Part shown: piece by piece, positions 1 through 64,000 of the stretch | Numbering within the stretch: the first letter of the stretch is position 1 | How the letters are laid out: each line of letters opens with the position of its first letter | Assembly (NCBI GenBank): GCA_048882045.1 | Contig: JBHLRZ010000002.1 | Coordinates: forward strand, 128,001-192,000 | DNA length: 64,000 bases | Source of the DNA: Candidatus Thorarchaeota archaeon | GTDB lineage: Archaea > Asgardarchaeota > Thorarchaeia > Thorarchaeales > Thorarchaeaceae | Reading direction: 5' to 3' | The notes under the pieces: model-generated | Told to the model about the DNA's origin: nothing | Seen by the model: only the letters and a program-made list of their open reading frames with translations | The model's database searches: none | Position numbers and translations under genes: made by a program

Positions 1-161
1 ACGACCAGTCATCTTCAAATTAGAACGTATTGAAGACTAATGGCACAGAAGAAGTTGTAGCAGGTATTGTACAAACACGAATCATTCTCAGTCTGGATAT
101 AATTCACTAAAATACACCGTCATATGTCGGCTATAATCTATAATCAGAATCCTGAGTCATT

Positions 162-968
162 TTGATCATGAGTTCAATGAACATGAAGCTCAGTTTCGCT
201 GATGAAGTGAAACAAAAAGCATTGGAAGTAGGTTTTGTGTCAGTTGGCATCGCTGATGTACACGCACTCAAGGATCTTCCGTATGGTTGGGTCGGGGAAG
301 TACGCGAATTGTACAGACCCGAGAATGAACTCCCAGGTGCAAAATCTGTAATCATGCTGGCATTCAACACTTGGGATCGAGCGTACAGTCTAAATGTTGA
401 ATCGTCGAGCTGGACAAACAATGGGGTTCAGCATCAAGACTCTAGATACGCTCACGGCAGCCTGGGCTACGAGGTGATGAAGAACAAGGCTTGGACCATT
501 GTTGAGTTTCTAAATGAGAGAGGATTCAAAGCGAGATGGTCATTAGGAATTCCTCTGAAGACAACAGCTGTTCTATGTGGTTTGGGGGCTCAAGGAAAGA
601 ACTCGCTTCTGATTACACCTGAATTCGGACCAAGGGTATTCTTGATAGCTGTTCTGACCTCTGCTTCTCTGACACCAGACAGTCCCTTTGAGGATGATCT
701 ATGCAAGAACTGTGATAGATGCATCAAGGTATGTCCTACTAGAGCAATTGAATCCTACAACCCCAGAATTGAACACTGTATGGTGTATCATTTAGAATGT
801 CCCGATTCCACAAACGTTCCTGACCATGTGAAAGAGAAATCAAGACAGCTCATCAAACGACCAACATCAAACAGCTATATCGAGTGTACAAGATGTGTAG
901 ATGTCTGCCCCATCGGGAAGGGACACGAAAGCAGTACTCAATATTCTCCCTTTCTCAATCTTGCCTGA
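162..968 (+). CDS. Epoxyqueuosine reductase / reductive dehalogenase-like Fe-S protein
   Basis: LPGAKSVI, GLGAQGKNSLLITPEFGPRV, CxxCxxCxxxCP and C-terminal CxxCxxxCP motifs. Confidence 0.75.
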   Translation: MIMSSMNMKLSFADEVKQKALEVGFVSVGIADVHALKDLPYGWVGEVRELYRPENELPGAKSVIMLAFNTWDRAYSLNVESSSWTNNGVQHQDSRYAHGSLGYEVMKNKAWTIVEFLNERGFKARWSLGIPLKTTAVLCGLGAQGKNSLLITPEFGPRVFLIAVLTSASLTPDSPFEDDLCKNCDRCIKVCPTRAIESYNPRIEHCMVYHLECPDSTNVPDHVKEKSRQLIKRPTSNSYIECTRCVDVCPIGKGHESSTQYSPFLNLA

Positions 969-1070
969 AAATCACTGGTAAGGTTCCGAAGTAAAGGTGG
1001 GATTGAGTGGTCACAAGTTTTCCAAGCTCACATTCGGCTCATAGTTCTTAGATGAAACAACAACTTTAAA

Positions 1071-1104
1071 TGTAAAGTTTACTTTACGTAAAGTGAACTT
1101 TACA
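1071..1104. promoter_or_regulatory. Double palindromic operator, two tandem GTAAAG-N4-CTTTAC units
   Basis: TGTAAAGTTTACTTTACGTAAAGTGAACTTTACA is a 34-bp near-perfect palindrome between a TTTAAA box and the HTH gene start. Confidence 0.8.
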
Positions 1105-1111
1105 TCACAAA

Positions 1112-1363
1112 GTGAGTGTGACTGATGTGATTGTCAACAGAATCAAGGAGCTTCGAGAACTAGAGATGTCGAAGGCATCCAATCATGACGATTGGACTCA
1201 AGAAGGCCTAGCACGTCGTTTGGGTGTCACACGTCAGACTATAATCTCCATCGAAAAGGGTACTTACAATCCTTCCCTTCTGCTTGCGTTCAAACTTTCA
1301 CGCATCTTTGAGATGAAAATTGAAGATATGTTCCAGTACAGAGATGATAAAGATGCAAACTGA
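1112..1363 (+). CDS. Cro/C1 (XRE) HTH transcriptional regulator
   Basis: TQEGLARRLGVTRQTIISIEKGTYNPSLLLAFKLS. Confidence 0.92.
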   Translation: MSVTDVIVNRIKELRELEMSKASNHDDWTQEGLARRLGVTRQTIISIEKGTYNPSLLLAFKLSRIFEMKIEDMFQYRDDKDAN

Positions 1364-1649
1364 AATGGGTGAAACCTTTCTGATGTTCTATGTAACACTT
1401 GGACTTGTTCTTTTGATCAATGCAGTCATTTTGCTATACATCAAGAGAATCCAAGATGAGCGCTATCTACAGATCTTGGGTTTGGGAGGTCGAAACGCGT
1501 TCGTCTTTGTGATGATTATTTTGCCAATAATAAGTGCGTTGCAATTCATGGGTCTTCCTTGGATAGTTCCAGGATTCTCAGTCTTTGTATTATGGATATC
1601 CTCATTCTTTGCTCTCTATGGTTCAAGTTACTATTACTACAGGAGTTAG
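1353..1649 (+). CDS. Small membrane protein, DUF2178-like (start uncertain)
   Basis: Three TM segments, DER motif, C-terminal YYYR; follows the XRE gene. Confidence 0.7.
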   Translation: MQTEMGETFLMFYVTLGLVLLINAVILLYIKRIQDERYLQILGLGGRNAFVFVMIILPIISALQFMGLPWIVPGFSVFVLWISSFFALYGSSYYYYRS

Positions 1650-2036
1650 ATGAAACAAGGAGGAACAATGACAATGAATCGTAGTCTAAAGACAGCCCTG
1701 AGTATTGTAGCAACTGTAGCAATTGTTTTTGTGATACTTTGGATTCTAGGTTTGTACAATCTGAGTAGCTATGGTGGAGCCATCGGAGGTATGGTTGGTG
1801 GTGTTCTTGGAGCGAGCTATATGCGGCGTTTCTATGATGAGCGGTTCACACAGATCATGAATCTCGCTGCAAGGAACGCCTTTGTCTTTCTGGTGATCAT
1901 CCTCCCTCTGACTTCCATTGTTCTTGTTTCAGTTGAAGAAGTCACACTTCAAATCGCAGCAGGTCTTGTCGTTGTGCCGTGGATATCCTCGCTCATCATT
2001 CTCTACCTGTCGCTGTTCTATTACTATCGAAAATAG
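1650..2036 (+). CDS. Small membrane protein, DUF2178-like, paralog of the upstream gene
   Basis: DERFTQIMNLAARNAFVF and YYYRK mirror the upstream ORF. Confidence 0.72.
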   Translation: MKQGGTMTMNRSLKTALSIVATVAIVFVILWILGLYNLSSYGGAIGGMVGGVLGASYMRRFYDERFTQIMNLAARNAFVFLVIILPLTSIVLVSVEEVTLQIAAGLVVVPWISSLIILYLSLFYYYRK

Positions 2037-2044
2037 ACTCTGTT

Positions 2045-2070
2045 CGAATAAGAAAAATGGTAGCGGGTAG
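2045..2070 (-). repeat. tRNA-iMet 3'-end copy 1 (att-like), 26-bp direct repeat
   Basis: CGAATAAGAAAAATGGTAGCGGGTAG is identical to 2422-2447; core TGGTAGCGGGT equals the tRNA 3' end at 3162-3172. Confidence 0.88.
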
Positions 2071-2123
2071 CGAAACAAGAATAGCAAAATTCAACTCAGA
2101 TTCATCACGTATTTCCACCACCA

Positions 2124-2447
2124 ATGCAAATCTTTGATCCTGCAACTGGCATAGTTGCAATCCTCGCTGGAGTAATACTCTCCTCGCTCATTGGTGGATT
2201 GTGTCTTAGGTATGTCTACAGAAACTCAGACCATTTGTTTGTTGGTGTAATGATAATCATCTTGGGATCTTTTGGGGTCTTCTGTACTCTATTTGCATGG
2301 TCGTATATATTCTCACATGTAGATTCATTCCTCCCTATAGGAGCTAGAATGACAATCCTCGGATTGGTAGTTCTACTTCCAATAGCCATCGGATTTGTTA
2401 CTACATCGGGTTTCAATAGAACGAATAAGAAAAATGGTAGCGGGTAG
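2124..2447 (+). CDS. Hypothetical 3-TM membrane protein (cassette cargo)
   Basis: 107-aa hydrophobic ORF between the repeats; its stop codon lies inside repeat copy 2. Confidence 0.65.
   Translation: MQIFDPATGIVAILAGVILSSLIGGLCLRYVYRNSDHLFVGVMIIILGSFGVFCTLFAWSYIFSHVDSFLPIGARMTILGLVVLLPIAIGFVTTSGFNRTNKKNGSG
2422..2447 (-). repeat. tRNA-iMet 3'-end copy 2 (att-like)
   Basis: Exact copy of 2045-2070. Confidence 0.88.
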
Positions 2448-2600
2448 TTTGAAAGGCAAGCTTCTTGACTGCCTTAGTAAAGTAATGGTCTTGAAAGATT
2501 AATATGGTTAGAATTATCAGATGATACTAGGGCATGCAGGACTAAGGAATCTAGCAACAAATTTGATGTCTTTATACAGAATCGTGGAGGAGGATTATTC

Positions 2601-3113
2601 ATAGTTGAAGGCAAAGATGAGCAGCTAGAGAAAGAGCTCTATGACCCGATAATAGCAGTGCTCAGAGAACGCTTTAGTGAAAAAGGTAAGTGCATATTAG
2701 ACACAACCGATCGACTCTTACATACTGATAATAGGATAAATCTAGATAATGTGGCACTTCTGTCCCTTAGCGTTGAGAGAAAGTTCCCTGATCTGATAGG
2801 ATGTCTTGACATCAGTGAAACGATATTTTCAGAGGAAAGTAGACTGATTGTGGTAGAAATAAAGAGAGGAGTTTTGACTCTTGGGGATTTATACCAAGTA
2901 AAGATGTATGCTGAAGTACTTCAGGCTTACTACGCGATTCTGATATCTCCTAGTGGGTTTCAGAGAGAACAAAGAAAGGCCATTATCGAAATTCCCGAAC
3001 TACTCAACTTTTGTGCTCAGGAATATGATCGTCAGATTGTAGTGATGTATTGGAGAGAAAATACTCTTGAAATAGATGAGGAATTATATTATGAGGACCC
3101 ATTAGAAACTTAA
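2601..3113 (+). CDS. PD-(D/E)xK restriction-endonuclease-like protein (cassette cargo); start 2601 (ATA) or 2658 (GTG)
   Basis: EKELYDPI...FPDLIG...IVVEIK...DLYQVKMY motifs; GGAGGAGG at 2586-2593. Confidence 0.7.
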   Translation: MVEGKDEQLEKELYDPIIAVLRERFSEKGKCILDTTDRLLHTDNRINLDNVALLSLSVERKFPDLIGCLDISETIFSEESRLIVVEIKRGVLTLGDLYQVKMYAEVLQAYYAILISPSGFQREQRKAIIEIPELLNFCAQEYDRQIVVMYWRENTLEIDEELYYEDPLET

Positions 3114-3161
3114 TTCCTTATCAGTTGAGATAATGTAGAGGGGTGAAATGAAAAGAAGAAG

Positions 3162-3303
3162 TGGTAGCGGGTGGAGGATTTGAACCTCCGATCTCGGGGT
3201 TTCCGAAGCGGGAGCTCAAAGCGTCATCGCTTTATGAGCCCCGCGGGATAGGCTTCACCCACGTGCGGACGAATCCACACAGGACTGGCTTCCCCAACCC
3301 GCT
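3162..3303 (-). tRNA. tRNA-iMet(CAT) with a D-loop intron (~3254-3284) and a canonical 37/38 intron (3201-3232); CCA encoded
   Basis: After intron removal: AGCGGGT TG GGGA AGCCAGGCCTA TCCC G CGGGG CT CAT AA CCCCG AGATC GGAGG TTCAAAT CCTCC ACCCGCT A CCA; A1-U72 and consecutive G-C anticodon-stem pairs indicate initiator. Confidence 0.92.
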
Positions 3304-3350
3304 TTTATTTAACCGTTCGTTTGAACAAACACAGCGACCGAGTCTGACGA

Positions 3351-3362
3351 CCCCAACCCGCT
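3351..3362 (-). repeat. Upstream duplicate of the first 12 nt of tRNA-iMet
   Basis: AGCGGGTTGGGG (minus strand) at both 3351-3362 and 3292-3303. Confidence 0.85.
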
Positions 3363-3391
3363 ATGCTTGGACTGGGGTTTGCTAGAGGGAG

Positions 3392-3398
3392 TTTTAAA
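3392..3398 (-). promoter_or_regulatory. TATA box of the tRNA-iMet transcript
   Basis: TTTAAAA about 30 nt upstream of the duplicated 5' end. Confidence 0.55.
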
Positions 3399-3485
3399 GT
3401 TATTCGTAGGAATCTGAGAATCGAATATGTTATAGTCGCGGAATGTTATGATATTGGAAACACATAGGGCAAATGAGGTGTTTAC

Positions 3486-4421
3486 GTGAAGATTTCTGAG
3501 AGTGTCTTGGATGCGATTGGGAATACATCCTTAGTGCAATTGAAGAAGGTGGTTCCTGACAATCATGCAAGAGTATTAGTGAAATTGGAGTGGGAGAATC
3601 CAACGGGGAGCATGAAAGACCGGATGGCCCAGTCCATGATTGAAAAGGCGGAGGAAGATGGAAGATTAAGTGCTGGTGGTACTGTTGTAGAGTATACAGG
3701 AGGAAGCACGGGCACATCGCTGGCATTGATCTGTGCTATCAAAGGATATCGTTTCCAAGTTGTTTCCTCAGATGTATTCAGTCAAGACAAGCTAAACCAC
3801 ATGAAGGCATTGGGCGCAGAACTGACAATCGTCCCAAGTAGGGGACTTGGGATTAGGAGAGAATTAATCGAGGAGATGATAGAAACCGCTCAAAAACTGA
3901 GTGATTCTCCTGGTACCTACTGGACAGACCAACTGAACAACAAGGACAATGTGTCGGGCTATTTTCCGTTGGGTGAAGAGATTTGGGACCAGACAGGTGG
4001 TAAGGTCGATGCTTTTGTGCATGTGGCTGGGACAGCCGGATCTATCATCGGTACTTCAAGAGTATTGAAGGAGCACAACCCGCAGGTGAGAATTGTTGCT
4101 GTTGAACCTAACGAGTCCCCAGTTTTGTCGGGAGGTGAGAGTGGTTCACACGACATAGAAGGAATTGGGATTGGGTTCCTTCCACCCCTCTGGGATGGTA
4201 GCCTTGTCGATGAAGTCGTTCGCATTCCAACTGAAGAGGCTAAAGAGATGGCAAGATTACTAGCAAGAGAAGAGGGACTATGCGCAGGCACTTCATCAGG
4301 TGCAAATGTGGCTGCAGCCATAAAGGTTGCCAAAGAATTGGGTCCTAGCGCAACAGTAGTTACGCTGTTAGTCGATTCGGGTCTGAAGTACTTGAGTACA
4401 GATCTTTACAAATCCAGTTAA
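3486..4421 (+). CDS. cysK: Cysteine synthase family PLP enzyme
   Basis: KLEWENPTGSMKDR, GTAGS, GTSSGA. Confidence 0.88.
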   Translation: MKISESVLDAIGNTSLVQLKKVVPDNHARVLVKLEWENPTGSMKDRMAQSMIEKAEEDGRLSAGGTVVEYTGGSTGTSLALICAIKGYRFQVVSSDVFSQDKLNHMKALGAELTIVPSRGLGIRRELIEEMIETAQKLSDSPGTYWTDQLNNKDNVSGYFPLGEEIWDQTGGKVDAFVHVAGTAGSIIGTSRVLKEHNPQVRIVAVEPNESPVLSGGESGSHDIEGIGIGFLPPLWDGSLVDEVVRIPTEEAKEMARLLAREEGLCAGTSSGANVAAAIKVAKELGPSATVVTLLVDSGLKYLSTDLYKSS

Positions 4422-4455
4422 TTAGGTTCTGGGTCATCACAAGGGCTTCAGAGAG

Positions 4456-5082
4456 GTGTGTGAGGAAATGGGAGACTCAGAGATAATCAAGAAGTTTCGT
4501 CGAATACTTGAAGAATGTGAGGAAGAACATGTATTCAATGGCACAATTCTAGAGCTTGACACACCAATAGACTATGCACCATATCGTGTAAGAGGGATAT
4601 CTGTTGAAGCAGCTAGTGGACTTCACAAAGTCAGGTTTTCTAGAAACTTTCGAAATGATCTCGACATAGAGATAGCCCCACTGAACATTGAGGATGAAGT
4701 TGTGGTCTTTGGTCGTCAGAGCAAGCAGAAAGAGAATGAAACATCACCAATAATCATTCTTCTTCCCAAAGAGAGAACCATGATTCTTGCACGAGAGCGA
4801 GAACCAACAGGTTGGCAAGGAGGATGGTCCGAGTGGAGTGTTGTTGGATCTGCTGTGGTTGCTCTGGTTCTCAGCGCAGTAGGGATGTATATAGTGTATT
4901 TTGAAGAATCCAGTTCCTATACACCACTGGAATGGTTTGTGGGTGCATACTTCTTCTTCTTCCTCATGCTTGGACTTGAGTGGTACAACAAGTTCTCAAA
5001 GAGAGAACGAGTAATTCACTGTAATCCAAAGGATTGGGAAATCATCACTGAAGAGGTTTCAAGGAAATACAACATCATGTAG
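4456..5082 (+). CDS. Hypothetical protein, possible OB-like N-terminus plus two TM helices
   Basis: 208-aa ORF with two hydrophobic helices. Confidence 0.6.
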   Translation: MCEEMGDSEIIKKFRRILEECEEEHVFNGTILELDTPIDYAPYRVRGISVEAASGLHKVRFSRNFRNDLDIEIAPLNIEDEVVVFGRQSKQKENETSPIIILLPKERTMILAREREPTGWQGGWSEWSVVGSAVVALVLSAVGMYIVYFEESSSYTPLEWFVGAYFFFFLMLGLEWYNKFSKRERVIHCNPKDWEIITEEVSRKYNIM

Positions 5083-6274
5083 ATGACTTCACGTTCTTAG
5101 CAAACTCCATCCCGAAGTTGACGGCCTGTTCGAGTTCTTTAGCATCTGGAACCCACTTCACAGTGAAAGGCTCCATCACTATGTCCATTTTCCCCTTCTC
5201 CATGGACTCCTGAATCTTCTTCACAGCACCTCCGCCCCACCCATAGGAACCGAATGCAGCACACTTCTTGCCAACAGGTTTTAGCATCTCCAAATCAGAA
5301 AGCACCGATGCTACATTTGGCAGGATGTCATTGTGCATAGTAGAACTCCCAACGAGAATACCTCTTGCCTCCAATAGATCAGCCATGATGTCGTAGCGGT
5401 CACAGTGAGGGATGAGCTTCATAACAGGTTCCAATCCCTCACTTCGTATGCCTTCCGCGATGGCTCTTGCAATCTTTGTCGTGCTCTCCCACATCGTGTC
5501 CCAGGTGATGACCACCTTGTCTTGAAGCCTTTCGCCTTTGGCCCACTCAAGGTATCGGGTCACAATCTGAAGAGGATCTTTTCGCCATATCAGACCGTGA
5601 GATGGAGCTATCATCTTGATAGGGAGCCCCAACTCGACAACCTCCTCAATTTTCCTCTGGACCATTCTACTCAATGGCCAGAGGATGTTAGCATAGTATT
5701 TCTCAGCCTCTCGCCAAAGGACATTCTGTTCCACCTCGTCAGCAAACCTACTTTCAGTGGCATAATGTTGACCAAATGCATCATTTGGCAACAACAGCTC
5801 CTTCTCAACATAATATGTGAACATGGACTCAGGCCAGTGAAGCATTGGTGCCTCATAGAACCTGAGAGTCTTACCTCCCAAGTCTATCTCATCACCTGTC
5901 TTGACTGTTTGAATGTTCCATCCATCACCATAGTGTTTCTTGAGTTGATCAACAGCCTTTGAACTGCAGATGAGTTTGGCATCTGAAGCCATCTCAAGGA
6001 CCTTTGGAGTTGTTCCTGAATGGTCCATCTCTGTGTGATTCGATATCATATAGTCGATTTTCTGTATATCAATGACCTTGGATATTCTCGACAACATCTC
6101 GTCGGCAAACAGACCCATAACAGAATCAACCAGCGCGACTTTTTTCCCTACAATTAGATAGGAATTGTAGGTAGTCCCGTGGTGTGTTGTGTAGCTAAAA
6201 CCGTGGAAATTTCGAATGTTGTAATCTAAGGCGCCTACCCAGTATACATCCTTCATAATCTCAAATGGTTCCAA
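5075..6274 (-). CDS. fprA: Flavodiiron protein (FprA family)
   Basis: GTTYNSYL, NHTEMDHSG, PMLHWPES, DAFGQH, flavodoxin domain FGSYGWGG. Confidence 0.93.
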   Translation of the reverse strand: MEPFEIMKDVYWVGALDYNIRNFHGFSYTTHHGTTYNSYLIVGKKVALVDSVMGLFADEMLSRISKVIDIQKIDYMISNHTEMDHSGTTPKVLEMASDAKLICSSKAVDQLKKHYGDGWNIQTVKTGDEIDLGGKTLRFYEAPMLHWPESMFTYYVEKELLLPNDAFGQHYATESRFADEVEQNVLWREAEKYYANILWPLSRMVQRKIEEVVELGLPIKMIAPSHGLIWRKDPLQIVTRYLEWAKGERLQDKVVITWDTMWESTTKIARAIAEGIRSEGLEPVMKLIPHCDRYDIMADLLEARGILVGSSTMHNDILPNVASVLSDLEMLKPVGKKCAAFGSYGWGGGAVKKIQESMEKGKMDIVMEPFTVKWVPDAKELEQAVNFGMEFAKNVKSST

Positions 6275-6331
6275 AAGAATCTCCTCAACTCTCTATAGTC
6301 AGTTGCAGGATATAAAGAAGAGAATATGGCA

Positions 6332-6742
6332 CTAATTTATCGAATATCTGTCTGATTCAAGCGAAGTATCAACTCGATATTCCCACTCAGGACTCTCTGT
6401 TTCGAATCCTTGGAGGCCTTGACTCCGGTTCACCCATCGCCAGCAGGGTACAGCTCCTACCATTTCAAGCTGATAGAGATTAGCCTTGGTTGCGCTGTAT
6501 CTGATCTCAAGTAGAGTTCCTTCTGGAAGACTATCAATATCTCCCACATCTAGAGATGTTCGTCCATATCCGTCCTTCTCTCCACGCTTTGAGAGGAAGT
6601 ACCTGATATTCCCACCATTGACAGGACTCTTCATGATCACTGCGACATGTGGTCTAGAAATAGGATCCCACCACCTGGGTATACCAGGGCGTCGGATAAC
6701 ATAGTCATTGGTAAATGGTTGATTATGTACGAACATTTGCAT
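6332..6742 (-). CDS. Hypothetical protein
   Basis: 136-aa ORF with upstream GGAG and TATA-like element. Confidence 0.6.
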   Translation of the reverse strand: MQMFVHNQPFTNDYVIRRPGIPRWWDPISRPHVAVIMKSPVNGGNIRYFLSKRGEKDGYGRTSLDVGDIDSLPEGTLLEIRYSATKANLYQLEMVGAVPCWRWVNRSQGLQGFETESPEWEYRVDTSLESDRYSIN

Positions 6743-6978
6743 CCGCAGTCACTCCAACTATATGATTCCAAGTTCTCTATATAAGCGGGCATCGCGTATT
6801 ACGATGCACCACAGGGCTTATTCTGATGAACTCTAACGCCACTCTAAATAGTTAGTAATACCCAGGACTGGAAGACCACTGCAGTGGAAGTGGAGGGAAG
6901 CAAGACAGCATTTTACGTACTTAACAAATGGCCATTTCCATTGATTGACCGTTTGTAAATCTCTACTACCCAAGACTG

Positions 6979-7290
6979 TCAAGTTTCATCTTCAGCCTGG
7001 AGACCAACCACAAGTGACCGACCTTCGAATATAGATTTCGTCACCTTGGCTCTAGCACTGGCCAGAAGTCTCCAGATCGTACCACGCGAAACACCCATCG
7101 ACGCTCCAGCCTGTTCTTGATACATTCCTTCTAGGTCAACTAATCGCAATACCTCTGCTTCTGCCAAGTCGATATGGATGGGCTCACGGGCGCTTGAAGG
7201 TTCAGGTGTCATCTTCTCTGCTAAGGGTTTGCGCCCAATCTTGGGCTGGATAGGGAACCTACCACGGCCTCCTTTTCTTCGCCTGTGCAA
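6979..7290 (-). CDS. DUF134 family HTH DNA-binding protein
   Basis: EAEVLRLVDLEGMYQEQAGASMGVSRGTIWRLLASAR. Confidence 0.88.
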   Translation of the reverse strand: MHRRRKGGRGRFPIQPKIGRKPLAEKMTPEPSSAREPIHIDLAEAEVLRLVDLEGMYQEQAGASMGVSRGTIWRLLASARAKVTKSIFEGRSLVVGLQAEDET

Positions 7291-7412
7291 TTCAATCCCT
7301 CCAACCCTTATCTATAGGTGAGCTTTCTTATTACGTTTGTCAAGGTAGTAAGAGTGAAGCGTTTATCTCTAGGTGAGGAAATAGAGAACTAGATTTCAGG
7401 AAGTGATATGAT

Positions 7413-8630
7413 ATGGGATTCGTCATTGGCATTGTCGGTAAACCGTCGTGTGGGAAGACCTCGTTCACAAACGCAGCATGCATGACCGATTTCAAGGTGG
7501 GGAGTTATCCCTTCACAACAATAGAAGCCAATGTGGGAGTTACGCATGTCCGGACAGCCTGTGCTTGCGCAGACTTTGATGTTGAGGATAATCCCAAGAA
7601 TAGCATATGTATTGACCGTGTGAGATTGGTTCCAATCAAACTGATAGATGTAGCAGGACTAGTACCTGGAGCACATGAAGGTAGGGGAATGGGGAACCAG
7701 TTTCTCGATGACCTCAGACAAGCAGATGTGCTTATTCATATCGTGGATGCGAGTGGGGCTCTTGATGCAGAAGGACAGGAAGTTGATGCAGGCAGTCATG
7801 ATCCAGTCGACGACGTGAGATTTCTCGAAGAGGAACTGACAGAATGGTTGCTTGGAATCATACAGAAGGACTGGCGTAGAATCACAGGTCGTGTCAGATC
7901 AGAGGGTGCAAAGCTAGAAGAACTTCTCTTGGAAAAGCTGTCTGGTCTAAAGATTACAAGAGCACACATCCTCAAGGCATTGCGTGGCTCGAATCTCAAG
8001 TCTGAAACCGTAGACAAATGGACAGATGATGAAACAAGATCTTTCGTGCAGACATTGCAGAAGATAGCCAAACCCATCATCATTGCGGCGAACAAGATAG
8101 ATAGGCCTAACGCAGAGGAAAACCTGGGGCGTTTGGAAGAAGAATTTCCAGACTATCTTGTTGTACCAGTTAGTGCACTTGCAGAAAAGGTCCTCAAAGA
8201 CCTCGAAAAGAAAGGCGTAATCAAGTACATTCCTGGTGATGATGATTTTGAGATCCTCACACCCGACATCCTCAAGAAGGATGAGCTTGCACAACTGGAG
8301 AAGATATGTGATAAAATCCTGAAAAGGTATGGGGGATCAGGAGTTCAGAACATTCTGAATAGGGCTGTATTCGACTATCTACACATGATAACCGTCTATC
8401 CTGTCCATGATGCAAACTCGCTAACAGACAGTGACGGTAATGTGCTACCCGATGTGTATCTTGTACCAGAGGGGACAACAGCCAAGGAGTTTGCTGGATT
8501 CATCCATACTGACCTCATGGAGTCGTTCATTCATGGAATAGATGCTCGCACTAAGATGCGTATCTCCGACAAACATGAATTAAAGGATCGAGACGTCATC
8601 AAGATTGTAAGTGCTAAGGGGTCAAAGTAA
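7413..8630 (+). CDS. ychF: Obg-family GTPase/ATPase (YchF/Ygr210 type) with TGS domain
   Basis: GKPSCGKT, YPFTT, DVAGLVPGA, NKID, IHTDL. Confidence 0.9.
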   Translation: MGFVIGIVGKPSCGKTSFTNAACMTDFKVGSYPFTTIEANVGVTHVRTACACADFDVEDNPKNSICIDRVRLVPIKLIDVAGLVPGAHEGRGMGNQFLDDLRQADVLIHIVDASGALDAEGQEVDAGSHDPVDDVRFLEEELTEWLLGIIQKDWRRITGRVRSEGAKLEELLLEKLSGLKITRAHILKALRGSNLKSETVDKWTDDETRSFVQTLQKIAKPIIIAANKIDRPNAEENLGRLEEEFPDYLVVPVSALAEKVLKDLEKKGVIKYIPGDDDFEILTPDILKKDELAQLEKICDKILKRYGGSGVQNILNRAVFDYLHMITVYPVHDANSLTDSDGNVLPDVYLVPEGTTAKEFAGFIHTDLMESFIHGIDARTKMRISDKHELKDRDVIKIVSAKGSK

Positions 8631-8816
8631 TAGTTTGAGGGACTCAGTACTAGTCCATCCCTTTTATACTCGTCAATTCTGAAAACCATTTGAAACCCTT
8701 AATGGCGTTGAATCACCATGTTGTAGAGCAATCTCATGCAATTGCTGTCTAGTGTTTTCTCTCAGACATCATCCTGATTCAGTAGTGAAAGAAGCTCACA
8801 CAATGGGTGAAATGTT

Positions 8817-9242
8817 TTGGAGATTTTCACAACTCTCGATGAAGCAAAGGAATCAGGCGGTTTCCTTGCACGTTGCGGCCACTTCCCCACAATATACAAA
8901 CGCTATGACAATGAGTACATTCTTGTCAGCAAGGGGGAGTGGCCTCCGAAGAAAGCATGGCCATTTCTCAAGTGGGATGGTGAAGACTGGCTTCCAGTCT
9001 TAGCAAGGATGGAAACTATAGAGGAAGCCTTTGAGGCCACTGGACTGTTTATACTGCTCGGACACAAACCACTGGTCGTTGAATTCCCAGGAATCACTTT
9101 TGATATCTTCTTGAAGGAGGCTCATGTACCCACTGGTGCTTGGATCATCAGTAAATCAGACCCCAACTTCTCAGTTAAATATCTCAAACCGCCGGACTTT
9201 GCCGCTGATGAAGACGAATCCATCGAGATACCTGTTCACTGA
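8817..9242 (+). CDS. Hypothetical protein with internal duplication
   Basis: TLDEAKESGGFLARCGHFP and TIEEAFEATGLFILLGHKP repeat units. Confidence 0.6.
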   Translation: MEIFTTLDEAKESGGFLARCGHFPTIYKRYDNEYILVSKGEWPPKKAWPFLKWDGEDWLPVLARMETIEEAFEATGLFILLGHKPLVVEFPGITFDIFLKEAHVPTGAWIISKSDPNFSVKYLKPPDFAADEDESIEIPVH

Positions 9243-9772
9243 AGATGTTCGCCCAAAGACCAATATTGCCCATTTAATGGCAAGTATGTGAAAAGGTGTG
9301 CCTTTGAGTTGTCGAATCGACCTCTCTCATCTAATGCATCTTCGTCAATGTGGACTGCTACAATTTCTGCAATGAAAAGATGATGGGCGCCGAGAGGAAG
9401 TATCTGGGTAATCTTGCACTCTATGTTGATTGGACACTCTTTTATCATTGGGGCATCGACCTTCTCTGCCTTTTCAGGAGTAAACCCACACTCAGCGAAC
9501 TTGTCAAAATCCCTGCCGGATTTTGTACCAGCGAATTCAGTTCCTCCCACATGACTGGTTGAGGGAATATTAAGAACAAACTCTTTCGCTTTCTTGACCA
9601 TTTCAAAACTGTGTCTCTCAGGTCTTATTCCTACAACTACTGTCGGTGGTTTACTGCAGACATTTGCCACCCAAGAAAGCGTGATAATGTTTGGTCTGTC
9701 TTCGCCTGCAACACTCAGGAGAACAACTGGACTGGGTGCTACAGCGGCAAATGGATTCATTAATCGTTTCAT
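9236..9772 (-). CDS. Flavin reductase-like (flavoredoxin) protein
   Basis: PNIITLSW, GTKSGRDFDKF, APMIKECPINIEC, HHLFIAEI. Confidence 0.9.
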   Translation of the reverse strand: MKRLMNPFAAVAPSPVVLLSVAGEDRPNIITLSWVANVCSKPPTVVVGIRPERHSFEMVKKAKEFVLNIPSTSHVGGTEFAGTKSGRDFDKFAECGFTPEKAEKVDAPMIKECPINIECKITQILPLGAHHLFIAEIVAVHIDEDALDERGRFDNSKAHLFTYLPLNGQYWSLGEHLQ

Positions 9773-9872
9773 ACGTGAGGACCAGAACAACTGTGTTAAG
9801 AAAATGTCGGCGCCACATTATTTAAGAAGATGCAGAACTCGCACAGCTCAAAGCATCTAGAGGGTTTTTCCA

Positions 9873-10784
9873 ATGGGACGTGTACTAGTAGCTGATCCAA
9901 TCGATGAGTCTGCTGAAGCCGAAATAAGGGCTGCAGGTCACGAGGTAGTTGTGAGAAATAAAGACACGGATGGACCAATCGAGGAACAGATCAAGGGATT
10001 CGACTGTGTCGTTGTCAGGAGTGCCACAAAGATAACTAGAGAGGTCTTTGAAGCTGCAGACAAGCTGAAACTTGTAGTCAGGGCGGGTGTTGGTCTTGAC
10101 AATGTGGACCAAGAAGCGGCCAAGGAGAAAGGAGTAGCTGTCCAGAACACACCAGAAGCCCCAACAGTTTCTGTTGCTGAAATGGTTTTCTCACTGATGT
10201 TTGCATTGGCCAGAAATATCACTCAGGCAGACAGCTCAATGAAAGATGAGCGCTGGGAGAAGAAGAAGCTGACAGGTACTGAACTCTGGAACAAGAAACT
10301 CGGAATTATTGGTTTTGGAAGAATTGGGTGTGAAGTGGCTTCAAGGGCAAAGGCATTTGATATGGACATCCTGTGCTATGATGTATTGGACATTGAACAG
10401 GTCTGTGCAGACATGGGTACACGACGATGTGGCATTGACGAACTGATAAAGGATGCTGACTACATCACTCTTCATGTACCACTTGTTCCACAGACAAAAG
10501 GCATGATTGGAGAGAAAGAATTCAAGAAGATGAAAAAGACAGCGTTTCTGATCAATACTTCACGTGGCGGAGTTGTGGATGAAAAGGCACTTCTGAAAGC
10601 CCTCAATGAGGGTGACATTGCAGGAGCTGCGCTAGACGTGTTCGAGAATGAGCCACCTCTCGACTGGGAGCTCGTGAAGCATCCGAAACTGGTAGCAACA
10701 CCTCACCTTTCATCATCCACAAATGAAGCCCAGGAGCGAGTGGGAGAACTGACTGCATACAAGGTCATTCAGGGTCTAAAATAG
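9873..10784 (+). CDS. serA: D-2-hydroxyacid dehydrogenase / phosphoglycerate dehydrogenase without ACT domain
   Basis: RAGVGLDNVD, GFGRIG, INTSRGGVVDE, LDVFENEP, TPHL. Confidence 0.85.
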   Translation: MGRVLVADPIDESAEAEIRAAGHEVVVRNKDTDGPIEEQIKGFDCVVVRSATKITREVFEAADKLKLVVRAGVGLDNVDQEAAKEKGVAVQNTPEAPTVSVAEMVFSLMFALARNITQADSSMKDERWEKKKLTGTELWNKKLGIIGFGRIGCEVASRAKAFDMDILCYDVLDIEQVCADMGTRRCGIDELIKDADYITLHVPLVPQTKGMIGEKEFKKMKKTAFLINTSRGGVVDEKALLKALNEGDIAGAALDVFENEPPLDWELVKHPKLVATPHLSSSTNEAQERVGELTAYKVIQGLK

Positions 10785-10834
10785 GACTGAGAGCTAGAGC
10801 GTTACACCTTTAAGTGAATATCATGGGTGACGAT

Positions 10835-10930
10835 TAGGTTTCAGACTATGTCTGAACCTATACCATTTCCTTTGTGTTGGCGGATACGTCCGCACGGGAT
10901 GTGGCCCTAGGGGCTGAACCACAAACAAAG
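10835..10930 (+). promoter_or_regulatory. Structured 5' leader of rpl15e (eL15 r-leader-like, K-turn-like motif)
   Basis: TAGGTTTCAGAC/GTCTGAACCTA hairpin; CTTTGT...ACAAAG closes GCGGA-TACG-TCCGC and GGGATGTGGCCCTAGGGGCTGAACC. Confidence 0.65.
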
Positions 10931-10950
10931 CGAATCATTAACTGCAAAGG

Positions 10951-11547
10951 ATGGATTACAAAGTGCCAACAGCATACAAGCACATGCAAGACAGCTGGCT
11001 AGAAGGTCAGAAAGAACGAACTGAGCTAGTAAAAAGTAGGATGATAGTGTGGAGGAAACAAGGAAGCATAGTTAGACTTGACCGCCCCACACGTCTTGGA
11101 AGAGCACGTTCTCTAGGTTACAAGGCAAAACAGGGCTATGTTGTGGTCAGGGTCAAGACGGGTCGTGGACCCCGTGAGAAACCCCGGCCAAGGATGGGTC
11201 GAAAACCAAGAAGCATGGGTGTGACAAAATATACGCCCCAGAAATCTCGAAGATGGATTGCTGAAGAGAGAGTAGGCAGAAAGTTTCCGAACCTACGAGT
11301 GTTGAACTCTTATTGGGTCGGATCTGACCATAAGTGGATCTGGCATGAAGTAATTCTTGTTGATCCCAACCATCCAGTAATCTATAATGACCCAAACATC
11401 AATTGGATCTGTGACTCGGTCCAAAAAGGGCGAGAGAACCGAGGTCTCACATCAGCCGGCAAAAGCAGCAGAGGTCTAAGGAATAAGGGTCGCGGTGCTG
11501 AGAAGGTTCGACCGTCACTCGGTGCCAAGGGCAACGTTGGGAAATAA
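10951..11547 (+). CDS. rpl15e: 50S ribosomal protein L15e
   Basis: [34 protein letters not shown]. Confidence 0.97.
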
Positions 11548-11566
11548 ACAAATCGTGGGATTTCTC

Positions 11567-12031
11567 ATGACGTTCGTTGCCAAGATTGAGGCACGAGCAT
11601 ACTCACGAGCGACAGAGCTACCTGACCGAGTAGAGAGTGCAATACTCAATGTGTTTCCCGAGGAGTTCCAAAAAGACGTCCTAGTGAAATCATCAAGAGT
11701 CGAAAGCCATTCAGGATATGCCATCAAAGTCATTGTGGCCAGTCTTAGGAAGGAAAAGGATTGTGAATCTACACTTGACCACATATTCACTGGATTTGAT
11801 GACCGGGACCGTAGACGTTTGAAGAATTCACTCCTCCGGCGGCTTGATGAGAACTGCTCATTCTTTCTCAGGATTGATAAGCAGGCTGCGTTTCTTGGTA
11901 AGCTAGTCCTAGCAGACGGACCTGATGTAATCAGTGTCAGGATCGACATCAAGCATTATCCAAAGTGTAAACAGGAAGATGCAATTGAAATGCTTGAAAC
12001 TCATCTTCGAACAGCTGGAGGAGAGGACTAG
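11567..12031 (+). CDS. DUF54/UPF0201 RNA-binding protein
   Basis: ATE...RV, FFLRIDKQAAFLG; conserved position after rpl15e. Confidence 0.85.
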   Translation: MTFVAKIEARAYSRATELPDRVESAILNVFPEEFQKDVLVKSSRVESHSGYAIKVIVASLRKEKDCESTLDHIFTGFDDRDRRRLKNSLLRRLDENCSFFLRIDKQAAFLGKLVLADGPDVISVRIDIKHYPKCKQEDAIEMLETHLRTAGGED

Positions 12032-12726
12032 TGTCATCAATAGACCTTGGTGTATCAATGTCGGATTCAACTAGTGTTGAATCGTTTGTCAAAATGGCAT
12101 CAAGGATTGGACTCAGTGGTATCGCAACTAGTGAATTGGACAATCCTCTCATTGAATTTAAACCGGGTCTCTCATTATTGAAAAGGATAGATCTGAAGGG
12201 TCGAGGTCTGGCTTCCATCAAGAAACAGGTCTCCAGAGTGAGAGGTCAGTCCATGATTCTTGCTATTCCGTTGACAAGTGTAGAAATTGCAAACTGGGCT
12301 TCCAGTGACAATAGAATAGACCTCTTGACACTCGATCCTACAAGGAACCATCGACTTCGAGAGTCGACTGCTCGTCTAGCTGCATGTTCTGGAACTCATC
12401 TTGAGATTCAGTTTGCTCCGCTTTTTGATTCAATTGGTCTGACGAGGTCAAGAATAATCAAGACGTATAGAGAAGCGGTAGGGACTGCTATTGATTCAGG
12501 AATGCCACTAGTACTGTCAAGTGGAGCCAAGCATCCTCTCCATCTGCGTTCAGCAATGGCAATACGACATATTGGGCTTTTACTTGGAATGGACTCCAAG
12601 TATGCTGAAACTGTTGTATGCAAGACACCATTTGAGATTCTGGCACGAAACCAGAAGAAACTCGGACAGGAATATGTGGCTGAGGGAATTGAGATTGTTG
12701 GTGAGAATGATGAAGAAGACTCGTAG
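12031..12726 (+). CDS. rnp3: RNase P protein component 3 (Rpp30)
   Basis: PLVLSSGA..PLHLRS; synteny. Confidence 0.85.
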   Translation: MSSIDLGVSMSDSTSVESFVKMASRIGLSGIATSELDNPLIEFKPGLSLLKRIDLKGRGLASIKKQVSRVRGQSMILAIPLTSVEIANWASSDNRIDLLTLDPTRNHRLRESTARLAACSGTHLEIQFAPLFDSIGLTRSRIIKTYREAVGTAIDSGMPLVLSSGAKHPLHLRSAMAIRHIGLLLGMDSKYAETVVCKTPFEILARNQKKLGQEYVAEGIEIVGENDEEDS

Positions 12727-13021
12727 ACGATATCTATCATTTCACCTTCATCGAGAAGGACCTATAATCAAAGACGAAAAGCAACTCGTCAATGCCATCT
12801 GGAAAAATCTGATTTCACTTTATGGAGAGGTCAATGCAGCTGACTCCAAACTGTATTTGGCTAGCTTTGATGGCAACACCGGAGCAGGTGTTTTGCAATG
12901 CACCTCTTCTTCTTTAGAAAAGGTCATCATCTCTGCTGTCCTGATAGGTTCTATTGGGAGCTCTATGGTTTCGTTTGAACCCAAGAAGACTTCTGGAACC
13001 CTCAAGGGACTCAGTCGTTAA
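12707..13021 (+). CDS. rnp2: RNase P protein component 2 (Pop5)
   Basis: RRRYLSF...LYGEV...TSGTLKGL. Confidence 0.88.
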   Translation: MMKKTRRRYLSFHLHREGPIIKDEKQLVNAIWKNLISLYGEVNAADSKLYLASFDGNTGAGVLQCTSSSLEKVIISAVLIGSIGSSMVSFEPKKTSGTLKGLSR

Positions 13022-13437
13022 GACAAGACTAGTCGGACCTCTTCAATCTCGTCATTGACTAGTATGTATGCTCTGCTTTCCCAGGTTCCGCTGTCTTTTG
13101 AGGCAATGAGCCAAACAACGGGGTTGAGTCTCATGTTTCGTCTATCTGTTTTTGAGGGATATGGTGGTGCTGGATGTGAATGAAATATACATACTAGCTC
13201 CTCATTTCGTTCCTCTGCCTCTACCAAGAGTCGATATTGTTCCTCAGGATTCACGTTGAAGGAGGTAACAGTCGAAGAGGACTCATTCAGAACCAACTCA
13301 ACATGCTTTGCATGAATAGAGTTTTCTGATACATTTCCAAAGATGAGCGCTGCAGCTTCGTCTGGCAGATTTGTATCTGCATGTTCATGAAGTAGAAGCA
13401 TCTTATCCATTGATAGATGCAGTGAGCGCTGCATCAT
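13018..13437 (-). CDS. JAMM/MPN+ (M67) metalloprotease
   Basis: PDEAAALIFG...FHSHPAPPYPSKTD (HxH-x7-S-x2-D). Confidence 0.88.
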   Translation of the reverse strand: MMQRSLHLSMDKMLLLHEHADTNLPDEAAALIFGNVSENSIHAKHVELVLNESSSTVTSFNVNPEEQYRLLVEAEERNEELVCIFHSHPAPPYPSKTDRRNMRLNPVVWLIASKDSGTWESRAYILVNDEIEEVRLVLS

Positions 13438-13447
13438 TCTCTCTCCC

Positions 13448-13573
13448 TCAATCAAATGCTGACTTGATCTCTTCTAACACGATGCATGTTTCAGCATCCC
13501 CGACACCAGTTAGACCACCAAGTCGATTTTTAAGAAATTCCTTCAATTCTGAGAGGTTGTCAACTGTTATCGT
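13448..13573 (-). pseudogene. C-terminal fragment of an Lrp/AsnC (RAM) domain
   Basis: Frame reads TITVDNLSELKEFLKNRLGGLTGVGDAETCIVLEEIKSAFD*, preceded by an in-frame TGA and lacking an ATG. Confidence 0.55.
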
Positions 13574-13635
13574 TCATATATCTTAGCTGTTATGAACGAA
13601 TCCGTAAACAAAAAGACAGCCATGAATTCTTAATT

Positions 13636-14454
13636 CTAGAGAACTCTGAGTTCTTCTGAGATGATTTTGTCTTCACTTGGTGTCATGATTGCATAGAGCT
13701 CTATATGGTCAATCAATGATTTGGCGTTTCGAATCTTCTCTTCAAGCAATTCCTGTATCTGAAAGATGCCTGAAGCATTGTTCATGGTCACTTCGATTCT
13801 CACAGTCTTTGTTTCGCCCTTCTTGATCTCTACCCGTTCAATAGCCATAGCACTTGCACTGTGTATGTTGACGCTTCCAGCTTCAAAGGGGATTCTTGCT
13901 CTACCCTTTGTCATGTCAAGTGCATCAGCGATTCCCACTACTCCAGCTTCGACGGTCAACGGGACTGCAATTTTGTCATGACAGTATATAGCATGCATCA
14001 CATGTCCTCTGATGTGGACCTGTTTGTGTCTGTCTTTAGGATAGACCTTTGCAAGGATTCTATCCAGGATTGGCATGGCTATTACAACTGAAAACTCGTC
14101 GTGATTGACACGACCAACAGCCATACCAATGTCATGAAGGTAGCATCCCAGTAGTACTACAAGCTCGGAATCTTTTATGGTACCAGTTTCCTCTTTCACA
14201 ATCGTAGTCTGTATACCCTTAGCAAGCTCTCTGAGGAGTCGAATTCCATTCAGTGCTACAATTAACGAATGGGTGTGACCATGATCTGAATACCCCATCC
14301 TGTCTATTGCCATACGATTGCTATCTTCCAGTACAGTCTGAACTTCTACATCATTTTCTAGTCCATCAAAAGCAATCTGGCAGAGTTCGTTATCCTTGAA
14401 TGCTCTCCTCACTCTGTCCTTCAATGTGTGTCTTTGTTTTGGGCTTCTTGCCAT
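13636..14454 (-). CDS. HD-superfamily phosphohydrolase (COG3294-like)
   Basis: SDHGHTHS, YLHDIGM, ADALDMTKGRARIP, IHSASA. Confidence 0.88.
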   Translation of the reverse strand: MARSPKQRHTLKDRVRRAFKDNELCQIAFDGLENDVEVQTVLEDSNRMAIDRMGYSDHGHTHSLIVALNGIRLLRELAKGIQTTIVKEETGTIKDSELVVLLGCYLHDIGMAVGRVNHDEFSVVIAMPILDRILAKVYPKDRHKQVHIRGHVMHAIYCHDKIAVPLTVEAGVVGIADALDMTKGRARIPFEAGSVNIHSASAMAIERVEIKKGETKTVRIEVTMNNASGIFQIQELLEEKIRNAKSLIDHIELYAIMTPSEDKIISEELRVL

Positions 14455-14648
14455 TTTCTCTTGCCCCTTCTTTCTTCTTTCTTTTTCGACTCTGACTATT
14501 GCTGATTCAGTAATAAATGAGATACCAGTTGGAACTTGTTTATGTAGGTCCCCTCGACCTATTCACACTGTCAGGTCTATTCAGATTCTTCTTTCTTGTT
14601 AATCTGGTCAGTGCTTATTCTCATATGAACTAATTGTAACCGGCAGGA

Positions 14649-15494
14649 CTATGCCTTGAGATTGACAAGCTCCTTGACAACAGACTCAATCTCTTTCACT
14701 GTAGCCATCCGTTTTATAACCGGTGTGCCATTGATGATGATTCCCCGATTTAAGCCGTACAATTCCAGGGTCTTTCTGCTATCAGTATTTACAGCTCTTA
14801 CGTTTGCATCATACTTCCTTAGGGCTCTTTTGGCTTTGTCAACCATCCAACCAGACCATGGACATTGATTGTTGAAGAGAATCTCTACCGTTGGTATACT
14901 ATCATCTGACAATTTTCTGATTCTTGGGTGTATGAGAACTGGTATATCGCCTCCACCTAGATCCAGATGCAGCAGGACCCGACTACCATCTCTATCAACT
15001 TCTTTGAAGTCGAATTTCTCAAAGAACGATGCTGGCATGTAGGGAAAAAAGCCAAACCATTTGTCACCCTCATATGCCAGTACACTGATTCCACCTGCTT
15101 TCTTGCCGTCTTCTATTGCATACTTGAGTAAAGCTTTTGCGACTCCTTTATCCCATGCAGGTGGTACTACCCACATGCAGTTTACGAACAGAGTAGTTTT
15201 CCCCAAAACAGGTTCTGATGCATATTGAATCGGGACATATTCTATCAGTCCTCTTCTCCCTCTCCGTGGACCTAGAGCTATCGCCACTGTCAGACCCTTT
15301 GGTATCATAGATGCAAGCCATTTCTTACGAGCATCCATCGAAGACGTCATTGCCTTCTTCCAAGTCTTCGGAACACTTGGATCCAAGCAGACTCCAGTTA
15401 CCATATCAAGATCATTAGATGACACTTCATGGATGCCTATAGATATCCCCTTTGTAGGGCTCAAGTCTACCACCAACTGGAATACACTATCCAA
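14649..15494 (-). CDS. GNAT acetyltransferase with YoaP/thioredoxin-like C-terminus
   Basis: GLIEYVP, VNCMWV..WDKGVAKALL, QCPW. Confidence 0.8.
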   Translation of the reverse strand: MDSVFQLVVDLSPTKGISIGIHEVSSNDLDMVTGVCLDPSVPKTWKKAMTSSMDARKKWLASMIPKGLTVAIALGPRRGRRGLIEYVPIQYASEPVLGKTTLFVNCMWVVPPAWDKGVAKALLKYAIEDGKKAGGISVLAYEGDKWFGFFPYMPASFFEKFDFKEVDRDGSRVLLHLDLGGGDIPVLIHPRIRKLSDDSIPTVEILFNNQCPWSGWMVDKAKRALRKYDANVRAVNTDSRKTLELYGLNRGIIINGTPVIKRMATVKEIESVVKELVNLKA

Positions 15495-15618
15495 AGCTTC
15501 TCAATAAGAGCTTTCTCGGTCAGTCAGAGTTTACGAGGATGAAATTTCCAACCAAATCATTGGTCATCAAGGTTAATGATTGCCTCTCTCAACAACTCTA
15601 TATGTTCACAATAGTTAA

Positions 15619-16239
15619 GTGTCTCGAGTGAAGATGAAGATTCTAGTGTTATACTACAGCTCATATGGACACATCTTCAATTTGGCACAGGAAATTGTAA
15701 TTGGCGCACTCAGCGCAGGTGCCAAAGTTGATCTGAAGAGGGTACCTGAACTTACACCCAAGGAAATCATTGACAACAATCCAGGATTGAAGCATGGGGC
15801 AGAGATTCAAAATGAAGTTCCAATTGCAGAAATCTCAGAACTCCCCAATTATGATGCAATCATCTTTGGAAGTCCAACCAGATATGGAAACATGACCGCC
15901 CAGATGAAAAACTTCATCGATCAGACAGGACCATTATGGATGGAGGGGAAGCTGGCTAACAAAATTGCTGGCGTCTTCACAGGAAGTGCAACAATGCACG
16001 GTGGGCAGGAAACAACAAACCTCACTATAATGATCACTCTAATGCATCATGGAATGATTATAGTTCCTCTTGGATACACAATACCAGAAGTTTCAACCAC
16101 GGTAGCAGGTGGTACTCCTTATGGACCATCTGTGCTTGCTGGACCAGATGGCTCTCGACAGGCTGATGATGTTGAAAGAAAGATAGCTCGTGAATATGGA
16201 AAACGCATAGCAGAAGTCACAAGGAAATTCGTGGAGTAG
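15619..16239 (+). CDS. wrbA: NAD(P)H:quinone oxidoreductase WrbA
   Basis: YYSSYGH, GSPTRYGNM, HGGQETT, GGTPYG. Confidence 0.93.
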   Translation: MSRVKMKILVLYYSSYGHIFNLAQEIVIGALSAGAKVDLKRVPELTPKEIIDNNPGLKHGAEIQNEVPIAEISELPNYDAIIFGSPTRYGNMTAQMKNFIDQTGPLWMEGKLANKIAGVFTGSATMHGGQETTNLTIMITLMHHGMIIVPLGYTIPEVSTTVAGGTPYGPSVLAGPDGSRQADDVERKIAREYGKRIAEVTRKFVE

Positions 16240-16401
16240 TACTATTCCGACCTCGTATGAGAAAATCTGACCTGTTTCAAATATGTTTAGACTTTTTATA
16301 TCCTGACTTGTCCTGTCCAAGCAAAATCTGTAAAAATCCTGTATGAAAAGTTTGGATTCAAAGTAAGCGCGAACCATGCATGCTTGGACATTTATCGAGT
16401 T

Positions 16402-16812
16402 CTACAGTCTGATTGGATTCGGTCCAATTTTTCGAATCTCGTCTGCGAACTTGTTAATCTCAGCAGCAAACTTGTCACCCTCAGCTGCAGACACGAAGAC
16501 CATCTTGACCCGGTCCTCATTAAGCCCCAACTGCCCGATCAGCTTCTTTGCAAACCTGACTCGCCTTTCTGCTCCAAGATTGCCTGTCTTAAAAGCACAA
16601 TCTCCAGGATGACATCCCACAACCAACACTCCGTCAGCCCCTTCCTGCAACGCTTTCAGAAGAAAGTTGATATCCAGTCTCGCTGTACATGGCATCCTGA
16701 TTATCCTGCTCGTGATGTCGTACTGCAGCTTCATTGTTCCCGCTAGGTCAGAGGCTGCATACATACATTGCATACAGCCAAACACGATGATATTCATATC
16801 CTTAGGAGGCAT
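16402..16812 (-). CDS. mvhD: Hydrogenase/Hdr [2Fe-2S] subunit MvhD
   Basis: GCMQCMYAASD, RMPCTAR, GADGVLVVGCHPGDC, GPNP. Confidence 0.93.
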   Translation of the reverse strand: MPPKDMNIIVFGCMQCMYAASDLAGTMKLQYDITSRIIRMPCTARLDINFLLKALQEGADGVLVVGCHPGDCAFKTGNLGAERRVRFAKKLIGQLGLNEDRVKMVFVSAAEGDKFAAEINKFADEIRKIGPNPIRL

Positions 16813-17009
16813 CTTTGATTCATTCACCCTGAGAGACGTGTATAAGCGAATTCGATGAGCCATATATTTCTTCAGTTACAATATCCTTTCAGTAAGATTA
16901 TCTTCTTAATCCACTCCAACTTTCAAAACACACACGAAAATCCATGAAATGGATACTAAATGTGCAACCACCCCAGGATTTATTAGCCTATGAATATTAA
17001 CTATAGTTT

Positions 17010-17231
17010 AGCCACTCAAGAAGTGAGTGATGACAAAGTCTGGGCCTTAAGTGCTGAGCAAGATCATGAACTCAACCAAGAATTATCTTGCGACAAACAC
17101 GGTACAGGGGCAGGTTGACAAACGGATGGACTGAGTGTCAAACTACCGGTTCGATGGTATAAGACGCGCTCAAGACAGTTCCTTCGAGTGAGAGAAATCG
17201 TACCATTGTCAAAACATATTCTTGGGTGGCT
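17010..17231 (+). ncRNA. Unassigned ~220-nt structured RNA candidate
   Basis: 13-bp terminal helix AGCCACTCAAGAA/TTCTTGGGTGGCT, three internal hairpins with G-U pairs favouring the + strand, TTTATTA box at 16979-16985. Confidence 0.65.
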
Positions 17232-17331
17232 TTCCTGCGTTTTGGATATCTATGCTTCTTGATTGAAACTACCACATCAGTACTCTGGTATTCTCCTGAG
17301 ATGACCTAAGTTGATGCATAGAGTTTCTGAT

Positions 17332-17985
17332 TTATGTTCCATCAAGGTGATTTGAGAATATTGTGCGAATCGTTTCAACAAGATTGTCTAGAGCTGAAAC
17401 TGGTTGTAGAACAGTGCCATCCAATAGATTCCTGTCAAGAGTACCTGTACCAATATTGGAAATTATGTAACCATCTCCTATCTGGAAAGTTGTGACATAT
17501 ATCCATGAACCATCAGTATAGGTGATTTCGATACCAAATCCGATGTGTGGACTGGACTCCAATATTATGGATGGTGCTATATCTGATGAGTAAGTAACAT
17601 TCAGTCCTTCATGAAGACTCAGACTGATATTCTCGATTTCCTCTGGGGCTACTGAGAATTCTCTCTCATAGATCTCTGGATTCTCCCAGCCTTCAGAATC
17701 ATCAACAAAACTGGCTGAAATCCTCCAGTCGCTTCCACTCACGACAAGAAAGGCTTCCATGAGTTCAGGATATAGAATGTCTGTGCTGTTCCCACATATC
17801 ATGAGTGATTCAATAATACTTGAATTTGGGGTACCTGGCCAGTTGGGGAAAGAAGAGATATAGATGAAAACAGTAGAGGATACTGCTACCACTAGGATAG
17901 TGGCCAGAGCGATTACTTTGGTACTCTCTTGGGACGTTTCAGACCCCTCCAACTGCAATATAACATTGTGTAAGAGTTGGTTCAT
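17332..17985 (-). CDS. Membrane-anchored/secreted hypothetical protein
   Basis: N-terminal TM helix followed by an acidic soluble domain. Confidence 0.65.
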   Translation of the reverse strand: MNQLLHNVILQLEGSETSQESTKVIALATILVVAVSSTVFIYISSFPNWPGTPNSSIIESLMICGNSTDILYPELMEAFLVVSGSDWRISASFVDDSEGWENPEIYEREFSVAPEEIENISLSLHEGLNVTYSSDIAPSIILESSPHIGFGIEITYTDGSWIYVTTFQIGDGYIISNIGTGTLDRNLLDGTVLQPVSALDNLVETIRTIFSNHLDGT

Positions 17986-18029
17986 GAATCTTCTTGTGTA
18001 CGAACAAGGTCATTGGATTAATCACTTAT

Positions 18030-18557
18030 TTACATACTAGACGAGATCTCACCTAGTATTTCGGGAACACCTATGTCCAAAGCATGAGTTAGACCATCCT
18101 TTGTGAAACGATAACCACTACCATCTTTACATTTCTCGAAATGACCTCTGTATGCCTCGAACTGCTTTCGTGAAGCTGTGAAGACCCTAGAAACTCGACC
18201 GCTATTGATTTTCCACTCATCAGCAATAGCTGTTGCTCCCATGCAGCGGTCGAAATTCTTCAACAGTGAAAGGATAACCATCTGATAGTCTCCCGTCAGA
18301 CCGACCTCACTGCGTTCACTATCAGAAAGACCGAAGAGATGTCTGGTTCTAGATTGGGCATCGTTCACCTCCCGAGTTACATCCCCCATCCACGAAAGCC
18401 TCTCCCTGTCTGATTCTAACTTTTCAATCTTCGAACAGATAGCATCAAGACGTCCATATGCTTGTCCAACACTTTCGTTCTCTCTTATTGTAACCCGGAC
18501 AGATATATTTCCAATTTTCCTCTCTAATTCAGTACCCTGAAGATTTTCATCATTCAT
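18030..18557 (-). CDS. Hypothetical protein, possible C-terminal winged HTH
   Basis: MGATAIADEWKINSGRVSRVF...GYRFTKDGL. Confidence 0.6.
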   Translation of the reverse strand: MNDENLQGTELERKIGNISVRVTIRENESVGQAYGRLDAICSKIEKLESDRERLSWMGDVTREVNDAQSRTRHLFGLSDSERSEVGLTGDYQMVILSLLKNFDRCMGATAIADEWKINSGRVSRVFTASRKQFEAYRGHFEKCKDGSGYRFTKDGLTHALDIGVPEILGEISSSM

Positions 18558-18650
18558 CTGTATCGCCCCAATAATTCAGATTTTGACTCGAGCACATATA
18601 CCTCAATGAGGTAAGTAGTAAATCTTTCTCAAAACACGATGATATTCATT

Positions 18651-19019
18651 TCAGACAAGCTCCTCTGCTTCGGGTTGCCACGGAGGACACACGATGCAGA
18701 GGAACTCAAGATCTCCTTCTCCAGTGTTCTCGATATATTGGATTGCCTTAGGTGGAATGTAGATTGTGTCCCCTGGTCCCACCTCATTTGTTTCATCATC
18801 GATATGCATCACTCCCGTTCCCTTGAGGATATAGTAGACCTCTGAAGCAGTGAAGAATCTGTGAGGCAAGGATGACACATTCGGTTCCAATGTTGCATGA
18901 GCAAGGCTATAATTCACAGAGGACAGATCACCTTCGTGAAGCGGGTTCAGCATCTCTTGAATGACAGTGTTATCCAATCCAGTAATTGTCTTGAGTTCCT
19001 TGAGTCGTTTGACAATCAT
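18651..19019 (-). CDS. Cupin domain protein
   Basis: LPHR...SEVYYILKGTG...VGPGDTIYIPP...IENTG. Confidence 0.88.
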   Translation of the reverse strand: MIVKRLKELKTITGLDNTVIQEMLNPLHEGDLSSVNYSLAHATLEPNVSSLPHRFFTASEVYYILKGTGVMHIDDETNEVGPGDTIYIPPKAIQYIENTGEGDLEFLCIVCPPWQPEAEELV

Positions 19020-19131
19020 CCAACTCGCCTTGGTCTTGTCCAAGACAATACTACTCTTGTGTATTCTGCTTCCTCTGTTTATACATCCAGTACGCTGGTA
19101 CAAGTAAACCAAATTCTGTTTGAACTATCTT

Positions 19132-20331
19132 TTAGATGTCAGGAGGTTTCTTGTTGTACCATTTTGGAATCTTTTCCATTGCCGGCTCATATCCACTCAG
19201 GACATGACGACCAAGAATGAGCCGTTGAACCTCACTTGTTCCCTCATAGATCTGATAGAGCTTGGCATCCCTGAAGAGTTTCTCGAGTGGATATTGGTCT
19301 ATGTAGCCATATCCGCCATGGATCTGAAGCGCCTCACTTGCAGTTTCCATTGCTACATCGGTTGCAAAGGCTTTAGCCACACTTGCAGGTACAGTTGCAT
19401 CTCCTATGTTGTCTGTTGTCCAAGCTGCTTTTAGGTAAAGATTCCTTGAAGCCTCAATCTTCATGTACATTTCAGCCAATTTGAACTGAATCACTTCAAA
19501 TTCCCGCAGTTTTTGAGCAAAGACTTCTCTTTTGTTCACATAGTCTCTCGCATATTCCATCGCTACACGGGCGAGACCAGTTGCAAAGGCTGCAATTGAT
19601 GGCCTAGTCATTGCAAATGTCTTCATGGCAATTCCAAATCCTTTCCCTTCAGCTCCCAAGAGGTTCTTCTCTGAAACCTTTGCATCACGGAATATGACTG
19701 ATGATGTGGTAGATGCCCTATGTCCCATCTTCTCAACGGGGCGTCCGGTTTTCACTCCTGGTGTATCAGCATCCACGATGAACGCACAAAGAGCCTTGTG
19801 GCGCTGAGTAGGGTCAAGACTTGCAAAGACAGTGAAATAGTCTGCATGTGGTGCATTAGTAATCCAGAACTTGGACCCGTTCAATACGTAATTGCTTCCC
19901 TCTTTCTTTACACGCGTCTGAATTCCAGCCACATCTGAACCCATTCCTGGCTCAGAACATGCAAAGCTCACAAACTTGAGATCTTCAGTAAGTGGGCGTA
20001 GGTACTTCTCTTTTTGTTCATCAGTACCTGCTACAAGTATAGGCTCTGCACCAAGCGTGTTGACATAGATACTCGTTGTCATTCCTGCGCAGCCCGCAGC
20101 CATCTCTTCAACAACGATACATTGCTCTATGGAACCAAGTTCGAAACCTCCATACTTCTTAGGTATTGACAGGTTCATGAGACCCTCTTCCCAGCACTTC
20201 TGAATAATCGGTCGTGGAAATTCTCCACTCTTGTCGTAGTAGTGTGCGTAGGGAATCATGTACTCTTGTGCGAATCTTCGTGCCTTTTTCTGAAGTTCAA
20301 GTTGTTCATCTGTAAGACTGAAGTCAATCAT
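19132..20331 (-). CDS. Acyl-CoA dehydrogenase
   Basis: SEPGMGSD, LNGSKFWITN, QIHGGYGY, YEGTSEVQR. Confidence 0.95.
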   Translation of the reverse strand: MIDFSLTDEQLELQKKARRFAQEYMIPYAHYYDKSGEFPRPIIQKCWEEGLMNLSIPKKYGGFELGSIEQCIVVEEMAAGCAGMTTSIYVNTLGAEPILVAGTDEQKEKYLRPLTEDLKFVSFACSEPGMGSDVAGIQTRVKKEGSNYVLNGSKFWITNAPHADYFTVFASLDPTQRHKALCAFIVDADTPGVKTGRPVEKMGHRASTTSSVIFRDAKVSEKNLLGAEGKGFGIAMKTFAMTRPSIAAFATGLARVAMEYARDYVNKREVFAQKLREFEVIQFKLAEMYMKIEASRNLYLKAAWTTDNIGDATVPASVAKAFATDVAMETASEALQIHGGYGYIDQYPLEKLFRDAKLYQIYEGTSEVQRLILGRHVLSGYEPAMEKIPKWYNKKPPDI

Positions 20332-20421
20332 TGTGTTCCCTCGTCATGAGTCATGAATTTGTTTGACTCGTTTCCTTTGATTATATACTATAAGTCAGTT
20401 GCTAAGTGGCTGTTTCGAAAC

Positions 20422-22683
20422 TCAAGGAGATGTGGTGATGTGCTTCACTACCTCAGGTAGATTCCATTTCAGTACCAACTCAAGGGCACCACCTTCTGGA
20501 CCTGGACAACGTCTAACACAAGTACGACATGCAACACAGAGCCAGAGGTCGACTTCCACGCTACCAAATCCTGGTGAATCTTTTTCTAAAACTATGTCCT
20601 TGGAAGCTTTCAATGTAGCAAGGTTCTGAACAGTCTTGTAGAACAGAGACCGGTTCGATGGAAGATCTGCCAACTCCTTTTCGGAAATTTCGAAGAACTT
20701 AGGCAGCTCGATTCTCGGTTTCAACTCTATCGCATCTTCAGGACAGGAAATCTCACAGGACTTACAGCCAAGACATTTTGAGATGTCCCAATCCACAGTT
20801 CCAAATCCTAAGAGGGGGGCATACCCCATCTGACTCCTATACTCATCGAGTACTGATGGAACATCGACATCCGCGAGGTCCTCTAGGGTGACTTTTGGCC
20901 TAGTGCTTGGAATCTTGGCACGAGTTCTATACGCAAGAAGGACTGCAGATCGTATCTTTTCTTCGACCTCTACCAGTGTGTCATCATCAACAACTGAGCC
21001 GCTGACTTTGATTGTAACTAGCTTGTCTCTTGCCTTGGCAAAGGTTTCCAGAGATGTAGCAAGCTTACCAATGTCCTGAGCCTTCAATTCTTCAAGAATT
21101 CTCTTGAGTTCACCTTTTGCTTCTGTGAGTTGCAGGGCAAGACTGGATGCAGTCTGAACTGTCAACTCAGTTTCAGTCGGTGTTCTCGGTACATCATAGA
21201 GGATGTATCCATGATCCTCTCCTGCGATAGTGAGGAGTTCATCCCGTTTCATCCGGAGGAGGTGTCGAAGAATTCTGTCTGGGGGTATGGTGGTCCTTTC
21301 AGCGATATCCTTGACTGCCATTGCACCAAGTTCTCTAATCAGAACCAAAATCGTACCCCTCTCGAGTTCGTTCTCAAGATAGGTATCCATCATATTCTTG
21401 TACACTTCAGGATCCAATTTCTCTCCGTATACATTCAGGCCTGATACCAGATTGGGGCCTTTTTCAAGAGTAATCTTCAACCTGAACCTTGCAAATGCTT
21501 CGAGACCAGCAGATACGAGAAGCCTAAGATTCTCCGAATCATCAGATGATTGTGAAGAAAGCAAAGCTTCAGTAGCACTGTCAACAGATTCTCTCAGCTT
21601 TTCCAAGTTCTCAGAAAGCATGGTTTCATCATAAATTCCCAATATCTGTAGACGTTCCAGAAGCTTCTGAAGTCTTTCGAGAGATGATTCAGCAGCAGTT
21701 GCCTCATCACCATCCAAAGACTTGACTATTCCACGGACTTGCTGAACGATTCTCTTTAGAACCATTGTCGAGTTTGGTGTTTCAGTGAGAACCTTTGAGA
21801 AGACAGGAGCATCACTCTCGAGGCTCACCATCTCTACTTCTCCTCTCTGAATCATGGTCACAATAACGTTCTGGACAGTCTGTGGTGAAACATCCATGAT
21901 TTCACCCATCTGAATGACAGTCTTGGAACCCATTTTTCCAAGTATGAACATGATTATTCCACGATAAACCTCATTGAGAATGTTCTCTCTCACAAGTGTT
22001 GAGAAACGTGACTCCTCTATTCGATCCTCCCTTTTCCCTCTCTTCACCTGTGCTGTCGCTCTCAGACCAGCTCCATATCGTGTCTTTGTTCCTATCTTCT
22101 GTAGTTCATCCAATGCAAGGTCTGGGTCTGCCTCTATCTTCTCCTTGGCTTTCTCTAGGTCTTGCATAAGGGAAACCAGCTCTGACTTTGCAGACTCAGC
22201 CTCTGCTTCTGCATTCTCTTCAAACTGCTTTATAATCGTCTCAATCTCAGATGTCAGGTCTGAAACAGTTGAGAGAACCTCGCTCATATCTACTTTAAGG
22301 GCGACTTGCTCTTCCCTTGCAACAGTCATTCTGGATAGTGAGTCTGAGAGTAATGTTTGCAGACTCTTCAAAGGTTCAGATTCTGTGATTGACAGGGACT
22401 TCTCAAGATTTGAGATTGCCTCCTGCAGAATACCCTTGTCGTTGATTTGAGATATCAGATTTGCCTTCTTGAATGCCTTCACAAATTCTTCAAAGTAGGA
22501 GTCCGGAAATGCCAGAATTGAATCAGTAAGAGGTGCAAGTTCTCCCTTTAGGTTCTCCAGCTCTTCCTTGACTTTACTCAGTGGGATGGCGGACTCTTCC
22601 TTTAGTCCTCCTAGAGCTAGGACCATGTCCAGCATACGCTTTCTCTTTGGAGCGATGGTCTTCTCTGGAGTTGAATGACTCAC
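20422..22683 (-). CDS. Large helical protein with two wHTH-like modules and a C-terminal 2x[4Fe-4S] domain, last gene of the hdr operon
   Basis: CLGCKSCEISCP and CVACRTCVRRCP; HTH-like KTVIQMGEIMDVSPQTVQ and MAVKDIAERTTIPPDRILRHL. Confidence 0.75.
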   Translation of the reverse strand: MSHSTPEKTIAPKRKRMLDMVLALGGLKEESAIPLSKVKEELENLKGELAPLTDSILAFPDSYFEEFVKAFKKANLISQINDKGILQEAISNLEKSLSITESEPLKSLQTLLSDSLSRMTVAREEQVALKVDMSEVLSTVSDLTSEIETIIKQFEENAEAEAESAKSELVSLMQDLEKAKEKIEADPDLALDELQKIGTKTRYGAGLRATAQVKRGKREDRIEESRFSTLVRENILNEVYRGIIMFILGKMGSKTVIQMGEIMDVSPQTVQNVIVTMIQRGEVEMVSLESDAPVFSKVLTETPNSTMVLKRIVQQVRGIVKSLDGDEATAAESSLERLQKLLERLQILGIYDETMLSENLEKLRESVDSATEALLSSQSSDDSENLRLLVSAGLEAFARFRLKITLEKGPNLVSGLNVYGEKLDPEVYKNMMDTYLENELERGTILVLIRELGAMAVKDIAERTTIPPDRILRHLLRMKRDELLTIAGEDHGYILYDVPRTPTETELTVQTASSLALQLTEAKGELKRILEELKAQDIGKLATSLETFAKARDKLVTIKVSGSVVDDDTLVEVEEKIRSAVLLAYRTRAKIPSTRPKVTLEDLADVDVPSVLDEYRSQMGYAPLLGFGTVDWDISKCLGCKSCEISCPEDAIELKPRIELPKFFEISEKELADLPSNRSLFYKTVQNLATLKASKDIVLEKDSPGFGSVEVDLWLCVACRTCVRRCPGPEGGALELVLKWNLPEVVKHITTSP

Positions 22684-24854
22684 TCACTCACCTCCATCCA
22701 TTTACCAGCTGTTCCTTCATGTACTGGCGTAGGTCCGAGCTTCTTTGCACGTTTCACCATCTCATTAATCGCATTAGTGAATCTTTCAGGTTCTGCGCTA
22801 AACATTCTGAACATTTCTACACGTTCACCTTTCCAACCAATTGCACTGAGTATGTCTCGCGCTACGTCGACTTGCACTTGAGCAATCTCGTTTCCAGTAC
22901 CTCCGATGTGACAGCGGTCCTTCTCACAAGCGGCAATCATGACGGTACTGGCACCACTTTCGAAACCTTTCAGAATGTCGATTATACTCACTCGTCCAGC
23001 ACACGGTACGGGTATGAAACGAGTACTTGCAGGGTACTCCCTCTTCTGTGTTCCAACTATATCAATCGTTGACACCGAACACTCTTCACAATAGAAACAG
23101 AGTGTGATAGGATACTCTGGACCTGCATTTTCCAAAAGAGCTTCGATCTCAGACCAGAGCTGTTCATTTGAGAGAAAACTGAGCTGGGTTGCTCCAGATG
23201 GACAGAGGCTCTGACAAACTCCACAGGAGTGGCAGTTCAGAGTATCAATTGAAGCCTTAAAGAGAATCTTTTGTTCCTCATCAACTTCTTCAGCCTCAGT
23301 CTGTTCAATCATGAGTGGGACTCCGCGAGGACACTGTTGTGCACATAGACTACACCCAACACAGTCATCAACATCTAGGATTGCGCCTCGTGCTGGAGAC
23401 TCGATCACACCTCCCTGGAGCTCGTTGTGAATGATAAGGGCTCCAGCTTGAGCATCTGTAACAGCCTCAAACACGAACTGCGGTCTCGTCGCTCCTCCCA
23501 CTGCAACTACTCCGCGTCTGCGGGTTTCGTTCCTTCTAAGTTTTCCATAGAGTTCCTTTACATGACCATCGTCCTCAATTGCATAGCCCAGACTCTCAGA
23601 GAGTTCAGAGATTCCATCTGGTGGTAATATTGCAGAGGACAGAACAAGAAGGTCAATTGGAATTTCAAGATACTTGTCCAGAAGAGAGTCGTATATTCTG
23701 ACAAAAGTCTGATTCTCATTCTCCCAGGTCATACTGACCCGACCGCGAATATAATCAACGCCTTTCTCTCTGGACTCTTTGTATATCAGCTCATTTTCGA
23801 ATGGCACACGGATATCCATATACACTATTCGTATGTTCACATCAGGAACCTTTTCCATTAATTCAAGTGAGTTATCAATGGCAAATGTACAACAGAGCTT
23901 ACTGCAGTCCCTTTTGTAGTCCTCCGACCTACTCCCAACGCACTGGACCATCACAACTTCTCTCACAGGTTCTCCATCAGAAGGTCTGACCACTTTCCCA
24001 TCAGAAAGCATTCGGGATAGTTCAAACTGTGTGAGGACATCTGGATTTTTACCGTATCTATACTCGTCCATAGCTTCTGGTTTGAACTCATTGAAACCAG
24101 TTGCCAAGACTATTCCTGAGGTTTTGAGTGTCAGCTCATCCTCATCACCAGACAAATAATGAACTGTAAAGTTTCCCATCTCTCCAGTTACATACTTGAT
24201 TTTCGTCTTTGTCATGACTGTAATGTTCTCTTCTTTCTGGAGAGCCTCCAATCTTCCACTGAGAATCTCCTTCCCAGATTTTCCTGTTGGTGCTACGACG
24301 GGTAGGTCCTTTACATGACCTCCAAGCTCATCTGAAATCTCTAATAGAGCGACCCTGTATCCAAGATTGGCCAGACCAAGCGCAGACTCAATGCCCGCAA
24401 CTCCGCCTCCGATGACTGTCACATGGTTGGGAATCTCTTTCTTTTCCTTTGCTATTGGGCTTGAACGCGCAGACCTTGCTAACGCTCCGCGGATCATGTC
24501 GATGGACTTCTGAGTGGCTTCGTCTGTTTCCTTATGGACCCAGGCTGAATGTTCTCGAATGTTGACAAATTGGATCTGAGAAGGATTGATTCCATTGGAT
24601 TCCAGAAAGTGTTTGATTCGAGGCTGTATCTTTTGACTGGTGCATGCAGCAATGACAAGACGACCATCGTTCTTCTTGAGTAGGTCTGCTATCTTCGTGA
24701 GTCCTTCCTCTTGACAGACTAGGTCATGGACAGTCACTGATGATGCTAGAGCAATTTTTCCAACTTCAGTTTCTAAAGAATCGTACTTCAATGGGAGTTG
24801 TTTGCCACAGGTACAGATGAGAACTGCAGATTTGTTTTCGCTCATCCATATCAC
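22680..24854 (-). CDS. hdrA: HdrA-MvhD fusion
   Basis: VNIREH, GGGVAG, QCVGSR..CSKLCC, two ferredoxin motifs, C-terminal MvhD (CEEC, PCAGR, C..CH). Confidence 0.9.
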   Translation of the reverse strand: MIWMSENKSAVLICTCGKQLPLKYDSLETEVGKIALASSVTVHDLVCQEEGLTKIADLLKKNDGRLVIAACTSQKIQPRIKHFLESNGINPSQIQFVNIREHSAWVHKETDEATQKSIDMIRGALARSARSSPIAKEKKEIPNHVTVIGGGVAGIESALGLANLGYRVALLEISDELGGHVKDLPVVAPTGKSGKEILSGRLEALQKEENITVMTKTKIKYVTGEMGNFTVHYLSGDEDELTLKTSGIVLATGFNEFKPEAMDEYRYGKNPDVLTQFELSRMLSDGKVVRPSDGEPVREVVMVQCVGSRSEDYKRDCSKLCCTFAIDNSLELMEKVPDVNIRIVYMDIRVPFENELIYKESREKGVDYIRGRVSMTWENENQTFVRIYDSLLDKYLEIPIDLLVLSSAILPPDGISELSESLGYAIEDDGHVKELYGKLRRNETRRRGVVAVGGATRPQFVFEAVTDAQAGALIIHNELQGGVIESPARGAILDVDDCVGCSLCAQQCPRGVPLMIEQTEAEEVDEEQKILFKASIDTLNCHSCGVCQSLCPSGATQLSFLSNEQLWSEIEALLENAGPEYPITLCFYCEECSVSTIDIVGTQKREYPASTRFIPVPCAGRVSIIDILKGFESGASTVMIAACEKDRCHIGGTGNEIAQVQVDVARDILSAIGWKGERVEMFRMFSAEPERFTNAINEMVKRAKKLGPTPVHEGTAGKWMEVSE

Positions 24855-26113
24855 TTCCTGCTCTGCAGAATCTTGGAAACTACTGCGCGCGCCTGCGTTA
24901 CGCTCTCTGGAACCTCTGCTGGGCCCAATGCTGTACCACAGGCGTATACGTGGTCTCCCACTACCACTTCGTTCTCTGATACTGGATCTGAAGGACCAAC
25001 AAAGCCACTTGCAGACTTCAGTCCCAGGGTTTCGATAATTTTGTTTGCATCAGCTGGGGGTTCGAGGGCTGATGAGAGGACAAATAGGTCTACTGAGAAC
25101 TTGAGATACCTATTCAGCAGCGAGTCATAGACAACTATCTCCAGTGAGTCGTCATCTCTGGGAGTGATAAGGGATACTCTTCCACGGATGAATTCCACAC
25201 CAGATTCCCTTGTTTCACGATAGTACCTCTCGTATCTGTCGTAAGTACGGATGTCCATGTATACAACGCTCACTTTGTCTACATCCCGCTCCTGCGTGAT
25301 GATATTGGCATGTTTGAGTGCAAAGATACAACAAATCTTGGAGCAGTAGGGGTAGTAGTTCTCATCCCTGCTCCCTACGCACTGAACCATCATGACATGT
25401 TTTGCTGGTTTACCGTCAGATGGTCTCAGTAATAGTCCACCTGACTCCCCCAGTGGATCGAGAATCTGCGCTAGTTCAAGTTGTGTAATGATATTGGGAT
25501 GTTTTCCATAGCTATACTCTTCTACATTTGTTGGTTGCATTTCATGATATCCCGTCGCAATGACTATGTCTGAAACGGTAACACTCTCTTCGGTGGATTG
25601 AGCACTCAAATCTATGGCACTGGTTGGACACTCCTCAGCTGCCTGTTTAGCTCCTTCATTCCTTCCTTCAGGGTCATAGACCACAGCCTGTGGCTGACAC
25701 TGAGGAGAAAGAAGACGAAAGGCCTCTGACTTCTCCAGACATAACCCACACATTATACACTTCTTCGGATCGACGTACTGAGGACCTACCTTGAGTTTTA
25801 CTGAGAACTTCCCTGGTGTGCCAGATATCTCTTGGACCTCACTGTTCATCTTTAGACTGATATTTGGTTGATCAGTCAGTGCACTCCGATAGAAGCATTT
25901 GCGTATTCCAGGACGCCATCGGTTTCCTTCAAAGCAGTAGAAACAGTCGTCAGTTGGAAATGCTTTGTAGAGGTCTAGTGCATTACCCCCTACGGTGGAA
26001 AGACGCTCAACTAAGACTGTCTGAATACCAGAATCTGCTAGTTGAATGGCAGCAGTCATCCCTGCAACGCCTGCGCCAATGACGAGGACAGGATTAGACA
26101 CTCCTTCTTTCAC
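24851..26113 (-). CDS. hdrA: Short HdrA-like FAD/Fe-S subunit
   Basis: GAGVAG, FPTDDCFYC, QCVGSRD..YCSKICC, YMDIRT. Confidence 0.88.
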   Translation of the reverse strand: MKEGVSNPVLVIGAGVAGMTAAIQLADSGIQTVLVERLSTVGGNALDLYKAFPTDDCFYCFEGNRWRPGIRKCFYRSALTDQPNISLKMNSEVQEISGTPGKFSVKLKVGPQYVDPKKCIMCGLCLEKSEAFRLLSPQCQPQAVVYDPEGRNEGAKQAAEECPTSAIDLSAQSTEESVTVSDIVIATGYHEMQPTNVEEYSYGKHPNIITQLELAQILDPLGESGGLLLRPSDGKPAKHVMMVQCVGSRDENYYPYCSKICCIFALKHANIITQERDVDKVSVVYMDIRTYDRYERYYRETRESGVEFIRGRVSLITPRDDDSLEIVVYDSLLNRYLKFSVDLFVLSSALEPPADANKIIETLGLKSASGFVGPSDPVSENEVVVGDHVYACGTALGPAEVPESVTQARAVVSKILQSRK

Positions 26114-26114
26114 C

Positions 26115-26981
26115 TCAGCCAGTCAGATGGTCAAGAATCGGATCTGCAGGTACCCTGTTCATGCTTAGGCCGATTTCTTCTTCATCCATTCCTAGGGCGA
26201 GTCCAAGGATCTGGGGGTACAAGAGCACTGGTAGACCATACTCCTCTCCATAGGACTCCTTCAGACCAAGTTGTTGTAGATCAAGTTGATTTCCGCATGC
26301 CGGACAGACCACAGTGATAAATACAGCACCGAACTCCTTCATAGACTTCAGCTTATCACGTGCTAGACGTATGGCTAATGATTCGTTCACTGGAAGAACT
26401 GTTGCTCCACAACACTGTTTCCATAGAGGATATTCTACAACTTTAGCACCTGTGGCCTCTACCAGCTCGTTCAGATACTCAGGCTTGAACTCAGTCACAT
26501 CTACAGGACGAAGAACATGGCAGCCATAGTGAATTGCTATTCCTACACCATCAAGAGGTTTGGCAATTTTCTTCTTTATCTCTTCAATACCAACATCTGT
26601 GTAGAGCGCTTCCACAAAGTGACGAGGTGTTATGGATCCTTTGAACTCCAGCCCTTCTTTTTTCAGGACTGCATTGACTTTCTTTCTGTAATCGTCATCA
26701 TGTTTGAGAAAGTGATACACATCTTTGAGTGTGCCAAAACAACCATTGCACGGGGTAACAATATCATGCCCGTTCTTCTCCGCGATTGCCAGGGTCCTTG
26801 CGTTGATGATCAACCATCCCATCATGTCAATAGCTCGTAGATTTGGACTTCCACAACAAGCGACCCCTTCCATGTATTCAAGCTGCATATCAAAAGCTTC
26901 TGCAACCTTGGACATAGCAGCCTCATAATTTGGGTAGTTTGCAGGTACACTACAACCCATGTATAAGTTGTAAACTGGCAT
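26115..26981 (-). CDS. hdrB: Heterodisulfide reductase subunit B
   Basis: Two CCG domains (ACCG..PCNGC; HYGCH..QCCG..CPAC). Confidence 0.93.
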   Translation of the reverse strand: MPVYNLYMGCSVPANYPNYEAAMSKVAEAFDMQLEYMEGVACCGSPNLRAIDMMGWLIINARTLAIAEKNGHDIVTPCNGCFGTLKDVYHFLKHDDDYRKKVNAVLKKEGLEFKGSITPRHFVEALYTDVGIEEIKKKIAKPLDGVGIAIHYGCHVLRPVDVTEFKPEYLNELVEATGAKVVEYPLWKQCCGATVLPVNESLAIRLARDKLKSMKEFGAVFITVVCPACGNQLDLQQLGLKESYGEEYGLPVLLYPQILGLALGMDEEEIGLSMNRVPADPILDHLTG

Positions 26982-27533
26982 CTACTCCTCCCCCTCCACG
27001 AGTTTCTTAGTTCTTGTTTCGGACAGAATCTCCTTAACAGGATCTACTGCAAGACCAGGTACTTCCGGTTCCAGACCCATGTCTTCACGTTCCCAATCTG
27101 CAGTGACTGTATACAGCTGTCCTTTCTCCAACAGCTCTTTTCCCAGACCAACAATATTGGGTGGTACTTTCCCTTCTTCTGCTGCCAAATTTTTGCAGTC
27201 AAAGAAGATGTCAGTGACCCGTACTTTCTGTGGACATCTCTCCTGACATTGGAAACATGTCAGACATAGCCAAATTTCCTCAGAAGAGAGCACTTCTTCT
27301 CGCATACCCAACAATATCATTCGAATCAATTGATGGGGTTTGTATTCCCAGAAGTTTGCGATAGGACATGCAGCCGTGCAGGTCGAGCAAGCAAAACAGG
27401 CTGATAGTTCCTCCCCATTTGGCATGCTATGAATCTCTTCACGAAACTTTCTGTCGAGTTTTGACATGTCTATGGGGTCAATCAATGTGACTGGGGGTCC
27501 GGTTGGTTCAGCTGGTTCATCTTTTTCAGCCAT
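26982..27533 (-). CDS. hdrC: Heterodisulfide reductase subunit C
   Basis: CFACSTCTAACP, IWLCLTCFQCQERCP. Confidence 0.93.
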   Translation of the reverse strand: MAEKDEPAEPTGPPVTLIDPIDMSKLDRKFREEIHSMPNGEELSACFACSTCTAACPIANFWEYKPHQLIRMILLGMREEVLSSEEIWLCLTCFQCQERCPQKVRVTDIFFDCKNLAAEEGKVPPNIVGLGKELLEKGQLYTVTADWEREDMGLEPEVPGLAVDPVKEILSETRTKKLVEGEE

Positions 27534-27632
27534 GATGCACACCACAAGCATTTGTTAGCTTTTGGCAGATGATAGAGCGATTTTGCATCCCATATTAAAA
27601 GTTTACAGACGTGACGAGTTTTGTGAACTTTG

Positions 27633-27821
27633 CTAGTCTGGTAGTCCTTTGAGATAGATCAATCGTAATATTCCAGTCAATCCAAGTGTGACAAAGCCCA
27701 AGTAGAGAGCTACTTCGATTATCCCCCAAGAGGGTGGGAGATAGACCAGTACCCCCAATACAGCTAGCACAAAGCACACAAAACCAACAAGAAAGAAGGG
27801 CCATGAACGTGGAGCTGACAT
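27633..27821 (-). CDS. Small 2-TM membrane protein
   Basis: 62-aa hydrophobic ORF in operon orientation. Confidence 0.5.
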   Translation of the reverse strand: MSAPRSWPFFLVGFVCFVLAVLGVLVYLPPSWGIIEVALYLGFVTLGLTGILRLIYLKGLPD

Positions 27822-27861
27822 GATATCGCTAGCGCTTAATTGACACTTAGGACTTTCTGTA

Positions 27862-28149
27862 CTATGCTGTCTGGAGTAACTGTAGCACTTTTTCCATTCG
27901 TGTTCTCAGGTGATGATAAGGTTGTATTGAAGATTCCCTCATTTCTGCGCACGTCTTAATCAGATATCCCTTGAGATCTTCACTATCTCCCTTCAGTTTG
28001 GCAAGCGTAGGACTTGTCCCATTTAGAAGACGTAGAGTGTTAGTAAGCGCAATTTGGAACTTGTCATGGTCTAGACTCACTCTGTTTTTTGCTTCTTCGA
28101 TATATTTGATAATTGATGTAATCTCCGTGATGACAGCATCCTTCTTCAT
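27862..28149 (-). CDS. Hypothetical helical protein
   Basis: Start overlaps the GINS stop codon (ATGA). Confidence 0.6.
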   Translation of the reverse strand: MKKDAVITEITSIIKYIEEAKNRVSLDHDKFQIALTNTLRLLNGTSPTLAKLKGDSEDLKGYLIKTCAEMRESSIQPYHHLRTRMEKVLQLLQTA

Positions 28150-28775
28150 TCCATATCCTCCTCAGGAACAAAACGAACAACTGTACCATCGCGCAACCAG
28201 TGACTCACATTGGCTGCTGGAAGTTTGGCAACGGACTCCTTCTTGAAAGGTCCATAGGTTTTCTCATCAAGACCCATTACCTGCTCTTCGATCTCACGTA
28301 AGAACCTGACATAGACATAGTCAATCTCATCAGAGTCTGATGCAAGATCAGAGTCTTTTTTCTTTGCCTCTTTCTTCTGCCTTTTCTTTTTCTTCTTCGT
28401 TGATGGAGTTCCAGCCAGTGAGTCCTTAACGAACTCTGTGTGTCCATCTAGAGCGTTCTGAAACCTGTTATAGAAGTCCTCTTCTGAGAGGGTCATGTCC
28501 CCTCTTGGTCGATGACCTGACAAAGCAGCCCTCAGAATTTTCTGTTTTCGAATATTGAGCAGGTCCTCTATCATGAACTCAAGATTAAGGATCTCTTGTG
28601 TTAGGATATCCGCTTGAATGCGTTCTTCTGAACCAAGAGCCGCTAAGGAGAGTCGTACATTGGAAAGATATGATACCATTTTACTGAGTTTCAAATCACC
28701 CAAATCTTGAAGTCCTTCATTCTCTTGTTCACTCTTCCATGCTGATTGTATGTCTGAATATCCTAGCTCACTCAA
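28146..28775 (-). CDS. GINS51 (Gins15) subunit
   Basis: WKSEQENEGLQDL, LLNIRKQKI, C-terminal VRFL..MGLDEKTYGPF; follows priS. Confidence 0.88.
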   Translation of the reverse strand: MSELGYSDIQSAWKSEQENEGLQDLGDLKLSKMVSYLSNVRLSLAALGSEERIQADILTQEILNLEFMIEDLLNIRKQKILRAALSGHRPRGDMTLSEEDFYNRFQNALDGHTEFVKDSLAGTPSTKKKKKRQKKEAKKKDSDLASDSDEIDYVYVRFLREIEEQVMGLDEKTYGPFKKESVAKLPAANVSHWLRDGTVVRFVPEEDME

Positions 28776-30156
28776 TTATAGCAACTCCTTTACACAATGC
28801 AAAAGCTGCAGATGCTGAAGGCAGCTCTACAGATTCACCATGGAATGGACCATATTCTTCATCACCAATTCTGTAACGAGGGACGCCTGGGTCATCGTAG
28901 AGAAATTTGACCCTCATATGTCCTTCATTGAATGCGACTGCATCACGAAATGGGTCGAAATCATCCAATTGTTCACGAGTCAATTTTGTAACTGTAAATC
29001 CGGTCTTGCCATTAAGACTACCTATCAATCGTATAACTCTATGAATATCATGTGTCACAGGCCGGTCAATCTCCCCACCATAATATTCAGCCGCTCGTTC
29101 AGCAATTTCTTGCCATGATTTCAATCCAATAGACTTAGCCTCCTTACTCAGGATTGGAGGTCTTCTGAGAAGACCTTCAAGAGCTGCAACCTTCCCAGCT
29201 TTGAGTGATTTTACCCACCGTTCTGTTCCAGAGTATGAGTCAATGTCACGAATGAACTTGACTATTGCGTCAGCCATCTTCCCAGACCAACCAGGAAAGT
29301 TACGATCAGGAACTCTGTTCACACTTCCTTGCGAAACAATGACTTTTTCCGAGTTCAGTCCGAGACCCATGATGTAGTGCACGATTTGGATTCTGCTGTT
29401 GGAATCAAGTGCATACACAGCTGGATCATGGACCCTTATATGATACCCTCTATGTCCACTATAGTTGAGTTTGATGGTGCTTGGATCAAAACCAAAGTCA
29501 TTGATGAGGAATTCATCATAGAGCTTAACTGTGTGTTTCTTTGCTTCTTTCAGACAGTTTTCGCATACCCATTTTCTTGTACTGAAGCTCTTCCCCTCAC
29601 AGTCAGGGCATTGATCTGGAGGAGGTCCCGAACCGGTCTTGTGGCAGCTATTGGTATTGCATCTCCAAGTGTCATGGTCTGCTGCGCAGGAGAGGTCAAG
29701 ATGATCGGCATCAATGTCAAAGACAAGTTCAGCCCCTGTCCATTCCTTTTCTTCCATAAAGCGGGCAACAGGAATGTTATAGAAAGCAGCTGAATGGTAG
29801 ATACTATGAGGTGCTACAGCGACCAAATCCTTCAATAGCTCTTCTCGGTTCAAATACCCTACATGACGTTTCCACATGGTAGTCTGAATCTCAGTAGAGC
29901 CGCAATTTGGACATGTCGTAACTGGATCAAAGGATTTTCCGGATTGCCCACAACCATAGAATACATCTTTTCCTGATTCATCACGACTTCGTCTCTTTGG
30001 ACAGAACCAGTTGTGTTCCCAACTCTGAATTCCGAACTCCTTGGTATGAATCTTTTCAGGTGTGTCAATAGAATCAGGATTGGATTTGTAGTATTCATGA
30101 AACATGAATCTTAGTTTCAGGACTGTACTTGTGAAACTCTGATTCTGTTTCGACAT
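28768..30156 (-). CDS. priS: DNA primase small subunit with Zn-ribbon insertions
   Basis: ELVFDIDAD, YSGHRGYH, IDRPVTHDIHRVIRLIGSLNGKTG. Confidence 0.95.
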   Translation of the reverse strand: MSKQNQSFTSTVLKLRFMFHEYYKSNPDSIDTPEKIHTKEFGIQSWEHNWFCPKRRSRDESGKDVFYGCGQSGKSFDPVTTCPNCGSTEIQTTMWKRHVGYLNREELLKDLVAVAPHSIYHSAAFYNIPVARFMEEKEWTGAELVFDIDADHLDLSCAADHDTWRCNTNSCHKTGSGPPPDQCPDCEGKSFSTRKWVCENCLKEAKKHTVKLYDEFLINDFGFDPSTIKLNYSGHRGYHIRVHDPAVYALDSNSRIQIVHYIMGLGLNSEKVIVSQGSVNRVPDRNFPGWSGKMADAIVKFIRDIDSYSGTERWVKSLKAGKVAALEGLLRRPPILSKEAKSIGLKSWQEIAERAAEYYGGEIDRPVTHDIHRVIRLIGSLNGKTGFTVTKLTREQLDDFDPFRDAVAFNEGHMRVKFLYDDPGVPRYRIGDEEYGPFHGESVELPSASAAFALCKGVAIIE

Positions 30157-30161
30157 GATTC

Positions 30162-30923
30162 CTACCCACGATCTGCCCTACGTTCTACCCGTGGTGCCAG
30201 AACGAAGCTAATACTACCAGCTTCTGCGATTGAATACTCTAAAAGCATTGGTTTGTTTGATGTGAATTGAAGCATCAGACTGTCACTAGCAATTGCTTTG
30301 GAGATCTCTGAAAGATAATTCAATGCATACATTGCGACTGATTTACCGGACACTTCCAATTGAAACAGCGCTGGTGCATCCCCCTTTGTTGTAAGAGCCA
30401 CATTGGCCTCTCCAGTATCACCTTCTCCTGCAAATGCAAGTTTGTCACCCTCCGCGGTTATTTTCACGTGGCTTGACACAACTGCAATGTCTTTGATTGC
30501 TTGTTTGAAAGTATCAGACAACATCTCAGCCTTAACATCGAAATCGATTCCTGGTTTCTTCGTCTGGTCTTCCGGTGGCTTTAGAAGCTGAAGCTTGAAC
30601 ACTCTGTCTGCTTGACCAATCATCTTGATCTCGAAGCGATTATCATCAAGATTGAATTCAAGATGTTCATCACCTGCCATACGCTTACTGATTTTGGTCA
30701 ATTCATCTATTCCGAGGCAGATATCATGCTCGCCCTTGCATTTGTACTCTTGGAATATGTCTTTAGGAAGGGCCAAGTCGACCATTGCTGCTTTGGATGA
30801 GTCAAGTTGACGAAGTGTTATCCCTGACTCTGAAACACGAAAGTGTGCTTCAGTGAGAAGCGTTGCCAACGAGTCTATAATCTGCTTCCAAGTCTTCGTA
30901 CTATCAAGTGTCGCGTGAAACAT
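30162..30923 (-). CDS. pcn: PCNA sliding clamp
   Basis: LDSSKAAMVDLAL, YALNYL, FVLAPRVE. Confidence 0.95.
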   Translation of the reverse strand: MFHATLDSTKTWKQIIDSLATLLTEAHFRVSESGITLRQLDSSKAAMVDLALPKDIFQEYKCKGEHDICLGIDELTKISKRMAGDEHLEFNLDDNRFEIKMIGQADRVFKLQLLKPPEDQTKKPGIDFDVKAEMLSDTFKQAIKDIAVVSSHVKITAEGDKLAFAGEGDTGEANVALTTKGDAPALFQLEVSGKSVAMYALNYLSEISKAIASDSLMLQFTSNKPMLLEYSIAEAGSISFVLAPRVERRADRG

Positions 30924-31039
30924 TCCATTATCTCCAGCTTTGAACTAGATTCTCTGAATGAGTTCAGGATTTAAAATGTACCTCTCGGCAAACCCAAGTT
31001 GATTATTACTATCATATCGAGTTGGAGGTATATGAAGAC

Positions 31040-31411
31040 CTAGCCGCTCATTGTTCGGGCGACCTTCTCTTCCATTTCTAGTGTTTCCTTGTAAAGTTCA
31101 ACATCTAACTCATCGATATTATGAGCAATTGTAACATTGAGTCTGAGCTCCATACCATCTTCTACTTTCTTCTCTGTCACTTCTCCAATTATCATGTACT
31201 TGTGTTTGATCTCAAGAGGGCCTTCAAAACTCACTGGTATCTTCTCTGCTTTCTTTACATCGTCAAAGATATCCTGTATTACAGCAAACCCTGGACCAGA
31301 ATCAACAACGATACCCATCACTCTTACTGGATGATCAGTTTCTATGGATAGGTCTCTGATCCTCATGAGTTTCGATGGTTTACGTTGGAACTTCCCTTTC
31401 TCTTCCGTCAA
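31040..31411 (-). CDS. Single OB-fold protein, RPA3/RPA14-like
   Basis: VRVMGIVV...MIIGEV...IAHNIDELDVELY plus C-terminal helix. Confidence 0.65.
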   Translation of the reverse strand: MTEEKGKFQRKPSKLMRIRDLSIETDHPVRVMGIVVDSGPGFAVIQDIFDDVKKAEKIPVSFEGPLEIKHKYMIIGEVTEKKVEDGMELRLNVTIAHNIDELDVELYKETLEMEEKVARTMSG

Positions 31412-31494
31412 GAGTGTTGCACCTCGCAGGTCACATTGGGGTCTAAAATTCGAGGGCTATAAATCTGTGGTCGTGTAGGGTGTAGAACACTTGG

Positions 31495-31824
31495 TCATCC
31501 GCCGTAGTTTCGCCATGTATGCTTACATTTTGTGCATCGGTAGAACTCTGTAGCCCCTTCATCTCCACGTCTTGTCTGAACAGTCCAGTAATATGCATCA
31601 GTATTGTCACACTTCGGGCAGGTTGCTTTTGTGACCGGCATTGGAATCGAGTCATCCTCGACGACGACAATCTTGTCTCTTGGTGTCTTCTCGATGTTCT
31701 GAGAAACTGTCAGTCTTCCTTTGATCTCCTTTGTATGGTCACAACTTCTACATTTCAGGACTCTTGAACCATCCTCCTCGGTCATTGGGACCATCATTGC
31801 ACCGCACTTTTCACAGAATTCCAT
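31495..31824 (-). CDS. tfs: Transcription factor S
   Basis: MEFCEKCGAMM, CPKC, QTRRGDE, YRCTKC. Confidence 0.95.
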   Translation of the reverse strand: MEFCEKCGAMMVPMTEEDGSRVLKCRSCDHTKEIKGRLTVSQNIEKTPRDKIVVVEDDSIPMPVTKATCPKCDNTDAYYWTVQTRRGDEGATEFYRCTKCKHTWRNYGG

Positions 31825-31886
31825 AGGAAATCAACTTCTTCGTCGGTTCATGGTGTTTTCAATTAAGCGTTATGACGATAGTCAAT

Positions 31887-32333
31887 CTAAGGTAACGAAC
31901 TAGCGTATTCTTCAAGTAGTTTCTGAAATGAGATTGCTGCAACTTCTCCCTCCCTCTTTCTGCTTGTCTTGGAATTGATATCAAGTGTCTTTGTGAGTGA
32001 TTCAACAGCTTTGATGATAGTGAGTCTACCAGAAAACCAAAGGTATGCCATGATTGCCTCGTATGAATCTGCTGCTCTACCTGCGTCCGTCCGTCGAGAG
32101 AAATGATTGTTGATTTCTGTGGCACGAATTGCTCTAGCAAGCACACTGTCTCGCACTTTCTCACCAGTTGTGTGTCCAAGAACTACTGACTTCGCAAGAG
32201 AATAGATGAAGTTGACCAAATTGTCTCCGACCTTCGCAAGACCCTTGTCGTTCATGATTGCTTCTATAGATTTATGATGAACGAAGGATTCCCACATCAG
32301 AAAGGACCCTCCAAGGTTCAATTTGGATATCAA
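31887..32333 (-). CDS. Archaeal RNase III-like protein
   Basis: DKGLAKVGDNLVNFIYSLAKS...KVRDSVLA...ADSYEA. Confidence 0.82.
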   Translation of the reverse strand: MISKLNLGGSFLMWESFVHHKSIEAIMNDKGLAKVGDNLVNFIYSLAKSVVLGHTTGEKVRDSVLARAIRATEINNHFSRRTDAGRAADSYEAIMAYLWFSGRLTIIKAVESLTKTLDINSKTSRKREGEVAAISFQKLLEEYASSLP

Positions 32334-32620
32334 TCGACGCTATGGTCAGCTGCAGCTTGTTTGAACTTCTTACGAAACTCTTCGGTTCGAGCAAGCATCT
32401 TCTCGAGTGATTCCCTAAGGACCACATTAGCCTGACGTCTTTTCGTTCTCAGAGTCAATATTGGACTTGCAAGTAGAGGATGTTCAATGTTATATCCTGC
32501 GAACTCTACAGATGCTTCCTCTAAGAGTGTCTTTCGGAGTAGATTCGGGAAAGAATGACCCTCTCCACCAATCTCAAATTTCAATTCAAATTTGGTATGT
32601 TCAATTGTTCTTGGCTTCAC
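32330..32620 (-). CDS. rpoL: RNA polymerase subunit L (Rpo11)
   Basis: GEGHSFPNLLRKTL, FAGYNIEHPL. Confidence 0.93.
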   Translation of the reverse strand: MKPRTIEHTKFELKFEIGGEGHSFPNLLRKTLLEEASVEFAGYNIEHPLLASPILTLRTKRRQANVVLRESLEKMLARTEEFRKKFKQAAADHSVD

Positions 32621-32622
32621 GT

Positions 32623-33375
32623 CTAACGTCTCCTATTATCTCTGTGGCGATCCTCGCCTCTTCTATCATCACGCCTACTTCCGCCTCTTCCTCGCTGGCT
32701 ATCATAACGTCGTCCATCTCGACCTCTACGGTCATCACGGTCGAAGCGTCTCCCCTCATATGCCCTTCTACGAGGAGCCAGGTCCGGTCTTGCTTCAAGG
32801 CCAAAGCTTATTCCATAGTCCTTTACCACTTCTCGGGTTTCTCTATTCTCGCATTTGAGGCAGAACATGTTGTTATGGGTGGTGAGTGTCAATTCATTTC
32901 CGCATTTAGAGCAGAATGCCAGATATACACCAAGATCTTGACCGACGAGAGACAACTTTACTGGCATTTCATGGGTGGTAAGAGCTACTGCACGAACGAT
33001 GTCATTTTGCTTGAGGACATCTAGCATGCTTTTGACATATCTCCGAGTAACATTGCTGATGTGTAGTTCACCTACTAGCCCACTGTGAATGTCCTTATCA
33101 TTTCTCTTCACGATTAGTACCTCGGCACGTTGTTCAAAAGCATGAGTGACCCTACCTAGGAGTATGTCGCCCTCTACAGGAAGGGCCAGTTTCATCTTGC
33201 CATCAACATTGACGACACTGATACTGCGATTCTTCAAATCCATGGCAACCCTTCCTGGAGCGGCAGCATAGACAATGCCTTCCTTCTCGTAAGTGCCATA
33301 ACTGGGCATCAATTCTTCGATGACACATAATTGGTCACCTGGTACTACAACATCACCGCTCTTTACGTCAGCCAT
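32623..33375 (-). CDS. csl4: Exosome subunit Csl4 with Arg/Asp/Gly-rich tail
   Basis: VVPGDQLCVIEE, LHISNV, DLGV..AFCSKCG..CLKC..RETR. Confidence 0.93.
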   Translation of the reverse strand: MADVKSGDVVVPGDQLCVIEELMPSYGTYEKEGIVYAAAPGRVAMDLKNRSISVVNVDGKMKLALPVEGDILLGRVTHAFEQRAEVLIVKRNDKDIHSGLVGELHISNVTRRYVKSMLDVLKQNDIVRAVALTTHEMPVKLSLVGQDLGVYLAFCSKCGNELTLTTHNNMFCLKCENRETREVVKDYGISFGLEARPDLAPRRRAYEGRRFDRDDRRGRDGRRYDSQRGRGGSRRDDRRGEDRHRDNRRR

Positions 33376-33376
33376 T

Positions 33377-34021
33377 CTAATCACACTCATTGGTGCATAT
33401 ACGATACAGATCTACATCCACCATATGTTTTGGTTTCTTATGATACTCGAACAGTCGACCAATTGGAAACTGAAACTTTTCAAGCTGCGCAATTCTTCCA
33501 CCCAGCTTCTCAATCTCGTTCTTCAGGAAGGTCCTATTCTTGTCACCTGCGAGATGCATGCTGTATATCACATCAGCAATTGAGATTGCCTTTTTCAGGA
33601 ATCTCAGGTCAGCACCTCTCTTTTTCACTCCGAATGGAGGATTACTCACAACGGTATCAACTGGACATTGGAGCTGTAGGGAGGAAACATCCCCCAAGAT
33701 CCAGTCCACAGTGTCTTCTGTTCCGAGTGAGCGTGAGTTCATTTGTGAAGCCTTTAAGGCTTTGCTTTGCACATCAATTCCAATGGCGCGGTTTGCTCCA
33801 AGTAGAGCAGCGCCAATTGCGAAGATTCCGTTTCCACAACCGAGGTCGCACACTGTCTTGTCTTTGATGTCGTTATGCTCCATCTGTGCTGCATATAGGA
33901 CCGCTGCAGCAATGGGCGCAGGAGTCGGATATTGTTCCAATGACACGTCATATCCATCCAGACGTTTCATTGACTCCAATGCCATCTCCAAATCCCTAAG
34001 TCGCATTCGAAGCACCATCAA
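33377..34021 (-). CDS. METTL5-family m6A RNA methyltransferase
   Basis: LEQYPTP, DLGCGNG, NPPFG. Confidence 0.9.
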   Translation of the reverse strand: MMVLRMRLRDLEMALESMKRLDGYDVSLEQYPTPAPIAAAVLYAAQMEHNDIKDKTVCDLGCGNGIFAIGAALLGANRAIGIDVQSKALKASQMNSRSLGTEDTVDWILGDVSSLQLQCPVDTVVSNPPFGVKKRGADLRFLKKAISIADVIYSMHLAGDKNRTFLKNEIEKLGGRIAQLEKFQFPIGRLFEYHKKPKHMVDVDLYRICTNECD

Positions 34022-34084
34022 TAGACTGAGTCCATCATATTATCCGATTATAGATGAATCATGTTATCTGTACACAGTTCTCGA

Positions 34085-34229
34085 TCTTCCAATGGTGTTG
34101 GTAATACCTGCACTTATCACTTCCATACGCTCCATAGGCTCCAGTCGAAATCCATCGGAACTGGCCTCAAATTCTTATGGAAGTATTTATGTTTGGGAAG
34201 TTACTGTACGTACTAGTTTCATACTGGAG
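34085..34229. other. Candidate replication origin / mini-ORB cluster upstream of cdc6
   Basis: CTCCAGTCGAAAT (34139-34151), TCCATCGGAAC (34151-34161), inverted GTTTCATACTGGAG (34216-34229), further TCCA units. Confidence 0.5.
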
Positions 34230-34240
34230 TAGATGAAGAG

Positions 34241-35491
34241 ATGGAGAAGCCACTCGATAAGCTGTTTGACAAGTTTTTACAGGGGCAGGCTATTTTCAGA
34301 GATAGGACTGCTCTAAGGCCCACATACGTTCCAGAAAGCCTTCCGTACAGGGATGATCAGATGAATAGAATAGGATCGATTCTAGGACCTGCACTTCGAG
34401 GTGCTCCTCCCTCCAATATCCTCTGTTATGGAAAGACTGGGACTGGAAAGACTGTTGTCGCACGCTATGTGTTAGACATGCTTGTAAGTAAGGCTGAAGA
34501 GAGCGGAGTGAACCCGCCCTTGACTGCTTTTGTCAATTGCAGAATAGTCGGGACTAATTACAGAGTTCTAAAGCGACTGTGTGACCAGATTGAAGCGACA
34601 ATGGCTGATGGATCTGAGGTTCCATTCACCGGTCTTCCCACTGATGAGATTCGAGAGGTCTTGAAGAACAAACTGGATTCAGATGCGAACATATTGACCG
34701 TGGTCTTGGATGAGGTTGACAGCCTATTGAAACGCGATCCTGGTCAGGGAAATGACATTCTCTATGGTTTGACCCGAATGAACGGTGAACTGGACAACAG
34801 CAGGATTTCTATCATCGGAATCAGCAATGACCTCAAGTTCAAGGAGATGCTTGATCCGAGAGTTCTTTCTACACTTGGAGAAGAAGAGGTAATCTTCTCG
34901 CCATACAACGCTGTAGAACTCAAGGGAATCCTGAAGCAGAGGGTCGCGCTTGCTTTCAATCCCAATGCAATCAGTGATGAAGGAGTAATCAATCTCGTAG
35001 GAGCGTTGGCAGCACAGGAGCATGGTGACGCAAGAAGAGCACTTGATCTCCTCAGAACCGCTGGTGAGCTGGCTGAGAGGAAAGGCGAGGAGAAGGTCAC
35101 GCAAGAACATGTCAGAGAGGCTCAGAAGGTGATTGAACGTGACACAATCACTGAAACCGTGAAGACTCTGCCTATGCAGTCAAAGGCTGTTTTGTTTGCA
35201 GTCTATATTCTAGTAACTCGAGGTCAGAAGGACATATTCACTGGAGAATGCTACAACGTCTACTCGGAAATTGCAAAATCCCTATCATTGGATACACTAA
35301 CACAAAGACGAGTATCTGATTTGATATCTGAGCTTGACATGCTCGGTTTGATCAACACTTCTGTGATTTCCAAAGGAAGATACGGTCGAACTAAGAAAAT
35401 CAAACTGGCTGTCAGCAAGAAACAGATTGGTGTGATACTAGACGATGACATCCGACTCAGTAGCGTGGCAAAAGACATCGAGTCAATCTGA
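34241..35491 (+). CDS. cdc6: Orc1/Cdc6 replication initiator
   Basis: YGKTGTGKT, LDEVD, GDARRALDLLR, SKGRYGRT. Confidence 0.97.
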   Translation: MEKPLDKLFDKFLQGQAIFRDRTALRPTYVPESLPYRDDQMNRIGSILGPALRGAPPSNILCYGKTGTGKTVVARYVLDMLVSKAEESGVNPPLTAFVNCRIVGTNYRVLKRLCDQIEATMADGSEVPFTGLPTDEIREVLKNKLDSDANILTVVLDEVDSLLKRDPGQGNDILYGLTRMNGELDNSRISIIGISNDLKFKEMLDPRVLSTLGEEEVIFSPYNAVELKGILKQRVALAFNPNAISDEGVINLVGALAAQEHGDARRALDLLRTAGELAERKGEEKVTQEHVREAQKVIERDTITETVKTLPMQSKAVLFAVYILVTRGQKDIFTGECYNVYSEIAKSLSLDTLTQRRVSDLISELDMLGLINTSVISKGRYGRTKKIKLAVSKKQIGVILDDDIRLSSVAKDIESI

Positions 35492-37057
35492 TATGCCATG
35501 GTAAAAGAACCTGATATCAGGCTGTCCAGTCCTGAGATTTAGTACTGTAACGATTCCTGGAGTTGGTACTACACCCTGCTTTCTCATGAAGTCTGTCTGT
35601 GATTGGAACGTTCCAGAATTGATTATCTGGACGCCTCGGTAGTTGTCAACAGCATTATGATGGGCATGACCAAAATGAACAACGTCCGGAGGTGTGTCGA
35701 TGACCATCCAGTCCCGGGGGAGTGGTGCTAGTTCAGTCTTGCCTCCATAGAGCGGAACCAAATGTCGTTTCTTGAGCAGTTCCTTCATTGGTGCTGCTGG
35801 TTCTACATAGGAAGCTCCTGGTACATTCGTAACCAAGTCGTCCATACTGTCACCATGGGTTATCAGAACATTGACGCCTTCTACTACAATCTGACTCGGA
35901 TCTCCAAGCATTGTGATACGATCTCCAAGTCTGTAGAGCGGACCCGCGAATTCTTCAGAAATGGGTGGTTTTGGCAATGCTTGTCTTACTGCATCATGGT
36001 TTCCCGGAATGCAGAATATCTTGACATGCTTTGGCAGTTTACGAATCTTACTGGCGAAGAGGGCATATTGATCATGTATGCTGGTCACTCTCAAATCAAG
36101 CCTTTGTGAAGGATATACACTGATTCCATCCACCATGTCTCCTGCAATGAAGAGGTAGTGTATTTTACTCACCATGCTTTTGTCGGCTTCTTCAACACCA
36201 CGACCGTTCATCCAGTCAACGAAAGAGTCAAACTCGTCTTCCAAGAATTCCTTACTTCCACAGTGGATGTCAGAAATGAAGGCAGCGTAGACATCTCGTT
36301 TAGCCCTTCCTGCTGGGCGGGCTGTTGGGATATCTGGGAAAATCACATCGTCTGCAATCATTCGGGCTTCTTCATCCACATATCCAGATATACACACGAC
36401 CTCATCAAGCAGGAGTGAGTTTGCCTTCTCAGCTAGCTGCTGACCCTTGAACCCTTCCCGAGTTGCAGGAATTACACAGATTATCGTAGAATAGAGTTCC
36501 TCCATCTGATTTTCTCTATTGACTTTCTCTATATGCTCTAGCTCAACAACTACATTACTTGATCGAGAGAGGTTCCTCTCTTTTACAACACCCAGCACAA
36601 TTTGGGATGGTCTGGCTGGTGTACGCATACCCTCTAAGCTCATTGCTTTTCTTGTTTTAGCTGATTCCTTCCTAAGCTTCGCAGTGTATGGAGAAACAGC
36701 ATTTTGGGTATCGATTCGGTTCATATAGATACGACTGATTCGCGAGAACCGATCACGAAACAGTTTCAGAAAATCTTCAACAGTACCTTCAGAACCAACT
36801 AAATTCTGCTCAGGATTCTTCTCTATTCGATAATCCCAGAGAGGTCCTTCAAGGAATGATTCAATATACGATCTTGACAGAACCTGAGGATGCTCATTGA
36901 CTTTCAGAATCTCTGTGACCGTATCCATTGGTGACTCCTGATTCAGCACGTATTCTAATGCTTCTGGCGTTATTTGGAGCCCTGACTCTATTAGAAACTT
37001 CAACACATTACGTCGAATACTAGAGGTCAACGAGTCACCGAATGAAGAGATACCCAC
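35483..37057 (-). CDS. polD1: DNA polymerase D small (proofreading) subunit DP1
   Basis: ISDIHCGS, GDMVDG, PGNHDA, HG.S.DD, KRHL.P.YG, GHAH, NSGTFQ.QT.F. Confidence 0.93.
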   Translation of the reverse strand: MGISSFGDSLTSSIRRNVLKFLIESGLQITPEALEYVLNQESPMDTVTEILKVNEHPQVLSRSYIESFLEGPLWDYRIEKNPEQNLVGSEGTVEDFLKLFRDRFSRISRIYMNRIDTQNAVSPYTAKLRKESAKTRKAMSLEGMRTPARPSQIVLGVVKERNLSRSSNVVVELEHIEKVNRENQMEELYSTIICVIPATREGFKGQQLAEKANSLLLDEVVCISGYVDEEARMIADDVIFPDIPTARPAGRAKRDVYAAFISDIHCGSKEFLEDEFDSFVDWMNGRGVEEADKSMVSKIHYLFIAGDMVDGISVYPSQRLDLRVTSIHDQYALFASKIRKLPKHVKIFCIPGNHDAVRQALPKPPISEEFAGPLYRLGDRITMLGDPSQIVVEGVNVLITHGDSMDDLVTNVPGASYVEPAAPMKELLKKRHLVPLYGGKTELAPLPRDWMVIDTPPDVVHFGHAHHNAVDNYRGVQIINSGTFQSQTDFMRKQGVVPTPGIVTVLNLRTGQPDIRFFYHGISD

Positions 37058-37167
37058 TTCCCGTTTTAAACGTCTTCCATCTCAACCAGTAGAAAACTCC
37101 ATGTGCGGGAAATGTAATAAGCCCCTGTCTGGACCGAATGTTCGACTTTCTTCTCCAGGTGAGAGTA

Positions 37168-38148
37168 ATGGTAATCACAAGAACTCTGCAACAAACTGGT
37201 GGCAAAACTGGTAGCTCATTTCTAATCATCCTCCCAAAGGACTGGGTGACCAAACAGAATCTGAGCAAGGGGGACGCTGTTTTCATTGCAGAACGAGAGG
37301 ATGGCTGTTTGATAATCGATCCTCGTTTTGCAAAGACTGGAGAACCAAGAATAACAACAGCTAAGATTCAGACGAATCTGCGTTGGGAGATAACAAGCAG
37401 ATACTTACTTGGTTTTGACGAGATTCGTATCGTGAGCAAGGACCCAATCAGCAACGAACAACGTGATGAACTAAAACGAATTATCAAACGTTTTGTCGCG
37501 CTTGAAATAACTGAAGATGACGACCACCAGATTGTGCTTCGGTGTCTTGTTGACCCATCGACATTGCCTGTGAATACAGCAATGCGAAGGATGCATCAGA
37601 TCACATCAAGAATGATTAATGACTCACTGAACGCATATTTCATTGGAGATAGAGAGGCTGCAGATGAAGTTGTTAGGCGTGATGAAGAAGTTGACCGACT
37701 GTTCTTTCTCATTGTCAGGGAACTCAGGTCGGCAATCCAATACCCTCGAATGAGTGAGGCAATGAAACTCACTCCTGTAAAAGCACTGGACTTTCGTTTG
37801 GCCGTGCAGTACATCGAGCGAATCGCTGACTTGGCTGTGGATATAGCACAACGAGTCGATGAATCGATTGATGCATCTCTGGTGAAAAAGATCGAACCTA
37901 TCGTGAAGGATGTGCTCGATATGCTCTCTGATGCTGTCAAGAACCTGTTTAAATTCGATTCAAAGAAGGTGACTTCAGTAATCAATGCTGAGAATCGATT
38001 GATTTCAAAGACCGCAAAGCTTAGGCAACACATTGTAGCTACACCAAATGGTCAGCCGCAAACACAGGTCTTAGTAGTAGACAGTCTACTAAGAATGGGA
38101 GAAGCAGCGAAAGACATTGTGGACCTTGCCCTGCCGCTACATGAATAG
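37168..38148 (+). CDS. phoU: AbrB-PhoU phosphate uptake regulator
   Basis: RTLQQTGG..SSFLIILPKDW, DEEVDRLFFL, ERIAD. Confidence 0.88.
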   Translation: MVITRTLQQTGGKTGSSFLIILPKDWVTKQNLSKGDAVFIAEREDGCLIIDPRFAKTGEPRITTAKIQTNLRWEITSRYLLGFDEIRIVSKDPISNEQRDELKRIIKRFVALEITEDDDHQIVLRCLVDPSTLPVNTAMRRMHQITSRMINDSLNAYFIGDREAADEVVRRDEEVDRLFFLIVRELRSAIQYPRMSEAMKLTPVKALDFRLAVQYIERIADLAVDIAQRVDESIDASLVKKIEPIVKDVLDMLSDAVKNLFKFDSKKVTSVINAENRLISKTAKLRQHIVATPNGQPQTQVLVVDSLLRMGEAAKDIVDLALPLHE

Positions 38149-38158
38149 AGGAATTATA

Positions 38159-39541
38159 ATGACACAGAAATTGTTTGGCACATCCGGAATTAGAGGCTCA
38201 ATCATAGAGAAATCTACTCCTGATCTTGCTCTTGGACTTGGTAGAGCACTCGGATCTTTTCTTGATGGAAAAGGAACTGTAGGAGTAGGTACTGACGCTC
38301 GAACTTCACGAGAAGTACTAAGAAATGTCTTCGTCGGAGGAGTGCTCTCGACGGGAGTCCAAGTTGTAGACCTGGGGATAGCGCCAATGCCGACAGTCGC
38401 ATACTTCAGCGCATTCGATGACATCTCCGTTTCAGTCATCATCACTGCAAGTCACAATCCGCCAACAGACAATGGTTTCAAGTTCTTCAGTAGCGGAAGA
38501 GAGTTCATTCGATCTGAGGAGGAATTCTTGGAGAACTCCGTCTTCAATAAGCAGTACCTTTCTGCACCATGGGATAAGATTGGTCAATTATCAAAACGGG
38601 ACATCAAAATCGAATACCTCTCTAGCGTCAAGGAGTTCCTGTTGAAGAGAGGAGGTATCAGTTTGGGGACCAAAGTTCTCGTTGATTTGGCAAATGGAGC
38701 AGCTACTGAATATACCCCGACACTTCTCTCAGATTTGGGATTCTCTGTCACAACAATGAACTCTCATCAAGACGGACATTTCCCTGGAAGGCTTCCTGAA
38801 CCATCTCCAAGGAACTTGGGAGACGCTATGAAGATGGCTGCTGAGTCTGATTTTGCAGTGACTATGTGCCACGATGGTGATGGTGATAGACTAGCTGTGA
38901 TTGATGAGGAAGGAGAATTCATAGACCAGAACCGTGTCATTGCAGTCTTTGCTCGAGATGAGGTCGAGAGGAAAGGAGGCGGCGTGGTACTCACATCAAT
39001 CGACACTTCCAGTGTAATAGATGAGATTGTCAATGCTGCAGGAGGATCAGTCGTACGTATGCCACTCGGGTCACTTCAGGAGTATCTTGCTACAAAAGAT
39101 TGCAAGGATGTCGTACTAGGTTCAGAGCCTTGGAAACCGATCTTCACTGACCTTGGATTGTGGATGGATGGTATAACTGGCGCTGGTCGATTTGCTCAAC
39201 TGGTGGATGAGCTTGGTGATGGTAGCTGTATCAAGCTCATGAAAACGATACCAAAGTATCCCATTCTGAGGGACTTTGTTCCTTGTCCTGACAAAATTAA
39301 GCAGGCATTCTTACCACACGTGAAAGAGAAGCTTGTTCCAGCCATCAGTGGTGTTGAGAATGTCCTAGAAGTGGATGGAATAAGAATCGATTACAAGGAT
39401 GGATCGTATGTGTTGATCAGGGTTTCAGGAACAGAACCTAAAGCAAGACTGTATGTGGGAGCGAAGTCACAGCAAACTCTAGAAAAGACTGCTGACATTG
39501 CAAAGAAGATAATGGAACAAGCTCTGGACGAACTCAAGTGA
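38159..39541 (+). CDS. Phosphohexomutase (PGM/PMM/GlmM family)
   Basis: FGTSGIRG, TASHNP, DGDGDR, RVSGTEP. Confidence 0.92.
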   Translation: MTQKLFGTSGIRGSIIEKSTPDLALGLGRALGSFLDGKGTVGVGTDARTSREVLRNVFVGGVLSTGVQVVDLGIAPMPTVAYFSAFDDISVSVIITASHNPPTDNGFKFFSSGREFIRSEEEFLENSVFNKQYLSAPWDKIGQLSKRDIKIEYLSSVKEFLLKRGGISLGTKVLVDLANGAATEYTPTLLSDLGFSVTTMNSHQDGHFPGRLPEPSPRNLGDAMKMAAESDFAVTMCHDGDGDRLAVIDEEGEFIDQNRVIAVFARDEVERKGGGVVLTSIDTSSVIDEIVNAAGGSVVRMPLGSLQEYLATKDCKDVVLGSEPWKPIFTDLGLWMDGITGAGRFAQLVDELGDGSCIKLMKTIPKYPILRDFVPCPDKIKQAFLPHVKEKLVPAISGVENVLEVDGIRIDYKDGSYVLIRVSGTEPKARLYVGAKSQQTLEKTADIAKKIMEQALDELK

Positions 39542-39542
39542 G

Positions 39543-40160
39543 TTGACTGTCTTGACTATAATCCAAATTCTAGCTATCTGTGGAATGGTTAGCCCAATCA
39601 TATACACAATAATGTGGATCCTTGGGGGAATACTTGATCCAGAATATAGTCATGTAAGACAGGATGTCAGCTCTCTAATTGCAGTCAAAGCACCTAACAA
39701 GAAGCTTCTTGACAAATTCATCATCACATCCAGTATTCTCTTGTTGATTTTCTATCTTGGGTTGTTTTGGGGAATAAACAATGGAACTGGTTCAATCATT
39801 GGTCCTATCCTGTTTACAATCAGTGGACTCCTAGGGGTTCTTGTGGCTCTCTTCTTCCCCCTTGATACAGGTGGTGAAATGGTTACAACGCGTGGGAAAC
39901 TACATCTGATTCTCATTTCACTATCAGGAATATTGACAATTGCAGGTATGCTTGCTCTTTGGTTTGATTTAGCTGTTGACACTGTTTGGGGTACCTTTGC
40001 TACTTTTTCTCTGATTTCAGCAATATTGTCCCTCATCCTTGTGATAGCTACTTCATTTGCTACCAAAACCAATTACCTTGGATTGATAGAGAGGTTGATG
40101 GTCAGCACCTACCAAATCTACTACTTTGTATTTGCTCTGATGGTATTTCTGACTAACTAG
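39543..40160 (+). CDS. DUF998 membrane protein
   Basis: P.YSHVRQDVSSL, GL.ERL, multiple TM helices. Confidence 0.78.
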   Translation: MTVLTIIQILAICGMVSPIIYTIMWILGGILDPEYSHVRQDVSSLIAVKAPNKKLLDKFIITSSILLLIFYLGLFWGINNGTGSIIGPILFTISGLLGVLVALFFPLDTGGEMVTTRGKLHLILISLSGILTIAGMLALWFDLAVDTVWGTFATFSLISAILSLILVIATSFATKTNYLGLIERLMVSTYQIYYFVFALMVFLTN

Positions 40161-41427
40161 GGACACCCATTCCTGCGTACTCAAGCCAACTCTCCATCAA
40201 CTGTCTAGACTTCTTCCCAAACTTCTCTTGAATCAGATTAAGAAACGTGTCTGATGTGATAGAGTCGCTCTGTATGCAAGTTCTAGCAAACTCTCCTATA
40301 CCTTCTCTGAACTCTGTTATTCCCACAGATTCAGAAACCTCATGCAACAGAAGAAATCCTCTGAAATAGAAAGCTGCATGGGATTCCTCCTGTTCTCGAA
40401 CAAGTTCTCTGATTGCAGGCAAATCTCCTGCTTTCTCAAGCTGCTCTCTCACCTTAGCGGTATGGGATGAGAGAAAATCTTCTCTGACATAATCATTGAC
40501 AATGTGTATTGAGCAGAACTCTGCCAAGGCCTCGTCAACCCAGTTGTCGTAGGTCAATGGTGATGTTCTATTAAACCACTCATGACATATCTCATGACAA
40601 ATGGCTTGTAGAACTGCATTGTGTGAGCTCGATGTTGTCGGATAGCCCCCTCCAACCACAACCATTCCTGATCTGGTGTATGCCCCTCCCTGTTGCCGTG
40701 GAGTTATCACAAATTTCAACGGAATGTTTGTGCTTGGTGGGCCTAGCCATTCTTCCAACAATCTCCTCATTTCGTAGATGTGTCTGTCAAACCTCTTCTG
40801 TGACGACACCATGCTCTTGGGTCCCCAGAAGAAGCTGTCAGAATCGATTTGTGTATCTCTGATTGGTAATCCCACGAGTGTGATATCATTTGCTTGGCGG
40901 GTCTGATTCCATGTCCAAACAGAGTGCTTCTTGGATGGTTCGGTACCTACTTTTTTCCCATTTGCTATCCATGTCCAGTCGGAAGGACTGTTCAGAGTAA
41001 CATTGTAAGACATGTAGGTTTCCATGCTAAGTGGTACTGGGTACCAGGCACTATAACAGGCCAATTCGACAAAATCTCTCTTGATGTACCCCATTGTTGG
41101 CATTCCAGTGTTATTTTTCGGCGGATGTATCTGCCCAGAATATTCGAACTGAATCACCATGTCCTGGTCCCTTTCAATTTCTGAGTCTGCTTCGAACGCC
41201 CATAGATCTCCATTGTAGAACCGAGGGATCTTCATCTCATCTGTTTGATACAGTTTCACAGGACTACTCATTTCTATGATACGTTGTGGAACACCTTTCC
41301 ATTTTAGTCCACGATTCAATACGAAGAGGAACTTTTTTTGTGGCTCCGAAATTCGGACTTCGCCTCTCACTCCGAGCATTCCCTTTCTAGGATCAATCCT
41401 ACAGTTGAGAATGTAGTGAGCACACAT
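40153..41427 (-). CDS. M1-like (gluzincin) metallopeptidase
   Basis: HEICHEW...WVDEALAEF; YFRG. Confidence 0.82.
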   Translation of the reverse strand: MCAHYILNCRIDPRKGMLGVRGEVRISEPQKKFLFVLNRGLKWKGVPQRIIEMSSPVKLYQTDEMKIPRFYNGDLWAFEADSEIERDQDMVIQFEYSGQIHPPKNNTGMPTMGYIKRDFVELACYSAWYPVPLSMETYMSYNVTLNSPSDWTWIANGKKVGTEPSKKHSVWTWNQTRQANDITLVGLPIRDTQIDSDSFFWGPKSMVSSQKRFDRHIYEMRRLLEEWLGPPSTNIPLKFVITPRQQGGAYTRSGMVVVGGGYPTTSSSHNAVLQAICHEICHEWFNRTSPLTYDNWVDEALAEFCSIHIVNDYVREDFLSSHTAKVREQLEKAGDLPAIRELVREQEESHAAFYFRGFLLLHEVSESVGITEFREGIGEFARTCIQSDSITSDTFLNLIQEKFGKKSRQLMESWLEYAGMGVPS

Positions 41428-41546
41428 TTTGTTTCACTTGAAGAATGAGCATCTATCCACCTTTTGAATTGATTGAGCGTTTCGTCATGGAACTAAAAAT
41501 CAGCTTGTATAAAGAGTTAAAATGAAGGAATTCATCAACACTTGGC

Positions 41547-42818
41547 ATGAAAGAAGTGTGGTTGGTTGACTATGTTCGTACTCCATTTTCACGTTCACGT
41601 CCCAATAAACCAGAAACTGACGTATTTGGTGAGATTAGGGGTGACGAGCTCTTAGCTCGACTACTAATGAAATTCTTCGATGGATCATTGGCTGAAAAAG
41701 GAATTGAAAAGAAAGATATTGATGAGGTCACAGTAGGTGTGGCTTCTGGTGTCCTTGAGAACTGGACATATGGGGGAAAAATCCCCACTTTCCTGTCTGG
41801 GTTTCCATATGATGTACCATCAATGTTCATTGACCGCCAGTGTGGGTCAGCAGGTTCAGGAATGCACATTGGCATCATGGAAATCATGACTGGGTTCAGT
41901 ACAACCGTGCTGTCCACTGGTTTCGAGCACATGACTCGAGTGAGGGGAACCGGAATCGATCCAAATTTCTCCATGGCTGATAAAAACTCGGAGTTTTACA
42001 GACCCGGCTTTGATGCAGCTACAGTGTTCAACATGTTACAAACTGCCCAGAAATTGTACGAGGAAGAGGTCCCCACATTTACCAAGGAGGACATGGACAA
42101 GTTCGGTGTGAGAAGTCATAATTTGACCATCAAGAACCAAGAGAATGGATGGTTCAAAGGTGAAATAATCCCCATGGAGGGACATGCACCTGATAATGTT
42201 GACGAACCTATGATGATTGACAGAGACCTGAGTGCCCGACCATCGACCCTTGAGAAGGTTTCAACTCTTCCTAGGGTTTCAACACCGTTCTTCTTGGAGA
42301 AGAATGGGGGAAAAGAGGGTTACATCAAACGCGAGGGTACAGATGAGGGTGTAATCACTCCAGGCAACGCCTCTCCGTTAAATGCAGGTGCAACTGCTGC
42401 TGTTCTAATGGAGGCTGAGGAGGCCAAAAAGAGGGGCATAGAACCCATGGCAAAAATTGTTTCCATGGGGTGGGCAGGAGTTGATCCGACTGTCATGGGC
42501 CGTGGACCCGTTCCTGCGACCATCAAGGCTCTCAAGTATGCTGGATTAAGTGTTGAGGATATTGACTTCTGGGAAATCAATGAGGCATTCTGCATTGTCG
42601 CACTCAACTGCATGGACAAACTGAAGATTCCCGAAGAGAAGGTAAATGTCAACGGTGGTTCTACTGCCATTGGACATCCTCTAGGTTCGACCATGATCAG
42701 GTTGACTGGAACACTGGCAAGAATTCTCAAAGACAACAAGGCAAAGTATGGTGTTGCCAATGCGTGTGTTGGCGGTGGACAGGGTGTTGCCACCGTTATT
42801 GAGAATCTTGATGCATAA
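41547..42818 (+). CDS. Thiolase (acetyl-CoA acyltransferase)
   Basis: DRQCGS, EINEAF, GHPLG, CVGGGQG. Confidence 0.95.
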   Translation: MKEVWLVDYVRTPFSRSRPNKPETDVFGEIRGDELLARLLMKFFDGSLAEKGIEKKDIDEVTVGVASGVLENWTYGGKIPTFLSGFPYDVPSMFIDRQCGSAGSGMHIGIMEIMTGFSTTVLSTGFEHMTRVRGTGIDPNFSMADKNSEFYRPGFDAATVFNMLQTAQKLYEEEVPTFTKEDMDKFGVRSHNLTIKNQENGWFKGEIIPMEGHAPDNVDEPMMIDRDLSARPSTLEKVSTLPRVSTPFFLEKNGGKEGYIKREGTDEGVITPGNASPLNAGATAAVLMEAEEAKKRGIEPMAKIVSMGWAGVDPTVMGRGPVPATIKALKYAGLSVEDIDFWEINEAFCIVALNCMDKLKIPEEKVNVNGGSTAIGHPLGSTMIRLTGTLARILKDNKAKYGVANACVGGGQGVATVIENLDA

Positions 42819-42867
42819 TATAGTCTTCAAAGAATTTCACAAGAATGAGGGTACTAGGGAGCAGATC

Positions 42868-43653
42868 CTAGCTGATTCTGTATCTTGCCACTTCAGGATG
42901 ATCTAGAAACTCCCAACTACCATTAACTCCTTCAACAAGAGCACCCAACTCAACATGCAGCATCGCAATACCACAATCAAGCTCTCTTGAAACCCGAAAA
43001 TTTCTCCTTGTACTATCGGTTGATACAGTAATCGAGTCCGCATTGACTGAGAATCTCCACGGTTGTCTATTTCCGGCAGAGGGTGCAATCCTAGCCGCTT
43101 CTAATGCAGTCTTAGCCCAATCACTACTCACTTCACCCGCTATAATGAACTTACTTAGATCCTTTCGTCTATACTGTTTTGAAGACACGCCTACTCTGTC
43201 AGTGTCATCCTTCGAATATCCAATTGGTGTGATACCAAGAACCTTCTCACTGCTTATCAGATTGATTTGTTTAGCAACTTCTTCAGGTCTATAGAAACCT
43301 CCTACCCAACAAGTATTCAAGCCAAGAGCAGTGGCTTCAAGAATTACTCCTTCTCCAAGATATCCTGTAACTGCCTGAACATTAGGCACCTCCATATCAC
43401 CAATGAATGCGATATAGTACGGTGTTTCTGTCACTTTGTAGAAGAACTCACTCACTGCGCCTTTGAACACTCTTTCTCTTGGATTTCTAACCAGAACAGC
43501 TTTGGCTCCGGAATATGGTCTGAATTTGTTACAGATTTCTTCAATTCTAGAGGTCACATCATCACTTGGAACTTCGCCAGAATACTTTCTCTGTGAATGT
43601 CGAAGGAAAATTGCTTTGTACCAGGAATCTATAGGAATGTCCAAGATTGTCAC
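42868..43653 (-). CDS. Nitroreductase family protein
   Basis: RHSQRKY, LGLNTCWVGG, APSAGNRQPW, LDCGIAMLH. Confidence 0.9.
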   Translation of the reverse strand: MTILDIPIDSWYKAIFLRHSQRKYSGEVPSDDVTSRIEEICNKFRPYSGAKAVLVRNPRERVFKGAVSEFFYKVTETPYYIAFIGDMEVPNVQAVTGYLGEGVILEATALGLNTCWVGGFYRPEEVAKQINLISSEKVLGITPIGYSKDDTDRVGVSSKQYRRKDLSKFIIAGEVSSDWAKTALEAARIAPSAGNRQPWRFSVNADSITVSTDSTRRNFRVSRELDCGIAMLHVELGALVEGVNGSWEFLDHPEVARYRIS

Positions 43654-43711
43654 ACCATCTGATTAGAACAACTATCAAAATGAGATTAGTGTCTTCTTCT
43701 TTGACAATAAA

Positions 43712-43733
43712 TGGCGCAGGGGATTAGATTTGA
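43712..43733 (-). repeat. Degenerate tRNA-Ser 3'-end copy (att-like)
   Basis: TGGCGCAGGGGATTAGATTTGA vs spliced tRNA end TGGCGCCGAGGATGAGATTTGA (19/22). Confidence 0.65.
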
Positions 43734-43868
43734 CTTATATGATGGTTCCAACCCTCAAAGAATGTTTTTAATTTGTTAAACTAGCTCGTGATCACTCATT
43801 CAATTTATGCACACATATGTTCCCAGAACTATAGGACTGAGCGCATCATTCATGATCTTAGGGTTTCA

Positions 43869-44393
43869 CTATTCTTTGTCGGGATTAGGGTTGCCCTGTT
43901 CACTTTGAACTGGAGAATGGTATCCAAGCTTTTTGAGAGTTTTATATAGAAACTTGCTGGAGTCGAGTGATTCTGATGATCTCCAACGCTTTGCGAAATC
44001 TGCCTGAATAGGTTCAATCTTCTCCCACCATGCCATTGTCATTACTGCCATCGCTTCAGGTATTAGTTCTGCATCAGTAATCTTGTCTTCAATCAGCTTT
44101 CCCATCGAGTCAAAAAAGGAGCTAACATGAATGAACTTTGCCCAATTCTTCGAATTTCCAGTTGGTCCATATTTTGCCATGAACTGTTCAAAGTTGCTCC
44201 AGTTCCACTCCCCAACTACTTCGAACATATCCTCAAGGAACTTTTGGTCCGCCTGTTTATGAAAATCCAGGAATATAGATGCGCGTCTTGACTTCGCTAA
44301 ATTTCTAATAGAAAGTACACTCATGATCACTCCTATCACGACGCTCATTGCGGCTAGTATTATCGAAACAGTTTGTACATCTAACTCCTGCAT
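43869..44393 (-). CDS. DUF4760-like membrane-anchored protein (cassette cargo)
   Basis: N-terminal TM, F..KYGP, FFDSMGKLI, WWEKIEP; TATA-like element at 44421-44429. Confidence 0.65.
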   Translation of the reverse strand: MQELDVQTVSIILAAMSVVIGVIMSVLSIRNLAKSRRASIFLDFHKQADQKFLEDMFEVVGEWNWSNFEQFMAKYGPTGNSKNWAKFIHVSSFFDSMGKLIEDKITDAELIPEAMAVMTMAWWEKIEPIQADFAKRWRSSESLDSSKFLYKTLKKLGYHSPVQSEQGNPNPDKE

Positions 44394-44494
44394 GAGTATC
44401 GCCCCGAATCTCTTGTTTAATTTCACAGGACGATTCTCCCATATAAAAGACCTATCCAATTTTTGAGCCGATTGCGATATTCTCGAGCAATTTG

Positions 44495-44522
44495 AAAATG
44501 GTGCCGAGGATGAGATTAGAAC
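44495..44522 (-). repeat. tRNA-Ser 3'-end copy (att-like)
   Basis: AAAATGGTGCCGAGGATGAGATT matches 45150-45172 at 22/23 and continues AGAAC like the intron-less T-loop. Confidence 0.88.
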
Positions 44523-44572
44523 AAAGCCATCATCCGAATTCAAGATAAAATTCATAATCAAGATTAATCAAG

Positions 44573-45139
44573 TTGAGAACCATGGATTTTTGGACTGGAT
44601 TAATTGCTTGTTTTGATGAGGAATCAGTCTGCAGGTTGAAGGAATTATGGAGAATTTTGACAAATTCTCCAGATTTACATGGTCAAATATATGAGCGAGT
44701 ACCACCCCACATAACATTGTTTGAACATGAAGAAATAAGAAAACAAGAATTCTATGATGCATTAGAATCCGCTATTTCGAAATACAACTCCTTTTCACTG
44801 AAATTTACTGGTTTAACTACGTTTCCTGCTACCCATGTTTTCTATCTTAATCCAGAATATTCTAACAATCTTCATTCTTTAAGAAAACTCTGCCTCGAAA
44901 TATTAGAAGATCAAGGAGTAATTTTGAATCGAAAGCCCGATAGTACGTGGAATCCACACTTGACTCTTCTATTAGACCTCCCAACTCAAGAAATATCCAA
45001 AGCAGTTGAGATTTCCCAAAATTATCTTGATTTACAGATTACAAAGCCTTTTGTCGTAAAGATATCCCATATCGAATTATTCTCTTACCCTCCCTATAAA
45101 GCTGAAAAGAAGTTCTTTCTACACAAAGCAGCTGAGTAA
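44573..45139 (+). CDS. 2H phosphoesterase (2'-5' RNA ligase family; cassette cargo)
   Basis: Two HxT motifs (PHITL, PHLTL); visibly AT-rich. Confidence 0.85.
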   Translation: MRTMDFWTGLIACFDEESVCRLKELWRILTNSPDLHGQIYERVPPHITLFEHEEIRKQEFYDALESAISKYNSFSLKFTGLTTFPATHVFYLNPEYSNNLHSLRKLCLEILEDQGVILNRKPDSTWNPHLTLLLDLPTQEISKAVEISQNYLDLQITKPFVVKISHIELFSYPPYKAEKKFFLHKAAE

Positions 45140-45153
45140 TTGGAGAAGTAAAA

Positions 45154-45302
45154 TGGCGCCGAGGATGAGATTTGCTCAATCTCGTCGGATTGACGAAACT
45201 CTTGAACTCATGCGTGCGAACACACCGGTTGGCTTGGCCTTTGGCTTCCGAAGAAACCGGTTTTCAAGACCGGCGCCGTAATCCGGGCTTGGCTACCTCG
45301 GC
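45154..45302 (-). tRNA. tRNA-Ser(TGA) with a 37/38 intron (45231-45262) and a T-loop 58/59 intron (45172-45201); CCA encoded
   Basis: GCCGAGG TA GCC AAGCCCGGATTAC GGC G CCGGT CT TGA A|A ACCGG, variable arm TGTGTTCGCACG, ATGAG TTCAA|AT CTCAT CCTCGGC G CCA; both introns form BHB motifs. Confidence 0.93.
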
Positions 45303-45373
45303 TCAGCATTGCCACCGTTGGAAATGCCTTTTAAGCTTCTTGTCGTGGTTGGCCAAGAAGGTGACCCAAATCC

Positions 45374-45805
45374 TTGGAGCGCGGTTTCAACTATCACGAA
45401 CATACAGCCGACATCACAATAGAATGTTGGGCTCCTGACCTCATCGGGGCTTTTGAACAGGCAGCTCTGGCAACATTTGAGGTCATTCTTGACACCTCTA
45501 CTGTGAAACCTAGTGAAACCGTTGAAATCGAGATAACTGCGACAGACCTTGAGGAGCTATTGGTGGAATGGATCGGTGAGTTGATCGCACTGATTGACAT
45601 CAAGGGACAATTCTACTCCAAATTCTCAGTGGACCATATCGAAGCCACAACAAACGGCTACATACTGGAAGGTCGAGTTCTTGGTGAAACAATTGACCAC
45701 GACAAGCATGATACCCGAACAGAGGTCAAAGCCATGACGTATGCAGACTTGAGAATTCTTGAAGAACCAAATCGAACAATCTTATGGTTCACACTTGACC
45801 TTTAG
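45374..45805 (+). CDS. Archease
   Basis: EHTADI, EVKAMTY, LDL C-terminus. Confidence 0.93.
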   Translation: MERGFNYHEHTADITIECWAPDLIGAFEQAALATFEVILDTSTVKPSETVEIEITATDLEELLVEWIGELIALIDIKGQFYSKFSVDHIEATTNGYILEGRVLGETIDHDKHDTRTEVKAMTYADLRILEEPNRTILWFTLDL

Positions 45806-45817
45806 GAGGACTAAAAA

Positions 45818-46675
45818 TTGACGCTGAGAGTTGCCATTCCTGATACTACCCTGACAGACTGCTCTGACCTACGTCAGAAGACTGTGAAATCCGGATCGAT
45901 TGCCAGGGCTCTAGCCATATTTCGGGTCAATCATGTCTTTATCTATGAAACCGGGACCCTGACTGGTAATAAGACACGGGATGCAGATTTGCTGATGAAG
46001 CTGCTCAGGTTCATGGACACACCACAGTATCTTCGAAAAAAGATATTCCCGAAATCTCCATCTCTAAAGTATGCAGGCATCCTTCCGCCTCTTAGGACAA
46101 AGAGTCATCCATTAGAACAGATGAAGTCTGATCTACATGAGGGAGTCGTGAGATGGGGGGTACAGGTCAGGCCAGGAAAGGTCGACCTTGGTCTCGATAA
46201 GCTAATCGACTATCCCCAGACCATCAGCGAACGAGACCCCACATTGTTCCGTGTGAAGAAGGCTTCGCCCAAAATCATCCTAGAGATAATCGATCGCGAG
46301 GATGTTGAAGAGTACTGGGGTTTCTCTGTTGAAAGGATTCGAGAACTACGTCTTCTGCTTGAGGCGGAAGACGATTCCACCAGGATTGGGTTCTCAAGAA
46401 AAGCGCCTCACTTTAATAGACTTGAAACTGATCTGAAATCAACCATTGCGGGGACACAATCAGTTCTGGCTATCTTTGGTGGTCCCGGACATGGCATTCT
46501 CGAAGTCTTTGAAGAGGAACGTGAAACCATCAAGTCAAACATTGACTTCTGGGTTAATACAATCCCTCATCAGGGTACTGAAACTGTTCGCCTTGATGAG
46601 GCACTATTCGTGAGTCTTGGAGTATTGAACAGTTCTCTGGGGCAGATGATGACGAAACCAGGTTTTCATGATTGA
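45818..46675 (+). CDS. SPOUT RNA methyltransferase (COG2106/DUF171)
   Basis: IARALAIFRV, TPQYLRK, AGILPPL, NTIPHQGTETVR. Confidence 0.9.
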   Translation: MTLRVAIPDTTLTDCSDLRQKTVKSGSIARALAIFRVNHVFIYETGTLTGNKTRDADLLMKLLRFMDTPQYLRKKIFPKSPSLKYAGILPPLRTKSHPLEQMKSDLHEGVVRWGVQVRPGKVDLGLDKLIDYPQTISERDPTLFRVKKASPKIILEIIDREDVEEYWGFSVERIRELRLLLEAEDDSTRIGFSRKAPHFNRLETDLKSTIAGTQSVLAIFGGPGHGILEVFEEERETIKSNIDFWVNTIPHQGTETVRLDEALFVSLGVLNSSLGQMMTKPGFHD

Positions 46676-46738
46676 TACATACGTGACCTTTAAAGAAGAA
46701 ATTGCCATGGTTTTTACAATCGTTCATGAGGTTTCAAG

Positions 46739-49105
46739 ATGCAGTCTGATAGGGTCAGGCGATTACGCAAGCAGAGTGTGGGCACAAGACCCTACATTTC
46801 TACAGAGCGCGCTGAGCTACTGACAGATTTCTATCAGAGTGGGGGTGCGGACATGGTTTCTACACCTGTGGCTCGTGCTCTTGCATTCAAACACCTGTTG
46901 GAGAACAAGACAATCTGCATCAACGAAGGTGAACTCATTGTTGGAGAGAGAGGTCCTGCACCGAGAGCGTCACCCACCTATCCCGAGCTGTGTTGTCACA
47001 CCCTCGAAGACCTTGACATAGCAAACTCTCGTGAGAGAACACCATTTCTATTGAGTGAGGAAGCCAGGAATACATACCGCGACGAAATCATCCCGTATTG
47101 GACAGGCCGCACAATGCGTGAACGAGTATTCGAGGCTATGTCTGATGAGTGGATGGCAGCCTTCGATGCTGGTGTTTTCACGGAGTTCATGGAGCAACGA
47201 GCTCCTGGCCATGCCATCCTAGACGACAAGATATACCAAGGAGGTTTCTTGAATTTCATTGATGCTATCGAAGAACACATGTCCAGGCTCGATTTCTTCA
47301 ATGACTCCAAAGCCTATGACAAGGAACAAGAACTCATAGCCATGAAGATTTCAGCTGAAGCAGTGATAGACTTCGCTAAACGTCACGCTGAAATGGCGCA
47401 CGAGCTTGCAGCAGAGGAAAAGGACAAAGACAGGAAGGAGGAACTCCTCCGCATCGCTGATGTATGCAATCATGTACCAGCAAATGCACCACGTAACTTC
47501 TGGGAAGCTCTCCAATCCTATTGGTTTGTGCATCTGGGAGTCATTATCGAACTGAACGTCTGGGACAGTTTCAACCCTGGTAGGCTTGATCTAAACCTAA
47601 TTCCATTCTATGAGAAAGAGGTTGAGAATGGAACCCTCACCAGTGACTTTGCAAAGGAACTCCTACAATGTTTTTGGATCAAGTTCAACAATCAGCCAGC
47701 ACCATTGAAGGTATCAATCACTGAACAACAGAGTGGGACCTACCAGGACTTTGCCCTGATTAACACAGGGGGTCTTGACCAAGAAGGAAAAGATGCAGTC
47801 AATGAGTTGTCCTATCTCATTCTTGAAGTGTGCAACGAGATGCGGCTTATTCAGCCCAGTGTTTGCATTCAGCTGAGTACTAAGAATCCAGAGAGTTTCC
47901 TAGAGAGCGCTGTCGATGTAGTCAAAGAAGGCTTTGGGCAACCGTCGCTATTCAATACCGATGTGATCATCAAAGAGTTTGTCCGCGCTGGGAAATCCAT
48001 TGAGGATGCCCGTGCCGGAGGTCCCAGTGGTTGCGTCACAATAAGCGCATTTGGAAAAGAGAGCTGTATCCTGACTGGATATTGTAACTGGCCAAAGATA
48101 CTGGAGATTGCCCTGCATAATGGAATTGATCCACATACTGGAAAAAGGGTAGGTCCAGAAACTGGTAATCCAACCGAGTTCATGTCATTCGATGACATGC
48201 TTGATGCCTACAAGAAACAGCTCGAATATTTCATTGACCTAAAGATCAAGGGCAACAACATAATTGAACGACTCTATGCGGAGTATATGCCTGCACCCTT
48301 TATGTCACTCTTATTTGACGACTGTATCGCAAGAGGCAGAGATTACCATGACGGTGGTCCTCGATATAACTCCACATACATTCAGGGAGTTGGAATGGGT
48401 ACAATCTCAGACTCGCTATCTGCTATCAAGTATCATGTCTTTGAAAAGAAGCATTTCACAATGAAAGAGCTGCTTGAGGGTCTCCGGACCGATTTCAAGG
48501 ACAATGAGGTCATGAGAATGACTCTCCTCAAGAAGACGCCAAAATATGGCAATGACGACGATTTTGCAGACAAGCTAGCAAAAGATGTCTTTGACACATA
48601 CTTCGATCTCATCGACGGTCGTCCCAATACCAAGGGTGGCGAGTATCGTGTGAATCTACTCCCCACCACTGTACATGTATACTTTGGACAGATGACAGGA
48701 GCGACTCCGAATGGGAGGAATGCTGGGGCTCCCCTCTCCGATGGAATCTCTCCAAGTCACGGTGCAGACATTAATGGTCCAACTGCAGTCATCAAGTCTG
48801 TTGCTAAGATTGACCACTGGAAGACCGGAGGAACGTTGCTCAACCAGAAATTCATGCCTGAGGTCTTGGCTGATGTTGAAGGTCGAAAGAAACTTGGAGA
48901 TCTCGTAAGAACATACTTCAAATTGGGTGGACATCATATTCAGTTCAATGTAGTAAGGGCTGAAACATTACGAGATGCCCAGAAGAGCCCTGAACTTTTC
49001 CAAGATCTAATTGTGCGTGTGGCAGGGTATAGTGACTACTTTGTAAACATAGGAAAGGACCTGCAGAACGAGATTATTGCACGTACAGAGCAGCGAAGTA
49101 TCTGA
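46739..49105 (+). CDS. Glycyl radical enzyme, HypD (hydroxyproline dehydratase)-like
   Basis: FTEFMEQRAPGH, ELNVWDSFNPGRLD, KFNNQPAP, SGCVT, LPTT, RVAGYS. Confidence 0.88.
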   Translation: MQSDRVRRLRKQSVGTRPYISTERAELLTDFYQSGGADMVSTPVARALAFKHLLENKTICINEGELIVGERGPAPRASPTYPELCCHTLEDLDIANSRERTPFLLSEEARNTYRDEIIPYWTGRTMRERVFEAMSDEWMAAFDAGVFTEFMEQRAPGHAILDDKIYQGGFLNFIDAIEEHMSRLDFFNDSKAYDKEQELIAMKISAEAVIDFAKRHAEMAHELAAEEKDKDRKEELLRIADVCNHVPANAPRNFWEALQSYWFVHLGVIIELNVWDSFNPGRLDLNLIPFYEKEVENGTLTSDFAKELLQCFWIKFNNQPAPLKVSITEQQSGTYQDFALINTGGLDQEGKDAVNELSYLILEVCNEMRLIQPSVCIQLSTKNPESFLESAVDVVKEGFGQPSLFNTDVIIKEFVRAGKSIEDARAGGPSGCVTISAFGKESCILTGYCNWPKILEIALHNGIDPHTGKRVGPETGNPTEFMSFDDMLDAYKKQLEYFIDLKIKGNNIIERLYAEYMPAPFMSLLFDDCIARGRDYHDGGPRYNSTYIQGVGMGTISDSLSAIKYHVFEKKHFTMKELLEGLRTDFKDNEVMRMTLLKKTPKYGNDDDFADKLAKDVFDTYFDLIDGRPNTKGGEYRVNLLPTTVHVYFGQMTGATPNGRNAGAPLSDGISPSHGADINGPTAVIKSVAKIDHWKTGGTLLNQKFMPEVLADVEGRKKLGDLVRTYFKLGGHHIQFNVVRAETLRDAQKSPELFQDLIVRVAGYSDYFVNIGKDLQNEIIARTEQRSI

Positions 49106-49248
49106 ACAGGCTAACTTGGTCAGTAGGCAAATCTTAAAAACACACTTCGACTCGGCTCGCGGTGTAGTACGAATAGCCTAGTGGTGTATCTATTCGATTA
49201 CATGTTGATTTCATACCACGAAGGCTGCAAAACTACAGGTGACAGAAA

Positions 49249-50256
49249 ATGGCACATAGGAAGAAGAATGCTCCTAGACGAGGTAGTCTTGCTTACTTAC
49301 CACGAGGAAGAGCATCGAAATTCGTACCAAGAATCAAGAATTGGCCTTCTTATGATGGTAGTTCTCCCAAACTACTTGGTTTCGTCGGCTATAAGGCCGG
49401 AATGACCCATGCAGTGATGACTATTGAGAATCCAAATAGTCCATTCAAAGGTCAGGAAACTGTAGTTCCAGTCACAGTCATCGACACTCCACCGATTCGA
49501 CCATTCTCTATCCGAGGATATGAGGCAACTAGCTATGGTCTGAAACTGGTCACAGAGGTGCTCGCTGAAACCTTAGCTGAGGACCTCCGAAAGGCAATGC
49601 CTTTTCCAAAAGAATACGACCATGGAGCAAAGATGAAGGAGTTCGAGGAGAAGCTGGACTCACTTGCAGAGATCCGGATGCTTATCCACACTCAACCCCG
49701 ACTTGCGGGAGTACCAAAGAAGAAGCCTGACATTACTGAGTACAAAGTAGGCGCCTCTAGTGTTGCCGAAGCTTTTGAGTATGCTAAGAACATCCTTGGC
49801 ACAGACATTCGTGTTGCAGACGTCATAGATGAAGGAATCCTGGTTGACAGCATCGCAGTCACCAAAGGTCACGGATTCCAAGGTCCTGTAAGACGATGGG
49901 GAATTCGTATTCTCCAACACAAATCCCGAAAAACAAAGAGAGGTGTGGGTTGTATCGGTCCATGGACTCCTACAAACATCAGATACTCTGTCCCTAGACC
50001 TGGACAGACTGGATTCCATACTCGAACAAGCTTCAACAACAAGGTCATGAAAATGGGAGAGCGTGGTGAGGAAATCACACCCTCTGGAGGTTTTGTGAAC
50101 TACGGCGTGATACGTGGCGACTACATAATGCTTCATGGATCTGTCCCTGGTACAGTAAAGAGACCAGTGCGAATCAGATTTGCAATCCGTCCTAGTAAGG
50201 GACACGTGGATGCACCACCCCAGGTGAGTTACATCAGCACGTCTTCAAAGCAGTAG
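49249..50256 (+). CDS. rpl3: 50S ribosomal protein L3
   Basis: PRRGSLAYLPR, GYKAGMTH, TKGHGFQGPV. Confidence 0.97.
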   Translation: MAHRKKNAPRRGSLAYLPRGRASKFVPRIKNWPSYDGSSPKLLGFVGYKAGMTHAVMTIENPNSPFKGQETVVPVTVIDTPPIRPFSIRGYEATSYGLKLVTEVLAETLAEDLRKAMPFPKEYDHGAKMKEFEEKLDSLAEIRMLIHTQPRLAGVPKKKPDITEYKVGASSVAEAFEYAKNILGTDIRVADVIDEGILVDSIAVTKGHGFQGPVRRWGIRILQHKSRKTKRGVGCIGPWTPTNIRYSVPRPGQTGFHTRTSFNNKVMKMGERGEEITPSGGFVNYGVIRGDYIMLHGSVPGTVKRPVRIRFAIRPSKGHVDAPPQVSYISTSSKQ

Positions 50257-50270
50257 GGAGTTGAATATAC

Positions 50271-51062
50271 ATGACAGTTGTGAAAGCATTTACATTGAAG
50301 GGCAAGACAATCAAGGAGAGAGTTACACTCCCTGCCCATTTTGATACTCCCTATCGTCCAGATGTCATTAAGAGGGCAGTACTGGCGATCCAGTCACGCA
50401 GACGTCAACCACATGGTGTAGACGAGTTGGCTGGAAAACGCAACACTGCACAGAGCTGGCAGACTGGACATGGCAGATCACGAATGCCCCGAGTGAAAGG
50501 AAGTGGTACAAGCGCAGCAAACAAGGCTGCTTTTGCACCAGGAACAGTAGGTGGTCGTCAAGCCCATCCTCCTGAAGCACGCAAGGTACTCATTGAACGC
50601 ATAAACACGAAGGAAAACCGACTTGCAATTCGTTCTGCGATAGCAGCATCTGCAAACCCAGAATTTGTCAAGGCAAGAGGTCACAAGATAGACAATGTCC
50701 CACAGATCCCAATGGTCGTGAGTGACAAGTTGGAGTCTGTGACTACGACAAAAGAGGTCTTTGAAACCCTCATACTCCTCGGTTTAGGAGATGATCTTGA
50801 CAGGGCCAATAACGGTCGTAACGTCAGGGCTGGCAAAGGCAAGATGCGCGGTCGGAAGATGAAGACTCCCAAATCACTGCTGATTGTAGTTGGCTCCGAC
50901 TCGGGGGTTAGTAAAGCCGCTCGCAATCTTCCTGGAGTCGACATCACAGAAGTTCACAGTCTGAATGCTGAGCTTCTGGCTCCTGGAACACATCCTGGTC
51001 GCCTGGTGGTCTGGACAAGGTCCGCCATCAGCAGGCTGGAGAAGGAGAACCTGTTTGTCTGA
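50271..51062 (+). CDS. rpl4: 50S ribosomal protein L4
   Basis: RPDVIKRA, GGRQAHPP, RAGKGKMRGR, LAPGTHPGRL. Confidence 0.97.
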   Translation: MTVVKAFTLKGKTIKERVTLPAHFDTPYRPDVIKRAVLAIQSRRRQPHGVDELAGKRNTAQSWQTGHGRSRMPRVKGSGTSAANKAAFAPGTVGGRQAHPPEARKVLIERINTKENRLAIRSAIAASANPEFVKARGHKIDNVPQIPMVVSDKLESVTTTKEVFETLILLGLGDDLDRANNGRNVRAGKGKMRGRKMKTPKSLLIVVGSDSGVSKAARNLPGVDITEVHSLNAELLAPGTHPGRLVVWTRSAISRLEKENLFV

Positions 51063-51071
51063 GGTGAGGAA

Positions 51072-51335
51072 ATGAGAGATCCGAATGAAATCATTATCAG
51101 ACCTGTCGTGACGGAAGCTAGTCTTGAGGCTGTGGATGAGGAGAACAAGCTAATCTTCTATGTGGTCCGAACAGCGAACAAGAACACGATCAAATGGGCG
51201 GTCGAAACACTATACGAAGTCGTTGTTGAGAAAGTCAACACTCTGATAATGCCTGATGGAAAGAAGAAAGCATTAGTCAGACTAGCACCGGAGTACAGTG
51301 CCGCAGAGGTTGCGACAAACCTCGGGATATTCTAA
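51072..51335 (+). CDS. rpl23: 50S ribosomal protein L23
   Basis: PVVTE, KVNTLI, KKALVRL. Confidence 0.96.
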   Translation: MRDPNEIIIRPVVTEASLEAVDEENKLIFYVVRTANKNTIKWAVETLYEVVVEKVNTLIMPDGKKKALVRLAPEYSAAEVATNLGIF

Positions 51336-51347
51336 GGAGGTCTTTGA

Positions 51348-52067
51348 ATGGGTAGAAGAATTCTGGTCCAGCGTAAAGGTCGTGGGACAACTCAGTGGAG
51401 GTCTCCACGCCACAAGAAGATAGCTCCAGCAAGGCATCCCAAATGGGCACCAAATAAGACCTACGTGGGCACAATCATTAACCTGCACCATGAATCAGGC
51501 AGAGGTGCTCCTCTTGCAGAGGTACGTTACGAAGGTGAATCAAAAATCCACTTTATGGTGGCACCCGAGGGAGCTCAGGTCGGTCAGATAATCGAGTGTG
51601 GTGAAGATGCTTCACTTGCAAACGGCAACACTCTGATACTCGAGCACATTCCTGAAGGAACCCCTGTCTACAACATCGAGGGAAGTCCTGGTGACGGAGG
51701 TAAATATGTGAAATCATCTGGACTTGCAGCGACAATCGTGTCCATTGACAAGACTAAGGCAATGGTACGTCTACCAAGCGGCAGACAGAAGGCTTTCAGT
51801 CCACGCTGTCGAGCCACAATAGGTATCGTAGCTGGTGGTGGTCGGCAGGAGAAGCCATTCTTAAAGGCTGGTGCAGTCTGGCACCACACCCGTGGAAAGG
51901 CGCGAAAGTGGCCTGTTGTCCGAGGTGCTGCTATGAATGCTGCATCACATCCACATGGTGGTGGTTCTCACCAATCACCTGGCAGACCAAGCACTGTCAG
52001 TAGACATGCTCCGCCCGGTCGTAAGGTGGGTAATATTGCAGCTAGGCGTACTGGTCGCAAGAAGTAG
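51348..52067 (+). CDS. rpl2: 50S ribosomal protein L2
   Basis: QRKGRG, WPVVRGAAMN..HPHGGG, IAARRTG. Confidence 0.97.
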   Translation: MGRRILVQRKGRGTTQWRSPRHKKIAPARHPKWAPNKTYVGTIINLHHESGRGAPLAEVRYEGESKIHFMVAPEGAQVGQIIECGEDASLANGNTLILEHIPEGTPVYNIEGSPGDGGKYVKSSGLAATIVSIDKTKAMVRLPSGRQKAFSPRCRATIGIVAGGGRQEKPFLKAGAVWHHTRGKARKWPVVRGAAMNAASHPHGGGSHQSPGRPSTVSRHAPPGRKVGNIAARRTGRKK

Positions 52068-52079
52068 AAAATCTAGAGC

Positions 52080-52115
52080 AGAAGAGAGTTCGCTCTCTTC
52101 TTTCCTCCTCTTTTT
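52080..52115 (+). terminator. Hairpin plus pyrimidine tract after rpl2
   Basis: AGAAGAGAG-TTCG-CTCTCTTCT followed by TTCCTCCTCTTTTT. Confidence 0.7.
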
Positions 52116-52192
52116 GAGATACATGTTGACAATCGCTGGGTAATACATGGAATGATATCTCTCTATGACGCCAGTGCTATTGAGGACTAGAC

Positions 52193-52378
52193 ATGCGTCT
52201 CATAGCGGTACACTTGCCTGAGAAAATAGTTGAAGATATTCAACGCTTGGTGGACAAAGGTCTCTATCCCAACAGATCCGAGGCTATTCGGAATGCCATC
52301 CGAGATCTGTTGAAACGTGAGCTATGGGAGTCCAGTATGAATACAAGCGGTAGGATGAGTGAGGTCATCGGACAATGA
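52193..52378 (+). CDS. cdrS: Ribbon-helix-helix cell-division regulator CdrS
   Basis: LVDKGLYPNRSEAIRNAIRDLL; overlaps the ftsZ start. Confidence 0.85.
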   Translation: MRLIAVHLPEKIVEDIQRLVDKGLYPNRSEAIRNAIRDLLKRELWESSMNTSGRMSEVIGQ

Positions 52379-53634
52379 AATCATTGATTGATGCTGCACG
52401 TGAGCATAGCCGTGGAGAGCGTATTCATTCCACTGGTCGTGACATGGGTCAAGCCCGTATCGTTGTAGTAGGTTGTGGTGGTGCTGGTAACAATACTGTA
52501 AAACGGCTAATGACAATCGGTGTACAGGGTGCAGAGTGCATTGCAATTAACACTGACCGTCAGCACCTTGCTGTCACAACCGCTCATCGTAAACTCTTGA
52601 TTGGTGAACGGATTACACGAGGCCTAGGAGCAGGTGGATATCCTCACGTTGGAAGAGCAGCTGCTGAAGAGTCAACTGGTCAATTGACTGAACTTTTGCG
52701 GGACGCTGATTTGGTCTTCATTGCTGCAGGAATGGGTGGAGGTACTGGTACAGGCAGTGCTCCTGTAGTGGCCGAGATTGCCAAGAACAGTGATGCAATC
52801 GTAGTTGGTGTCATCACCATGCCATTTAGTCTAGAGAGAACTCGAATCGACAAGGCAAAGGCTGGTCTCGCACGTCTACAAGAGAATGTAGACACTGCAG
52901 TTGTGATTGACAACCAGAAGCTCATGGAGCTAGTTCCAGATCTACCCCTTGAGGAAGCCTTTGGTGTTGCAGATGAGGTCCTTGCAAACATGGTGAAAGG
53001 AATAACTGAAACCATTACCATGCCTAGTCTGATCAATCTTGACTATGCTGATGTTCGGTCTATCATCTGCAACGGAGGGGTCGCGTTAGTTGGACTTGGA
53101 GAGGCAACAGGTGCGGACCGTGCAAATGAGGCAATAAAGAATGCCTTGAATAGTCCGCTGCTTGAGGTTGAATGGAGCGGAGCTACAGGTGCCTTAATCC
53201 ATATCACAGGAGGTCCAGATATGAGTCTAGCAGAGTCCAACAAGGTTGGCGAGTTGGTTTCTGAGAAGATGAGCACAGAAGCCAACGTAATCTGGGGCGC
53301 CAGAGTTGATCCAAGACTTAGTGGAGTCCTTCGAGTGATGCTCATTCTTACAGGAGTAAAGAGTCCTCAGCTGCTTCCAAGATCAAAAGAAGAGAGAAAA
53401 TTCTCGACAACCACAAAGAGGCTTGCTGAGTATGGAATAATTAGTTCTCAGTCCTCCATGCTAGGATCAAAAGAGGCCAGAGCACGTGCGTTCGGCAAGA
53501 CTCCCGAAAATACAGAACGGTCTTGGGAGGATCGACTCAAACCTTTAGAGAGAACTCTTGCTCGAAAACAGCCAAAGAGCGAAGATCTCAAGAAGAGAGA
53601 GATCGACGAACTAGGTCTTCGACGCCTCCTATAG
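52375..53634 (+). CDS. ftsZ: Cell division protein FtsZ (FtsZ2-type context)
   Basis: [25 protein letters not shown]; cdrS linkage. Confidence 0.96.
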
Positions 53635-53731
53635 CTCTAGTGGGGTTATCCGTCGCAGCGAAAAACCTCGTTACACCTAATCTTGACTCAGGTAGTGTTT
53701 CGTTCACATGCTCATATGTTCATGGTAATTA

Positions 53732-54163
53732 CTATACGAGACCGTGTTCTTTCAGCCAGTCATCTGCAATAACTGCGACTCGCTCATAGAGAGGTCCAGT
53801 TCCTTCAATTCCATCCTTAGAGATTCTGATTTTGTTCATAACCAAGATTATCCCTGTGTCTGGATAAAATTGAACACCTCCGGGAGGAAATGTTTTCTCT
53901 AGCTCCTTGGCAAGTCCTTCTAGACTGACTTCTTTCTCAGCAACTGAGAATGAAACAATGCTATTTCCATAGATGAATATCTTTGGAATGCTTGTTTCGC
54001 CATCAGCAACAACTTCTGAGAGTACAATGCTCAAAGTGTTTTGATCAATGCCTTTCAGAGTTCCTGCATAGGTCTTACCGGTGTTAATCACCACTTCTAC
54101 TGTTGCGCCAACAACTGCTGCCAATTCGCGGTTGAAGGCTCTCATCGCTGCGACATCAGACAT
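53732..54163 (-). CDS. Sm/Lsm protein with C-terminal extension (SmAP3-type)
   Basis: GKTYAGTLKGID..IVL..IYGNSI plus C-terminal domain GTGPLYERV. Confidence 0.85.
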   Translation of the reverse strand: MSDVAAMRAFNRELAAVVGATVEVVINTGKTYAGTLKGIDQNTLSIVLSEVVADGETSIPKIFIYGNSIVSFSVAEKEVSLEGLAKELEKTFPPGGVQFYPDTGIILVMNKIRISKDGIEGTGPLYERVAVIADDWLKEHGLV

Positions 54164-54325
54164 TTAGTTTCACCACTAAAGCAATCTAATTCAGAATGGT
54201 GGGCAAAGTCAAGTCGTTTTAAAATTGGTGCTAGCACGGTCTTTCCCTTTTTTGCAATCTATTGGTGCTTAAATTGTACTTGCAGACACTCCATCACAGT
54301 TCATACTAGAGTAGAGGCCAAATAT

Positions 54326-55261
54326 ATGGCAACAACACAAGTTCAAGAAACAACGAAGGAATCCAATATTCCTGTTTCAATAAATACCTGGAAATCCATT
54401 GGCCTTGTCAAGTTAGGAGGAATCATGCTATCTATTGCTGTGGTCTGGCGTATCGTGGACCAGTTCATACTTGGCCTAGGAGGTACGTGGTTGAACATAT
54501 TTCCTTCAAAGCTATTTCCGTTTCTGATAATCTTCGGGTTCTTCTGGAGGTTCAGACCAAATGATATTGGCTCTGTCCTTGGACTCTCACGTGACAATGT
54601 CAGATCCAATCTCGCATTTGGTCTGCTAGTTGGTGTCCTAATCTCAGTGGGAATTGATTTCGGAGGGACTATCATCTATGCACTCCTGATTGATTCCACA
54701 TATCCAGTTCAGCTCCATATCCTCAATGAAGGACTACTCGGATACATGTTCATCTTCTTCTTGACTAATGCGTTTCTCGAAGAAACTCTGTTTCGGGGAC
54801 TTCTGATTAACGGTTTCAAAACCCGTTTTACACCCAATATGTCAATACTGCTATCCGCCATTATTTTTGGTGTGTGGCATGCTGGATGGCCCATCATCAA
54901 TGGTGGAGAGGGTGTTGTTCTTCAGGTAGCCTCAATGGTCTTCTTCACCACAATCCTCGGTATTTTCTTTGGATTATACTATTTGAAGTTCAATTCTGGA
55001 CTCTCACTCGTTGGACCGATTGTTGTTCATACAATCATCAACTTCGTCAGTGAATGCTTCAAGATTGGTCCTGAACCAGTAATCCAAGGTCCTGACCTAG
55101 TTTTTGCCAATAGTGGTCTCATGTCTGCCACACTTCTGATGTTCCTCTTCACATTCATTCCCCTGAGTCTTTTGCTCTCGAGGTCCAGAATGGAACAGGT
55201 CCTCAACATGTGGCTGAAAGTAAGAGGTAAAGAAAACGAAGAAACAACTCTGAGAATATGA
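54326..55261 (+). CDS. CPBP (CAAX protease/Abi) intramembrane protease
   Basis: EETLFRG, FGVWH, HTIIN. Confidence 0.88.
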   Translation: MATTQVQETTKESNIPVSINTWKSIGLVKLGGIMLSIAVVWRIVDQFILGLGGTWLNIFPSKLFPFLIIFGFFWRFRPNDIGSVLGLSRDNVRSNLAFGLLVGVLISVGIDFGGTIIYALLIDSTYPVQLHILNEGLLGYMFIFFLTNAFLEETLFRGLLINGFKTRFTPNMSILLSAIIFGVWHAGWPIINGGEGVVLQVASMVFFTTILGIFFGLYYLKFNSGLSLVGPIVVHTIINFVSECFKIGPEPVIQGPDLVFANSGLMSATLLMFLFTFIPLSLLLSRSRMEQVLNMWLKVRGKENEETTLRI

Positions 55262-55292
55262 TAATAAACAAACATAGTGAGGTTTAGAAAAA

Positions 55293-55988
55293 ATGCAAAT
55301 AGGAACAGACTTGGTGGTTCTCTCGAGTATATCTACTGTATTCATTTCTGCAGTGATTGGAACATACCTAGGCCGGAAATGGTACTTGCAACAAGTTCGG
55401 CTTCTCACAGACCTTCCCTTAGTCTTTGCAATCGCATTTGTGAGTCAAGCATTCAACATCACGATACTGACATTTCAACACATAGGACTACTAGAAGCAA
55501 CCATGATATTCTTTCGAATCAGGTCAGTTACCATTGGTCTGTCAATCACCCCAATTCTTGGAGCATTACTCCAGATTTGGGCGCCTCGTATACAAAAGTA
55601 TCACAACAAGCTCGTCTATCTGCTTACATTGTACTGGATATCATTAGCTCTATTCGGAACAACAGAAGAACTGATCATGATAACGACCATTCCTGTGATG
55701 ATAGTTCTGGGAATCATGATGATGTTTACCTTCATCATCACCTGGAGAACAGGGCGTCTGAAGGAGGTCCGAAGTGAACTCATGATAGTATCCGTACTCT
55801 TCGGAATGGCCAGTCAGATACTCCGAGTGCCTCTCATGACTACATCACTCTTCTACGTGCCGGATGTGCTACTGACGATATCAATGCTCGTCACAGCAAT
55901 TGCACTCGCTAATCCCTGGTATCATAAAGAAGTTCGAATTGAGAGAGAAGAAACTCCACCAATGGTTTCTAGCTACGAATCCTACTGA
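55293..55988 (+). CDS. Polytopic (~7 TM) membrane protein
   Basis: About seven hydrophobic segments. Confidence 0.7.
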   Translation: MQIGTDLVVLSSISTVFISAVIGTYLGRKWYLQQVRLLTDLPLVFAIAFVSQAFNITILTFQHIGLLEATMIFFRIRSVTIGLSITPILGALLQIWAPRIQKYHNKLVYLLTLYWISLALFGTTEELIMITTIPVMIVLGIMMMFTFIITWRTGRLKEVRSELMIVSVLFGMASQILRVPLMTTSLFYVPDVLLTISMLVTAIALANPWYHKEVRIEREETPPMVSSYESY

Positions 55989-56102
55989 ATAACTTTGAAG
56001 GGATGTACTGTCAGAATCCACTGGTGGTCATTCCTATGAGTTAGTCCTCTAGGGAATCGGTTATTAGTCTCCCATTCAGCAGCTGGACTGGGTGTCAGGC
56101 TA

Positions 56103-56930
56103 ATGGTTTCCCAGAAACACTTTGCACGGCATTATCTAAGAGAAGAAACACTCCCATCCGTCTATTGTCCAGGCTGTGGGGCAGGAGAGGTCAGTTCTGC
56201 TTTTCTGAAAGCAGTCGGAGATTTGGGCCACAAGGACTTGAGCAAGTTTGCTTTTGTATCTGGTATTGGTTGTAGTGCTTGGATCCCCTCACCACACTTC
56301 AAGGCTGACACACTTCACACTACACATGGCCGAGCCATTGCCTTCGCTACAGGTCTCAAACTGGCTCAACCAGAACTGAAGGTGGTTGTAATCAGTGGTG
56401 ATGGTGACCTGGCTGCTATCGGAGGAAATCATCTCATCCATGCTGCTCGACGCAATATAGACATGACAGTCATCTGTGTGAACAATTACATCTACGGAAT
56501 GACTGGAGGACAGGTCGGTCCGACAACATTCACCGGAGACCGTACAACAACAACTCCCTACGGTAATCCAGAACGTCCATTTGATTTAGCAAGACTGGTC
56601 ACTGCGGCTGGCGCTAACTATGTAGCTAGATGGACCACTGCCCATCCTGTGCAGGCGGCTAGAGCTATTCGGACAGCTATTGAGAAGCGGGGTTTTTCTT
56701 TCATCGAAATGATATCGCAATGTCCCACAGCATATGGTCGAAGAACAAAGACTGGAGGGCCTCCAGATATGATTAAATGGTTCAAAAAACTCCCTGTCCG
56801 AAAAAAGGGGGATCCAATAGGACAGAGTGTTCCTACAAAAGAAGGCATGGACCTCGGAGTGTTTGCAGATCGAAACGAGGTTCCTTTCATTGAAACACTA
56901 GAAGCAACGTTCAGTGTAGCAAGAGAGTGA
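56103..56930 (+). CDS. korB: 2-oxoacid:ferredoxin oxidoreductase beta subunit
   Basis: YCPGCG, SGIGCS, GDGD..IGGNH, YGMTGGQ. Confidence 0.92.
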   Translation: MVSQKHFARHYLREETLPSVYCPGCGAGEVSSAFLKAVGDLGHKDLSKFAFVSGIGCSAWIPSPHFKADTLHTTHGRAIAFATGLKLAQPELKVVVISGDGDLAAIGGNHLIHAARRNIDMTVICVNNYIYGMTGGQVGPTTFTGDRTTTTPYGNPERPFDLARLVTAAGANYVARWTTAHPVQAARAIRTAIEKRGFSFIEMISQCPTAYGRRTKTGGPPDMIKWFKKLPVRKKGDPIGQSVPTKEGMDLGVFADRNEVPFIETLEATFSVARE

Positions 56931-57463
56931 GAACCATGAGGGCGGAAATTCGAATTGCTGGAACAGGTGGGATGGGAGTAGTGCTAGCAGGGGTCATCCT
57001 TGGGCACGCTGCAGTAGTCTATGGAGGTCTCGAGGCTATCCAAAGTCAGAGTTATGGTGCAGAAGCCAGAGGGACCGCTGCAAAGAGCGAGGTCATCATC
57101 AGCGACCAACCCATCAAGTATCCAAAGGTACGAGAATCAGACTACTTTGTTGTCATGTCCCAGAAAGCTCTTGATATGTACATCGGAGGCGCAAAAAAGG
57201 GCAGTGTTCTCATTGTTGATCCTGATTTGGTCAAGACTGAGAGTGTGAAGAACGACTATGAGATTGTCGAAGTTCATGCGATGAAGACTGCTGATGAGCT
57301 GGGTCTCAGACTTGTATCCAATATGGTGATGTTGGGAGCACTAGTAAAGAAGTCAGGTCTGTTCCCCATCGATACCTTGGAGAAGGCAATCTCCGACCTC
57401 ATCAGTTCCAAGACATTAGAGTTGGACATCAAAGCAATAAAGGCAGGAGCCAGTCTAGTCTAA
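56927..57463 (+). CDS. korC: 2-oxoacid:ferredoxin oxidoreductase gamma subunit
   Basis: AGTGGMG, QSYGAEARG, NMVMLGA. Confidence 0.9.
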   Translation: MRTMRAEIRIAGTGGMGVVLAGVILGHAAVVYGGLEAIQSQSYGAEARGTAAKSEVIISDQPIKYPKVRESDYFVVMSQKALDMYIGGAKKGSVLIVDPDLVKTESVKNDYEIVEVHAMKTADELGLRLVSNMVMLGALVKKSGLFPIDTLEKAISDLISSKTLELDIKAIKAGASLV

Positions 57464-57738
57464 CCGCCATGAATCAGTGGCAACACAACCAGCAAGTCTC
57501 CATCGTTCAGTCTTGTTTCAAGTCCCCCCGTGAGACCAATATCAGAATCGTTATGTAGGATGAGTGCGTCGCGATCTATCGTTTCAGGACTCGACCAAAC
57601 CTCTCTCACACTTGCTTCCTTCTCTATCAGTTCAGTCAGTATATCAAGAAGGCTACTCCCATCTCCACATTCGATGTCAATCAGTCCGTCTTGAATCTTT
57701 TTGGCTAGCGGTCCTCTGAACTGAACAGTCACTTTCAT
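57460..57738 (-). CDS. MoaD/ThiS/SAMP ubiquitin-like protein
   Basis: GLETRLNDGD..LPLIHGG with C-terminal GG. Confidence 0.88.
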   Translation of the reverse strand: MKVTVQFRGPLAKKIQDGLIDIECGDGSSLLDILTELIEKEASVREVWSSPETIDRDALILHNDSDIGLTGGLETRLNDGDLLVVLPLIHGG

Positions 57739-57839
57739 TTGTTAACGACCACTCGTCTAGTTTGAGTGATTGATTGATAAAGGACTTGATTCGTGCGTTA
57801 GTATCAAGTTCTATATACTGTACAGACTGGGTTGAGAAT

Positions 57840-59360
57840 ATGACAACGGATTGTGAGCCTGAAACTGAAACATCAGTTGAGGTTATCCAAAGTAGGTATG
57901 CTCGTATATTCGGTATCGAGCGACCCACTGGTGAGGCAGTCCGCTTGGTCAAGATTCTATCCGTTCTCTTGCCTTCTTTTGCCGCCAGTTTCCAAATCAG
58001 TACGACCTTCTGGATGATTTACATCGCAGAGTCGCTGGGTAATGGTGACTACTTCGCTGGACTCACGTTTGTTGGATTTCTTGTTGTCCTCCAGATGGCA
58101 GTCCAGACCACCCTTGACTATCCTACAGGTGCCTTGGGTGACTGGATTGGTCAACGGTATGTAATCTCGTCAGCACTCATCTGCTATTCAATCGCTTTCT
58201 ACCTTTCATCAATGATTGTGGCTGACACACCCGCACCACTGTGGATCTACATTGCAATCTACGCTCTCTTTGGTCTTGGGTCGTCACAAGAGAGTGGAGC
58301 CTTCAACGCTTGGTTTGATAACAACTATAGAGTAGCGATGCCTCACGATGAGGATAGAAAACAGTATGGAGTGTTCCAAGGTAGGCTTGGAATGGTCTGG
58401 CAGGTTTCATCAACCTTGGTTCTACTACCGGGTTCATGGCTTGCATTTCTCTACGGAGAAACCTGGGTATTCACTCTACAAGCGTTCTTTGCTGTCTTCT
58501 TGGCTATTATTGTTTTCAGACTTGTCAGAGACCTCCCTGGTGTCCGAGAAGAAGATGAGCGTCCATCACTTGGGGAATATAGCTCGCTTCTGAAGGATGG
58601 CTTCAAGTTCCTATGGTCAAGTCGGTTCGTCACATTGATCATCATGGGAGAGGTCGTGATGTTCAGTATCGGACCAGTCTGGTGGAACCTCATCCTCTTT
58701 CCCCTTTACTTCAGCCTTCTGGTCACACAGGTTGCAGTGTCAGCATTTCGTACCCTTGTGTTTGTTCCACAAGCAATTGCAAATGAGAGAAGTGGAGTAT
58801 TAGCAAAGAGATTCGAACCTAGAATTTGGATTCCTCGGTTTAGAATTCTTCAGTTTATGGGAGTCATCTTCTACCTGGCTCTGGCTGCAATAGTGCATTT
58901 CTTCCCAACTATTCCTGCTGGAACAGATCCTTCCACAGTTGAGTTCTTGACAATACTGATACCCTTCACGAATCTTCCCTTGATCGAGATTCCTGTTCAG
59001 ACTCTTGTTCCAGTCGCTCTGTTATTCATTGTATTTGTCAGTCTAAACATGTTCGGAGCAATTGCAGGAATCCTTACACAGCGAGTCATGCTGGATGTTA
59101 TTCCAAACCGTATTCGTAACTCAATGTATTCTCTACAACCAACGCTCATCATGCTAGTGTCTATGCCTCTCATAGTATTTTATGGCTGGCTGATTCCAAA
59201 CTCAGGATTCACACTGCCATTCTTAATTAGTGCAGCAATCTCAGTTTTGTCTGTACTCATGATATGGTCTGCATTCAAGAATCCGATACCAAAGGCCGAT
59301 GAACTAGTCCCTGCCACTAAAGAAGAGAGGGAGGAGGTTCAAGAGATGGACATCACATAG
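57840..59360 (+). CDS. MFS transporter
   Basis: DYPTGALGDWIGQR, SGAFNAW, ~12 TM. Confidence 0.88.
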   Translation: MTTDCEPETETSVEVIQSRYARIFGIERPTGEAVRLVKILSVLLPSFAASFQISTTFWMIYIAESLGNGDYFAGLTFVGFLVVLQMAVQTTLDYPTGALGDWIGQRYVISSALICYSIAFYLSSMIVADTPAPLWIYIAIYALFGLGSSQESGAFNAWFDNNYRVAMPHDEDRKQYGVFQGRLGMVWQVSSTLVLLPGSWLAFLYGETWVFTLQAFFAVFLAIIVFRLVRDLPGVREEDERPSLGEYSSLLKDGFKFLWSSRFVTLIIMGEVVMFSIGPVWWNLILFPLYFSLLVTQVAVSAFRTLVFVPQAIANERSGVLAKRFEPRIWIPRFRILQFMGVIFYLALAAIVHFFPTIPAGTDPSTVEFLTILIPFTNLPLIEIPVQTLVPVALLFIVFVSLNMFGAIAGILTQRVMLDVIPNRIRNSMYSLQPTLIMLVSMPLIVFYGWLIPNSGFTLPFLISAAISVLSVLMIWSAFKNPIPKADELVPATKEEREEVQEMDIT

Positions 59361-59365
59361 GATCT

Positions 59366-60343
59366 CTATTTCGATATCGTCTTCTCTATTGATTTCTTTA
59401 GAACCTCTGCATTCAACTCTCCAGCATGGTATGTCTTACCACTCTCAATGTGGTTGAATGTTATTTCTGCAGGGCTGAACAGAAGTGGGTCTACCTTGTA
59501 GAAATCATTACCTACACTCTTGAAGAGGTCATAGAATGGCTCACCGTACTGCTCTGACGATGATGATGGAACCTGCTTGATGACGTCCTCTAGGTCCTTC
59601 TCACCATCTCTCACAAAGTAGAAGGTCCGACCTCCATAGAGGATGCAGTCATTTGTGACACCCATAGCTCGAGCATCCTTCTTTGCTACTGGAGCGACAG
59701 GAGCAACACCATATCCCGACCTGACCCTATCAAGGTCAAATTTAATCTCGTGTAGCTTGTGCATTCCGACCTCGACCACTCTAGCTGAAACCTGTATTGA
59801 ACCCACAAGACACGCTGTAGGAGCCAGAAGACAATAGAGATCAGAGGTGGCAATTCCACACTTGTCTGCGATATACTGAGCAACATTCTCCGGAGGTGAT
59901 TCTCTTGTTTCAAGTAGAATCACACCAACCTTGGCATCATCTGCATAGTCAAGATGCTTGTACAGCTTCTTCTCAACCCGGGAAAGGGCTCGTGCAGGAC
60001 CTGAACCCATTGCAAAGTATCCCTCCTCATTGATTACCCAGCCTGCGTACTGTGAGCCCATGCATGCTATCTTGGGATGATCAGAACTCACAACGACCGC
60101 GTCCAAATCCATGTCACCAATGTGCATCTTGGTGTGTCTAACAACACCATGACCTCCCAGACATACCTCACTCACCAATCTTCCAAGTTCCTCAGTTCCC
60201 TTGACTTCGATACCTGTATCTATGACTGTTGTACCGTTCTTGAGTTCACTGACAGTACAATCAAGGTCTTCCTTGTGGTTCATTATCTCCTTGGTTATCT
60301 CAAATGCTCCTTCATTTACACTGATTCTCATGTCCTCTCTCAC
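59366..60343 (-). CDS. mch: Methenyl-H4MPT cyclohydrolase
   Basis: ACMGSQYAGW, GSGPARAL, TNDCILYGG, DFYKVDPLLFSPA. Confidence 0.95.
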   Translation of the reverse strand: MREDMRISVNEGAFEITKEIMNHKEDLDCTVSELKNGTTVIDTGIEVKGTEELGRLVSEVCLGGHGVVRHTKMHIGDMDLDAVVVSSDHPKIACMGSQYAGWVINEEGYFAMGSGPARALSRVEKKLYKHLDYADDAKVGVILLETRESPPENVAQYIADKCGIATSDLYCLLAPTACLVGSIQVSARVVEVGMHKLHEIKFDLDRVRSGYGVAPVAPVAKKDARAMGVTNDCILYGGRTFYFVRDGEKDLEDVIKQVPSSSSEQYGEPFYDLFKSVGNDFYKVDPLLFSPAEITFNHIESGKTYHAGELNAEVLKKSIEKTISK

Positions 60344-60344
60344 C

Positions 60345-61199
60345 TCATTTCAAGTGCTGGTTCTTCAAAGCCCGAACGAAAATCTCTTCTCCGGGACTTG
60401 CCTCTGCGAAATCTCCCATGTACTTGACCCATTTCTCTGAGTATTTTATGTCCTCAGAAAGGAAATCTGGTCTACGGTCCTTCAGGTATCGCAGATAGTA
60501 GTTGATGAATTCTCTCTCAGAACTGCCGCTGAACTTGTAGGTCGGGAATAGTTTCTCCACCTTTCCAAGACAGAATATCATACCCTTGGTGGCTTGAACT
60601 CCCACACGTTCTGCCATGTCGCCCACAACAATCACAGTTCCACCCATCATTCGAGTGGCTGACTGAGGACCAACGTTTCCTTTGACAGCGATGAAGCCCT
60701 TTCGCATATGCGATGCCATCTCACGTCCTACGTTACCAGCTATGTAGACACGTCCACCTCTCATACCGTCTGTACTCCCTCTATAACCAGCACAGAGATA
60801 GTCTGCAGCATCACCTTCAACCTGGATGTTGCCACCCTCCATCTCAGCTGCAGCCCAATCACCAACGGAACCCTTCACATGGATTCGGCCAGCAATCATC
60901 TCTGCACCCAGATACATTCCGGTATCTCCTTCGACAGTAATCCTTCCTCCATTCATCCCTTTACCAATCATCTTCACTTTCTTGAGATCTCCTTTGACAA
61001 GAATCTCGGTTTCATCAGGTGTTGGACCACTCTCCCCACTGATGTCAAAGAAATCCTTGAGTTGAATGACCTGATTGCCTTGTTGAAGGGGCAATTCACC
61101 AATCTCCTTGACTGTTTTACCAGCAAAGTGATTAGGAGTAATAGAATCTGCTTCCAGAGGTAGTTCAGGTGTTTCTCTTAGTGACACGGTCACCGTCAT
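60345..61199 (-). CDS. fwdC: Formylmethanofuran dehydrogenase subunit C
   Basis: GXGXG-type repeats (GKGMNGG..GAEMIAG), YRGS..GMRGG. Confidence 0.93.
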   Translation of the reverse strand: MTVTVSLRETPELPLEADSITPNHFAGKTVKEIGELPLQQGNQVIQLKDFFDISGESGPTPDETEILVKGDLKKVKMIGKGMNGGRITVEGDTGMYLGAEMIAGRIHVKGSVGDWAAAEMEGGNIQVEGDAADYLCAGYRGSTDGMRGGRVYIAGNVGREMASHMRKGFIAVKGNVGPQSATRMMGGTVIVVGDMAERVGVQATKGMIFCLGKVEKLFPTYKFSGSSEREFINYYLRYLKDRRPDFLSEDIKYSEKWVKYMGDFAEASPGEEIFVRALKNQHLK

Positions 61200-61323
61200 G
61201 AGTCCATCCTCCACATTTTCTGGGACATAATCCCCGTCATAAATCCTTTTGCAGTTTCCGAACAGTTGTCGTAAGAAAGAAAAGGCGGGCAGAGCTTCGA
61301 TTTTTCACCTGTGGTGTGTTGTA

Positions 61324-62220
61324 ATGGAGATAAACGGAGTTCCAATAGAAAACACTTTTGCTGAAGCATTCAGTATGCACATGAATCGAACTATAATAAC
61401 CGCTTATAGTGAAGAATGGGCCCGGATCACCGCCCTAGAAGCTACTGGTTTCGGGACTTCAGTAATTATGGCACCAGCAGAAGCTGGAATCGATTCCATA
61501 ATGTCTCCTGATGAAACGCCTGACGGGCGTCCCGGAGTTCGTGTTATTTTTGCAGTGGGATCAAAGAAGAAATTAGAACCTCAGCTCTTAGCGCGACTTG
61601 GACAATGCGTCTTGACCAGCCCTACCGCGTCTGCATTCGATGACACACCAAAAGCCAAAGACCTCTATGAGATTGGTAAAAAAGTTGCAATGTTTGGTGA
61701 TGGTTTTCAGACCAAGAAGGGACCGATAGACGGAAGGGTCCTTTGGTTGATTCCAAGGATGAGTGGGACCTGTGTGATGCAGAACATGTTTGGTCGAGTG
61801 AAGGGTGTGGCTGGGGGCAACATCATCTATTGTTGCGAAGATGTTGAGAGCGGTATGAATAGTGGTATGGCTGCAGTCAAAGCAATTGAGAAGGTAGAAG
61901 GCGCCTATACCCCATTCCCAGGAGGTCTGGTGGGTTCGGGCTCAAAGCCCTCATCAAAATACAAGGTCCTTTTCGCATCCACAAACGAAAAGTTCTGCCC
62001 TTCTCTGAGAGCCATTGTCCCAGATACATATGTACCTGAGGGAAGTGAGTTCGTTCAAGAGATTGTCATCAACGGTCTTACTGAGGCGTCAGTCGCTGAA
62101 GCAATGAAGGTAGCTATCGAAGAAGTTTGCAAACATCCTGGCATCACCAAGATGAGCGCAGGTAACTATGGAGGAAAACTTGGAGAATACCAAATCTCCC
62201 TCCATGATCTCTTCAAGTAG
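61324..62220 (+). CDS. ftr: Formylmethanofuran:H4MPT formyltransferase
   Basis: ENTFAEAF, TGFGTSVI, TPDGRPG, AGNYGGKLG. Confidence 0.95.
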   Translation: MEINGVPIENTFAEAFSMHMNRTIITAYSEEWARITALEATGFGTSVIMAPAEAGIDSIMSPDETPDGRPGVRVIFAVGSKKKLEPQLLARLGQCVLTSPTASAFDDTPKAKDLYEIGKKVAMFGDGFQTKKGPIDGRVLWLIPRMSGTCVMQNMFGRVKGVAGGNIIYCCEDVESGMNSGMAAVKAIEKVEGAYTPFPGGLVGSGSKPSSKYKVLFASTNEKFCPSLRAIVPDTYVPEGSEFVQEIVINGLTEASVAEAMKVAIEEVCKHPGITKMSAGNYGGKLGEYQISLHDLFK

Positions 62221-63069
62221 TCAGTTCTTCTTCTCCTTGGGTGGTGTTATCTTCCCGACCTCATATGGAGCTTCTGAGAACATCATAGGTTGATTTGGAG
62301 AGTATGATGGCTCTTGATTGATCAGTCTCATCACCATCTCTTCTCCGGTATTGAATGCTCCTCTGAATTGAAACTCCAAGATGGGACTGTACAGCAATAG
62401 AGGGACAAAAATAGCAATCATAACATATCTCAGTGGCCACAGATTGTATCCTCCCACTCCGAGAATCAACTCGTTTAGCTTGAATGCCACCTCAAAGAAC
62501 GCCCACCAAAATCCAAAGAGGAGACTCGCCTGTCGAATATATTTCAGCCTATTGAAAAGCTGAAATGTGTCTTCTGCCCATTCGTCATACTCTTGCTGTC
62601 CGAATGAATATTGCAGAATCCCTTTATCCTGCGCTGAAAGCACTGCCAGTTTTCCGATGAACTCCTTGTTCTGTTTCTCAACTATAACAAGCGTTCGATA
62701 TCGCTTTCGGTAGAATCCGCCCAGTGTCATGATTGAGAATGCAATCATCACGATTGCCCATACAACAGTTAAGGCGACCATTATAGCCAGAATAATGATG
62801 AGACAGATGATTGCGCCTTCGCCGCTACCACCCCCTCCATCACAACCGTAACAATCTCCACCGCCGCCACATCCATCACTAAACACCTCGGATGTTACTG
62901 AAACACGACCAGTTTCTTCGGAATACACAGCTTGCTTACCAGGATTCACACCTGTTATATTTTCAATCTCATTCTTCAGAGTGGTACCTGATACGCCATA
63001 GGCTCGTATTGCGATAGCACTCTTTGGTTCCTCGTTCTCGAAGCCAGACAATGCTCCATCCTCCAACAA
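62221..63069 (-). CDS. Membrane protein with a Cys/Gly-rich motif before TM1
   Basis: DGCGGGGDCYGCDGGGGSGEG followed by a long hydrophobic helix. Confidence 0.65.
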   Translation of the reverse strand: MLEDGALSGFENEEPKSAIAIRAYGVSGTTLKNEIENITGVNPGKQAVYSEETGRVSVTSEVFSDGCGGGGDCYGCDGGGGSGEGAIICLIIILAIMVALTVVWAIVMIAFSIMTLGGFYRKRYRTLVIVEKQNKEFIGKLAVLSAQDKGILQYSFGQQEYDEWAEDTFQLFNRLKYIRQASLLFGFWWAFFEVAFKLNELILGVGGYNLWPLRYVMIAIFVPLLLYSPILEFQFRGAFNTGEEMVMRLINQEPSYSPNQPMMFSEAPYEVGKITPPKEKKN

Positions 63070-63090
63070 TTATAGATACACGAGCGATTA

Positions 63091-63999
63091 TCACTTCTTC
63101 GATAATGAAATAGGGTGTTTCTTTGCAGATTCAACTGTCATCCGTGACCACTGTGTGAATGTCTGAGCTGCCAGAGCCAGATGTCCTACATCAGCGATAT
63201 CAAGCCCTAACTGAGTAGTAATAGCCGCATCAAGTTCAAAGATATTGTCCGACCCCCAGATGAATCCCAAATCACGATATACATTCGATCTACCAAGAAA
63301 GTCTTCCGAACCTGTGGTTGTGAAGACCGCCTCAACAATCCCTCGCACATCAAAGAGTGAATGACAGATTTTATTGATGTCAACTATACTATCATTGAGT
63401 TTTGAATCATTAAGTCCGTGGAACTTACCTCTGTAGGGAGTTGCAATCATTCCAAACAGATTTTTGATTGACAGAGTAACACCTATTGTTCCATGAGCTA
63501 TTTTTGGTTTAGCCAGACTTAGTAGAGTGCCTTCTCTCAAATCATAGAGCCTTGTGGGAACCATTGAAAGTAATATATCACTTCTAACAGGACTGAATCG
63601 AGATTCTACTGATTTTCTGATTTCATCAGGCTCACATACCTTCTTGAACCACAGCTCTTCTGAGAGATTGAGATATTCTACGCCATGTTTTCTAAGAACT
63701 TCTTTTATTCCTGAGAATTCCAGAAACCATCTGTCATTTTCTCTCAGGTTTCTCTTCTTCTGTGCATCCAATCTCTTTTGGAGTTCTTCAGTAAATGGAC
63801 CTTCATGGTCCCTAAAGATTGGGCTTCGATAATGAGCATAACTCTCCACAACTATCTTCTCACAGTCCAAAGCTGACAATGTCCAATCTATAATCTCCGC
63901 TTCCGTGAAGAGCGTTGATGATGACCAATTAGGTTTAATCACAACAGGTGGTCTGAGATTTAGCTTTGAAACTATTTCAACGAAAGCTGATTTAGAGCC
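63091..63999 (-). CDS. DUF362 family protein (5' partial; frame open to the window edge)
   Basis: VVIKPNW, LSLAKPK, TLSIKNLFG. Confidence 0.78.
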   Translation of the reverse strand, partial: GSKSAFVEIVSKLNLRPPVVIKPNWSSSTLFTEAEIIDWTLSALDCEKIVVESYAHYRSPIFRDHEGPFTEELQKRLDAQKKRNLRENDRWFLEFSGIKEVLRKHGVEYLNLSEELWFKKVCEPDEIRKSVESRFSPVRSDILLSMVPTRLYDLREGTLLSLAKPKIAHGTIGVTLSIKNLFGMIATPYRGKFHGLNDSKLNDSIVDINKICHSLFDVRGIVEAVFTTTGSEDFLGRSNVYRDLGFIWGSDNIFELDAAITTQLGLDIADVGHLALAAQTFTQWSRMTVESAKKHPISLSKK

Positions 64000-64000
64000 T

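Follow-up and report, generated by a model that had tools for sequence, protein, structure and literature searches.

Single-gene units at tRNA 3' ends in a Thorarchaeota genome: the tRNA-iMet array and its relatives

Downstream of a tRNA-iMet gene in a Thorarchaeota genome, copies of the tRNA 3' end delimit two short intervals with one gene each. The question raised by this locus is what such units are, how they came to stand beside the tRNA gene, and by which enzyme they were moved. It was addressed in the window (the whole stretch of 64,000 nucleotides that was analysed), in the remainder of the genome and in relatives. The genome (G000) is a MAG with an assembly of 3.63 Mb in 93 contigs, a G+C content of 44% and a completeness of 93%. 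The original prediction, made from the letters of the window, was an integron-like serial capture of minimal cassettes at tRNA ends by a recombinase acting in trans, as part of a genome-wide system.

The array at tRNA-iMet and its cargo

The anchor and insertion site of the array is a tRNA-iMet(CAU) gene with an encoded CCA (3162..3303, minus strand). Two introns are present, one in the D-loop (about 3254-3284) and one at the anticodon (37/38; about 3201-3232). The tRNA folds as a cloverleaf (fold z -5.4), and intronless alleles of it are present in relatives. ARAGORN (default settings) and Rfam detected no tRNA in the window, because the genes have multiple introns; the intron-rich tRNAs were located by T-arm and acceptor patterns. 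An RNA of another kind, the eL15-Euryarchaeota ribosomal protein leader (RF03144, 53.9 bits), is found in this Asgard genome at 10880-10925 (plus strand) of the window.

An optional segment of about 58 nt lies between the TATA box and tRNA-iMet (3304..3362, minus strand). It sets in with a displaced repeat of the tRNA 5' end, contains a T-loop-like motif and was found in about half of the iMet loci of the genus. The distance from the TATA box to tRNA-iMet is 36-39 nt or 94-98 nt, and once 114 nt (seen at L009, L014, L016 and L217). In several genomes the segment opens with the first 9-12 nt of the tRNA and resembles a collapsed, displaced 5' part of it. There is no clear relation between its presence and how many units follow the tRNA.

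The predicted exact 26-bp direct repeat (2045-2070 and 2422-2447) was borne out by the sequence. A third repeat copy with 73% identity is the tRNA end itself (3149-3174). The 11-mer of the tRNA end occurs three times, versus a mean of 0.32 in shuffled sequence, and none of 100 shuffles reached three or more occurrences. The stretch truly copied from tRNA-iMet is restricted to its last 11 nt, or 13 nt with one mismatch. Copy 1 (2422..2447, minus strand) thus repeats the tRNA 3' end exactly over 11 nt (2435-2445), or over 13 nt if one mismatch is allowed, and continues into a tail of 13 nt. This T-rich tail is common to both copies and differs from the tail of tRNA-iMet, so that the predicted recurrence of tRNA end plus tail holds for the former and not for the latter. 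Tail identity of at least 13 nt between adjacent sites is rare (2 of 116 pairs), which rules out the tail as part of the repeated site; the downstream tail normally belongs to the next unit.

Going away from tRNA-iMet, the intervals from CCA to CCA measure 727 bp and 377 bp. Each contains one gene oriented towards the tRNA, and the predicted PD-(D/E)xK nuclease and 3-TM protein were recognized again from the conserved PD...ExK residues and three hydrophobic segments. Unit 1 (2435..3161, GC 38%) is composed of a pyrimidine tail, the nuclease gene antisense to the tRNA, an upstream region and a tRNA-end copy, in this order. Unit 2 (2058..2434, GC 40%) carries the 3-TM gene. It is followed by copy 2 (2045..2070, minus strand), the distal and oldest tRNA-end copy, whose tail lies at the border to the backbone. 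Beyond the array, the backbone encodes an HTH_3 regulator and DUF2178-type membrane proteins (1112..2036, plus strand) and is kept in this position in many relatives. A single Logan contig of 1975 nt covers both copies without any difference to the window, and a second assembly, GCA_048881785.1, has the identical gene order at the iMet array.

The nuclease-like ORF of 151 aa (2658..3113, plus strand; frame open from 2520) gave weak profile matches to HSDR_N_2 and Cas4. Its dN/dS is 0.23 (codons 47-197, 151 codons). All versions read from iMet units have lost by mutation the ATG at which homologues begin (window 2600-2660), so that the start of the cassette form probably lies about 18 codons downstream. 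Ahead of the gene, the unit also retains conserved DNA. Within the ExK motif, E is replaced by K in the homologues of L014 and L217. Behind a more distant homologue there is an iMet copy in L217 and a degenerate copy in L216. Others occur outside arrays, beside genes that we read as restriction-modification-like; those of G012 have neighbours read as methylase- and glycosylase-like, and no tRNA-end copies. With its presence in 3 of 28 genus genomes and its occurrence outside arrays, the cargo nuclease was rejected as a general mechanism. The second cargo gene encodes a membrane protein of 107 aa with three hydrophobic segments and of no known family (2124..2447, plus strand). It reads on into copy 1, without the stop codon that its homologue has in the tail; for this reason the tail of the TM unit seems to have been overwritten by that of the neighbouring site.

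Arrays at other tRNA genes and in relatives

The same architecture had been predicted for a tRNA-Ser in the window and was found there. The tRNA-Ser(UGA) gene (45154-45302, minus strand) has an anticodon intron and a T-loop intron, the latter being the reason why the gene was hidden. Its array (43712..45302) has T-loop-type copies that end at 44499 and 43712 and two units of 655 bp and 787 bp with one gene each. The supposed genome-wide occurrence was likewise confirmed: about 10 of roughly 40 tRNA loci in this genome are followed by copies on the same strand, namely iMet, Leu (twice), Ser, Asn, Phe and Val, plus three loci with one copy each. Matches upstream or on the other strand are mostly other tRNA genes or belong to the same arrays. 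Whether and where a tRNA gene is interrupted by an intron varies freely among close relatives (D-loop, anticodon, variable arm, T-stem, T-loop). Even Leu genes interrupted in the T-loop are the anchors of arrays, and the copies in these are mostly free of the intron.

When cargo was compared among relatives, as the original prediction had proposed, it was found to vary and to be reordered. The first 15 iMet loci read in the genus hold between zero and five units with differing cargo. The nuclease unit recurs with lengths of 727, 729 and 729 bp and 90% identity from end to end, at rank 1 here and at rank 2 in both L013 and L014. A unit of 377 bp homologous to the TM unit stands at rank 1 in L014, i.e. 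the order nuclease-TM seen here is reversed to TM-nuclease. A homologue of the TM gene was also found at rank 2 in L002, in a unit of 340 bp. Arrays at iMet are present in several other Thorarchaeota genera; neither iMet nor Leu arrays were found in G045, G052 and G068. Rich in arrays, by contrast, are g1, G054, G065, G066 and G099.

The G066 iMet locus has 11 copies over 22 kb, each of them a 3' half of 55-85 nt, with differing intron alleles. Long iMet arrays with at least 11 copies were observed at G066:C10:4739-26670 (L109, L110) and in G065:C42 (L147, L148). The differing anticodon-intron alleles in their displaced halves are a record of tRNA intron exchange between lineages.

The 60 Leu units have a median length of 624 bp; 53 are below 1.5 kb, and mostly one ORF fills the unit. 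Several recur from end to end in two to four species at different ranks. One unit of 477/500 bp, 82% identical from end to end, is located at Leu(GAG) in one species and at Leu(CAG) in another. No end-to-end unit was found in common between Leu and iMet arrays. The cargo is mixed (TPR, GNAT, deaminase, methylase, defence ATPase and membrane proteins), and some units reach 2-6 kb. Genes face the tRNA in 47 of 78 cases, and the units appear to carry their own upstream regions.

Insertion sites, enzymes and mechanism

Of the 68 undamaged distinct unit ends in Leu arrays, 56 have the start of the copy at -22/-23, within the T-loop; the copies stop exactly at the CCA. The T-loop purine of the copy equals that of the host tRNA in 66 of 71 Leu cases. 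Mismatches of the Leu copies increase with rank (rho 0.36, p 0.002, the copies not being independent); comparing the ends of arrays, the first copy is better than the last in eight and worse in two. The rise with rank indicates that units are added next to the tRNA. In iMet arrays of this genus identity begins at -11 (20 of 21 copies), and family-wide the iMet copies fall into classes of about 11-17, about 22 and 55-85 nt. Together with the differing intron alleles of G066, these classes point to many donors as the source of the displaced halves. Species differ in the T-stem of tRNA-iMet. At positions -15 to -12 a non-host T-stem allele is matched perfectly by 7 of 21 iMet copies (background 6%) and the host allele by none of the 21, from which we infer that the units may hold eroded remnants of longer tRNA fragments.

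No further structure was detected at the sites. Both junctions of the window, checked for attC-like hairpins, folded no better than shuffles (z +0.2 to +1.6), and no inverted symmetry was found at 60 reconstituted Leu circle junctions. The score for terminal inverted repeats equalled the control (9.4 vs 9.4), and no common motif was found at the crossovers. Pyrimidine-rich tails flank every site and are explained as terminators. Four sequencing runs contained no circle or empty-site (skip) joints, a weak test since assembled contigs were searched. As a description it is very probable that the units are discrete, precisely bounded and enzyme-free, that they are reordered and exchanged between species and loci, and that they are added in a polar fashion.

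The stand-alone recombinase of Xer or SSV type expected by the original prediction was looked for in this genome and not found. Tyrosine recombinases (PF00589) gave no match here even at E 10, nor did an integrase HMM built from the lineage. The SSV-type integrase (PF16795) was not found in the five genomes searched, this one included. Serine recombinases were likewise not found (PF07508 in none of 28 genus genomes, PF00239 without a match in this genome), and neither were Cas1 (PF01867) and reverse transcriptase (PF00078) in this genome. With the genome being 93% complete, absence of a recombinase is not proven. Tyrosine recombinases occur sporadically in the lineage (8 of 28 genus and 23 of 59 order genomes), with the diversity that would be expected for mobile elements. 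About 35 Thorarchaeota integrase neighbourhoods were without a tRNA att site. No integrase or remnant of one turned up when about 80 units, 21 metagenome loci and 20 further iMet loci were searched in six frames, a finding that bears on the alternative, named with the original prediction, of decayed integrase-bearing elements. No large element was found at the tRNA end of any array read. Viral contigs contained no Leu site, and their two iMet-like matches are unrelated. None of the three outcomes named beforehand as speaking against the prediction, i.e. absence of the pattern elsewhere, invariant cargo or decayed large elements, was encountered. In the single-contig Thorarchaeota genome G052 no Xer-like or other PF00589 gene was found. 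All five genomes tested, whether they have arrays or not, encode a type IB topoisomerase (in this genome on C19, at about 57141); enzymes of this type are related to tyrosine recombinases.

One plasmid-like element of about 16 kb in G097 (G097:C24:810-19450, L184) encodes an integrase, a ParB-like protein and a D5-type primase-helicase, and runs directly into iMet-type copies. It has two cargo genes in common with unit 1 of the G015 iMet array (62-75% aa), which shows gene flow between plasmids and arrays. The element may be a unit carrier or a mis-assembly. The tRNA-iMet of the G097 genome is on another contig than the iMet-type units of the element. Its integrase (L184:18320-19444, minus strand) and an 80% homologue both lie upstream of a Rab GTPase gene; as a helper the element was set aside as a candidate only, since its integrase family sits at Rab-gene or other non-tRNA sites. 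An integrase-bearing element in a Promethearchaeota assembly (L212) contains related tRNA-like sequences at 1470-1547 (plus strand) and 4152-4235 (minus strand) with the same terminator-like tail.

For the movement of the units we favour, at about an even chance, non-autonomous mini-islands that excise as circles and re-integrate by exchange within the tRNA tail, using tyrosine recombinases provided in trans by passing elements. A unit would leave as a small circle through exchange between its two flanking tRNA-end copies, and one exchange within the common tail would bring the circle back into a tRNA gene that is intact. The crossover would fall at T-loop position 54/55 for Leu and Ser and at about 64-66 for iMet in this genus. 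Re-entry would restore the tRNA, supply a new terminator-like tail, and push the old end and the older units away. The enzyme, as the least certain step, would be a tyrosine recombinase brought in by transient integrative plasmids or viruses; supply in trans is proposed because none was found resident. The short iMet copies are probably due to the polymorphic T-stem in an essential gene, exchanges with a mismatching T-stem having been purged. As to the in-trans part of the original prediction, the enzyme was not found, nor was any integrase read in the lineage seen at a tRNA target. About ten tRNA targets per genome, which would need many different helpers, also speak against a recombinase in trans, as do the Rab-gene position of the G097 integrase, the viral contigs lacking the Leu site, the circle junctions lacking inverted symmetry and the missing circle joints. 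In favour of mini-islands are the units that recur with matching ends at other ranks or loci, the fixed Leu boundary, the decay of copies with rank, the T-loop purine that follows the host tRNA, the non-host T-stem alleles in iMet copies and the integrase-bearing plasmid-like elements of the lineage.

The many different tRNA targets would fit the main rival, an insertion directed by homology and unlikely overall, in which a break near the tRNA end is repaired by the host from incoming DNA without a dedicated recombinase. The left end would pair with the donor tRNA and upstream genes, and the right end would anneal to the donor's downstream copy through 11-22 nt of microhomology; the unit would be copied in precisely and the old end displaced. 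No recombinase of any tested class in this genome and a copy length that differs by tRNA and lineage are consistent with this, as is the 13-nt tail which, apparently overwritten, removes the stop codon of the TM gene and looks like conversion. However, an edge as sharp as that at -22/-23, seen in dozens of Leu units unrelated to each other, calls for site-specific cutting or exchange at the birth of the unit, units move between Leu loci sharing only about 85 nt, and no nuclease is common to all arrays (the cargo nuclease being limited to the 3 of 28 genus genomes). A host-encoded accretion of single-gene modules at many tRNA 3' ends, using 11-22 bp of identity and no tyrosine or serine recombinase, Cas1 or reverse transcriptase, is put forward tentatively, as an unlikely reading. 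A resident host enzyme not recognized as a recombinase, such as the core type IB topoisomerase or an unannotated protein, is distinctly improbable. The topoisomerase in all five genomes tested, the lack of an Xer-like gene in single-contig G052 and the pyrimidine-rich tails at every site would suit it, yet the topoisomerase is also present in G045, G052 and G068, which have no iMet or Leu arrays, the tails are explained as terminators, and the crossovers have no common motif.

That each unit is the leftover of a large integrase-bearing element, spread only by cis-mobilisation beside a newly integrated large element, is rather improbable. The units contain no integrase fragments; they are compact, each mostly filled by one intact gene, their ends are conserved, and they are found at rank 1 no less readily than farther out, whereas CIMEs always lie distal to an ICE or IME (PMC7563491) and no large element was found at the tRNA ends here. 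Such an origin is established for streptococcal CIMEs (PMC7563491), as is integrase loss for archaeal elements (PMC8371274), and it would accord with the two genes that one G015 unit has in common with an integrative plasmid and with the units of 2-6 kb. Chance matches or an assembly artefact can hardly be credited in spite of the short 11-nt match and a MAG in 93 contigs: no shuffle reached three copies, an independent contig and an independent assembly agree, unit boundaries are conserved across species, and out-of-zone matches are mostly other tRNA genes.

Comparison with known systems

The miniature accretion at tRNA ends is real, lineage-wide and apparently undescribed. No published description of such arrays was found in the literature searched, the coverage of which was incomplete; among the text of an Asgard mobile-element paper reached by keyword search, no passage deals with them (PMC11529989). 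The arrays show where and how an Asgard lineage stores and swaps accessory genes, about a quarter of its tRNA genes being followed by precisely bounded modules of one gene. Such modules would be missed both by island finders that need an integrase and by integron finders that need attC. With the sites defined to the base, the missing enzyme is directly testable.

Three known systems found no support. A casposon is defined by a Cas1 casposase and terminal inverted repeats, but no PF01867 match was found in this genome and the TIR score equalled the control. Islands of large serine recombinases (SCC-type) call for a serine recombinase, and neither PF07508 (0 of 28 genus genomes) nor PF00239 (searched in this genome) was found. 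A tRNA-primed retroelement would involve a reverse transcriptase and units without a promoter region; PF00078 was not found in this genome, and the nuclease unit keeps conserved upstream DNA.

Tyrosine-integrase tRNA islands (PMC4383910, PMC8371274) resemble the arrays in the displaced direct 3' tRNA fragment, the fixed boundaries in the T-loop or on the anticodon side, and the tandem build-up at one tRNA. In the Islander collection an integrase is required per island, sizes peak at 13.6 and 39.9 kb, tandems of three or more make up 4 among 3919 islands, and the T-stem region and the anticodon are known integrase subsites (PMC4383910). The arrays differ by units with a median of 0.6-0.8 kb, by the lack of an integrase, by copy numbers that reach 11 or more and by up to about 10 tRNAs per genome. 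An intact tRNA with a direct cognate fragment and a fixed subsite (Leu -22/-23) are present here; an integrase inside was not found. Should a passing plasmid integrase be at work, the arrays would be an extreme miniature of known tRNA-island accretion.

Streptococcal CIMEs are similar in being bounded by att sites, in having no genes for recombination or transfer and in having accreted at gene or tRNA 3' ends (PMC7563491). They measure 1.2-13 kb, or are gene-less microCIMEs, and both their origin from ICEs or IMEs and their place on the distal side of these are characteristic (PMC7563491), whereas neither kind of element was found here and the tRNA is adjoined by single-gene units. With regard to a CIME-like origin, one unit has two genes of an integrative plasmid, and integrase remnants elsewhere are lacking. 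In Prochlorococcus tycheposons (10.1101/2020.12.28.424599) and Alteromonas islands (PMC4898812) partial tRNA copies also stand between added cargo, newcomers displace older units, and the cargo is unrelated to the core phylogeny. Tycheposons, however, have their own integrases and number one or two per genome (10.1101/2020.12.28.424599), and the cassettes described for the additive flexible islands of Alteromonas are multi-gene clusters (PMC4898812); the units reported here are enzyme-free and mostly single genes.

Archaeal integrons and CALINs are enriched in Asgard genomes (PMC9668308) and resemble the arrays in having small, mostly single-gene cassettes, polarised addition, shuffling between genomes and an enzyme possibly in trans. 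The integron-like part of the original prediction stands as behaviour, given the serial polarised insertion seen in the decay of Leu copies with rank (rho 0.36), and falls for the machinery: neither IntI nor an attC hairpin was found, and it is the tRNA end that the site copies directly. As neither IntI and attC nor any tyrosine or serine recombinase, Cas1 or reverse transcriptase turned up in this genome, the arrays are to be regarded as integron-like in their working and not as integrons. In the event that host machinery acts, the closest relatives of eukaryotes would have a novel route of horizontal gene transfer and, if the system is encoded by the host, an analogue of the integron built on different machinery.

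Follow-up and report, generated by a model that had tools for sequence, protein, structure and literature searches.

A stand-alone gene for a doubly pseudoknotted RNA of an undescribed family in a Thorarchaeota archaeon, with a nuclease-like protein encoded beside its relatives

Archaeal box C/D sRNAs, at about 50–70 nt, carry box C (RUGAUGA) towards the 5′ end and box D (CUGA) towards the 3′ end, and possess a terminal K-turn. A different arrangement is seen in arm P2 of the SAM-I riboswitch and in the c-di-GMP-II riboswitch, where a helix, a sharp bend and a second helix lead to a hairpin loop whose partner strand lies at the arm foot. To our knowledge, few structured archaeal non-coding RNAs longer than 200 nt are known besides rRNA, SRP RNA and RNase P RNA, and tmRNA is not known from archaea. 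Neither Rfam 15 nor the literature that we searched describes a structured non-coding RNA of more than 200 nt for the Asgard archaea. Here we analyse an RNA of about 222 nt that is encoded in a 64,000-nucleotide stretch of a Candidatus Thorarchaeota genome (the window; all RNA features given below lie on its plus strand).

Like the archaeal box C/D RNAs and other RNAs bound by L7Ae through a K-turn, this RNA has a terminal helix formed from both of its ends and, in most relatives only, putative tandem G·A pairs and a 3-nt bulge beside that helix. Unlike the C/D sRNAs, it lacks guide segments and conserved boxes (C, D, C′, D′), and nearly all of its length lies in covarying helices, without a variable unpaired segment of 10–12 nt; the earlier note on this DNA was right that it is no typical C/D guide. 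In contrast to K-turn RNAs, the bulged strand of the relatives is the 3′ one and the terminal helix lies on the non-canonical side, and the window copy lacks the motif. Its two bent arms, with hairpin loops pairing at the arm foot, are reminiscent of the K-turn-assisted riboswitch arms but contain a 1×8 loop, belong to a stand-alone transcript and match no Rfam riboswitch; the 1×8 bend is not a K-turn because its flanking G-C pair covaries. As in type III toxin-antitoxin systems (ToxI), pseudoknotted repeat-like modules occur beside a nuclease-type protein, here a family that we call P241; however, there are two diverged modules within one closed RNA instead of a tandem array, the gene order is different, a separate promoter serves the RNA, the protein differs in fold (PD-(D/E)xK), and no toxicity is known. 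The HEARO or IscB omega-RNAs and the TnpB reRNAs are likewise large structured RNAs genetically linked to a nuclease-fold protein, but the RNA described here has no variable guide at either end and no transposon ends or repeats, and P241, a small protein, has no relationship to IscB or TnpB. With tmRNA it shares a ring of pseudoknots closed by end pairing, but not the tRNA-like domain, the CCA end or the tag reading frame, and ARAGORN found no tmRNA or tRNA in the window. Archaeal SRP RNA and RNase P RNA are structured RNAs of the same size class, yet the RNA has no similarity to either model: RF01857 has its best match elsewhere in the genome (G000:C11:46113-46423, 80.5 bits) and RF00373 matches at G000:C1:75143-75483 (167 bits), with none at the locus, which agrees with the earlier exclusion of both.

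The RNA gene, at about 17008–17231, lies in an intergenic gap (16864–17331) between two minus-strand genes and is single-copy in the genome of the window. Homologues were sought with two covariance models, R1 and R2, the latter built on a trimmed alignment; together they gave 58–65 full-length matches, and the window copy scores 240.6 bits with R1 and 184.9 bits with R2. A TATA-like promoter box, TTTATTA at 16979–16985 (or CTTAATAC in relatives), keeps a constant spacing to the RNA start in 58 of 58 related loci. Archaeal TATA boxes usually lie about 25 nt from the transcription start, so the start is predicted at about 17005–17010. About 10 nt 5′ of the box is the conserved motif ATGTGCA...CCAGG (16960–16978), possibly a regulator-binding site; a TGTGCA(N8-10)TCAGG-like sequence is retained in RNA copies that have no upstream P241 gene. 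Directly after the closing helix P1 follows a conserved tail with a T-run, UUCCUGCGUUUUGG (17232–17245), and a T-rich tract is found 3′ of P1 in nearly all 58 loci. The tail is a probable terminator, and the primary transcript probably extends to the T-run at 17240–17243. In approximately half of the loci, including that of the window copy, a convergent gene lies 20–100 nt downstream of the RNA, which is therefore not a 5′ leader.

A sediment metatranscriptome contained one contig that spans 17093–17230 at a depth of about 76 with 2 mismatches, and it ends, on the 3′ side, at the final P1 pair. No coverage from the RNA library fell on the flanking genes; regions of the RNA and its flanks that lack coverage carry no weight. 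DNA run X9 gave no coverage of the locus and run X12 covered only part of a neighbouring gene. This single contig could represent copies of one molecule or DNA carried over into the RNA library. Taken as a whole, 17008–17231 encodes a structured RNA as an independent gene, equipped with an archaeal promoter and a T-run.

Across the 58-sequence alignment, 91.1% of the cells in the proposed pairs are standard, compared with 29–35% in slid controls. Compensatory changes occur in 61 of the 68 pairs (629 cells), compared with 21–31 pairs (62–92 cells) in the same controls; none of 500 shuffles matched the observed covariation values. In the paired columns G-U cells exceed A-C cells by 330 to 97, which fixes the plus strand. 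Taken by itself, folding energy is a weak argument and fails to distinguish the strands, with z-scores of −2.2 on the plus and −2.6 on the minus strand. The analysis bears out part of the earlier note, which had read a multi-helix plus-strand RNA with its own promoter from the letters alone, had pointed to a homologue search with covariation analysis and to metatranscriptome coverage, and had correctly placed the closing helix, its TGACAA/TTGTCA extension and one internal helix, GCAAGAT/ATCTTGC.

The RNA folds into a closing helix P1, followed by a second helix P2 and two homologous arms, each with a pseudoknot. P1 is formed by 17010–17022 and 17219–17231; its family-wide core (17010–17020/17221–17231) is paired in 98% of cells, with compensatory changes in 7 of 11 pairs, and its 5′ strand occurs as GCCACUCAAG, GCCGUCUGAG and GGCCGUCGAG, each with a complementary 3′ strand. 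P2, the extension just mentioned, joins UGACAA (17031–17036) to UUGUCA (17206–17211); it is paired in 93% of cells, all 6 pairs covary, and its strands are replaced by CGAUAG/CUAUCG, CGACAG/CUGUCG or CCAAUAG/CUGUUGG in relatives. An initial RNAalifold pairing of GGUUGACA with UGUCAUAUC was rejected, as family-wide covariation favours P2 and pseudoknot 1. The nearly invariant AGUCUGGGC (17037–17045) that follows P2 may be the 3′ strand of a 5′ hairpin, H0, in relatives, which is weak in the window copy. H0 appears in the per-sequence folds of most subgroups, but it is held tentatively because its registers differ between them.

Arm 1 (17049–17107) consists of an outer helix (17051–17056/17100–17105; 94.6% paired, 6 of 7 pairs covarying), a single A (17057) opposite the 8-nt 3′ loop GACAAACA (17092–17099), and an inner helix (17058–17064/17085–17091; 93–97% paired), which is the GCAAGAT/ATCTTGC helix. 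Its hairpin loop contributes CAACC (17073–17077) to pseudoknot 1, which pairs with GGUUG (17113–17117) and is paired in 97.5% of cells; CAACC/GGUUG, CAUUC/GAAUG and CAAUC/GAUUG exchange among subgroups. Arm 2 (17119–17190) repeats this layout and the loop motif, so that both arms have the same 1×8 asymmetric loop (A / GAnnAAgA). It comprises an outer helix (17123–17133/17176–17186), a single A (17134), an inner helix (17135–17139/17163–17167), a hairpin within the loop (17144–17147/17156–17159) and the 8-nt 3′ loop GCUCAAGA (17168–17175); its helices are 80–93% paired, with compensatory changes in every pair. Pseudoknot 2 connects GUUCGAU (17149–17155) with AUCGUAC (17197–17203); it is 87% paired and all 7 pairs show compensatory changes, as in GUUCAAU/AUUGAAC of relatives. 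GUUCGAU had also been considered as a T-loop, a reading that was rejected, since it is a covarying pseudoknot strand. The helices of pseudoknots 1 and 2 were absent from the model that aligned the sequences. From the geometry, the linker of 5–6 nt to the hairpin loop would require each arm to fold back on itself, and the 1×8 loop would serve as a sharp hinge, so that the whole would be a compact, knotted particle.

Most relatives have an additional element beside P1. Their 5′ strand reads P1-GA-G-Y... (in a variant form P1-(G/A)A-G-Y) and their 3′ strand ...GGC-UUA-GA-P1, a pattern that fits the K-turn consensus. The C-helix of this motif has 2–4 pairs and in some subgroups competes with the possible 5′ hairpin. 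The window copy has lost the motif: in place of the strand with the bulge, which is GGCUUAGA or AUCUGAGA in relatives, it has AAACAUA (17212–17218), with no GA. Given the fit of the relatives' motif to the K-turn consensus, binding of L7Ae is conceivable for the family, and the motif would be a likely site of protein binding, by P241, L7Ae or both. A K-turn in the arm loops (UG-A-G / GAnnAAGA) was also considered and rejected, because the G and its partner C covary in Watson-Crick fashion (GC 49, AU 2 and UA 2 in arm 1; GC 30, AU 5 and UA 2 in arm 2). The bulged strand of these loops is 8 nt long, not 3, and some subgroups have C or A in place of its G.

Full-length relatives of the RNA were found in 49 of the 87 genomes of the order, where they are spread over 10 of the 17 genera of one family; a second family (f12) has the RNA in 3 of 3 genomes of one genus (g34). 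The covariance models detected no relatives in the 25 other families sampled. As sampled, the RNA is confined to one Thorarchaeota-type family and one genus of another. About 40% of the searched genomes, some of them 97–99% complete, do not have the RNA, which is therefore not a housekeeping RNA. Group A copies occupy a syntenic chromosomal site across genera; the window copy is the most divergent member of this group, at 240.6 bits with R1 compared to 243.6–294.5 for the others. Among the scattered group B copies, the neighbouring genes have no common theme and include no mobile-element genes. The neighbours of the RNA are ordinary metabolic genes and not mobile or defence islands. As the earlier note had supposed, no known Rfam family is involved: Rfam 15 gave no match at the locus at the gathering threshold or at E ≤ 10, only noise, and only noise for 8 diverse relatives at E ≤ 1. 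The family, an undescribed one, is absent from Rfam 15 and from the literature searched.

P241 is a nuclease-like protein of about 241 aa. Its structural model (pLDDT 86) has a PD-(D/E)xK restriction-endonuclease-type core and XisH as its best match (Z 9.6). Searches against Pfam, NCBIfam and PDB sequences gave no match, and the only PDB structures retrieved by Foldseek were weak nuclease-fold matches. The family is uncharacterised and comprises about 1,460 sequence clusters. In 19 of the 58 loci first examined, the P241 gene lies directly upstream of the RNA on the same strand, or is divergent from it. Within the order, each of the 23 genomes with a full-length or contig-truncated P241 match also carries the RNA, and the same adjacency is present in 3 of 3 genomes of the g34 genus in the other family. 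Among metagenomic loci, all five that encode a P241 of 51–80% identity have an adjacent RNA, and a sixth (49% identity) has a partial RNA match about 330 nt downstream. P241 homologues with 40–45% identity are accompanied, divergently upstream, by a shorter RNA of 140–171 nt with the same P1-motif-P2 terminal domain, in at least 18 loci. R1 had found no RNA in three Bathyarchaeota-type P241 loci; the short class was found with R2 in other loci. The GGTTCAGA matches downstream of Bathyarchaeota-type P241 genes proved to lie in the coding region of the HD gene that comes next and do not represent RNA.

The RNA also occurs without P241 in many genomes, including most of genus g1 and the genome of the window, from which P241 is absent. 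Many P241 homologues, such as those of the NMO-P212-HD loci, have no detectable RNA. Because each occurs without the other, the partnership is facultative, or the adjacency may represent inherited gene order.

As an overall explanation, we favour, by a narrow balance, a stand-alone, knotted RNA of a new family that would be bound by protein and act in trans. The functional part of this explanation, a role in trans as a structural RNA in complex with protein, is a serious possibility that stays somewhat short of even. In most relatives, P241 adjoins the RNA gene and the K-turn-like motif beside P1 would be the likely protein-binding site. The genome of the window would have lost P241 and its RNA copy the motif, while the knotted core, the promoter and the terminator were kept; for this reason the window copy may be regarded as an orphan, with either a P241-independent role or a course of slow decay. 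More tentatively, the RNA and P241 might constitute an unrecognised archaeal ribonucleoprotein, in which a nuclease-fold protein has a dedicated RNA as its cofactor, regulator or inhibitor. The pairing would be of sufficient age to be common to Thorarchaeota-type Asgard archaea and to lineages nearest, among named groups, to Bathyarchaeota, with a conserved terminal domain (P1, the K-turn-like GGCUUAGA motif and P2) and an exchangeable core, represented by two pseudoknotted arms in Thorarchaeota and by other folds elsewhere; the window copy would again be an orphan.

By analogy with type III systems, the RNA could be an inhibitor or antitoxin of P241, with the window copy an orphan kept for protection or left after loss of the toxin. 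We consider this unlikely. Pseudoknotted, repeat-like modules do adjoin a nuclease-fold gene, and the asymmetry of occurrence is in keeping with it: the RNA without P241 is common, a full-length P241 match in the order always comes with the RNA, and the two genomes with P241 fragments only (G092 and G093) have no RNA. However, many distant P241 homologues have no RNA nearby and P241 is not known to be toxic. The RNA lies behind the protein gene or divergent from it and does not precede it as a repeat array, and the neighbours are metabolic genes, with the group A copies in synteny across genera.

That the window copy is a decaying relic with no present function is rather improbable. It would accord with the divergence of this copy within group A, the lost motif beside P1, the weak 5′ hairpin and the missing P241; nevertheless, P1 and P2 are intact, as are the two arms and their pseudoknots, promoter and T-run have been retained, and a near-identical sequence is present in an RNA library.

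A riboswitch-like RNA that senses a ligand or an ion, acting in cis on the downstream gene or in trans, appears less probable still. The two tandem look-alike arms, each a bent helix with a pseudoknot, do resemble SAM-I arm P2 and c-di-GMP-II, and an HD_3 or Bmp/PnrA gene in the same orientation lies downstream in some loci. Control in cis is at odds with the convergent gene right after the RNA in about half of the loci, that of the window copy included, with the terminator-like T-run that follows P1 immediately and with the lack of a shared downstream gene family, and no Rfam riboswitch matched.

The earlier note had gone on to infer binding by L7Ae, with a C/D-like K-loop (CGGAUGG-A-CUGA) and box C/D elements as the basis, and a possible likeness to long eukaryotic snoRNAs; this part of it fares poorly. 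The window copy does contain GUGAUGA and two CUGA sequences, snoRNA models match weakly (E 1–6), and most relatives have the K-turn-like motif beside P1. Yet box C, GTGATGA at 17027–17033, although present as described, is specific to the window copy and is not kept even in its closest relatives; close relatives have CAGATGA and other subgroups CACGATAG (CAGAUGA or CACGAUAG in RNA letters). The CTGA sequences at 17054 and 17131 are indeed conserved, not as boxes but as the 5′ side (yUG-A-G) of the arm loops, where the G of each covaries as a Watson-Crick pair; near the 3′ end of the window copy CUGA is lacking, and a variable guide segment is missing as well. The K-loop hairpin gives way to covarying long-range helices, in which GUGUC pairs with GACGC or GACAC (3 double changes among the 10 closest sequences) and GGUUG pairs with the loop of arm 1. 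More generally, the arms drawn earlier as CGGTA/TACCG, TTGACA/TGTCAA, ATGGTA/TACCAT and CGCTC/GAGTG are not conserved in relatives; their bases belong to the covarying helices GTGCTG/CGGTAC, GGACTG/CAGTTCC and GTGTC/GACGC and to the pseudoknots CAACC/GGTTG and GTTCGAT/ATCGTAC. The K-turn-like motif of the family has the opposite polarity to the terminal C/D motif and is absent in the window copy, and the Rfam snoRNA matches reach 12–21 bits against cut-offs of 37–48 (E ≥ 1). A C/D-like RNA is therefore very improbable.

Equally far-fetched is a ribozyme or self-processing RNA. Such an activity could fit a compact, multiply pseudoknotted fold with invariant unpaired purines, and the RNA-library fragment begins at 17093, within the conserved GACAAACA loop, but one fragment end is no evidence of cleavage and no Rfam ribozyme matches.

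That the locus is no RNA gene at all, but a repeat such as a MITE, a fold arising by chance or the gene for a small protein, may be dismissed: a folding z of only about −2 on both strands and an overlapping 42-aa ORF (16990–17118) stand against massive compensatory covariation, an ORF start upstream of the predicted transcription start, frequent indels in the alignment, and an RNA that is present once per genome, or in other genomes at most as two diverged paralogues, with repeats absent. Of 33 IMG/VR viral contigs that share a 14-mer with the RNA, none had an R2 match.

The snoRNA resemblance fails, and the RNA has no direct bearing on the origin of eukaryotes. What the family does offer is a well-determined and unusual fold with dozens of covarying members, repeatedly linked to an uncharacterised nuclease-fold protein family. 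The RNA is small and knotted enough to make a good target for structure determination, and its link with P241 provides a concrete handle on the roles of both the protein and the RNA.

A 468-nt gap (16864–17331) between two minus-strand ORFs, an MvhD/FlpD-like gene (16402–16863) and a gene for a 217-aa protein that falls into no Pfam or NCBIfam family (17332–17985), holds a plus-strand RNA gene of ~222 nt (17008–17231). This is a real RNA gene; it founds a new family, whose defined fold is doubly pseudoknotted. The promoter of its own that the earlier note proposed is supported by a TATA-like box (TTTATTA or CTTAATAC) at a constant distance from the RNA start in 58/58 loci, and nearly all of these 58 loci carry a T-rich tract 3' of the closing helix. 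In about half of the loci, including that of the window, the gene that follows is convergent, at a distance of just 20–100 nt, so the RNA is not a leader. A sediment metatranscriptome contains an adapter-flanked 164-nt contig, matching 17093–17230 with two mismatches, whose depth of ~76 could reflect copies of one molecule; flanking genes have no coverage. On its 3' side the contig stops at the final base pair of the closing helix P1, a weak hint of expression and 3' trimming.

The RNA is not one of the known housekeeping RNAs. Rfam at the gathering score gave no match at the locus, and a permissive scan of 16800–17400 gave only noise (snoRNA models at 12–21 bits, against cut-offs of 37–48 bits, with E ≥ 1). 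The only gathering-score match in the window was a full-length 'eL15-Euryarchaeota' ribosomal-protein leader (10880–10925, plus strand; RF03144, 53.9 bits), here in a Thorarchaeota-type genome, outside the lineage that gives that family its name. No tRNA or tmRNA was detected within the 64-kb window. As the earlier note held, this is neither SRP RNA nor RNase P RNA, genes for which lie elsewhere in the genome (G000:C11:46113–46423 and G000:C1:75143–75483, respectively). The former scores 80.5 bits, where RF01857 has a gathering score of 96.5; this divergent SRP RNA of an Asgard archaeon would escape standard annotation. A repeat was rejected, the sequence occurring only once in the 3.6-Mb assembly. 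Searches of Rfam 15 and the literature found no description of this RNA.

BLAST detected copies 73–79% identical in 9/24 genomes of the genus. From these copies we derived a covariance model (R1), which found full-length matches in 18/28 genomes of the genus and 44/87 of the order, and a second model from 57 sequences (R2) raised the latter count to 49/87, covering 10/17 genera of the family. When 151 genomes were sampled evenly across the phylum, matches were confined to the window's family and one genus (g34, three genomes) of a second family, with none in 25 other families. Genomes that are 97–99% complete can be without the RNA, which is therefore accessory rather than universal. Many genomes carry two diverged paralogues; in one genome, two copies lie in tandem (G094:C28:8992–9219 and 10602–10828), on the same strand, 1.4 kb apart and separated by small ORFs, one with DUF7347.

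Folding energy is unremarkable and strand-blind (z = -2.2 on the plus and -2.6 on the minus strand). We aligned 58 sequences to R1, scanned all column pairs, and counted pairs for an explicit structure including pseudoknots. Standard pairs make up 91.1% of 3,833 cells, versus 29–35% when partners are slid by 1–3 columns; two-sided changes affect 61/68 pairs (629 cells), versus 21–31 pairs (62–92 cells) in the slid controls, and no observed measure was equalled in any of 500 shuffles. Paired columns hold 330 G-U but 97 A-C cells, which fixes the plus strand, as G-U pairs had already indicated in the earlier note. Although the alignment was fitted to the nested helices of R1, the two pseudoknot helices outside that model show pairing of 97.5% and 87%, and their strands swap together, for example CAACC/GGUUG, CAUUC/GAAUG and CAAUC/GAUUG.

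The closing helix P1 (17010–17022/17219–17231) is followed by P2 (17031–17036/17206–17211). Arm 1 has an outer helix (17051–17056/17100–17105), a single A (17057), an inner helix (17058–17064/17085–17091) and a 3' loop (GACAAACA, 17092–17099), and engages in pseudoknot 1 (17073–17077/17113–17117). Arm 2 repeats this plan: outer helix (17123–17133/17176–17186), single A (17134), inner helix (17135–17139/17163–17167), 3' loop (GCUCAAGA, 17168–17175) and pseudoknot 2 (17149–17155/17197–17203), together with a loop hairpin (17144–17147/17156–17159). The likeness of the arms in layout and loop sequence (yUG-A-G ... CGAnnAAgAC) suggests an origin by internal duplication. The apical loop of each arm pairs with a strand that begins only 5–6 nt from the arm's foot, from which geometry we infer that each arm folds back at its 1x8 loop. 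A 5' hairpin (H0) with the P2 strand in its loop is tentatively predicted in most subgroups, in differing registers. Of the helices first proposed, P1, TGACAA/TTGTCA and GCAAGAT/ATCTTGC stand, while the other four, including a 'K-loop', give way to covarying alternatives. The proposed box C is private to the window's copy, and the two CTGA boxes form the 5' side of each arm loop, where covariation places their G in a Watson-Crick pair; these sites are therefore not K-turns.

The window's subgroup of the RNA occupies a syntenic site across genera (MvhD, HD_3, cupin, acyl-CoA dehydrogenase and Hdr-like genes), and the remaining copies are dispersed among ordinary metabolic genes. The 217-aa protein adjoins the RNA, on either side, in 8 loci; the 175-aa protein beyond it (18030–18557, minus strand) likewise has no Pfam or NCBIfam family. 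The sole recurrent neighbour is P241, a protein of ~241 aa encoded immediately upstream in the same orientation (gap ~42–130 nt) or divergently. RNA copies without an upstream P241 gene have a conserved TGTGCA...TCAGG-like motif directly upstream of the TATA box (16960–16978, plus strand), which may be a regulator site.

P241 has no match in sequence searches of Pfam, NCBIfam and PDB. Its AlphaFold model (pLDDT 86) has a PD-(D/E)xK nuclease-like core, with structure matches including XisH (Z 9.6), SPO1766 (Z 9.1), AF1548, PaqCI and NucS, and invariant residues D81, E117, E119 and K142 (L043:734–1459, plus strand; alignment A6). Its relatives among predicted structures are unnamed proteins of archaea, chiefly Bathyarchaeota and Nitrososphaerota; a sequence search returned 1,464 clusters, and the family spans Thorarchaeota, Bathyarchaeota and Nitrososphaerota. 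P241 is present in 28/87 genomes of the order, and wherever the P241 match is full-length or truncated by a contig end (23 genomes), the RNA is found as well, usually adjacent to it, unfiltered searches included. The pair recurs in 3/3 g34 genomes, where P241 is 50% identical. P241 is absent from the window's genome and most of its genus.

Among 80 metagenomic P241 loci searched with R2, a two-arm RNA adjoins P241 in 5/5 loci whose P241 is 51–80% identical, and a sixth (49%) has a partial match ~330 nt downstream. Weak matches lie divergently upstream of several 40–45% identical homologues. These are RNAs of 140–171 nt (L303:324–490, L306:1045–1207 and L324:978–1117, all minus strand, and ~15 more metagenomic loci), a second class within a wider RNA superfamily; they have both ends in common with the Thorarchaeota RNA and differ in the core. 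Their P1 has 12–14 bp, all standard, with compensatory variants (GCCCAAGUUGAG versus UGCUUAAGCUGA); P2 covaries; the 5' strand reads (A/G)AG(C/U)A(C/U)GCUU and the 3' strand GGCUUAGA. In one variant there is just one arm, bearing a UGAG...CGAUAAAGAC loop. No such RNA was seen in further subfamilies of P241, among them the NMO-P212-HD loci. The shared motif fits the K-turn consensus (a C=G-closed helix, a UUA bulge, and G.A and A.(G/A) pairs stacked on P1); L7Ae and/or P241 may plausibly bind there. The motif is gone in the window's copy, whose 3' strand (17212–17218) reads AAACAUA; the closest relatives keep AUCUGAGA.

Less likely readings are that the RNA is an inhibitor of P241, resembling a type III toxin-antitoxin system, a ligand sensor or a ribozyme, or that the gene in this genome is a decaying relic. 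We tentatively favour a protein-bound structural RNA with P241 as its likely ancestral partner; the copy in the window would then be an orphan of that partnership.

Follow-up and report, generated by a model that had tools for sequence, protein, structure and literature searches.

Exchangeable gene modules arrayed behind tRNA-Ser(UGA) in a Thorarchaeota archaeon

The tRNA-Ser(UGA) locus and its modules

The window analyzed was a 64-kb stretch (C2:128001-192000) of G000, a 3.6-Mb, 93%-complete Thorarchaeota assembly. It carries on its minus strand a tRNA-Ser(UGA) gene of 149 nt with an encoded CCA (45154-45302), which anchors an array of genes behind its 3′ end. With both introns removed, the gene folded into an 87-nt cloverleaf with a UGA anticodon; it was undetected in the window by ARAGORN and Rfam because of these two introns. 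Elsewhere in the window, Rfam matched an eL15 ribosomal protein leader RNA (10880-10925, RF03144). The fixed upstream flank, which lies outside the array, encodes archease and a SPOUT methyltransferase (45374-46675, plus strand), and archease adjoins tRNA-Ser(UGA) orthologues in 20 loci of the genus.

The tail of the tRNA gene (tRNA positions 54-76) is repeated behind it on the same strand. Copy 1 (44499-44521, minus strand) is intron-less and matched the spliced tail at 21 of 23 positions, against 19/23 for the unspliced last 23 nt of the gene, and copy 2 (43712-43734, minus strand) matched the tail at 19/23. A decayed relic (42849-42871, minus strand; 11/23 to the tRNA), not significant by sequence alone, was placed by positional alignment with G014 and G001, and agreed at 15/23 with the clear copy aligned to it in G014. 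An initial annotation of this DNA had placed the first copy at 44495-44517; this segment does share 22/23 nt with 45150-45172 on the plus strand, but four A's of the trailer fall inside that frame. The second copy, given there as 43712-43733, was borne out. The tail repeats behind tRNA-Ser(UGA) are real and better than chance: none of 100 shuffles gave a tail match with three or fewer mismatches, and a genome-wide scan for tRNA 3′ repeats over both strands of the 3.6 Mb returned, at ≥19/23, only tRNA genes or tRNA tail copies.

The locus as a whole is an array that collects genes behind tRNA-Ser(UGA). Each module opens with a U-rich trailer, generally carries one gene, and is closed by a copy of tRNA positions 54-76; modules measure 0.3-2 kb with conserved ends, and the units in the window hold genes and are 0.6-0.8 kb each. 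The genes face both directions and retain their own upstream regions. Module 1 (44522-45153; 632 bp from the tRNA CCA to copy 1) comprises the U-rich trailer and a 2H phosphoesterase gene of the LigT/2′-5′ RNA ligase superfamily (44573-45139, plus strand; PF13563, E = 2.7e-17), convergent with the tRNA and with both H-x-T motifs present. Module 2 (43735-44498), between copies 1 and 2, holds a DUF4760 gene (43869-44393, minus strand; PF15956, E = 1.2e-7) encoding 174 aa from the ATG of its orthologues. The arrangement of one gene per interval, with 2H proximal and DUF4760 distal to the tRNA, was as first described, and so was the AT-richness of the 2H gene (GC 35%, 0.1 percentile of genome ORFs); the GC of the DUF4760 gene was ordinary (11th percentile).

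The array continues beyond these two cassettes, through the relic and four older modules. Module 3 carries a nitroreductase (42868-43653, minus strand; PF14512), followed by a thiolase (41547-42818), an M1 peptidase (40153-41427) and a DUF998 gene (39543-40160), whose repeats are eroded. The orders of these four differ among relatives and some are inverted, and the array therefore reaches about 39543. In relatives the position of the nitroreductase ranges from first or second to later in the array, and copies often flank it; the M1 peptidase follows a 22/23 copy in L227, and in run X3 DUF998 was joined directly to the tail.

The cargo is not core or syntenic, since the 2H gene was found in only 2 of the 28 genus genomes searched and module orders vary in relatives. 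Homology of the 2H module with G019 spans repeat to repeat (89%, with neighboring genes at 69-82%) and stops at the repeats, and a contig of a co-occurring strain lacked module 1, 44521 being joined to 45151. Relatives of the 2H gene at 75-90% occur in other Asgard assemblies. The module precedes six different genes: DUF4760 in the window and, elsewhere, a beta-propeller protein, an ATC hydrolase, an M1 peptidase, a nitroreductase or a 117-aa gene. DUF4760 occupies the tRNA-proximal position in G011, G009, and G004, and was joined directly to the tail in a contig of run X4. As 2H is one of many first modules, a functional tie of 2H to archease and tRNA splicing found no support.

Several arrangements were seen alongside the array. 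2H genes 76-81% identical stand without Ser tails in L223, L224, L226, and L229 (assemblies labeled Promethearchaeota or Hodarchaeota), and more distant DUF4760 paralogues are cargo of tRNA-Ala arrays bounded by Ala tails (L078 in G019, L092 in G006). An inversion of ∼70 kb lies in G000 between two Ser loci (window 39541-39543; C2:96122-98438), with one breakpoint ∼10 nt behind the CCA of Ser(CGA): in G000 phosphoglucomutase borders the far end of the Ser(UGA) array and ELP3 lies beyond Ser(CGA), while in relatives Ser(CGA) adjoins phosphoglucomutase and the Ser(UGA) array adjoins ELP3. In both L231 (4091-4848) and L232 (704-1461), the promoter is separated from the complete tRNA-Ser gene by an additional ORF and a decayed Ser tail.

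Exchange of modules between relatives

Genomes of the genus and metagenomes supplied 41 non-redundant Ser(UGA) loci for comparison; these loci are related, so that counts overstate independence. Modules shared between hosts were 82-87% identical, against 47-67% for the archease-SPOUT flank (G022/G015b, G015b/L105, L153/L125, and G000/L225), indicating horizontal transfer with the left junction inside the tRNA gene. Modules thus very probably move as units among distant Thorarchaeota, joining within the tRNA gene and being added mostly at the proximal end, with old repeats being lost.

Addition at the tRNA end was directly evidenced in the metagenome contig L136, where a copy starting at T54 contains a complete T-loop intron and is followed by an amidase, a copy, a nitroreductase and a membrane gene. 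In G015, the amidase-nitroreductase run lies directly behind the intron-bearing tRNA gene itself. As an intron outside a tRNA gene can only mark a former gene end, L136 has gained a new module in front, displacing its intron-bearing tail. Polarized serial insertion, as first proposed, therefore stands as regards tRNA-proximal addition (L136 vs. G015), but not as a strict age record. Identity, said to fall with distance from the tRNA, fell in seven successive Ser copy pairs, rose in two and tied in three (p = 0.09, pairs not independent), which makes a trend and not a strict gradient. A CRISPR-like record was contradicted by the Ala (23, 22, 16, 23) and Phe (20, 22) arrays of G000, which are not monotonic, and by inverted orders of old modules. 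Position along the array gives a rough date for a junction, and none for the cargo. A junction-by-ORF test of the gradient (rho = -0.32) was noisy and missed copy 1 of the window, and copy pairs were relied on instead. No back-joint of an excised circle was found in contigs of four runs, a kind of contig that drops rare variants.

The 5′ edge of 40 copies was sharp, with a match of 0.33 at G53, 0.72–0.82 at positions 54-56 and >0.9 at positions 57-69. The T-loop intron was present in 20 of the 41 genes, and 39 of 41 copies were intron-less. Hosts with a common T-loop intron carry different first modules (G022/L147, G015b/L125, L104/L169, and G001/L132/L170). The T-stem allele differed between copy and gene in G015a, G001, L225, and L231, with the gene stem still paired, which suggests a crossover position that varies, unlike a fixed 7-bp overlap. 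These alleles and introns suggest that most exchanges fall in the last 11–18 nt, 3′ of the T-loop intron, which leaves the host its intron, and that the donor supplied copy positions 54-65 in most of them. Rarer exchange 5′ of the intron, displacing the whole tail from T54, is suggested by L136 and less clearly by L153. The iMet array (window 2045-3303), whose copies are limited to the last 11 nt plus trailer, and the Asn copies, which match only 3′ of the Asn T-loop intron, agree with exchange 3′ of that intron. The archease flank showed no co-conversion; the recombining homology is therefore at most about 150 bp, ruling out long-homology recombination through archease. One match of the tail to a viral contig did not look like a tail copy.

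Introns of tRNA-Ser(UGA)

The T-loop intron (58/59; 45172-45201, minus strand) is a 30-nt hairpin, and the canonical 37/38 intron (45231-45262, minus strand) is 32 nt long. The first 24 nt of the latter resemble exon positions 38-53 of intron-less alleles, with 21/24 matches in the window and 24/24 in G042 (L199), where the resemblance ends at G53, and its last 8 nt supply the splice motif. All 25 distinct 37/38 introns of tRNA-Ser(UGA) were 31–33 nt in length and matched exon 38-53 of some allele at 15–24 positions; L199, L116, and L150 were singled out for their exon-like introns. Judged from these alignments, the 37/38 intron appears to preserve an earlier exon 38-53 ending at G53, where displaced tails begin. 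This shared position points to a break or join at G53/T54, and the spot at which tails break seems to have given rise to one tRNA-Ser intron. Position 53/54 also carries an insertion in several Ala, Thr, and Ser(CGA) genes, although splice-motif constraints could favor this site.

The T-loop intron does not freeze the array, as hosts with the intron show recent copies and vary in their first module. Nor does it generally travel with the first module; it follows the host clade, being inherited with the host while the modules behind it change, and the site is therefore not frozen. This behavior is contrary to the simple form of the proposal of Randau and Soll, as cited in PMC3293823, that introns shield tRNA genes from insertions. 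For the arrival of Asgard tRNA introns, the accessible text of a 2026 preprint (10.64898/2026.10.13.758758) offers no general route and calls the question open, and that text contains no test of a self-exon route.

A candidate nuclease, alternative explanations and related systems

Searches of the 93%-complete G000 assembly returned no match for tyrosine or serine recombinases, reverse transcriptase (RT), IS110 or Cas1; for recombinases, these comprised seven family searches and a custom HMM. For IntI, neither PF00589 nor PF16795 matched in G000, and the best custom HMM hit had E = 0.56. The lack of an integrase, as initially reported, held near the array and in the rest of the assembly. No integrase gene or remnant was found in the window modules or in the module proteins of relatives that were scanned. 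A tyrosine recombinase was present in 8 of the 28 genus genomes, and none of the integrase contigs examined contained a tRNA tail. XerA-like tyrosine recombinases were absent from G000, and from 20/28 genus genomes above cut-off, in assemblies that are incomplete. The lack of a XerA-like recombinase is unusual for archaea.

The first module repeatedly encodes an HTH-HNH protein (∼328 aa) that combines HTH repeats with a pair of Zn-binding HNH-like domains. One lineage occupies this place in seven Ser(UGA) loci of relatives, and its seven Ser(UGA)-docked full-length members were monophyletic (support 99/95). Counted by eye, ∼21 of the 26 HTH-HNH loci of the genus lie ≤400 bp from a tRNA gene, involving at least eight tRNA species. 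The Zn cysteines and histidines were invariant, and the nuclease domain was modeled with a pLDDT of 91; its best fold matches were HNH nucleases, all weak and none at E ≤ 0.001, the top one being T5 SciA (Z 5.0, rmsd 4.4 over 72 residues). The Pfam HNH match of the family fell below cut-off, and full-length fold searches gave mainly HTH matches. The family is possibly the enzyme behind the array, its cleavage activity being putative. Its Ser lineage was absent from G000, where the sole homologue sits at tRNA-Val, so that the Ser array is without an engine there at present.

Nuclease-carrying Ser loci had a T-loop intron in five of eight cases, against 20/41 overall, and introns at 53/54 were found in 5/5 docked Ala and Thr(CGU) genes, which represent few independent events. 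Self-protection was not consistent, as three nuclease-docked Ser genes had no T-loop intron and L123 had no intron of any kind. In L259 (1183-2521, G015), a tRNA-Leu(CAA) gene with a T-loop intron, an HTH-HNH gene and an intron-less tail copy from T54 stand together, an arrangement predicted to be the minimal autonomous unit. In L246 (709-2564, G006), an HTH-HNH gene lies between the 5′ part of a tRNA-Thr(UGU) gene and a complete tRNA-Thr gene, and in L047 (1702-4612, G015) the nuclease module also has genes for a TIR-domain protein and an OLD-like ATPase, which are typical of anti-phage defense. A sigma-70 promoter scan was uninformative for an archaeon.

The explanation favored here, plausible though still short of probable, is that the HTH-HNH family breaks the tRNA gene at G53/T54 and that the break is repaired through the short tail repeats, with no integrase needed. 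It is favored because it accommodates the sharp T54 edge, the variable crossover, the exon-derived intron, the lack of a recombinase and the tRNA-docked nuclease. The docked nuclease would act in cis at the birth of a module end and in trans for later breaks; repair would draw on DNA entering from a relative, which would pair with the tRNA gene and with the 23-nt copy. Later loss of the nuclease gene would leave cargo-only modules, as in the window, and misaligned repair at the same break could turn exon 38-53 into the 37/38 intron. The nearest precedent is phage SegB, which cleaves tRNA genes internally and thereby drives the formation of repeats (PMC13096335). The T54 boundary is also the classic T-loop signature of integrases (PMC4383910), and since cargo lineages are site-faithful too, monophyly of the nucleases is no proof of an engine role. 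More tentatively, integrase-free gene capture may be at work in Thorarchaeota, with G53/T54 breaks by tRNA-specific HTH-HNH nucleases and tail-repeat repair stacking one-gene modules and turning exon 38-53 into a canonical intron; if true, Asgard tRNA introns would have a way to arise and spread at the level of DNA.

Two other explanations, both rather unlikely, share part of this evidence. Tyrosine integrases acting in trans from passing elements could have built the array by tandem accretion of the CIME/tycheposon type with a T-loop crossover, the modules being decayed or minimal att-bounded elements. The copies are indeed direct 3′ fragments running from T loop to CCA, as in tDNA islands, proximal addition with distal decay fits the tycheposon model, and a minority of genus genomes do encode some tyrosine recombinase. 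Yet G000 and the scanned module proteins lack an integrase, the integrase contigs examined lack tails, exchange mostly 3′ of the T loop is joined by exchange 5′ of the intron in L136, and a conservative crossover fails to explain the duplication of exon 38-53. Host recombination alone, by RadA or microhomology repair after DNA uptake, would swap modules via the conserved tRNA gene and tail copies, with the HNH gene as short-lived selfish cargo, and it fits the variable crossover and the lack of a dedicated enzyme in G000 equally well. It would have to work within the short homology set by the unconverted archease flank, and on its own it leaves unexplained the T54 position of new module ends in several tRNAs, the G53 end of the retained exon and the near-exclusive location of the nuclease family against tRNA genes.

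Insertion templated by RNA, in which a reverse-transcribed processed tRNA transcript yields the spliced-type copies, is highly improbable. The contrast between intron-less copies and intron-bearing genes would suit it, but exchange 3′ of the intron accounts for the same deficit, G000 has no RT, the copy in L136 retains the whole intron, and the intron-less 23-mer exists as DNA in tRNA-Ser(GGA) of G000 and half of its relatives. Moreover, m1A58 would place the RT stop at position 59 instead of 54. The notion that spliced-type copies imply an RNA step was rejected on the Ser(GGA) source, the L136 intron and the lack of RT.

The array works like tandem accretion at a tRNA end with an integron-like layout, and lacks what defines an integron, a CRISPR array or an integrase-bearing island. 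As in tandem tRNA islands (Islander, PMC4383910; CIME, PMC5704250; tycheposon, 10.1101/2020.12.28.424599), displaced direct 3′ tRNA fragments lie behind an intact, restored gene, and the newest DNA is usually tRNA-proximal, with distal decay and fixation. Unlike in such islands, the Ser units are only 0.3-2 kb, have conserved ends and mostly hold one gene, neither an integrase nor a remnant of one was found in the modules scanned or in G000, and modules are re-inserted in new orders. The 5′ edge is fixed at T54, but alleles and introns suggest exchanges both 3′ and 5′ of the intron. Integrons and CALINs, archaeal ones included (PMC9668308), are likewise built of single-gene units that join mostly at one end and become reordered. 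The likeness to integrons that was first suggested thus holds for the layout but not for the machinery: IntI is missing, the repeat is a tRNA tail whose regions fold no better than shuffles (z -1.0 to +0.6), without an attC-like hairpin, and genes face both ways with their own upstream regions. Compared with CRISPR arrays, units are gene-sized, their order is not conserved and no Cas1 was found in G000.

Free-standing homing endonucleases such as SegB of phages T4/T6 (PMC2988022, PMC13096335) also have a nuclease gene docked on tRNA genes, with a proposed sequence of tRNA-gene break, homology repair and repeat formation that is putative in the Ser array. The docked HTH-HNH genes, with their weak HNH fold matches, lie beside the tRNA genes of relatives and are absent at the window locus. 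They differ from SegB in being associated with chromosomal archaeal tRNA genes, in having multiple HTH and usually tandem HNH-like domains instead of GIY-YIG, and in a proposed outcome of cargo accretion instead of allele replacement, with nuclease activity being putative. The disrupted tRNA-Thr of Caldiarchaeum (PMC3293823) similarly combines intron gain and tRNA fragments at a DNA insertion site; in contrast, exchange proceeds despite the Ser T-loop intron, and the 37/38 intron resembles an exon that the gene itself once had.

No published description of these arrays was found in the literature searched, and the locus adds an intron test, an exon-derived intron and a Ser-specific nuclease clade. 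It implies that Asgard archaea trade individual genes with remote relatives at core RNA genes in the absence of a recognizable integrase, and makes two questions testable, namely whether introns shield tRNA genes and by what route tRNA introns reach Asgard genomes. The HTH-HNH proteins are a small family of candidate enzymes amenable to in vitro assays.

Follow-up and report, generated by a model that had tools for sequence, protein, structure and literature searches.

Threonine in place of the Cys-X-Glu glutamate in a clade of archaeal HypD-family glycyl radical enzymes

This study describes a glycyl radical enzyme (GRE) of a Candidatus Thorarchaeota archaeon that belongs by descent to the HypD family and carries threonine where HypD carries the glutamate of its Cys-X-Glu (CXE) motif, a replacement found across a monophyletic clade of Asgard archaea. 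The reading that we favour, at a probability of roughly 0.55, is that the protein is an active hydroxyproline-type dehydratase, the thorarchaeal ortholog of HypD, with a rewired hydrogen-bond network around the leaving group.

Among GRE eliminases and isomerases of characterised function, the CXE glutamate counts as a universal hallmark; threonine takes its place in more than 120 natural sequences. Its fixation across an archaeal clade implies either that the glutamate is dispensable or that the chemistry of the clade is slightly different. Should a Cys-Val-Thr (CVT) enzyme prove active on hydroxyproline, the reaction can proceed without the glutamate and its mechanism will have to be refined; should the enzyme prove inactive, a new GRE activity is there to be discovered. 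The CVT clade, together with two reversions to glutamate inside it, represents a natural mutagenesis series on the role of the Glu-His pair in hydroxyproline dehydration. No published description of a CVT clade of HypD was found in the literature, and a 2026 review lists no characterised function for any archaeal PFL-like GRE. HypD-family genes are nevertheless common in this group, exceeding the NF043068 cut-off in 174 of 400 Asgard genomes, and public pipelines label the CVT proteins HypD (trans-4-hydroxy-L-proline dehydratase), leaving the missing glutamate unflagged.

The gene product and its active site

The window, by which we mean the whole 64,000-nucleotide stretch of DNA that was analysed, encodes the enzyme in a single uninterrupted frame of 788 codons (Table 1). 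Pfam recognises in the product both the PFL-like barrel (PF02901, 778.9 bits) and the Gly_radical domain (PF01228, 125.9 bits), and the whole protein scores 1243.7 bits against NCBIfam model NF043068 (glycl_HYPD), whose curated equivalog cut-off is 1100 bits. HMMER aligns it along its full length with Clostridioides difficile HypD (6vxc). Its AF2 model (pLDDT 93, with residues 321-340 as the sole low-confidence stretch at pLDDT ~58-65) matches GRE structures generally at TM 0.9-0.98, and 6vxc_A at TM 0.98, rmsd 1.2 A and 54% identity. In our tree the protein falls within the HypD clade, with Asgard HypDs of the Cys-Val-Glu (CVE) type as sister. By score, tree and model, this is a HypD-family member by descent. 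Both hallmarks of the GRE superfamily, the RVAG763Y loop, which an initial annotation made from the letters alone had already described as intact, and the catalytic C432, are present and invariant across the CVT clade.

Table 1. Features of the GRE gene and its surroundings (window coordinates)
Feature	Position	Strand	Basis or remark
Archease, upstream neighbour	45374-45805	+	Pfam
Putative RNA methyltransferase, upstream neighbour	45818-46675	+	Pfam
TTTAAA, candidate expression signal	46689-46694	+	~45 nt upstream of ATG; putative function
GAGGT, candidate expression signal	46728-46732	+	6 nt upstream of ATG; putative function
HypD-family GRE, 788 aa	46739-49105	+	ORF, Pfam, NCBIfam, AF2 model
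H158 (=His160, kept), then clade-specific A159, I160 (HypD Thr161, Val162)	47210-47218	+	Residue look-up
D276 (=Asp278, proposed acid/base of HypD), kept	47564-47566	+	Residue look-up; PMC7077986
Active-site segment Q331-S332-G-T-Y-Q336-D337-F338	47729-47752	+	S332/D337/F338 kept; E333Q, T338Q clade-specific
Cys loop C432-V433-T434; Thr replaces HypD Glu436	48032-48040	+	Translation, alignment, codons
C443 (HypD Tyr445; clade-specific) to Y448 (=Tyr450, kept)	48065-48082	+	Residue look-up
T643 (=Thr645, carboxylate ligand), kept	48665-48667	+	Residue look-up
Glycyl radical loop R760-V-A-G763-Y764	49016-49030	+	Translation, residue look-up; G763 clade-invariant
Archaeal ribosomal proteins L3, L4, L2 (start of r-protein operon), downstream	49249-52067	+	Pfam, synteny

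The Cys loop reads GPSG-C432-V433-T434-ISAFG (codons TGC GTC ACA), as the initial annotation had it and as translation and alignment to 6vxc confirm. T434 occupies the position of HypD Glu436; the enzyme thus lacks the Cys-X-Glu motif of HypD and has a threonine at the site of the glutamate that, in GRE 1,2-eliminases, contacts the substrate hydroxyl. That CVT might be a singleton or a sequencing error had been named as one finding that would undo the claim, and it is neither. Four public runs, belonging to two studies, yielded contigs that span 47700-48400 and are identical over the three codons; three of these runs may be the source of the present DNA. SGCVT occurs in 118 of the 121 closest database proteins (NCBI, JGI, ENA and Logan), and CVT was seen in species-representative genomes of three GTDB families (f1, f14 and f32). 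An artefact of sequencing or assembly, or a one-off mutation in a metagenome-assembled genome, is for practical purposes ruled out by the agreement of the runs, the relatives and the three families. Within the clade, 122 of 127 members have threonine at the Glu436 position, with ACA, ACG, ACC and ACT all in use. Among clusters of related full-length GREs, about a quarter lack glutamate at this position; their representatives were clustered at 50%, a level that places the whole HypD family in one cluster, within which CVT and CVE are not separable.

Alignment to 6vxc with HMMER and direct residue look-ups provide the correspondence of the remaining pocket residues: H158=His160, D276=Asp278, Q331=Glu333, S332=Ser334, D337=Asp339, F338=Phe340, C432=Cys434, T434=Glu436, Y448=Tyr450, T643=Thr645 and G763=Gly765. 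This map agrees with the initial annotation, in which the His, Asp, Ser/Asp/Phe, Tyr and Thr of HypD were retained and a neighbouring ES became QS. In HypD numbering, F152, R156, H160, W277, D278, K326, S334, D339, F340, C434, V435, Y450, T645 and G765 are essentially invariant in the 127 CVT-clade sequences, so that the set His160/Asp278/Ser334/Asp339/Phe340/Tyr450/Thr645 is complete in the thorarchaeal enzyme and, apart from one Y450C, in its entire clade. For six of these 14 conserved pocket and catalytic residues, experiments on C. difficile HypD have shown that they are essential (PMC7077986).

The CVT clade and its genomic context

Whether CVT defines a clade, a check proposed with the initial annotation, is answered by the tree: the more than 120 CVT sequences, from three GTDB families of Asgard archaea, form a monophyletic group (support 0.92) whose sister is made up of the canonical CVE HypDs of other Asgard families. 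Monophyly and this sister position indicate that a single E-to-T event in a HypD gave rise to the clade. The threonine is accompanied by other substitutions: 126-127 of the 127 sequences have T161A, V162I, E333Q and T338Q, and 122 have G438S and Y445C. RAPGHAI occurs throughout the CVT clade, RAPGHTV in CVE sequences. Seven of the 14 clade-defining substitutions lie no more than 5 residues from pocket residues, a weak to modest enrichment (Fisher p 0.03-0.05) when the null is restricted to positions conserved in all groups, a naive test giving p=2e-4.

Two lineages nested within the clade have returned to glutamate at the same syntenic locus, by a two-nucleotide change and with A159, I160, Q331 and Q336 kept, the protein of locus L057 being an example; one of them was found in ENA, JGI, NCBI and Logan assemblies. 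An origin as small recombinant patches from CVE genes was rejected, since the clade flanks (GPSGCVEISAFG) and all other signatures are retained. Threonine and glutamate are therefore both viable in that background.

In the GTDB family to which the window belongs, 56 of 86 genomes carry the GRE gene; the gene contexts compared come from species-representative genomes. It lies just 5' of the L3-L4-L2 ribosomal operon in a conserved arrangement, with archease and the RNA methyltransferase upstream, a synteny kept in 12 of 15 family loci, and the sequence upstream of its start codon includes two short motifs that may serve as expression signals of its own (Table 1). The dedicated activase and the frequent proC that typify, without defining, the gene context of HypD are missing here: as had been noted from the outset, neither an activase nor a P5C reductase is adjacent, the neighbours being archease, an RNA methyltransferase and L3/L4/L2. 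Nor is the GRE gene linked, in its own genome, to any gene of the hydroxyproline pathway, a point against the dehydratase reading set out below.

A search for the radical-SAM activase, also suggested at the outset, located a single one in the genome (TIGR02494, over cut-off, 318 bits), remote from the GRE gene on contig C16 (G000:C16:23135-23998; 524-1492 of locus L012, minus strand) and presumably its partner. An ortholog of this activase (62% identity) lies ~1 kb from a HypD-like gene in another genome (G319), and in another family a CVT gene (locus L073) shares an operon with its own activase. Given that the genome encodes an activase at another site, the want of an adjacent one is no argument for novelty. 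Nor is that of proC, which was found neither in this genome (93% complete) nor in any of the 85 further family members: Asgard families f8 and f13, with HypDs of the CVE type, lack it as well, and it was rejected as an uninformative discriminator between the two types. A DapB/2,4-diaminopentanoate-dehydrogenase-like gene was likewise dismissed as a pathway clue, adjoining the CVT gene at L073 and at no other fetched locus; in the genome studied here, a DapB-like gene occurs only at a contig edge. For a proline racemase or hydroxyproline epimerase, the sole match was marginal and partial, at 27 bits.

Proposed reaction and competing readings

In the hydroxyproline-type dehydratase that we propose, hydroxyproline, or an isomer very close to it, would most likely still lose its 4-hydroxyl to give pyrroline-5-carboxylate, a substrate and activity predicted by analogy with HypD. 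The C16 activase would install a radical on G763, which would be passed to C432 for abstraction of hydrogen from C5, while D276 would take a proton from the amine and give one to the leaving hydroxyl. The carboxylate would be gripped by S332, Y448 and T643, and F338 would stack on the ring. Around the leaving hydroxyl, the Glu-His pair would be replaced by a neutral network comprising T434 and H158, with Q331 and/or Q336 as probable partners and perhaps an intervening water; the residue that takes over the role of the glutamate would presumably come from this network. In a genome without proC, the product would be expected to proceed to glutamate or ornithine and not to proline through ProC.

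An unchanged overall reaction, with hydroxyproline or a very close analogue as the substrate, is favoured because the 14 other pocket residues are conserved, because two lineages of the clade regained glutamate with no other signature changed, and because the glutamate of HypD is proposed to position the leaving hydroxyl and not to be the base (PMC7077986). Set against this are the inactivity of the E436Q variant of C. difficile HypD (PMC7077986) and the retention, in all characterised GRE eliminases and isomerases, of a CXE glutamate hydrogen-bonded to the substrate (PMC13450708, 2026 review). Both facts also speak for a less probable alternative, namely that the CVT clade has been neofunctionalised, either towards a different elimination route or towards a different proline-like substrate, such as another stereo- or regio-isomer of hydroxyproline, a form of it modified at N or O, or a ring homologue. 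Two carboxylates have been lost (E436T, E333Q) and two carboxamides gained (Q331, Q336), which would reshape the pocket for the C4 substituent. The co-changes fixed next to catalytic residues and the weak concentration of clade-defining changes near the pocket, which could just as well mean a retuned specificity, are consistent with this, as are the relocation of the gene and the loss of the dedicated HypD-type activase in the main family. Precedent exists in HpyG, HpzG and HplG, close relatives of HypD with altered hydroxyproline specificity; these, however, are 33-35% identical to the thorarchaeal enzyme, compared with 54% for HypD, and retain the glutamate. Moreover, the residues that bind carboxylate, amine and ring are all unchanged, glutamate was regained twice with the other signatures untouched, the stem branch of the CVT clade (0.137) is not much longer than that of its CVE sister (0.090), and no linked gene in the genome suggests another substrate. 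Only tentatively, then, could the clade (Thorarchaeia and two more Asgard families) be regarded as the first GRE eliminase lineage to dispense with the CXE glutamate by way of a new substrate or route on a proline-like ring, and hence as an archaea-specific chemotype. Of the new GRE chemotype put forward in the initial annotation, what stands is a HypD-family GRE that lacks the CXE glutamate and keeps the other known substrate and catalytic residues; the different mechanism and the new chemotype stay conjectural.

A relic that is impaired in catalysis or no longer an enzyme, and that is decaying or kept for some other role, is a very improbable reading of the protein. A residue essential in the model enzyme is missing and no dedicated activase is nearby, as such a relic might show, yet the frames are intact and the 14 pocket residues, with the Cys and Gly loops, are conserved in over 120 sequences from three GTDB families. 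Furthermore, the threonine persists through synonymous turnover among four codons, synteny is maintained, the genome has an activase and the gene is carried by the 56 family genomes counted above.

Comparison with known glycyl radical enzymes

The closest characterised system is C. difficile HypD (PDB 6VXC/6VXE; NF043068), with which the thorarchaeal enzyme is colinear over its full length at 54% identity, sharing the Gly loop, the catalytic Cys and residues His160, Asp278, Ser334, Asp339, Phe340, Tyr450, Thr645, Phe152, Trp277, Arg156 and Lys326. It departs from HypD at Glu436Thr, Thr161Ala, Val162Ile, Glu333Gln, Thr338Gln, Thr437Ile, Gly438Ser and Tyr445Cys, and also in its archaeal host and in having neither activase nor proC adjacent. 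In HypD, Glu436 forms hydrogen bonds with both the leaving hydroxyl and His160, and is proposed to position the former while Asp278 performs the acid/base work (PMC7077986). Closer still in lineage are the Asgard CVE orthologs of HypD (for example, loci L013-L042 and L063-L072), which have the phylum, the length and the 14 pocket residues in common with the thorarchaeal enzyme but read GCVE, RAPGHTV and ES(N/S/A)TYTDF. An activase gene adjoins the CVE ortholog in 31 of 41 fetched loci, whereas the gene in the window's family sits beside the ribosomal operon.

As currently defined, the GRE 1,2-eliminases comprise GD, PD, HpfG, HypD, HpyG, HpzG, CutC, IslA/IseG and HpsG; the characterised members all retain CXE (PMC13450708). 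HpyG, HpzG and HplG, GREs that act on hydroxyproline derivatives, have the same fold (TM 0.95-0.97) and show that further isomers of hydroxyproline are within reach of a retuned GRE scaffold; they differ from the thorarchaeal enzyme in their low identity to it and in keeping the CXE glutamate on the substrate hydroxyl (PMC13450708). B12-independent glycerol dehydratase (PDB 1R8W), PD, CutC and IslA share the superfamily, the fold and the Cys/Gly radical relay. Their glutamate, absent from the thorarchaeal enzyme, is the catalytic base that forms the ketyl radical, and the pocket described here is HypD-like, unlike their diol, choline or sulfonate pockets.

Identity of the gene and its Cys loop

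The gene in question encodes a protein with PFL-like and glycine-radical domains that scores 1243.7 bits against the NCBIfam model for trans-4-hydroxy-L-proline dehydratase (HypD; NF043068, cut-off 1100 bits), all other glycyl radical enzyme (GRE) models scoring far lower. Its alignment with C. difficile HypD (PDB 6vxc) spans both proteins from end to end, and its AlphaFold model (pLDDT 93) matches 6vxc_A with a TM score of 0.98, an rmsd of 1.2 A and 54% identity. Low confidence (pLDDT 58-65) is confined to residues 321-340, an active-site segment containing Q331, S332, Q336, D337 and F338, whose counterpart in HypD forms a short helix and binds the carboxylate of the substrate. Residue numbers in the active-site region are those of HypD minus 2, so that H158, D276, S332, D337, F338, C432, Y448, T643 and G763 correspond to HypD residues probed by mutagenesis, whereas T434 replaces Glu436 and Q331 replaces Glu333. 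This mapping bears out all the sequence statements of the initial annotation, which had also proposed that the Cys-Val-Thr (CVT) loop, in place of Cys-Val-Glu (CVE), marks a new GRE chemotype.

The motif is neither a sequencing error nor a singleton. Its codons show zero differences among contigs of four runs from two studies (the window DNA may itself derive from three of the four). SGCVT is the reading in 118, and SGCVE in three, of the 121 nearest proteins, which share 77-94% identity across the region searched. Species-representative genomes encode the Thr by ACA, ACG, ACC and ACT, which points to purifying selection for the residue itself; since Glu is encoded at this position by GAA or GAG, a switch in either direction takes two nucleotide changes. 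Named database relatives of the protein come from Thorarchaeota/Promethearchaeota metagenome-assembled genomes, and sediment metagenomes contain near-identical DNA.

The host genome (3.63 Mb, 93 contigs, 93% complete) encodes four PFL2-type GREs and one radical-SAM activating enzyme (activase) over the cut-off. The three paralogs, 35-39% identical to the query protein, read GCVE (L010), GCVE (L011) and GCLE (L012); the missing Glu is thus peculiar to the HypD-like gene in this genome.

Features of the HypD-like gene, its paralogs and related loci (G000, host genome; C, contig; L, fetched locus)
Feature	Location	Strand	Remarks
HypD-like GRE	window 46739-49105	+	open frame, 788 aa
Cys-loop codons	window 48032-48040		C432-V433-T434
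Low-confidence model segment	window 47699-47758		residues 321-340
Syntenic block around the GRE	window 45374-52067		L043-L053, L056, L057; several genera of the window's family
Paralog L010	G000:C3:49115-51415		PLP aminotransferase and KDG-kinase-like gene alongside
Paralog L011	G000:C39:23812-26148		LarE-like gene alongside
Paralog L012	G000:C16:24025-25800		adjoins the genome's single activase
Apparent operon (genome G397, family f32)	L073:484-6265		activase, CVT GRE, DapB/2,4-diaminopentanoate-dehydrogenase-like gene; MFS transporter divergent
Glu-revertant GRE (genome G319)	L054:7148-9898		S33 aminopeptidase-like hydrolase alongside

Distribution and genomic setting in Asgard archaea

In a phylum-wide scan, 174 of the 400 Asgard genomes scored above the NF043068 cut-off. 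No paper describing this spread was found, and a full-text literature search returned zero papers tying HypD or hydroxyproline GREs to Asgard archaea; a 2018 survey that gave archaeal HypDs a clade of their own was silent on the motif (PMC6219649). Families f4, f8, f11, f13, f21 and f22 have loci that read GCVE, RAPGHTV and ES(N/S/A)TYTDF, the same as bacterial HypD, while those from the window's family (f1), f14 and f32 read GCVT, RAPGHAI and QSGTYQDF. Orthologs of the query occur in 56 of the 86 genomes, and 11 of the 16 genera, of the window's family. In a FastTree phylogeny of 185 sequences, which carries local supports only, all CVT sequences fall within a single clade (support 0.92) whose sister is the Asgard CVE clade, with the Bacillota HypDs outside both. 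Glu returns twice within the CVT clade, deeply nested each time: once in G319 and once in a lineage (P0096, P0098, P0106 and L057) that is present across ENA, JGI, NCBI and Logan assemblies and whose member L057 comes from the window's genus and the same syntenic locus. These revertants retain all other CVT-clade signatures. The G319 copy lies outside the ribosomal-operon synteny, and its longest frame has an N-terminal extension of about 130 aa that may simply reflect a mis-called start.

The query gene is preceded by archease and putative RNA methyltransferase genes and followed by those for archaeal-type ribosomal proteins L3, L4 and L2, an order shared by 12 of the 15 loci from the window's family. 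This slot before the ribosomal protein operon is an odd yet stable place for a catabolic radical enzyme. Canonical Asgard HypD genes have an adjoining activase in 31 of 41 fetched loci; the f32 CVT gene has one too, overlapping the GRE gene. The dehydrogenase-like gene of that operon, found beside no other fetched GRE locus, could stand in as a cyclic-imine (pyrroline-5-carboxylate, P5C) reductase or link to aminoketopentanoate metabolism. G319 carries an ortholog of the host activase (62% identity) roughly 1 kb away from its HypD-like gene, which supports the view that the query GRE can be served by the one activase of the thorarchaeal genome. The P5C reductase gene, proC, was not found in the host genome with two models; the family's other 85 genomes lack it, and so do families f14, f8 and f13. 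Since f8 and f13 have CVE HypD, the absence of proC is uninformative about the Thr. The host genome does contain two OCD/mu-crystallin genes and one generic aldehyde dehydrogenase.

A conserved pocket around an exchanged residue

The structure paper on HypD names 14 residues for substrate contact or catalysis (F152, R156, H160, W277, D278, K326, S334, D339, F340, C434, V435, Y450, T645 and G765 in HypD numbering; PMC7077986). These are essentially invariant across 127 CVT-clade and 146 CVE sequences, with one Y450C. Another 14 positions are conserved inside each group and differ between the two; seven (T161A, V162I, E333Q, T338Q, E436T, G438S and Y445C) adjoin residues of the pocket, a modest enrichment (p 0.03-0.05 under a fair null). 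Most of the seven changes also set the CVT clade apart from the C. difficile enzyme, which is characterised, the bacterial comparison being narrow: Sedimentibacter-like sequences and a C. difficile alignment inspected by eye. A159, I160, Q331 and Q336 occur in 126-127 of the 127 CVT-clade sequences as against 122 for T434, the Thr being less strictly fixed.

Among some 140 full-length representatives of related GRE clusters (P0128-P0271), which are 33-42% identical to the query, about one in four appear from a MAFFT alignment to have a residue other than Glu in the CXE motif (CVR, CVN, CTS, CTQ and CVG are examples). Only one non-HypD cluster aligned as CVT (P0147; members P0401 and P0403), and motif inspection did not recover a GCVT loop there.

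The query gene is a HypD ortholog that has been inherited vertically and is under strong purifying selection. The residues that bind the carboxylate, the amine and the ring of the substrate are untouched, as are the radical relay and the acid/base proposed for HypD; only the partner of the leaving hydroxyl and its immediate neighbours have changed. The same conservation contradicts both a loss of function, which is very improbable, and an artefactual motif, which has next to no probability. We consider it somewhat probable (roughly 55%) that the enzyme still dehydrates hydroxyproline, or an isomer very close to it, by means of a hydrogen-bond network that is neutral and has been rewired. In HypD, Glu436 accepts a 2.7 A hydrogen bond from the leaving 4-OH and pairs with His160 at 2.5 A; the two are proposed to position the hydroxyl, Asp278 acting as base and acid (PMC7077986). 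Retained dehydration is favoured on three counts: the Glu of HypD serves for positioning and is not the base, Thr keeps the capacity to act as hydrogen-bond donor and acceptor, and Glu has given way to Thr, and Thr to Glu, within one genetic background. A serious, if less probable, rival is that the CVT clade has retuned its substrate or route: E436Q is inactive in the model enzyme, as are H160Q, D278N, D339N, S334A and F340A (PMC7077986), the accompanying changes are fixed and near the pocket, and enzymes on this scaffold are known to have diversified among hydroxyproline isomers. According to a 2026 review, the PFL-like GREs of known function are all bacterial, and a CXE motif with substrate-bonded Glu is found in all characterised C-O, C-N and C-S eliminases and in the GRE isomerases (PMC13450708).
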